A stretch of DNA of 22,637 bases from a virus (IMGVR_UViG_3300028888_000071:1-22637), one strand, 5' to 3'; shown: positions 1-22,637, counted from the stretch's first letter. The notes: generated from the letters alone by a model not told the origin. Numbers and translations: made by a program.

Positions 1-1179
1 TACCAGATTGAAGCTGCTTACAACATATTGAAATACCGCAAATGTCTTTCTGAATTGGCTACATCTGCTGGGAAGACACTTATCTGCTTCATGGTGATAG
101 CCTATCTGTTTGACCAGAAAAAAATAAATGGCAAAGTGCTCATGATAGTCCCGACTGTGCAGCTTGTGCTGCAGTCTGCCGGGGACTTTGCTGAATACAA
201 CACTGAGAAACTCCCATTAGTCATACAGCAAGCATATGCTGGGTATAAAGAAAACCCGAAGTCTAACATAACGGTCGGGACGTTCCAGACATTGACCAAG
301 CAAGATCCGGAATGGTTCAAGCAGTTTGACTGCGTGATATGTGACGAAACGCATAGAAGCACAGCAGTTTCTATAAAGAGAATACTTGAGCATTGCTGGC
401 ACGCGCACTACAGGTTTGGCGTTTCGGGAACAATGCCCAAGCAGAACTCAGCAGATTTCTTGACTTTGCAGACTTATCTCGGGCCGCTTGTCACTGAAGT
501 GAAAGCGAAGATATTGCAAGACACTGGCTACATTTCAAACTGCGACATCGTGCAGATAAGGATGGACTATGTGTCAGACAAGAAGAAAGAAGAGTTCTCG
601 AATGCGTACAAACTGCTTATGCGAGAAGGCAAGGGAAAAGACGCTTTCACTATAGAGAAAAACTTCATCATCGAGAATGAGAAGCGTTTCAAGTTCATCA
701 ACGACATAATTGCTAAGACGACGAAGAACACACTTGTCTTGTTCCACCGTATTGTATATGGCAAGAAGATGTACAAGTACATCAAGGAGCATGCCACAGA
801 CAAGAGAGTGTACTACATTGATGGCAGTATAGACAAAGATGTCCGCAAAGAGATAACGGACCGCATGGACAAGTTTGATGATGTCATATTAGTAGCAAGT
901 TTCGCGACATTAAGTACTGGTGTTTCCGTGAACCATATCTACAATGTGATATTCACTGAATCATTCAAGAGCCCGTTTGTCATCATACAGTCAATAGGCC
1001 GCAGTCTTCGTCTGAAAGACAAAGAAAACAATTCCAAGAATCATGCTACGATTATTGATTTGGTAGATGATTTCCGTCACGACAAATATGTGAACTATCT
1101 CTACAAGCATGGACTTGAGAGAATGCGCCTTTACAAAGAGCAACAATATCCTGTTAAAATCCAAAAAATAAAGTTTTGA
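1..1179 (+). CDS. uvsW: UvsW-like superfamily 2 DNA helicase (5' partial)
   Basis: Frame 1 is open from base 1 (YQIEAAY.., Q-motif). Walker A is ATSAGKT, followed by IVPT, DETH (motif II), GVSGT (III), QSIGRSLR (VI) and IIDLVDD. The motif order and wording match T4 UvsW (PTSAGKS, DECH, QTIGRVLR, DLIDD). Confidence 0.9.
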   Translation, partial: YQIEAAYNILKYRKCLSELATSAGKTLICFMVIAYLFDQKKINGKVLMIVPTVQLVLQSAGDFAEYNTEKLPLVIQQAYAGYKENPKSNITVGTFQTLTKQDPEWFKQFDCVICDETHRSTAVSIKRILEHCWHAHYRFGVSGTMPKQNSADFLTLQTYLGPLVTEVKAKILQDTGYISNCDIVQIRMDYVSDKKKEEFSNAYKLLMREGKGKDAFTIEKNFIIENEKRFKFINDIIAKTTKNTLVLFHRIVYGKKMYKYIKEHATDKRVYYIDGSIDKDVRKEITDRMDKFDDVILVASFATLSTGVSVNHIYNVIFTESFKSPFVIIQSIGRSLRLKDKENNSKNHATIIDLVDDFRHDKYVNYLYKHGLERMRLYKEQQYPVKIQKIKF

Positions 1180-1180
1180 T

Positions 1181-1615
1181 ATGATTGATATTTACTATGA
1201 TTTGACCGAAGAGCAGAGAGAAGAACTTGACAAGTGGTATGAAGAGAACCCGTATTGCACTCACACCGCATGGCTTGGCACTTTAGAAAAGATACACGAC
1301 AACACAAGTGCTGAAAAAGATGAAGCGGATTTTGCTTCATTAGAAAACAAAGTGCTGTGCTGCACGAAAAGATTCCGCACTACTTTCTACCTGATGCGGA
1401 ACCTTATAGAATCCGGCAACATCAAATATTATGTTGCAGAGTCACATTCATTTGAAATCGTGAATGGCGCGATTAGCTCATACAAGAAAGAATATGTGAA
1501 TGTCGATTTCACAAAATTGAAAACTTTTTTGAACATGAAAGAGTCAAGCAAGACTGAATTGCAAGATTTTATCAAACTATACACTAAACCTTTAATTGAA
1601 AAATTGAATGAATAA
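1181..1615 (+). CDS. Hypothetical protein (144 aa)
   Basis: The ORF starts 1 nt after the uvsW stop and overlaps the next gene by 8 nt. No motif recognised. Confidence 0.75.
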   Translation: MIDIYYDLTEEQREELDKWYEENPYCTHTAWLGTLEKIHDNTSAEKDEADFASLENKVLCCTKRFRTTFYLMRNLIESGNIKYYVAESHSFEIVNGAISSYKKEYVNVDFTKLKTFLNMKESSKTELQDFIKLYTKPLIEKLNE

Positions 1616-2720
1616 TTACATTTACAAGAAAGACCGTCTGAAAATGACGTCACTCACCATCGTGTATGACGCCGGTTCTAATCTCGAGCCAGCTGGAAAG
1701 AAAGGGACGATGCATCTCATGGAGCATATGCTTTGCAAGACATTCAAAGACATGTACCCAATGTTCACTCAGAACTGCATAGACTGGAACGCATACACTA
1801 ACGAGGAGAGAATCTTAGTCTATTTTGAAGGCGTTGCTAGCAGACTCACTCCTGGCATCAAGCTTGAAATACTTAGAAAGCTGACTGGTGGAATCAGCCA
1901 CATCACAGAAGAAGAGTTCGAGACAGAAAGGAATGTCGTTTTCCAAGAATACATGGACACTATAGTCGACACGACAAATGCATGTGAGCTGAACATGCTG
2001 CGAAAGTACTGGGACTACTATGGCATAATTGGATGTGAAGAAGACATAAAGAGCTTCACGTACCAAGACATGCTAGACACATATGAAAAGTATCTGCGCA
2101 ATCCGGTGAAGATTGTCGAAATTGGTCCAGACAAGACTCCGGAACTTGCTACTTTCTGTGCCGACAACAAACTGAAACACAAGAAGTTCTCATTCGGCAA
2201 CTACAAGAACGAACTGATACGGACTGACGAGCTCCTGAAAGTGCCGGTGTACATGATGTCAGAAGCAGCAGTCACCCCAGCAGACTATCCGTATTTGAGA
2301 GTTGGTCTGAAGATGCTGACTGAAGGAATGGAATCTCCGTATTATGATGAATTGAGAGTGAAACGTGGATTGAGCTATTACATATTTGGCGGCATCGACA
2401 AGAATGTGATGAGCGGCATCATGTCAATAGCAGCATGCACTACTGCAGACAAAGCAGAAGAACTTTCTCATGTGATGGCAGACTTGTCTGACCAGCTATA
2501 CAGCCACTTGTCTGAAGAGCGGTATGTGCAGATAATGGAGAACATGAAAATAAAGAAAGAGAAAGAGAATATTCTGAAATACATGTACACTGCCAAATAC
2601 ACAGGTTTGTCTAAACTTAAAATGCCAAATGATTTAGACAAGATAAGTCTAGAGGATGTGCGTTACAAGATGTCAAGATATTTCAGCAAACTCCGTGTCA
2701 TTAGAGGTGATGATATCTAG
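1608..2720 (+). CDS. M16 family (insulinase-like) zinc metallopeptidase
   Basis: It has the inverted zinc motif HLMEH (HxxEH) in GKKGTMHLMEHM, then WNAYT and EFETERNVVFQE (distal Glu ligand). The C-domain signature is YYDELRVKRGLSYYI. Confidence 0.88.
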   Translation: MNNYIYKKDRLKMTSLTIVYDAGSNLEPAGKKGTMHLMEHMLCKTFKDMYPMFTQNCIDWNAYTNEERILVYFEGVASRLTPGIKLEILRKLTGGISHITEEEFETERNVVFQEYMDTIVDTTNACELNMLRKYWDYYGIIGCEEDIKSFTYQDMLDTYEKYLRNPVKIVEIGPDKTPELATFCADNKLKHKKFSFGNYKNELIRTDELLKVPVYMMSEAAVTPADYPYLRVGLKMLTEGMESPYYDELRVKRGLSYYIFGGIDKNVMSGIMSIAACTTADKAEELSHVMADLSDQLYSHLSEERYVQIMENMKIKKEKENILKYMYTAKYTGLSKLKMPNDLDKISLEDVRYKMSRYFSKLRVIRGDDI

Positions 2721-2741
2721 CCATAGGATTTTATATAAAAG

Positions 2742-2773
2742 AAAAGAGCCTTGAAAATTTCAAGGCTCTTTTT
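2742..2773. terminator. Bidirectional rho-independent terminator
   Basis: A 14-bp perfect stem, AAAAGAGCCTTGAA / TTCAAGGCTCTTTT, has A and T tracts on both sides and lies between convergent genes. Confidence 0.9.
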
Positions 2774-2791
2774 GTTTAATTTCATATTGTC

Positions 2792-4426
2792 TTATTTGAT
2801 GTTTTCTACTTTCACCGGCGACACACTCACTCTTATGTTTCGTCTGTCAATGAATGATGATGTCACATATTTGTTGACGTTCACTACCGGCACAGCTGCT
2901 GTTGTCGTCTTTGGCGCGCCGATTGGCGACACGACTTCAGTTATGTTAAGCGTTGGAGCAGCTTCAATCCTGTTGTAAACATGCACGTCATTTGAATAGA
3001 TGTTCGCAGAAACCATGTGAAGTCCAAACCGTCTTGGATTCGTTATCTCGCAAGTGCTTCCCTTTATGATTGACGTGCTGTCTTTGTTGCTTATGAGACG
3101 CAATGTGTAAGATATGTTTGCTGAAACTAAATCGCTTGTATGTGCCAATACCGGTCTGAACTTTATGACAGGCGAAAGCCCGAGAGTCCCGTCGTCTTCA
3201 TATATTTCTCTAATGTTGTCCCAAGTTTGTATGTAGGTCATCGGCGGCTGCACTGTCGTGTGGACTTCGTTGCTGTTGCTGCCATCTGTCCATTTTTCTG
3301 TCACTGTTATGATATGCACGATTGAGAACCCCGGCTCGCCTGTGTCTTGGTCTGCGCTGAATCTTCTAAGATATTCAAACAGAGAGTTCTCGTCATATAT
3401 TGGATGTTCGGGATCATTCTCATAATATCCATATATAGAGAAATAATCCCCGTCATCAGCATTGCGTATGCAAGCAAACAGTTTGTCGTATGCATCTCTA
3501 TTTGGCATCATCGTCGAAACAATCATTCTCGTATTGTAGATCTTGAAGTCATGTTTCATAGTGTATCCGACAATCGCATGCAAGTCTATGCCGATGGCGG
3601 GATTAGCATAGAAGCCACACACTGTCCCGTCATCATTGCCGCTGAAGTTGCGAGTCAAGAATGACGGCAATGTGTTTGGTCCGGGAGCAGATGCTGGATC
3701 GCTTCTCTTGTAGTCTTGCCAGTTGTTCGCAGTCGAATCGCGCATAGAAGGAGTCAGTCCCCCAGTGCAGTCAGATGAGAGATAAGCAGTGCTTGGTATC
3801 CTGTATTCTATGTATTCAGTGTAGATTTTGTCTGCGAACCACATTGGCTCAGTCATAAGTTTCCTGTCATCATTGTTGTTTATGATCACAGACAGCAGAT
3901 TCACGTAACTGTTTAGCCTGTTTTTCGTGTATGCGTTCAACACAAAGCCATCGTATTCTGAATGATACCCGCTCTGGAAATAGATTCTCAATATATCGTA
4001 TGGTATGTATTCTGTATGGTCAGGCGTACTATACAAATCAATTCTCCATTTGTCGTCATATGAATCATAATAGTCTCCAGCTGGATTCTCTTTCATTTCC
4101 ACCCATTGTGACACATCTCTCTTCACTGGTAGAATCGAGTTTGCTTCAATGTTGTTTGTTGACAAGTGTGATGCATTGTCATTCATGAAATACACTTCTT
4201 TCGTGTAGCCACTTCTGCACATCATGTATGTGTTCACATCACTTCTGCCATAGGTGCCAGTGAAATTGCCATCAGCATCAGTCTCTACCCTGTCATCATC
4301 AATGTCACCGCTCACGAATCTGTCTAGCACATAAGTGTATTCTAACAGGATGTTGTCTGTGAGCTGTAGATATTTTTTGCCATTCGCAGTTGGCTTAAAA
4401 ATAGATGATGTTGAATTTTGTGCCAT
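2792..4426 (-). CDS. Hypothetical protein, probably a late or virion structural protein (~544 aa)
   Basis: Long ORF. The start is reassigned to ATG 4426 (MAQNSTSS) because a minus-strand TATAAATA lies ~20 nt upstream and the longer ORF-track start runs through AT-rich promoter DNA. Function is inferred only from the late promoter. Confidence 0.7.
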   Translation of the reverse strand: MAQNSTSSIFKPTANGKKYLQLTDNILLEYTYVLDRFVSGDIDDDRVETDADGNFTGTYGRSDVNTYMMCRSGYTKEVYFMNDNASHLSTNNIEANSILPVKRDVSQWVEMKENPAGDYYDSYDDKWRIDLYSTPDHTEYIPYDILRIYFQSGYHSEYDGFVLNAYTKNRLNSYVNLLSVIINNNDDRKLMTEPMWFADKIYTEYIEYRIPSTAYLSSDCTGGLTPSMRDSTANNWQDYKRSDPASAPGPNTLPSFLTRNFSGNDDGTVCGFYANPAIGIDLHAIVGYTMKHDFKIYNTRMIVSTMMPNRDAYDKLFACIRNADDGDYFSIYGYYENDPEHPIYDENSLFEYLRRFSADQDTGEPGFSIVHIITVTEKWTDGSNSNEVHTTVQPPMTYIQTWDNIREIYEDDGTLGLSPVIKFRPVLAHTSDLVSANISYTLRLISNKDSTSIIKGSTCEITNPRRFGLHMVSANIYSNDVHVYNRIEAAPTLNITEVVSPIGAPKTTTAAVPVVNVNKYVTSSFIDRRNIRVSVSPVKVENIK

Positions 4427-4445
4427 TGTATCTAATTTATAGTAA

Positions 4446-4453
4446 TATTTATA
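4446..4453 (-). promoter_or_regulatory. T4-type late promoter TATAAATA
   Basis: Exact T4 gp55 consensus, ~20 nt upstream of ATG 4426. Confidence 0.7.
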
Positions 4454-4464
4454 AACTAACATAT

Positions 4465-4472
4465 TATAAATA
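4465..4472 (+). promoter_or_regulatory. T4-type late promoter TATAAATA
   Basis: Exact consensus 34 nt upstream of ATG 4507, followed by a near copy TATAAATG at 4474-4481. Confidence 0.7.
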
Positions 4473-4506
4473 TTATAAATGTTTTATCTTAACAAGTAAT
4501 CATAAT

Positions 4507-6498
4507 ATGAAATCAATACAGAGCATATTGCAGACAAACGGTGTAGAATTCATTGATGACATAATGAACGACTATCTTGTCGTTTATGAGAAACTGAACG
4601 CGTCGACACTGTCATTCAAGAGAATCGGCAATGAACTCAAATTCTACAAAGGCCGTGACAATGAAGAGATAACGAACTTGAATGAAACATTGTATTCATA
4701 TTTCAAAGAGGGAATAGAATACATTAGAAGGACAAGTCTCATATTCTATATGGAATTTCCGGAAGGCTGGCTGTTCAGGACTCAATATTTCAACCCGAAT
4801 GCTCCTGGTCTGGTCAACTACGACACTCAGCCGCAGAACAATCTCGTCCTTTCGTGCATCGACACAGGAAACAGCGTCATAGAAGATCTAACTGTCTTGA
4901 AGAAATGGGCTGGCAGACTGCACATTGACGTGTCAGAGCCGGTGTTCAGCGGGTTCCTTTCTGAATTCCAGAAAGAGAAAATCTTCAACTACATCAACGG
5001 CAAATGCGAGTGTGATGGAATACCATTTTCTCAGTACATCATAAGCATACTCAACCCTGCGGTTTCGCACAGCGCTTACAGTGACACATTCAACACGAAC
5101 ATGGACTCATTCATATTCAAGTTCTACAAAGCAGGTTCGAAAAAGTCATTCTGCATGAAACTTGTGGATCCCTACATGGACGAACTCATAAAGCAGAACA
5201 AAGACAAGTTCGGCGCTAATTCTGGAACTGAGAACGAGATCATACTTGCGAATTTCGTCGCTTGGCTGCAGACAATTGACATGAATGAAATCCAGATATC
5301 AGGCGACACGAGTGACGAGAGATACTTTGACTTGTTGTGCAAGCTGTTCAACAAATACATGAAGAAACAGCAGAACTTGTTCAAAGACATGAAGTCAAAT
5401 GTCAATGAGTCATACACAGTCAACATTGACAGAATAAAAAATGAAGAGACTGCAAAACTGCTGAAAGACAATCCGGTGATGACGACCGCTTTCCAAGTGA
5501 TTGTCGGGAGTTTCATGAACACCAAAGAAAACGAGAATGATCCGATGTCTATAATGGACGACACATTGAAAGACATGTTCAACAAAGAAGTGTCATCGAT
5601 AAAGAGACTCACTGACAGCAAAGACGAGCAAGTCAAGTCATTCACAGAACTGCTTAAGTCAAGCATGAATGACATCGAAACTGCAGCAAAAGACAGCAAG
5701 TCAGAAAAAGTGATGTCATTCTCAGAACTGATGGACAAGATTGGATCTTCTAATGATGAAGAAGATATGCTAGATGAACCAGAAGAACACAACGATGCTC
5801 CTGAAAGTAATCCAATATCTGATGAAGAAAATGATTCTAATGCAAAAGATGAAGTCGAGAAAATAGATGGTCCAGATCTTGACATCGAGCCAGAACATTC
5901 TGGAAAGCCAGATGAGCCAGAAAAGAAAGAAGAAAGTGAAGACACATCTAAAACAGAAACTTCACCGGACAGCAATGCCAGCAAAAGCAGCGCTGAATCT
6001 GGTGGTGAAGAAAAATCTGATGAAAGCGAGTCTGAGCAGAATGAATCCGAAGACGAGGAAGAAGAGAAGAGCGAAGAAAAATCTGATGAGTCCGAAGACG
6101 AAGAAAAAGAAAGTGAAGAGAAATCTGATGAACCTGAAGAAAAAGAAAGTGAAGAGAAATCAGACGAGTCTGAAGACGAGCAGAAAGATGAAAAAGAATC
6201 CACGGAAGACGAAAAAGACAAAGACGAAAACGACAAGCAAGATGATTCTTCAAACGAAGACGATGGCACGTCAGACAAAAAAGATGAAACTGAAAACAAG
6301 CAGCCTGAGCCGAAAAAAGACGAGTCACAGCCAGTTGAAGGTGAAGAGATAAAAGATTCTGCTCCTGAACCCAAACATGAAGAAAAGCCTCAGCAGAAAG
6401 AAAGTGCTGGAAAGCCAGAAAAACCAGAAAAGAAAAAGCCCGAGCCAAAGCCCGCACAAAGCAAACAGCAGAATGCTGATGGCGGAGGCAGTTTATAA
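4507..6498 (+). CDS. Large protein (~663 aa): N-terminal RNA-ligase/nucleotidyltransferase-like domain (tentative) plus a long acidic low-complexity C-terminal tail
   Basis: The start is reassigned to ATG 4507 (MKSIQSIL), downstream of the late promoter. Motif-like segments are YEKLNAS, FRTQYF, LVLSCI, PVFSG, MDSFIFKF and MKLVDP. The C-terminal ~250 aa are very E/D/S/K-rich. The CDS is certain; the fold call is tentative. Confidence 0.6.
   Translation: MKSIQSILQTNGVEFIDDIMNDYLVVYEKLNASTLSFKRIGNELKFYKGRDNEEITNLNETLYSYFKEGIEYIRRTSLIFYMEFPEGWLFRTQYFNPNAPGLVNYDTQPQNNLVLSCIDTGNSVIEDLTVLKKWAGRLHIDVSEPVFSGFLSEFQKEKIFNYINGKCECDGIPFSQYIISILNPAVSHSAYSDTFNTNMDSFIFKFYKAGSKKSFCMKLVDPYMDELIKQNKDKFGANSGTENEIILANFVAWLQTIDMNEIQISGDTSDERYFDLLCKLFNKYMKKQQNLFKDMKSNVNESYTVNIDRIKNEETAKLLKDNPVMTTAFQVIVGSFMNTKENENDPMSIMDDTLKDMFNKEVSSIKRLTDSKDEQVKSFTELLKSSMNDIETAAKDSKSEKVMSFSELMDKIGSSNDEEDMLDEPEEHNDAPESNPISDEENDSNAKDEVEKIDGPDLDIEPEHSGKPDEPEKKEESEDTSKTETSPDSNASKSSAESGGEEKSDESESEQNESEDEEEEKSEEKSDESEDEEKESEEKSDEPEEKESEEKSDESEDEQKDEKESTEDEKDKDENDKQDDSSNEDDGTSDKKDETENKQPEPKKDESQPVEGEEIKDSAPEPKHEEKPQQKESAGKPEKPEKKKPEPKPAQSKQQNADGGGSL
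6007..6180 (+). repeat. Degenerate coding tandem repeats (EEKSDE[S/P]E) in the acidic tail
   Basis: Four EEKSDE copies start at 6007, 6073, 6115 and 6151. A 26-nt exact repeat, GAAGAAAAAGAAAGTGAAGAGAAATC, occurs at 6100-6125 and 6136-6161. Confidence 0.85.
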
Positions 6499-6510
6499 AA
6501 TAATCATACT

Positions 6511-6669
6511 ATGAAAAAAATCATTTTTGTCGCATTTGCTCTTGTAGCAACGATGTGCGCATGTGGCACTAAAACCACAGAAGTCGAATTGACAGAACAA
6601 GACACTTTGACAGTTGTCGCTGACAGCAACAACGTTGACACATTTGTAGTTGTAGATACTTTGAAATAG
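6511..6669 (+). CDS. Small lipoprotein (52 aa), missing from the ORF track
   Basis: Hand translation gives MKKIIFVAFALVATMCACGTKTTEVELTEQDTLTVVADSNNVDTFVVVDTLK. This has an MKK n-region, a hydrophobic h-region, a lipobox-like Cys and a short acidic DT-repeat body. A terminator follows. Confidence 0.8.
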   Translation: MKKIIFVAFALVATMCACGTKTTEVELTEQDTLTVVADSNNVDTFVVVDTLK

Positions 6670-6691
6670 TGTCTTAAGAAACTATAACTGT

Positions 6692-6724
6692 AACGGATGT
6701 GGGTAAATCTGCATCCGTTTTTTA
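6692..6724 (+). terminator. Rho-independent terminator
   Basis: The stem is AACGGATG / CATCCGTT, extended by G-U pairs, with a TAAA loop and a following T tract. Confidence 0.85.
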
Positions 6725-6744
6725 TTATTTTAATTATATATTAG

Positions 6745-7203
6745 ATGACTATGGCAAAAACTATATCTTGTGGAATAATACCGTACACGTTCAACGAAAA
6801 TGAACCTGTCTTCTTTCTTGGACATCCTGGAGGAAACCGCACAGACTATTGGGGACTGCTGAAAGGACAGCATGAAGGCGACGAGTCTTTTGTCGAGACT
6901 GCAATTAGAGAGTTCAGAGAAGAGAGTGGCGTCGACTTGTCAAAATATGAAGACAAGTTAGTGTATCTCGGTTCTGTCGAGCAGTCAAAGCACAAGACTG
7001 TTCATGCTTTCGCATTGCATATGGACAACATGCAATGCATAGATCCAGACAGGTGCCGTTCTAACATGGCAGACGGGTGCCCTTGGCCAGAAATATCCAG
7101 ATATGCATGGATGACATACAGTGCTTCAGTGATAAAGACGCACAAGACCCATAAAATTTTTTATGATGAAATTCTAAATTTGATAGAAAATGGACATATT
7201 TGA
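6745..7203 (+). CDS. NUDIX hydrolase
   Basis: It has a complete Nudix box, G-QHEGD-E-SFVETAI-RE-FR-EE-SGV (GX5EX7REUXEEXGU), and an upstream LGHPGG motif. Substrate unknown. Confidence 0.92.
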   Translation: MTMAKTISCGIIPYTFNENEPVFFLGHPGGNRTDYWGLLKGQHEGDESFVETAIREFREESGVDLSKYEDKLVYLGSVEQSKHKTVHAFALHMDNMQCIDPDRCRSNMADGCPWPEISRYAWMTYSASVIKTHKTHKIFYDEILNLIENGHI

Positions 7204-7423
7204 TTTTGACGAACAGATAGAGAAACATGTTGCAGAACTAGCAACAATACGCACTTTGAAGAAATGTTTCAAAGAGCTTGACTTGGAGATACCAACAAAC
7301 ATCAGGAAAAAACTTGATGTGAAAGAAAAGAAAAACGGCGCATCGCTTGACGAGCTTATGCGCAAGCGGAACCGTGTTTCTGCTGAAATGCAGGCTAACA
7401 TAGAAGAAAAAAACATGATATGA
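7190..7423 (+). CDS. Hypothetical small coiled-coil protein (77 aa)
   Basis: It overlaps both neighbours (ATGA coupling at 7420) and has a charged helical composition. Confidence 0.7.
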   Translation: MDIFDFDEQIEKHVAELATIRTLKKCFKELDLEIPTNIRKKLDVKEKKNGASLDELMRKRNRVSAEMQANIEEKNMI

Positions 7424-8064
7424 GCAAGAATTTAGATGAGATAGACAATCTCGTGAACGAATTCACAGACGGGCTGATTGACAACATAGTCGACGACAAC
7501 ACATTGGTGTTCAGTGCTCAAGACGCAGAAGCAGCACGAATTGCAAGAGAAGAAAGAGCAAAAGAAGCTCAAGAGAAAACACTTGCTGCGAAAAAAGTAG
7601 CTCAAGACTTGGTGTCGTCAGCAAAAGACTTGTATTCAAAAAGCAGTGAAGACGTAGACTACATAAAGTTCAAAGCGAAAGCAGACACGAACTCATTGGG
7701 GAAGATACTTTACCAGATAGAAGTCACTGAAGAAGCAATCACCACTGTTGTCAACGCAATAAATGACGGCGACACTAACACGAACTTGTTCAAGTGCCTC
7801 ACCGACTTGCAGAAAACGATGATGGAACTTCTCAAGACAAAGAACCTTTACTTGTCATCAATCGAAGAGTCGTTCAAGCAGTTGACGAACGATGTAGAAA
7901 TGTCATCAGCGATAGAAGTAGATGCTGAAGACGAGAATGATGTGCTGACTGCTAAGGCGAAGAACGGGCGTGAACTTATGAAAATGATAAATGAAGCAGC
8001 AAACCGTATAGAAGAAGAAAAGAAACAAAACCAGTTGACAAATGGAACAGATACAAATGCTTAA
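7420..8064 (+). CDS. Helical protein, possibly terminase small subunit-like (T4 gp16-like)
   Basis: The ORF is clearly real (coupled starts and stops). The segment KILYQIEVTEEAITTVVNAINDGDTNTNLFKCLTDLQKTMMELLK loosely echoes the helix-turn-helix core of gp16-family proteins. The functional call is weak. Confidence 0.35.
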   Translation: MSKNLDEIDNLVNEFTDGLIDNIVDDNTLVFSAQDAEAARIAREERAKEAQEKTLAAKKVAQDLVSSAKDLYSKSSEDVDYIKFKAKADTNSLGKILYQIEVTEEAITTVVNAINDGDTNTNLFKCLTDLQKTMMELLKTKNLYLSSIEESFKQLTNDVEMSSAIEVDAEDENDVLTAKAKNGRELMKMINEAANRIEEEKKQNQLTNGTDTNA

Positions 8065-8296
8065 TGGCTATGTGCTCATAAAAGACTTGCCACTAGAAGA
8101 AACAGTGACTGGAGCAGGGATAATCATCCCGAAAACAGCTTACCAGAGAATTGCTGAGATATGCGCTGTCGCGAAAGACAGCAGATTCAAAGTTGGAGAG
8201 AAAATAGTGAAGCCAATCGGGAAGACAACACCAGTCACAATAGACAACGTTGACTACGAATGCATAAAAGAATCGTTCATATTTGCAAAAATATAA
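8042..8296 (+). CDS. groES: Co-chaperonin GroES/Cpn10 (gp31-like role)
   Basis: The segments MLNGYVLIK, mobile loop ETVTGAGIIIP, ICAVA, FKVGEKIV, TIDNVDY and IKESFIFAKI are collinear with GroES (PLHDRVIVK, TKSAGGIVL, VLAVG, VKVGDIV, KIDNEEV, MSESDILAIV). Confidence 0.85.
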   Translation: MEQIQMLNGYVLIKDLPLEETVTGAGIIIPKTAYQRIAEICAVAKDSRFKVGEKIVKPIGKTTPVTIDNVDYECIKESFIFAKI

Positions 8297-8299
8297 ATA
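8292..8299 (+). promoter_or_regulatory. T4-type late promoter TATAAATA
   Basis: Exact consensus 19 nt upstream of ATG 8319. Confidence 0.65.
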
Positions 8300-8318
8300 C
8301 TATATAAGTTATAGTATT

Positions 8319-8891
8319 ATGATAGAAATACTGACACTGAAGCTTGCGATTGACTTGTTCGATCATCTGAAGACATACCGGATGGAACTGTCTATGGTGC
8401 AAGTGTATCTTTACAAAAAGCGCACGAACACCTACCAGTACTTCACATTCCATTCGTATGACGAGCTTTGGGATTTCTATTACAACAGGTACGCGCCGTT
8501 TGACTTGTGCGAATACTTTGGCGACATATGGATGGTGAACAAGTTCATTGTCACCACAGAACTTGACACATCTTACATGATGTCGGTAGCTGCATTTGAC
8601 GTGAGTGGTTCGCACCCGTGGGTGCATGAATACATCGAATACGACACTGACCGGAACGGGGTGTGGTCGACATCAATGGAACGGCAGAAAGAACTAGTGC
8701 AGAGCATTGTCGATGAGTACAATGTGTATTATAGAGAACTTTATGAAATCTATCTGCACGGAGTGTATTCAGTGTGCTATGCTGAACCTGGATGGACTAC
8801 ACACACTTATAGATTACAGAGTTATCGTGACTTGCTGTTCACACCACAGACGAACCAATTAGCTGGCTATGCTGGCATAAACATAGATTAA
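8319..8891 (+). CDS. Hypothetical protein (~190 aa, aromatic-rich)
   Basis: The start is reassigned to the in-frame ATG 8319 (MIEILTL) just after the late promoter. The stop lies 1 nt before the next start. Confidence 0.7.
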   Translation: MIEILTLKLAIDLFDHLKTYRMELSMVQVYLYKKRTNTYQYFTFHSYDELWDFYYNRYAPFDLCEYFGDIWMVNKFIVTTELDTSYMMSVAAFDVSGSHPWVHEYIEYDTDRNGVWSTSMERQKELVQSIVDEYNVYYRELYEIYLHGVYSVCYAEPGWTTHTYRLQSYRDLLFTPQTNQLAGYAGINID

Positions 8892-8892
8892 A

Positions 8893-9258
8893 ATGGGCAG
8901 AAAAAGAAGTAGCAATTACATCGATCCAAAAGAGTTTTACGATGAAATGGTGATTTCATTAGAAAAAGATGAACTGACACCAAAAGCGATAGAATTCTGC
9001 AGACTTCTCATTGAACGAGTCAGCAGATGCAACCACTATGATTCTCCTGAAGATGCTGAAGACTGCAAGTCACATGCAATGTTCAACATACTAAGATATT
9101 GGAGAAACTTCAACCCTGAGAAATATGACAACCCGTTCAATTATTTCACAAGCTATGCTTGGACAGGGCTTGCTCAGGGATGGAACACTCTGCATCCAGA
9201 AAAAGAAAGAGACTTTGTCAAGATTCCAATTCAGAACTTTGATGAAACGCAAAAATAA
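8893..9258 (+). CDS. gp55: Late-transcription sigma factor (T4 gp55-like), compact
   Basis: The N-terminal NYID and the segment WRNFNPEKYDNPFNYFT match the gp55 hallmarks NYVNNK and HNFDETKYKNPHAYIT. TATAAATA boxes elsewhere in the window support the call. Confidence 0.85.
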   Translation: MGRKRSSNYIDPKEFYDEMVISLEKDELTPKAIEFCRLLIERVSRCNHYDSPEDAEDCKSHAMFNILRYWRNFNPEKYDNPFNYFTSYAWTGLAQGWNTLHPEKERDFVKIPIQNFDETQK

Positions 9259-9262
9259 AAAC

Positions 9263-9733
9263 ATGAACATCATTAAGTCATATGATGAATTTGTCAATGA
9301 AGACACAATGAGTCCAACTAAAGATGAACATAAGCTGGACAGAGTTGTGCTCGGAAAAGAAAATATTGGCGGCGCTTACTGCTGCACAAACATAGGTGTC
9401 GCTGACATGTTTTTGTATATAATGCCAAAGCTAAAAGAATGTTTTGACAGTGAAATACTGCAGCTATCAAATAGTCCAAAATATTCAAATGAACTATCTC
9501 CCGCAGCAGTTAACTTTTATGGAAGTGATGGGAAGCTGATTGCGACTTATAACAGAGAAGTCATGATAAAAAGACCATTCAGATATGGCCCATTCCAAGA
9601 CAACATCAACTATATTGACACCATTATGCACAATGTGATAATTTTTGGTGATAGTTGTGATAAAGATTTGTTTGTTGATAAATGCAAAGATTTAAGCAAT
9701 GGCACAGTTGATTTCTATAAAAATTTTGGATGA
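9263..9733 (+). CDS. Hypothetical protein with a capsid-targeting-like N-terminus (possible internal head protein)
   Basis: The start is reassigned to ATG 9263, 4 nt after the gp55 stop. The N-terminus MNIIKSYDEFVNE resembles T4 IPIII MKTYQEFIAE. Confidence 0.65.
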   Translation: MNIIKSYDEFVNEDTMSPTKDEHKLDRVVLGKENIGGAYCCTNIGVADMFLYIMPKLKECFDSEILQLSNSPKYSNELSPAAVNFYGSDGKLIATYNREVMIKRPFRYGPFQDNINYIDTIMHNVIIFGDSCDKDLFVDKCKDLSNGTVDFYKNFG

Positions 9734-9753
9734 GATATTAAATAAAATGTAAA

Positions 9754-10248
9754 ATGAAAATACTCAAAACGAATAATTTCATTTCTGAACGGATGAAAAT
9801 CAAGCCAGTGACCAACGCAGAACTGGACAAAATAAAAAACGAAATAAACGATTTTAAAAAAATAGAGAATCCAACATTTGATGACATAAAAGAAGGCAGA
9901 GCTGTTTGCTTGAGAACAGGTAATGCAAAAACAATATACATTGTGTTTGATTCTACAAATTTATCAAATTTTATTAAGGCTGATGCCATAGAGCATCGTA
10001 TGCATATATTTGATAGACCATTGTTTTTTGCGAGATACGAGACAAGATTCAATGACATTGTTTATGACTATCCATATTGTTATGAAGAACGTTTCCCATA
10101 CAAAAATACAAAAATATCTGGATATGAATACCATTGTGAAATAGTTGGCATATATGATGCTAACATAAATACTACAAATATCCAATCTTTTCAAGATTTT
10201 AAAAATGAATGGTATTCAGTATGCAAAAAAATAGAAAACTATAAATAA
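9754..10248 (+). CDS. Hypothetical protein with an N-terminal ..FISE motif (possible internal head protein)
   Basis: 164-aa ORF beginning MKILKTNNFISE. It is AT-rich and followed by a terminator. Confidence 0.65.
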   Translation: MKILKTNNFISERMKIKPVTNAELDKIKNEINDFKKIENPTFDDIKEGRAVCLRTGNAKTIYIVFDSTNLSNFIKADAIEHRMHIFDRPLFFARYETRFNDIVYDYPYCYEERFPYKNTKISGYEYHCEIVGIYDANINTTNIQSFQDFKNEWYSVCKKIENYK

Positions 10249-10282
10249 AGTAAAAATAAAATTCACTTTACACAACACATTA

Positions 10283-10313
10283 AAAAAGCAGTTCAAAATC
10301 TGAGCTGCTTTTT
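10283..10313. terminator. Bidirectional rho-independent terminator
   Basis: The stem AAAAAGCAGTTCA / TGAGCTGCTTTTT (one G-U pair) lies between convergent genes. Confidence 0.85.
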
Positions 10314-10339
10314 CTTTATAATTAAATTAAAGACAATGA

Positions 10340-10969
10340 TTATTTGCTTTCACGTCCACAAACCAGTTCAGCGTATTTCGAGAAAACTAATCTGACTACA
10401 GATTCTGAATTGCCAAACATTGGATAATATTTGTCACAGCAAGCAAGTTCACTGAACACATCAAAGAAAGTTTTTTCTTGTTTAGTGAATTTCGTTTTGA
10501 AGAATCTCTTTATTTTGCCAAAAACATTGTTCTTGCAGTAAACAAGCAATCCATAAAGTTTCAACTTGTTTTCAAATGTGTCGAAGAACTCGCTTTCCAT
10601 TACTGCTTTTATATCTACATTTGCACCAGACACATTGTTCATTTCAATCAATGCCAGATAGAACATTCCTTTGTGTGTAAGCTCATATTGTATGACTTCA
10701 AAATCATCACATGTTTTCCCATAGGGAATATAGTTCTTGCAAGTCTCTTTTTTCGTGCAAGACTCACACGTGAGAATGGGCTCCCAGTCAGCGCATGTCA
10801 CTTTTCCTTTTTCATAGTTCTCGCAATTGTCTTTCTTTGTGCAGTCATCACATGTTGCTGCTTCTTCATCAAACATATAGTCATCACAATGCTTGAGAGT
10901 GTCTTCTTTTTCTAAACAGTGAAATCTGTTAGAACAGTTTCTACAATTGTTGTAAGCTGTTTGCTCCAT
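10340..10969 (-). CDS. Protein with three N-terminal Cys4 repeats (putative Zn or Fe-S binding)
   Basis: Three exact C-x2-C-x5-C-x9-C-x-D-[YWF] units occur at residues 9-31, 40-62 and 68-90. Confidence 0.75.
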   Translation of the reverse strand: MEQTAYNNCRNCSNRFHCLEKEDTLKHCDDYMFDEEAATCDDCTKKDNCENYEKGKVTCADWEPILTCESCTKKETCKNYIPYGKTCDDFEVIQYELTHKGMFYLALIEMNNVSGANVDIKAVMESEFFDTFENKLKLYGLLVYCKNNVFGKIKRFFKTKFTKQEKTFFDVFSELACCDKYYPMFGNSESVVRLVFSKYAELVCGRESK

Positions 10970-10989
10970 TTGAAATCGAATTTAAGTGG

Positions 10990-11583
10990 TTATTGTTTTT
11001 CTGTATAGCATTTGCCGCACATCGGCACATATGTCTCATCTCCGCCAATCAGCACCTGGTCGCCATCAGTTATCACTTTGTCCGTCGTCCTGTCATATCT
11101 CGCATTGATGATAGCTTTCCTTCCACAGAAAGGGCAGCTGAACTTCAGTTCTTCAATGCTGTCTGCGATTTCCATCAGTCTTTTTGAGCCTTCGAAGAAC
11201 CTTGTCTTGAAATCTGTCCTCAAGCCATAGCACATCACATTTATGTTGTTAGTGTAGCAAAGGCTCCGCAACTCATCGACTTGTGGTTCAGTCAAGAACT
11301 GGCATTCATCGACAAGAATCCATTTTGGTATAGTGTCTTCTTCAAGATACACACCCAAGTCTTGCATGATAATCGGAAATATCTTTGCGTCAGGAGCAAC
11401 GATGTGGCAGTCGCACTCAAGTCCCTCGACACGTGACTTTATCTTTCCAAAATCTCTTGTGTCTGTTGCTGGTTTCAAAACACACACGGGAAAGCCTGCT
11501 TTTTCAAATGCGAATTTCTGTGTGAGCATCATAGCACTTTTTGAGCTGCCCATCACACCATATCTGAAATAAAGTTTGCCCAT
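10990..11583 (-). CDS. tdk: Thymidine kinase (type II, TK1-like)
   Basis: P-loop YGVMGSSKS, Walker B ILVDECQF, YGLRTDF, zinc ligands CPFCG and PMCGKC, and lasso GGDETY. Confidence 0.95.
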   Translation of the reverse strand: MGKLYFRYGVMGSSKSAMMLTQKFAFEKAGFPVCVLKPATDTRDFGKIKSRVEGLECDCHIVAPDAKIFPIIMQDLGVYLEEDTIPKWILVDECQFLTEPQVDELRSLCYTNNINVMCYGLRTDFKTRFFEGSKRLMEIADSIEELKFSCPFCGRKAIINARYDRTTDKVITDGDQVLIGGDETYVPMCGKCYTEKQ

Positions 11584-11596
11584 TTGCTGTATGCTT

Positions 11597-11881
11597 TTAG
11601 TTATTTTCTAACAATTGCAGTAATGCAGCAAGTGATGCACCATCAAGACTTGAACCTCCAATCTGGATTGCGTTGCTGCTTATGCTCACGCCGCCGATGA
11701 CCGCGCTTTTTCCAAAGAAATCAACTGTCGTTGCATCACCGATCTGGTTGCTTGACACGAGATTGGAAATGTTGTTTATAGCGGTAGCCAATGTTCTGAA
11801 ATTGTTGTTTATGGTGACTCTTGAATTGTTCATGCTGTCTGTGCCAAGAATCTCCGTCACTGTTACACTAAAATTGCTCAT
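11597..11881 (-). CDS. Small probable virion (tail or baseplate-type) protein
   Basis: 94 aa with N-terminus VTEILGTDSMNNSRVTINNNF, which resembles starts I recall from large-phage tail-associated proteins. A late promoter lies 23 nt upstream. Confidence 0.55.
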   Translation of the reverse strand: MSNFSVTVTEILGTDSMNNSRVTINNNFRTLATAINNISNLVSSNQIGDATTVDFFGKSAVIGGVSISSNAIQIGGSSLDGASLAALLQLLENN

Positions 11882-11904
11882 ATTTGTTGTTATTTAGTTT
11901 GCAA

Positions 11905-11916
11905 TATTTATAAATA
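11905..11916. promoter_or_regulatory. Palindromic double late promoter TATTTATAAATA
   Basis: A perfect 12-bp palindrome gives TATAAATA on both strands (minus 11905-11912, plus 11909-11916). Confidence 0.7.
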
Positions 11917-11927
11917 AAGTAATTTTT

Positions 11928-12134
11928 CTATATATAATAAAATATTCTTTTTATTTTACTACTTGATGAGAAAAATCTGAAAAACTTTGAACACGAATCG
12001 TCCAAAGAAACTCTATACTTCAGTTTAGAGTTATTGTAATTATAATGCAGACATTTAGAATACTGTTTCTGATAAGTCAGAATTAAATCAGAAACATTTT
12101 GCTCACAAGTATATTTCAATTTAATTGTCTGCAT
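11928..12134 (-). pseudogene. TnpB-like (IS200/IS605-related) nuclease remnant, probable in-frame fusion of the N- and C-termini
   Basis: MQTIKLKY...YQKQYSKCLHYNYN follows the TnpB N-terminal strand-then-helix pattern ending in YN. It then jumps to NSKLKYRVSLD...KRIFYYI, which I recall as resembling the C-terminus of phage-borne TnpB-like proteins. No RuvC residues remain. Confidence 0.5.
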
Positions 12135-12194
12135 GTATTATTCTTTTATGTATTTAGATTTTGGAATATTCTTTTGTTGTTACAAATCTCATAT

Positions 12195-12212
12195 TATAAA
12201 TATTTATAAATA
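12195..12212. promoter_or_regulatory. Triple overlapping late promoter TATAAATATTTATAAATA
   Basis: TATAAATA occurs on plus at 12195-12202 and 12205-12212, and on minus at 12201-12208. It lies 36 nt upstream of ATG 12249. Confidence 0.7.
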
Positions 12213-12248
12213 GAATTTTCTGAATATAAAGAACATTAAATTTATAGT

Positions 12249-14087
12249 ATGGCGGACACTTATTTAGACATGTTCAACCCGTATTCTAACATATGGGAAG
12301 TTTCGGGAACCACCACGCCGATGTGGACTTGGAAGTACAGTCTTGACAAAAAAGGCCAGATCTATGCAGGCGACACATACGGTGTTCCAAGCGAAACTGA
12401 TAAAGACAAAGAAGAAGTCGTCAATTCCACTTCTTATGATGTGCGCACCCAGAAACTGTATGCGCCGTTCAGCCAGTTCTCGCGTTGGCAGATGCTAGAC
12501 TACTGTGGCATAAACGGCGTCATCTATAGTGGAGACAGACAAGTCGTGAACCGTTATTTCGACAATTCACTTGCTCGTTCTGGCGAATTGTGGTCGACTA
12601 TAGAGCCGTCATATGCAAACATCATTGACGTGTTCAAAGACATAAATGCTGGAAGATACAGGATACAGGACTTCATCTACAACAAGTATTTCAAGATGAT
12701 TCCGCCAAACTATCTAATCACACTGAGAAGATACGGCATGCCCTGCACAGACGCGCCGTTCACCCTTGCTTATCCTGAAGAACTGCATAAAGAAATAAAC
12801 TCTCGTTCTGCACTTGTTCCTATGGCGACTGCTACGACATACATGTCAGAACTTGCGGGAAACAAGATGGATGACATCCTCAAGTTCACTTGGGGACTCA
12901 ACTTCTCAGAAAAGACAAGTGAGATCCAGACAATATCATCAGGTACTCCAGGCGCTTCAAGTTTCGGCGTAGGACAATGGCTGTCTAATGCTGCGCAAGC
13001 TGCAGGCAATGGCAACTCGAATCTTGGCACAGCATTCAAAGGCGGTTTCGCGATGTCAGGCTTCAACTTCTTAGCAAGCACGAACCTCAACCCGCAGAAA
13101 GCTGCTGTTGCTGCTCAATACGCGTCAGTTGATCCGTGGGCAAAATATGGAAAATTCACACAAGGACCCGTTGACGTAATCATGAAGACGAAAATACGTG
13201 ACCAAGGCATCAACTTTTCTAATGACTTCAACTTGAAGTTCGAATATGAGCTGAAGTCATTGCAGTACGTCAACCCTAAAATCGCGATGTTAGACATCAT
13301 CGGAAACATGCTCACGATGTCGACAAACACTGGCACATTCTGGGGTGGCGCCACAAGATACTACGGGAATGGCGGCGGATACGGAAAGCAGCCAGGAGAC
13401 CTCGATGCTTTCGCAAAAGGCGACTATGCGACATATGCGAAAAGCCTCGTAGATCATGTGACGGACCAAGTGAAAGCGATGAATGGCGGCGGGTGGCCAA
13501 AAGATCTTGAAGACTGGATAAATCTGGCAAAACAGATATTCAAAGGCGGGCTCAACAACATGCTTGGGGGACTGATAAACGGAAACCTTGGCAAGCTCGG
13601 CTTCACTCAGCCAGCAAATGCTCTGCTCAATGATGAGCCAACTGGATACTGGCACGTTACAATCGGCAACCCGTTGAACCCAATCGTCATGATGGGCAAC
13701 ATGATCTGTTCAGACATGGAGATGACGATGGGCGAAGGACTCGGATATGACGACTTCCCCGTGAATGTCGCTTTCACGTGCAAGATATCTCACGGCAAGC
13801 CAAGAGACAGTGCTGGAATAGAAGCATTGTTCAACGCGGGCAAGGGAAGATACATGCACACGCCGTTCCTTGCTGAGATAAAAGACCTTCCACCTGAAAT
13901 GCAGCAAGAGATACAAGCAATCATGGAAAACATGAATCATGCTGACCCTATGAATGTCGACCGCAACCGTGGCTTGAAGAACACGACAGCAAACTATGGG
14001 ACAGGAAAGAAGTTCAGTGATCCCAAGACAAGTTTCCAGAAGAATCTGTACACTCAAATAGACAATGTCATTGCTTTGATAAGATAG
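12249..14087 (+). CDS. Probable baseplate or tail-tube junction protein (gp48/gp54-like, tentative)
   Basis: 612 aa with a late promoter and a Gly/Asn-rich middle. The segments FNLKFEYELKS..NPKIAMLDII and IVMMGNMICSDMEM..FPVNVAFTCKI resemble the two beta-rich blocks of tail-tube-fold baseplate proteins. Confidence 0.45.
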   Translation: MADTYLDMFNPYSNIWEVSGTTTPMWTWKYSLDKKGQIYAGDTYGVPSETDKDKEEVVNSTSYDVRTQKLYAPFSQFSRWQMLDYCGINGVIYSGDRQVVNRYFDNSLARSGELWSTIEPSYANIIDVFKDINAGRYRIQDFIYNKYFKMIPPNYLITLRRYGMPCTDAPFTLAYPEELHKEINSRSALVPMATATTYMSELAGNKMDDILKFTWGLNFSEKTSEIQTISSGTPGASSFGVGQWLSNAAQAAGNGNSNLGTAFKGGFAMSGFNFLASTNLNPQKAAVAAQYASVDPWAKYGKFTQGPVDVIMKTKIRDQGINFSNDFNLKFEYELKSLQYVNPKIAMLDIIGNMLTMSTNTGTFWGGATRYYGNGGGYGKQPGDLDAFAKGDYATYAKSLVDHVTDQVKAMNGGGWPKDLEDWINLAKQIFKGGLNNMLGGLINGNLGKLGFTQPANALLNDEPTGYWHVTIGNPLNPIVMMGNMICSDMEMTMGEGLGYDDFPVNVAFTCKISHGKPRDSAGIEALFNAGKGRYMHTPFLAEIKDLPPEMQQEIQAIMENMNHADPMNVDRNRGLKNTTANYGTGKKFSDPKTSFQKNLYTQIDNVIALIR

Positions 14088-14169
14088 CGGCATCATCATT
14101 CAACTGCAGACCACTTATAAAAATTCGAGCAGTTTTTATTATTTGATAATATAAACTGATTCATAAGAT

Positions 14170-15312
14170 ATGAAATATGCACTTGTTATAGATGGCCACA
14201 ATTTTCTGTTCAGATCATTGTATGTGCTGCCACAGAAGAAAAATGTGAAGCTCCTTTCTGATGATGAGTCAAAAGACTTGTTTGTGTCTAAACTGTCACA
14301 GAACATCAATTCTGTTTTGAGAGATTTGTCTTCTGTCGCAGACAGATGCATCATCACGCTTGACTCTCATTCGTGGCGCAATGAATTAGAATCTGACATT
14401 TCTTACAAAGGCACGAGACACCAGGAAGACACTATAGACTGGGATGGCTTTAGAGAATGCATAGACAGGTTTGTCGTTGACGTGGACAAATACAATGTAG
14501 TAGTGTCGAAGTCGAAGAACGCTGAAGCTGATGACTTGATTTTCATGTGGACGACTGCGTTGACATCAAAGAACATACCGGTGATAATCTACACCAGTGA
14601 CCGAGACATGCTGCAGCTTGTCAGCATAACACAGTCAAACTGTGATGTCGTGTTATGGTCCGAAGTGACAAAGAAAATATATGTGCCCGAAAACTTCGAC
14701 AGCCTGCAGACAAACGAGTCTGAATCGTTTGTCGAGTCATTCATGAAAGGCGCGAACATAGACATATACGACAGGTTCGTCAATATTGAGCAAAGTATCC
14801 GCAAACACAAACTTGAGAAAATAGAGACAGATAGCACGAAGTTCATATACACAAAAGTGCTTGTCGGTGACAAGTCAGACAATATATCTTCTGTTTATTC
14901 GTATGAGAAGAATGGCAGGACATTCAATGTGACTGAGGCAAAAGCTGAGAAAATACTAAACAAGTTTGTCGAAAAGACCGGCCCGCTCAATCCTGAATAT
15001 CTTTATATTGATGAGCCGCTTTCTACATTAGCTCAGACATGTGTTGAGGTTCTCAATGGAGCTGAATATGAGAGCGTTCTCAAAAACATAAAGAGAAACA
15101 TAAAATACATGGTGCTGTCTAAACAAGTGATACCCGAAGAAGTGTCAGAGAACATGATGAATGACATCAGAGCTCTCGCGAAAAACATGAAACGGATAAA
15201 CACAAACGCAATCGTCAAAAGCGATGAGCCTGTCGTGAAGATATCAGAGACTGTGCTGAAAGGAGTCGACACGGACTATTCATTCATCAAGAAACCAAAC
15301 ACTTTATTCTAA
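14170..15312 (+). CDS. rnh: 5'-3' exonuclease / T4 RNase H-like (FEN/PIN fold)
   Basis: Acidic motifs occur in the expected order: VIDGHN, LDSHSWR, YKGTR, EADDLI, SDRDMLQL and GDKSDNI. Confidence 0.92.
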   Translation: MKYALVIDGHNFLFRSLYVLPQKKNVKLLSDDESKDLFVSKLSQNINSVLRDLSSVADRCIITLDSHSWRNELESDISYKGTRHQEDTIDWDGFRECIDRFVVDVDKYNVVVSKSKNAEADDLIFMWTTALTSKNIPVIIYTSDRDMLQLVSITQSNCDVVLWSEVTKKIYVPENFDSLQTNESESFVESFMKGANIDIYDRFVNIEQSIRKHKLEKIETDSTKFIYTKVLVGDKSDNISSVYSYEKNGRTFNVTEAKAEKILNKFVEKTGPLNPEYLYIDEPLSTLAQTCVEVLNGAEYESVLKNIKRNIKYMVLSKQVIPEEVSENMMNDIRALAKNMKRINTNAIVKSDEPVVKISETVLKGVDTDYSFIKKPNTLF

Positions 15313-15758
15313 TGGAACTGTTTGACTTTATAAAAATCGTATTCAGCAAAAGTGACAAGAAGACCTGGAAGGAGATGTCATCTTATGAGAAATCAAGATT
15401 CCAGTTCATGTTAAACCGGTTCATGAGCATCAAGTATCCGGTGAATGCTAACCAGTTGAATCTGGTGAAGACGAATGGCTTGGGCGTAGCTGAGACTTGG
15501 AAAGGAGTCGCGGAAAGGTTCTATGGCGACCGTGTGCCAAGTTTCATATACACTAAAACCAGCAAGAACAAGAAAGCAGACTCACCGGTAGCGAAGATAC
15601 CGAAAGAAGCAATTGACTTGTGGTGCGAGAGACATGAATGTGGAGACAGAGAGTTCAATGAGATGCTTGAGTTGGATCAAGATGGCCTTCTTGAAGAACT
15701 GAAATACATTACCAAAAACTTCAACAAAAAAGAAAAAGATGGACAACAAGAAGAATGA
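15312..15758 (+). CDS. Probable clamp-loader small subunit (T4 gp62-like)
   Basis: MELFDFI...FMLNRFMS..ANQLN...PSFIYTK resembles the gp62-family pattern (MELKDWL..YIINRCLS..ANEMN..PWL). It is coupled to rnh by a TAATG overlap. Confidence 0.55.
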   Translation: MELFDFIKIVFSKSDKKTWKEMSSYEKSRFQFMLNRFMSIKYPVNANQLNLVKTNGLGVAETWKGVAERFYGDRVPSFIYTKTSKNKKADSPVAKIPKEAIDLWCERHECGDREFNEMLELDQDGLLEELKYITKNFNKKEKDGQQEE

Positions 15759-15990
15759 CATACCTACAAATGACATACTTACAGAAATTGCTGAACTGTT
15801 CATACTCATATACCGGATATTTGTGTTGTCACTGTTCCGGTCTATATGGTGGTGCGTGCCGGTATTAGCAATATGGAACAGAATCATAGTGAACCTCACT
15901 GGATTCGGACACATGAGATATTGGGAAGCTTATGTGATATGTTTGACAGTTATGATGATGCTGTCCACATTTGTTGGAAGAAAAAAGTGA
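15739..15990 (+). CDS. Small membrane protein (two hydrophobic segments)
   Basis: The hydrophobic stretches LFILIYRIFVLSLF..WWCVPVLAIW and YWEAYVICLTVMMML flank LTGFG. Confidence 0.65.
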   Translation: MDNKKNDIPTNDILTEIAELFILIYRIFVLSLFRSIWWCVPVLAIWNRIIVNLTGFGHMRYWEAYVICLTVMMMLSTFVGRKK

Positions 15991-15994
15991 AGAC

Positions 15995-16723
15995 ATGGGA
16001 AAGGGAATGACTAAAGAAGATGTCGCGAAACTTATGATGTCAGTGATAAATGTTTCAGTTGACTTGTATCCATATGACTATGAAACTGACAGCGCGTTTG
16101 TAGACATGGTGATGCCAGTCATAAATGAGCATGACACTTTGATGGAAAACAATGCTATCGTGTTTGACTTGTCTTACAACACGTTGCTGAGATGTATAGA
16201 TGACAAATATGGAATGGACAAATATGTCGCGAAATTCAAAAAAAAGTATGATGCGACGAAAGGCATTGGTCCATATTACAATGATCTTGTCGCAGAATAC
16301 TCATCACCAGAAATACTTGTCCTCTATGGCATGTTCCCGAGTATAGTGTACATCACGTTGTACATTCATTTGGACAAAGATGAACGCCCGCAGAGAGACA
16401 AGCTTGTTTCTATGCTGAGCATACCGGACATGAAAATAAAGACAGTGTCAGTGAAGTTGAGGGACTTGTGCTCACAGGAAATCGTGGACATAATCAACAA
16501 GTATGTGATTGCCAACACGAATTTCGACAACAATGTGATGTCAAAGAGAAACACATTCATGACGGACAAGATCTCTGACTTTTTTGGAGTCATCGAAACA
16601 ATGTGCCAAAGCATGGGTGATGATGAGCTTTATAGAGAACTATATTCGGTGTTCTCTTTTTTAGACATAGACGAGATAAAAGACAGCGCGATAATAATAA
16701 CGACAGACTGGCCAGTTTTGTGA
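15995..16723 (+). CDS. Hypothetical protein (~242 aa)
   Basis: Long ORF. The likely start is the in-frame ATG 15995, just after the previous stop. No motif recognised. Confidence 0.7.
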   Translation: MGKGMTKEDVAKLMMSVINVSVDLYPYDYETDSAFVDMVMPVINEHDTLMENNAIVFDLSYNTLLRCIDDKYGMDKYVAKFKKKYDATKGIGPYYNDLVAEYSSPEILVLYGMFPSIVYITLYIHLDKDERPQRDKLVSMLSIPDMKIKTVSVKLRDLCSQEIVDIINKYVIANTNFDNNVMSKRNTFMTDKISDFFGVIETMCQSMGDDELYRELYSVFSFLDIDEIKDSAIIITTDWPVL

Positions 16724-16724
16724 T

Positions 16725-16973
16725 ATGTTCAGCGACAATGGTATATTGAAAGAAGCAGTCATCCCATCTAAACATAGCTGGGAACCAGCAATGGATATGT
16801 TAGCATGGTCGTTGCAAGAAGAGATAACAAAGCAGATAAATGAAGAGATACTAAAAAGATTAGAAGAGATGAAGATGCAAATGACAATACCAAAAGAAAG
16901 GATGGAAAAAATACTTAAAGAAAGAATGGAAATTTTATTTGAAGAAAAATGTTCAGTACAGAAGGAATTCTAA
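16725..16973 (+). CDS. Hypothetical small helical protein (82 aa)
   Basis: It starts 1 nt after the previous stop. The N-terminus MFSDNGILKE is shared in pattern with the next gene. Confidence 0.6.
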   Translation: MFSDNGILKEAVIPSKHSWEPAMDMLAWSLQEEITKQINEEILKRLEEMKMQMTIPKERMEKILKERMEILFEEKCSVQKEF

Positions 16974-17176
16974 AAGAAATAATAAAAGAAAAACAGGAAG
17001 AAACAAATTCGACATTTTCTTTTATAGGTTGTATTGGTGCTTTTACTGAACTTCCTGAAGCATCTGAAAAACACAACGGCAAGATATGTATAGTGGATAT
17101 AAAAGATGGATATGAAATGTATGTATGCATAAACTCTTGCTGGAAAAAAATCGAAACGACGCTTATTACAACATAA
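16949..17176 (+). CDS. Hypothetical small protein (75 aa)
   Basis: N-terminus MFSTEGILKE. It ends 11 nt before the thioredoxin start. Confidence 0.6.
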   Translation: MFSTEGILKEIIKEKQEETNSTFSFIGCIGAFTELPEASEKHNGKICIVDIKDGYEMYVCINSCWKKIETTLITT

Positions 17177-17187
17177 TATTAAAGAAT

Positions 17188-17493
17188 ATGAAACCAATTG
17201 ATTTGACAGACGAAACAATCACTTCATTCATTGAAGAAAACGAGAAGGTGCTTATTGACTTTCATGCGCCTTGGTGCGGGCCTTGCAGAGCGATGTCCGC
17301 CACAATTGATGAGATAGCAGAAAGCTACCCTGACTTCGCCATCGGGAAATGTGATGTCGACGAGAACGCGAAAGCCGCAGAAATGTTCGGCGTGCTGAAT
17401 CTCCCGTTCATTGCATTGATTGAGAATGGAGAACTTGTGGCGACTGCTGTCGGACTTCAGACAAAAGAGAATCTAGAAAAAATGCTTGCATAA
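17188..17493 (+). CDS. trxA: Thioredoxin
   Basis: It has the WCGPC active site (DFHAPWCGPCR), KCDVDEN and cis-Pro LP. The start is reassigned to ATG 17188, giving 101 aa. Confidence 0.95.
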   Translation: MKPIDLTDETITSFIEENEKVLIDFHAPWCGPCRAMSATIDEIAESYPDFAIGKCDVDENAKAAEMFGVLNLPFIALIENGELVATAVGLQTKENLEKMLA

Positions 17494-17518
17494 TTTCAAT
17501 CTGCTGTATTTGTTTATG

Positions 17519-17554
17519 AAAGCTTGGAGATCTGTTAATTTCCAAGCTTTTTTT
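17519..17554 (+). terminator. Rho-independent terminator
   Basis: A 10-bp stem, AAAGCTTGGA / TCCAAGCTTT, is followed by a T tract and lies downstream of the thioredoxin gene. Confidence 0.85.
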
Positions 17555-17590
17555 ATTATTTTATATTGTCTAATATATAATTGATGCAAT

Positions 17591-18931
17591 ATGAATATCG
17601 CAATTGGGAAGGTTGGCAAAGCAGTCAATTTCAAGCAGAAAGAAGGATTCAAACTGAATGTCGGCACAGACAGCGCTGTCGTGTTCATGTCGCTTCTCGC
17701 AAGAATGAATCCCGACTACAAGTTCTATCTCATTGGACCGAATGACTTGCCAAAACTTAATGCGAAAGAATACGAGACATATTTCCCTGACAAGAACATG
17801 TTCAGTGTGTTTGAATACCACAAAGAAGCTGATGAACCATACCGGTACATATGTGACAATTTAGACAAGATTGGAGTCAAAATTGACTTCGGGATTTTCA
17901 TGCTTGGTGTCGTCACTATGATGTCAGTTCCTAAATTCTTGAAGAAAGAAGATGGCACTTACTGCAATTTGCTGCAGTCTGCTGAAAAATATGGCGGACC
18001 TTATGTTGATTTTCTAAACAGGTCAAACATACCCTGGTACATTGTTTCTGAAGACGCACGATACATCACATTGAACTCAAAAGACTTGTTGAACATGCCA
18101 AGAATGAGTCTCACTCAGATAAATGGGGTGTTCAACTCTGGTGCTCACATACAAGACAAAGATGACATCGTCATACATCACCCGCATAATTGGAAATATG
18201 TCCCGATAACAGCAAAGTACTGTCATATAGAGAAGATGTTTCTCAATGGAGTGTCGCCAAATTTTAGAGACAATATTGACATTAAACGGAAACTAAAGTC
18301 AAAAGATCATCATCTAGTCATTCTGTCAAACGGGCATGGCATTGTTGAAATCAATAGTCCATACAAGTCATCTGACCGTTTGGACACTTATGTGAAATGG
18401 ATAAACGATTTGAAGGGAACAAGATACGAAGACACTATGATTTATGGCAAATGGGACGATGATGTTGCTGCGCAATATGATTTCATTGAGCAGAGAATGA
18501 TTCCTGACTTGAAAGAAGAAATCGCAGACGCAAAATACTCATTCGTCTATTCTGTTGCTTCAGGTTTCGTCACAATCAAGCCATATGAAATGATAACGCT
18601 TGGACTCATACCATTCTTGCATCCTGATTACGATCCAAAGCGCCTTCTTAAATTCCCAGACTTCTTGTATGTAAAAGACGCGAATGATTTAGTGAAGAAG
18701 ATGGAATATCTTGATGCCAATGATGACAAATACAAGAAACTGCTGGATGTATGTTTCAGTTTGATAAAGCCAGAATATCTTGACGGCCGTCTTGTGAACA
18801 ACGAGATATTCACGACTATTGCAGATGACTTGGGATTTGGATATGTGCCAAAGGAGAATGGCGTAAAGAATGTGATTGACAGACTTGATGGTTTTAATTC
18901 AACGAGCAAAAAAGTTCTAAAACTATTCTAA
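17591..18931 (+). CDS. GT-B glycosyltransferase, T4 DNA beta-glucosyltransferase-like (copy 1)
   Basis: MNIAIGKVG resembles BGT MKIAIINMG. SEDARY resembles FTDIRL (catalytic Asp100-x-Arg). FVTIKPYE resembles FITLRVWE (R269/E272). FLHPDYD..LYVKDANDL resembles LIDEEFD..FYVNNRAEL. Confidence 0.75.
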   Translation: MNIAIGKVGKAVNFKQKEGFKLNVGTDSAVVFMSLLARMNPDYKFYLIGPNDLPKLNAKEYETYFPDKNMFSVFEYHKEADEPYRYICDNLDKIGVKIDFGIFMLGVVTMMSVPKFLKKEDGTYCNLLQSAEKYGGPYVDFLNRSNIPWYIVSEDARYITLNSKDLLNMPRMSLTQINGVFNSGAHIQDKDDIVIHHPHNWKYVPITAKYCHIEKMFLNGVSPNFRDNIDIKRKLKSKDHHLVILSNGHGIVEINSPYKSSDRLDTYVKWINDLKGTRYEDTMIYGKWDDDVAAQYDFIEQRMIPDLKEEIADAKYSFVYSVASGFVTIKPYEMITLGLIPFLHPDYDPKRLLKFPDFLYVKDANDLVKKMEYLDANDDKYKKLLDVCFSLIKPEYLDGRLVNNEIFTTIADDLGFGYVPKENGVKNVIDRLDGFNSTSKKVLKLF

Positions 18932-18932
18932 T

Positions 18933-19721
18933 ATGAACAAATTGAATTTGCATGTTGTCATGCCAATGGCTGGTGAAGGGCAGCGGTTCAAGAAAGAGGG
19001 ATATGCTATAGCAAAACCATTGATTGAGATTGATGGCATGACTATTTACGAGAAAGCATTGTCAAGTCTTGATGATTTCTCCGCAAAGCATCCAGAATGC
19101 AATATAAGTCATACATTCATTGTGAGAGAAGAGTTCAAGGAAGACAATATTGGAGAAAAAATTCATTCTATTTTTCCTGATGCTAACATCATATATGTTG
19201 AAAAGACGACAAACGGTGCTCTTGAAACAAGTTATCTTGCTGTGCCATATATAAAAGATGACGAGGGCGTCATCCTGATGGACTGTGACATGTATTTCCA
19301 ATGCCAGTCTTTTGTCGAAACAGTGAAACAGCAACTTGCAACAGGCAACCCAAATCCATGTCTTCTAACTTTTGATGAGACAAATCCGAGATTCTCTTAT
19401 GTGTCTATCAATGAGAATGGATTCGCGAAAGAAGTGGTAGAAAAACAGCCAATTTCTAACAATGCGATTTTGGGCTGCTATTTTGCCGGATCTGGACATC
19501 TGTTCAAGACAATGACAGAAAAAGTCATAGAAGACTGGCATGACAAGAAAATAGAATCGAAAGAAATCTACACTTCACTGCTGTTCAATGTATATTCAAA
19601 AACCTGCAGCGTGAATGTCATCAAAATAGACGAAAGCAAAGGAGAGCACTATGTGTCAATGGGCACTCCTGAAGAATTTGAAAAAGCAAAAACATTTTTT
19701 AACAGTACATATACGATATGA
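18933..19721 (+). CDS. BcbE-like NTP-transferase / GT-A fold protein
   Basis: VVMPMAGEGQRFKKEGY..KPLIEIDG, TNGALET, ILMDCD, FSYV, VEKQPISNNAILGCY and YVSMGTPEE form the pattern of the GT2_BcbE-like sugar-nucleotidyltransferase family. Confidence 0.82.
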   Translation: MNKLNLHVVMPMAGEGQRFKKEGYAIAKPLIEIDGMTIYEKALSSLDDFSAKHPECNISHTFIVREEFKEDNIGEKIHSIFPDANIIYVEKTTNGALETSYLAVPYIKDDEGVILMDCDMYFQCQSFVETVKQQLATGNPNPCLLTFDETNPRFSYVSINENGFAKEVVEKQPISNNAILGCYFAGSGHLFKTMTEKVIEDWHDKKIESKEIYTSLLFNVYSKTCSVNVIKIDESKGEHYVSMGTPEEFEKAKTFFNSTYTI

Positions 19722-21091
19722 ATATACTAATAGGAAAAATAGGAAAGTCAGTAAAATTCAAGAATTTAGACATAATGTATGGCGATGACGCGCCAGCAGT
19801 GTTTTATTCTACAATGAGCAGAATACTTCCCGAGCACAATTTCTATTTTTGTGGGCCAAGTGATTTCAACAAGCTGACTCAGAAAGAAAGAGATTTTCTG
19901 TTTCCAAACAAGAATGTTTTTTCTTGTTTTAGAGATGGATATCCGCTTGATGAGAATGATCCTGAACTTGTAAGCTATGACTCTATTGTAGACTATCTTG
20001 AAGAGCAGGACATCAAGATTGATTTTGCTCTCATCTTCATTGGCTATTGCGGGAATCATGTGATTTGCAACTGCACTAAAAACCCGAAGACTGGAAAATA
20101 CTACATCATTTTGAATGCGTTCAAACGCTATGCAGGCCCATACGTCAACACGATAAACAAACTCGGCTGCCCGTTCTACACTATTGCAGAAGATGCGAGA
20201 TATCTTACAGTGAACACAGCAGAAATGTTCAACCGTGAACGATATGTTTTCACACAATGCACTGAAAGATATCTCACTCCCTTATATCCACATATAACAT
20301 CTTATGAAGACCACACCTTCATTACAGACAGTAAAGTCAAATGCGGATACGGTGGAGTTGAGAAAATTTTTATGATGGCGCTCAACAAGAATTGGAAAGA
20401 AAAAATCGACATTGAACGGAAACTCAACAACACGAAGAATCCGAAATGCATAGTCCTGTCAAACGGCCACGGAGCTAACAAACTCAACACTGGGGCTGTA
20501 GTCCATAATGCGAGGTTGAATGAATACAAAAAATATGTACTTGACAACTTCAAAGGAACAGAATTCGAGAACACGAAAATCTATGGCATATGGGACGATG
20601 AAATATATGAAAAGTATCCAATGATTCAGAAAAAGGGAATCATTGATTTGGACGATGAGATTGCTGACGCAAAATACACGTTTGTGTATTCAATCATTCC
20701 AGGATTTGTCACTGTCAAAGCTTATGAAATGATAACACTTGGACTCATACCGTTCTTGCACCCAGACTATGACAAAGACAATCTGCTGCAGTTGCCGAAG
20801 TTCTTGTACACGACAGGTCCTGATGATTTCTTGAAAAAGATAGAAGCACTTGAAAGACATCCGGACAAATACCAGCAACTTCTCAATAGATGTTTTGAGT
20901 GCATAAAACCAGAATATCTTGATGGAAGTTATTTGGTGAACAACATAATGTCAAAGATTGCTGATGACTTGGAATTTGAATATGAACCGCACAAGGGAGT
21001 TGAAGCAATTTTGGACCATTTCAACAAGAATATAGTAAATCCAACTGAATCTAAGAAAACTAATAATCCACCTGTAAAAAAATTATTCTAA
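19718..21091 (+). CDS. GT-B glycosyltransferase, T4 DNA beta-glucosyltransferase-like (copy 2, paralog of 17591..18931)
   Basis: It has the same BGT-like motifs (AEDARY, FVTVKAYE) and shares long identical blocks with copy 1 (SNGHG, EIADAKY, YEMITLGLIPFLHPDYD, IKPEYLDG). Confidence 0.75.
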   Translation: MNILIGKIGKSVKFKNLDIMYGDDAPAVFYSTMSRILPEHNFYFCGPSDFNKLTQKERDFLFPNKNVFSCFRDGYPLDENDPELVSYDSIVDYLEEQDIKIDFALIFIGYCGNHVICNCTKNPKTGKYYIILNAFKRYAGPYVNTINKLGCPFYTIAEDARYLTVNTAEMFNRERYVFTQCTERYLTPLYPHITSYEDHTFITDSKVKCGYGGVEKIFMMALNKNWKEKIDIERKLNNTKNPKCIVLSNGHGANKLNTGAVVHNARLNEYKKYVLDNFKGTEFENTKIYGIWDDEIYEKYPMIQKKGIIDLDDEIADAKYTFVYSIIPGFVTVKAYEMITLGLIPFLHPDYDKDNLLQLPKFLYTTGPDDFLKKIEALERHPDKYQQLLNRCFECIKPEYLDGSYLVNNIMSKIADDLEFEYEPHKGVEAILDHFNKNIVNPTESKKTNNPPVKKLF

Positions 21092-21092
21092 T

Positions 21093-21521
21093 ATGGAAAA
21101 TAAAGTATATGAGACAAAGGGCTGTCCGAACAAACTTGTCATCGATTTAGATGACACTCTGTCTTATACGATAAATGGTGATTACGAAAACAGCAAACCA
21201 ATCTGGCCAGTCATTGAAAGATTAAAAGAATACAAGCAGAAAGGATTCCAAATTGTAATCTATTCAAGTCGGCAGATGAGAACTTACAACGGACAAATTG
21301 GACTAATCAACATTCATACATTGCCGAACATCATTGATTGGCTAAAAAAGAATGATGTTCCGTTTGATGAGATAATTGTCGGCAAACCCTGGTGTGGATT
21401 TGATGGGTGGTATATTGATGACAAAGCAATTCGTCCATCAGAGTTTTTAGACATGTCTCAAGAGGAGATTGAAAACTTGCTCGCAAAAGAAAAACAACAT
21501 AATAGAAGTTTAGCAAAATGA
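21093..21521 (+). CDS. BcbF/EcbF-like HAD-IIIC phosphatase (capsule-biosynthesis phosphatase family)
   Basis: HAD motif I is VIDLDDT, motif II is YSSRQMRTY and motif IV is YIDDKAIRPSEF. The family signature is IHTLP..IIDWL..VPFDEIIVGKPWCG. Confidence 0.9.
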   Translation: MENKVYETKGCPNKLVIDLDDTLSYTINGDYENSKPIWPVIERLKEYKQKGFQIVIYSSRQMRTYNGQIGLINIHTLPNIIDWLKKNDVPFDEIIVGKPWCGFDGWYIDDKAIRPSEFLDMSQEEIENLLAKEKQHNRSLAK

Positions 21522-22637
21522 TACTTATAAATTCAGCAGCTTACATAAACTCGGATCTTGTTTCTGAATTTGGCAAATTGCCGCCAGCACTGTTGCCGGT
21601 CCAGAACAAGAGACTATATGAACATCAAGCAGAATTGTTGAAAACTAAATGGCCAAATGAAGTCATTTATATGACATTCCCGCAAAGCTATTCTTCGGAA
21701 ATGTCAGAATATGACAAAATAAAACTGAATGAACTTGGAATTGCTCCAATCTACATCCAAGATGATCTAAATCTTGGTCAAGCTATTGTCTATACACTCA
21801 ATTGCCTTGGAAAGTATGACGAAAATCTCATAATGCTGCATGGCGACACATTGTTTGATGAGTTGTTTGTCGATTCTGATGGATTTTCTTGTTCTGACTA
21901 TATTGATGACAACTATCACTGGGATAAGCTAAATGATAAAGTAAACACAATATTTACTGGATATTTTATCATAAACAGCCAGTATGAGTATATACGGCAG
22001 TTGACTGTGTGCAATTATGATTTCATAAAAGCCACAATCAACTATATGAAAGTCCCTGATGCAAAAGCAGTTCATCTCAAAGGATGGAAAGATTTCGGGC
22101 ACATAAACACATATTACCGTTCTATTTCTAAAATGACTACTGAGCGTTCTTTCAACTCACTCAAAGTTGTCAAGAACTGCATAATGTGCAAGAGCAGCAC
22201 TGACTTCAACAAGATGGAAGCTGAGCAGAACTGGTTCAACACAATTCCAGAAGAACTGCAGTGCTACACTCCAAAGATGTACAACCATATAGAAATCGAC
22301 AAGCCCGCGGATAAGAAGCAGTACTGCATGGAGTATATGTATCTTCCGTCATTGGCAAACTTGTTTGTTTTTGGCAACAATCCAGCTTTTGTCTGGAAAG
22401 ACATAATCGGCGCATGCAAAGACTACATTGATGAAGAATATGTCCAAGCATCAACACCGTTCCACACTGAACAATGGAAAAGACATGACATTGTGTCACA
22501 AAACGACAAGATGTACTATAACAAGACGTTGAAACGTCTGAAAGACACGGACATTGACTTGCAGACAACATGGAAAATAAATGGTGTGGAAACTCCTTCC
22601 ATCCAAGAAATATTGACTGAATTGGACAATGACATCA
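21518..22637 (+). CDS. BcbG-like NTP-transferase / kinase-fold fusion (3' partial, missing from the ORF track)
   Basis: The ATG overlaps the phosphatase stop (ATGA) and the frame is open to the window end. Hand translation includes MILINSAAYINSDLVSEFGKLPPALLPVQNKRLYEHQ, LHGDTLF, WKDFGHINTYY, TTERSFN, KMEAEQNWF and EYMYLPSLANLFVFG. Confidence 0.85.
   Translation, partial: MILINSAAYINSDLVSEFGKLPPALLPVQNKRLYEHQAELLKTKWPNEVIYMTFPQSYSSEMSEYDKIKLNELGIAPIYIQDDLNLGQAIVYTLNCLGKYDENLIMLHGDTLFDELFVDSDGFSCSDYIDDNYHWDKLNDKVNTIFTGYFIINSQYEYIRQLTVCNYDFIKATINYMKVPDAKAVHLKGWKDFGHINTYYRSISKMTTERSFNSLKVVKNCIMCKSSTDFNKMEAEQNWFNTIPEELQCYTPKMYNHIEIDKPADKKQYCMEYMYLPSLANLFVFGNNPAFVWKDIIGACKDYIDEEYVQASTPFHTEQWKRHDIVSQNDKMYYNKTLKRLKDTDIDLQTTWKINGVETPSIQEILTELDNDI

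Follow-up and report, generated by a model that had tools for sequence, protein, structure and literature searches.

Does the operon at the 3′ end of this viral sequence allow a phage to make its own activated sugar and to place that sugar on its own DNA? The window, i.e. the whole stretch of DNA analyzed (22,637 nt, IMGVR_UViG_3300028888_000071:1-22637), belongs to a 121.6-kb contig which is estimated to represent 38% of the genome and shares its numbering. The source is a huge uncultivated rumen phage, whose DNA is also present in sheep gut metagenome contigs. We consider it probable that the locus is a DNA-hypermodification island in which glycosyltransferases (GTs) resembling the beta-glucosyltransferase (BGT) of T4 glycosylate a hydroxylated pyrimidine with a donor made by products of the same operon. 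The preliminary description of this DNA had proposed BGT-like DNA GTs together with a phage-made, non-glucose activated sugar. The core of that proposal survives, with T4 BGT as the best match, the active-site residues and a HAD phosphatase in its support, whereas the gene for the modified base was not seen in the 121 kb at hand.

The operon comprises at least seven tightly coupled genes in the order GT1, nucleotidyltransferase (NTase), GT2, BcbF-type HAD phosphatase, NTase/kinase, GT3 and C5-cytosine-methyltransferase-like (C5-MT-like) gene, the last two lying past the window end. The features are as follows:

17518-17551, + strand: terminator-like hairpin and T-run at the close of the preceding unit (consensus scan, 1 site where shuffles predict 0.4; also read in the sequence)
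17539-17567: AT-rich promoter-like stretch 5′ of GT1
17591-18931, + strand: GT1, 446 aa, candidate T4 beta-glucosyltransferase-like GT-B DNA glycosyltransferase (predicted catalytic Asp155; R263, K330, E333)
18933-19721, + strand: NT262, 262 aa, predicted stand-alone sugar-1-phosphate nucleotidylyltransferase with a canonical AGEGQRF loop
19718-21091, + strand: GT2, 457 aa, paralog of GT1 (BLASTP E 4e-111)
21093-21521, + strand: HAD phosphatase of the EcbF-BcbF / AfhF family, 142 aa (TIGR01689)
21518-22637 in the window, with its end at contig position 23098, + strand: NTK526, 526 aa, NTase-fold domain plus a predicted sugar kinase of APH/choline-kinase fold
Contig 23100-24350: GT3, 416 aa, divergent BGT-like paralog
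Contig 24350-25639: C5-cytosine DNA methyltransferase-like gene with a PVCSG loop (PF00145, E 7.6e-19)

The first five open reading frames lie on the + strand where they had been described, the fifth being open at the window end; they are joined, as claimed, by 1-nt gaps (TAAtATG) or ATGA overlaps, and the terminator does directly precede them. The count of two GTs and five genes was too low: the same tight coupling runs past the fifth gene into GT3 and then into the C5-MT-like gene, which overlaps the GT3 stop codon (translational coupling), giving three GT paralogs. When the region was compared with GenBank phages by megablast, zero matches were returned. A 184-aa orf 3′ of the C5-MT-like gene was considered as a small oxygenase and ruled out by the presence of a lipoprotein signal peptide.

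The first question is what kind of enzymes the GTs are. GT1 and GT2 are 41% identical overall (35% in the N-domain, 52% in the C-domain) and have the invariant D, R, K and E positions in common. The motifs quoted earlier, SEDARY/AEDARY and GFVTIKPYE/GFVTVKAYE, are present, and their proposed equivalence to D100-x-R and R269/E272 of T4 BGT was recovered by profile alignment, in which D155, R263, K330 and E333 of GT1 correspond to D100, R195, R269 and E272, respectively. In T4 BGT, Asp100 serves as catalytic base and R195, R269 and E272 as phosphate/ribose ligands. Among 68 diverse homologs D155 and K330 are invariant. In GT3 the catalytic Asp, R263 and K330 are retained, and Ser stands at the positions of R102 and E272; in the locus of a relative the GT3 ortholog accompanies the NTK526/NT262 module.

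The GTs adopt the GT-B fold with two Rossmann domains and their nearest solved structure is T4 BGT, which in a comparison including LPS and capsule GT4 enzymes was the best structural match and scored 4-5 Z units over every surface-glycan GT. T4 BGT was also the sole significant sequence-profile match in PDB. It takes family profiles to reveal this homology (PDB hmmsearch E 1.6e-7; hhalign 92.9%): a close profile aligned by hhalign with the single T4 BGT sequence matched in the C-terminal motif alone, and a broader profile was needed. Pfam contained no match for GT1 or GT2, and PHROGs and NCBIfam likewise gave nothing usable for both. Compared with T4 BGT (CAZy GT63; PDB 1bgt/1j39) the phage GTs are just 14-15% identical, about 95 residues longer and not recognized by PF09198 (T4-Gluco-transf), which had zero matches in the contig at E ≤ 1. 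The genetic setting also differs from that of T4: three paralogs are encoded in one operon, the donor would come from phage genes and not from host UDP-glucose, a C5-MT-like gene is the conserved partner, and the available part of the genome has no homolog of gp42, the T4 dCMP hydroxymethylase.

Which base the GTs would act on is suggested by the genes that accompany them. The neighbors of the GT family are DNA-metabolism genes (C5-MT, gp42-like, dCMP deaminase, TAGT and helicase), the most conserved being the C5-MT-like gene, which in 24 of 28 loci adjoins a GT of the family. A T4 gp42-like dCMP hydroxymethylase is encoded in the contigs of 14 of the 16 relatives, and in Enterococcus phages of the genus Denvervirus, such as Planchet/9183, a homologous set of HAD, NTase/kinase and GT adjoins a gp42-like gene. 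The acceptor is, by analogy with these relatives, probably 5-hydroxymethylcytosine (5hmC). In the phage itself, the search for a base-hydroxylating gene to which the preliminary description had pointed found neither a ThyA homolog nor TET in the ~38% of the genome at hand. The 121.6-kb contig contains zero ThyA homologs or dCMP hydroxymethylases (PF00303 and a custom gp42-like HMM, filters off), and zero TET/JBP, SIS isomerase or MazG dCTPase genes; a Pfam scan of ten unannotated orfs in the window detected neither ThyA nor oxygenase, and a ThyA homolog is absent within 10 kb in the flanks of the closest relatives (n = 4). These negative searches cover only 38% of the genome, and the assignment of the acceptor base is drawn from the relatives only.

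A complete exchange of cytosine ahead of replication is difficult to square with the conserved C5-MT-like gene. Its coupling to the operon, its constancy beside the GT family and the invariance of its catalytic Cys, ENx and QxRxR residues speak for a post-replicative route, in which the C5-MT-like enzyme would methylate or otherwise derivatize cytosine in DNA, an oxidase would convert the product to 5hmC, and the GTs would attach sugar to the latter, a scheme described for MT/5mYOX/GT clusters by Pyle et al. (bioRxiv 10.1101/2023.12.21.572611), whose subclass III also pairs C5-MT with BGT-like GT-B enzymes. We regard this route as unlikely. PF12851 (Tet_JBP) gave zero matches in the contig and in the contigs of the 16 relatives (two of them 97-98% complete), a search of unproven sensitivity, the model being silent in every control genome too, and the relatives possess gp42-like dCMP hydroxymethylases instead.

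The same study provides a close published parallel to the locus. A BGT-like GT-B enzyme was reconstituted in it, and a HAD/APH enzyme and a nucleotidyltransferase were required for the addition of heptose to 5hmC (contig 53). GT53, GT66 and GT94 of that work have 419-429 aa, T4 BGT as their top PDB match (E 1e-6 to 1e-7) and a catalytic Asp near residue 152, and adjoin C5-MT; for matches to the GT-B HMM, ThyS is a more frequent companion than 5mYOX. Our locus resembles subclass III in its BGT-like GT-B enzymes, the adjacent C5-MT and the HAD/kinase/NTase cassette, GT53/66/94 being compared here by their description. It differs in that those clusters were selected for TET-type 5mYOX, absent here and in the 16 relatives, and in that they have a HAD-APH fusion and a CTP-transferase, whereas here the HAD stands alone, the NTase is fused to the kinase and there is an extra NTase.

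The donor side of the operon is formed by NT262, the HAD phosphatase and NTK526. The BcbF-like member of the triad proposed in the preliminary description was borne out, as the HAD phosphatase reaches 189.3 bits on TIGR01689 (EcbF-BcbF), for which the trusted cut-off is 162 bits; it also matches PDB 1xpj (E 9.7e-47) and, at E 5e-10, the 'capsule biosynthesis protein' of phage HY126 (9iqw). NT262 holds the BcbE-like position. Its matches to Pfam NTP_transf_3 and NTP_transferase are slightly below the curated cut-offs and those to NCBIfam sugar-1-phosphate NTases are weak; phrog_3980 (E 4e-43) and PDB 4evw (E 6e-5) are matched as well, and homologs adjoin NTase/kinase genes in phiRSL1 and S-SKS1. 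NTK526, with 1494 homologs, matches Pfam NTP_transferase and EcKL; its AF2 model (pLDDT 88) has NTase-fold and APH/FN3K-fold matches, the N-terminal NTase-fold domain being devoid of the GxGxR loop. With regard to the type B capsule locus of Pasteurella multocida (BcbE/BcbF/BcbG), the HAD belongs to the BcbF family, and NT262 and NTK526 are, by their arrangement, putative counterparts of BcbE and BcbG. In a Bacteroidales UpxY/UpxZ capsule locus homologs of the HAD (61% identity), the NTase/kinase (49%) and the small NTase (23%) are adjoining, and the cassette of this phage was apparently taken from such loci. In contrast to these capsule loci and to BcbE/F/G, the phage genes alternate with those for BGT-like GTs and lie in a DNA-metabolism region. 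The cassette is exchangeable: the closest relatives have SIS, RPE and NTase/kinase in its place, and phages whose GT1 is 68-75% identical have differing donor pathways.

Since the nearest relatives of the donor cassette are found in bacterial capsule loci, the sequence is compatible with an acceptor other than DNA. The GTs would then decorate virion proteins, capsule/LPS intermediates of the host or a small molecule with a capsule-type sugar, for instance to change the host surface or to exclude superinfection. We judge this very unlikely. The GT family, 721 clusters at 50% identity, is essentially phage-only: it occurs in contigs of huge phages from the ruminant gut, in other uncultivated viral contigs with only the minimal ThyA-GT-C5MT trio and, at a greater distance, in Enterococcus phages. 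Bacterial capsule loci lack it, and it is nearly missing among 185,579 prokaryote genomes. The margin of T4 BGT over the surface-glycan GTs and the DNA-metabolism neighborhood also argue for DNA, and on inspection neither a signal peptide nor a membrane segment stood out in the GT sequences or in the high-confidence soluble model of GT1.

The donor genes have a second set of relatives among phages. In RB69, DLP3 and HY126 the AfhF/AfhE logic consists of HAD plus NTase/kinase (Lee et al. 2026, PMC13326640), and our locus shares with these phages the AfhF-type HAD family (28% identity to DLP3 gp81, E 3e-12), the fusion of NTase and APH-kinase (kinase domain 31% identical to that of DLP3 gp82, E 2e-7), the presumed succession of sugar-phosphate, bisphosphate, sugar-1-phosphate and NDP-sugar and, as proposed here, several GTs that build an oligosaccharide on a C5-oxygenated cytosine. 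On the other hand, the SIS arabinose-5-phosphate isomerase, the D169N 5hodCMP synthase and the GT4-type arabinosyltransferases of that pathway were not found in the cluster. D169N is the published signature of 5hodCMP synthase, and the N177 position has been named as defining substrate specificity. Every ThyA homolog beside the GT family keeps D169, the D169N change being seen only in the DLP3 control, and has Asp at the N177 position, as in T4 gp42, which argues against dUMP. An acceptor of the RB69/DLP3 type (5-hydroxycytosine) or 5-hydroxymethyluracil, suggested by the homology of the HAD and NTase/kinase pair to AfhF/AfhE of the arabinosyl-5-hydroxycytosine pathway and left room by a base-modifying enzyme that is not among the genes on the contig, is thus highly improbable given these ThyA residues and the GT4-like, not BGT-like, nature of RB69-type arabinosyltransferases.

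On the preferred reading, GT1, GT2 and GT3, as remote homologs of the T4 DNA beta-glucosyltransferase, would turn a hydroxylated pyrimidine of the phage DNA out of the helix and load it with the sugar of an NDP-sugar, with the invariant Asp (GT1 D155) as the putative catalytic base. The modified base would most probably be 5hmC, supplied ahead of replication by a dCMP hydroxymethylase of the gp42 type. For the donor, the APH-type kinase domain of NTK526 is predicted to phosphorylate a sugar phosphate of the host at its anomeric position, the BcbF/AfhF-type HAD phosphatase to remove the distal phosphate, and NT262 to join the resulting sugar-1-phosphate to a nucleotide. Candidates for the sugar are a furanose (fructofuranose or arabinofuranose) or a heptose. 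The GT paralogs may extend the first sugar to a di- or trisaccharide, or may use different donors. What has been observed is the fold, the sequence homology, the conservation of catalytic residues, the coupling of the genes, the restriction to phages and the recurring neighborhoods; the DNA acceptor, the 5hmC base, the sugar and the sequence in which the GTs act are inferred. The product would shield phage DNA against restriction enzymes and CRISPR nucleases.

A more specific version of this scheme can be offered tentatively, as a minority possibility. The BcbE/F/G-type cassette might yield an NDP-ketofuranose or other furanose (fructofuranose by analogy with the capsule genes, where the fructose side chain requires it); GT3, whose donor pocket is altered and which travels with this cassette, might add it to 5hmC, and GT1 and GT2 might extend it. 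The C5-MT-like partner, kept even where relatives replace dC by means of a gp42-like enzyme, could also do something other than plain methylation of cytosine.

The initial statement that BGT-like enzymes paired with a BcbE/F/G-like triad are not known from a characterized case was too strong, as both the system of Pyle et al. and the AfhF/AfhE logic have been published. The locus is most likely a new version of an already known anti-restriction strategy. Sugar-coated DNA is one main way for phages to evade restriction enzymes and the nucleases of CRISPR, and any new DNA sugar alters which defenses and which laboratory enzymes work on that DNA; if the furanose reading of GT3 is true, the sugar would be one never reported in DNA. 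The Denvervirus phages are cultured and carry the homologous set, which puts the chemistry within reach of bench tests. The lineage of T4 BGT is far larger than the T-even phages, and the pairing of its members with a C5-MT-like gene may hide a further step of the pathway.

The viral contig that opens with these 22,637 bases is 121,629 bases long in IMG/VR, is 38% complete (CheckV) and appears to come from a sheep gut metagenome. An ORF check of the window recovered the five genes of the preliminary description as described, joined by ATGA overlaps or 1-nt gaps and preceded by a terminator-like element (hairpin plus T-run at 17518-17551). The fifth gene encodes 526 amino acids, with its 3' part outside the window, and the tight coupling carries on past it to a 416-aa gene and then a 430-aa gene. 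The full gene order is GT1 - NT262 - GT2 - HAD - NTK526 - GT3 - C5-MT-like; island and flank are as follows (contig coordinates).

17591-18931, + strand: glycosyltransferase GT1 (446 aa)
18933-19721, + strand: nucleotidyltransferase NT262
19718-21091, + strand: glycosyltransferase GT2 (457 aa)
21093-21521, + strand: HAD phosphatase (142 aa)
21518-23098, + strand: nucleotidyltransferase/kinase fusion NTK526
23100-24350: GT3 (416 aa), a divergent third paralog of GT1/GT2
24350-25639: C5-cytosine-methyltransferase-like gene, past the window end (430 aa; PF00145, E 7.6e-19; PVCSG loop)
25654-26190 (L002, the downstream stretch: 4637-5191): small ORF 3' of the C5-MT-like gene with a lipoprotein signal peptide, MKRILIALFSLFLFAC, probably unrelated to the island
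26257-28404 (L002: 5258-7405), directly downstream of the island: 715-aa protein with AAA+/ClpB-D2-like and peptidase M41 (FtsH-type) domains

Elsewhere on the contig the following genes were recorded.

1608-2720: M16 (insulinase/pitrilysin-type) peptidase-like protein between a helicase and unannotated genes
8893-9258: short gp55-like late sigma factor (phrog_234, E 2e-9)
12249-14087: 612-aa ORF with no Pfam or PHROG match
80546-81853, - strand: C5-cytosine-methyltransferase-like gene with a PVCSG loop

The sigma factor ORF overlaps a 202-aa ORF (9125-9733) by about 130 nt in a different frame; the overlap may stem from a frameshift or an incorrectly called start, or the two ORFs may be separate genes. 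Around the 612-aa ORF the G+C content is raised (0.49 at 13-14 kb vs about 0.40 nearby).

GT1 and GT2, 41% identical to each other, had no match in Pfam or PHROG. When the AlphaFold model of GT1 (pLDDT 91.4) was compared with PDB by Foldseek, the top six matches were T4 DNA beta-glucosyltransferase (BGT), with BshA and other GT4 enzymes ranking next. By sequence, T4 BGT was the sole significant PDB match of the family profile, with E 1.4e-4 for the close alignment (51 sequences) and E 1.6e-7 over T4 residues 86-333 for the diverse one (68 sequences, 22-45% identity; hhalign probability 92.9%). The profile alignment places D155 of GT1 on the catalytic D100, R157 on R102, R263 on R195, K330 on R269 and E333 on E272; only D155, G286 and K330 are invariant in the diverse set. 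The family, which the Pfam T4-Gluco-transf model does not match, is a remote sister lineage of T4 BGT. Both the BGT motifs previously read in the two enzymes and the structural comparison proposed against GT4 enzymes favour BGT.

GT-B enzymes bind the donor through their C-terminal domain and the acceptor through their N-terminal domain. Between GT1 and GT2 identity is higher in the former (52%) than in the latter (35%), a pattern that would fit one donor type and different acceptors, e.g. a base and an attached sugar. In GT3 the Asp, R263 and K330 are conserved but both the R102 and E272 positions hold Ser, consistent with a different donor.

The GT family comprises 721 clusters at 50% identity (E<=1e-3) and occurs in 4 of 185,579 cellular species genomes, every one a rumen or goat-gut MAG; two of the four cellular contigs are 400-410 kb long, and one of these shares its record with a viral contig. 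When ORFs from 28 loci carrying the family were clustered, a C5-MT-like gene adjoined the GT in 24 and a ThyA homolog lay nearby in 14. PF00303 was found in 14 of 16 whole viral contigs with the family and Tet_JBP, whose model also matched no control genome, in none of the 16. In megaphage relatives (L003/L004, 442-kb contigs; L037) a gene for TAGT (TET-associated glycosyltransferase, PF20691) adjoins the BGT-like GT, so that two unrelated DNA-glycosyltransferase folds are combined in one island; HAD_2 and EcKL/APH kinase genes are also present there. In cultured Denvervirus phages of Enterococcus, genes for a ThyA-like protein, dUTPase, HAD, NTase/kinase and a homologous GT follow one another, as in:

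OX422066.1, 52199-57148: Enterococcus phage Planchet (L001, an 86-kb Denvervirus), nucleotide kinase, ThyA-like (D169, Asp177), dUTPase, HAD, NTase/kinase and GT1 homolog

The Planchet record labels the HAD 'polynucleotide kinase' and the NTase/kinase 'glycosyltransferase', annotations that look wrong.

The ThyA homologs near the GT family share active-site strings with T4 gp42, the dCMP hydroxymethylase, and have Asp at the N177 position. Since 5-hydroxycytosine (5hoC) synthases are marked by D169N (Lee et al., PMC13326640) and D169 is kept here, they are predicted to be dCMP hydroxymethylases rather than 5hoC synthases. Taken together, the near-absence of the family from cellular genomes, its C5-MT, ThyA and TAGT neighbours and the Denvervirus clusters point to 5hmC glycosylation in DNA, as in T4. 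The base-hydroxylation gene sought in the source phage itself was not found: its 121 kb (38% of the genome, 62% being missing) gave no match to TET, SIS, MazG or a ThyA homolog, the last also when searched for by a purpose-built HMM with filtering disabled. A dCMP deaminase gene is present, and the flanks of the closest relatives hold no ThyA gene. The source phage itself, in which the acceptor base would be 5hmC, is the weak point of the model; given the missing part of its genome, these negatives weigh neither for nor against it. We consider it likely that the operon is a DNA-glycosylation island.

The C5-MT-like protein contains the PVCSG catalytic loop and ENA, QNRPR and GQNVP motifs; across 26 homologs the catalytic Cys, EN and QxRxR do not vary, and the enzyme is predicted to be catalytically intact. 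Of all neighbours of the GT family its gene is the best conserved (L008-L034), also where a gp42-like gene is present. If dC were fully replaced before replication through the gp42-like enzyme, a C5 methyltransferase would be left without an obvious substrate.

For the sugar donor, the HAD scored above the EcbF-BcbF trusted cut-off, matched PDB entries 1xpj (E 1e-46) and 9iqw (phage HY126 'capsule biosynthesis protein', E 5e-10) and is 28% identical to DLP3 gp81, an AfhF-type phosphatase. The NTK526 model fuses a sugar-1-phosphate nucleotidyltransferase fold to an APH/choline-kinase fold, the domain layout that AfhE has, and DLP3 gp82 shares 31% identity with the kinase domain of NTK526. In the published AfhE/AfhF route a kinase converts sugar-phosphate to the bisphosphate, the HAD yields sugar-1-phosphate and the NTase NDP-sugar (Lee et al., PMC13326640); the source phage would follow the same steps. 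As read from the sequence, the NTase domain of NTK526 is without the GxGxR loop and NT262 has a canonical AGEGQRF loop, which would explain why three genes are found here and two in RB69-type phages. NTK526 has 1494 homologs; one with 49% identity lies in a Bacteroidales UpxY/UpxZ capsule locus, grouped with a HAD homolog (61%) and a small NTase, which suggests that the phage copy was acquired from capsule genes of the host. The type B capsule of Pasteurella multocida has a fructose side chain that depends on BcbE and BcbG (PMC13552107); by precedent, fructofuranose, arabinofuranose and heptose would all be compatible sugars.

In the island maps, a gp42-like gene, one or more GTs and a C5-MT-like gene form a shared core, to which varying donor modules are added.

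Module A: SIS, ribulose-P 3-epimerase and a different NTase/kinase
Module B: NT262, HAD and NTK526 (source phage, L012, L037, L043)
Module C: NTase, HAD_2, EcKL kinase and TAGT
No module: ThyA-GT-C5MT trio alone (several short viral contigs)

The minimal trio (gp42-like ThyA homolog, BGT-like GT and C5-MT-like gene, no sugar-activation genes) was seen in about ten such contigs (L019-L030). The closest relatives (L033, L034; GT1 68-75%, GT2 62%, C5-MT 66% identity) have module A where the source phage has module B (18933-22637), and L012 has modules A and B together, along with a GT3-type enzyme and a gp42-like gene. The sugar-supply genes appear to behave as swappable cassettes.

The interpretation as a system of BGT-like transferases with their own donor cassette was largely right; its novelty was overstated, given two published systems. 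Phage GT-B enzymes of 419-429 aa with T4 BGT as best PDB match and a catalytic Asp near residue 152 have been described, one cluster requiring a HAD/APH enzyme and a nucleotidyltransferase for heptosyl-5hmC, and GT-B HMM matches go with ThyS more than with TET (Pyle et al., bioRxiv 10.1101/2023.12.21.572611). The AfhE/AfhF donor pathway, with 5hoC arabinosylation by multiple GTs, is also known (Lee et al., PMC13326640). What sets the source locus apart is that it combines three GT63-like paralogs with a BcbF-type triad derived from capsule genes and shows evidence that cassettes have been swapped. Planchet could be a bench model for this GT/donor system.
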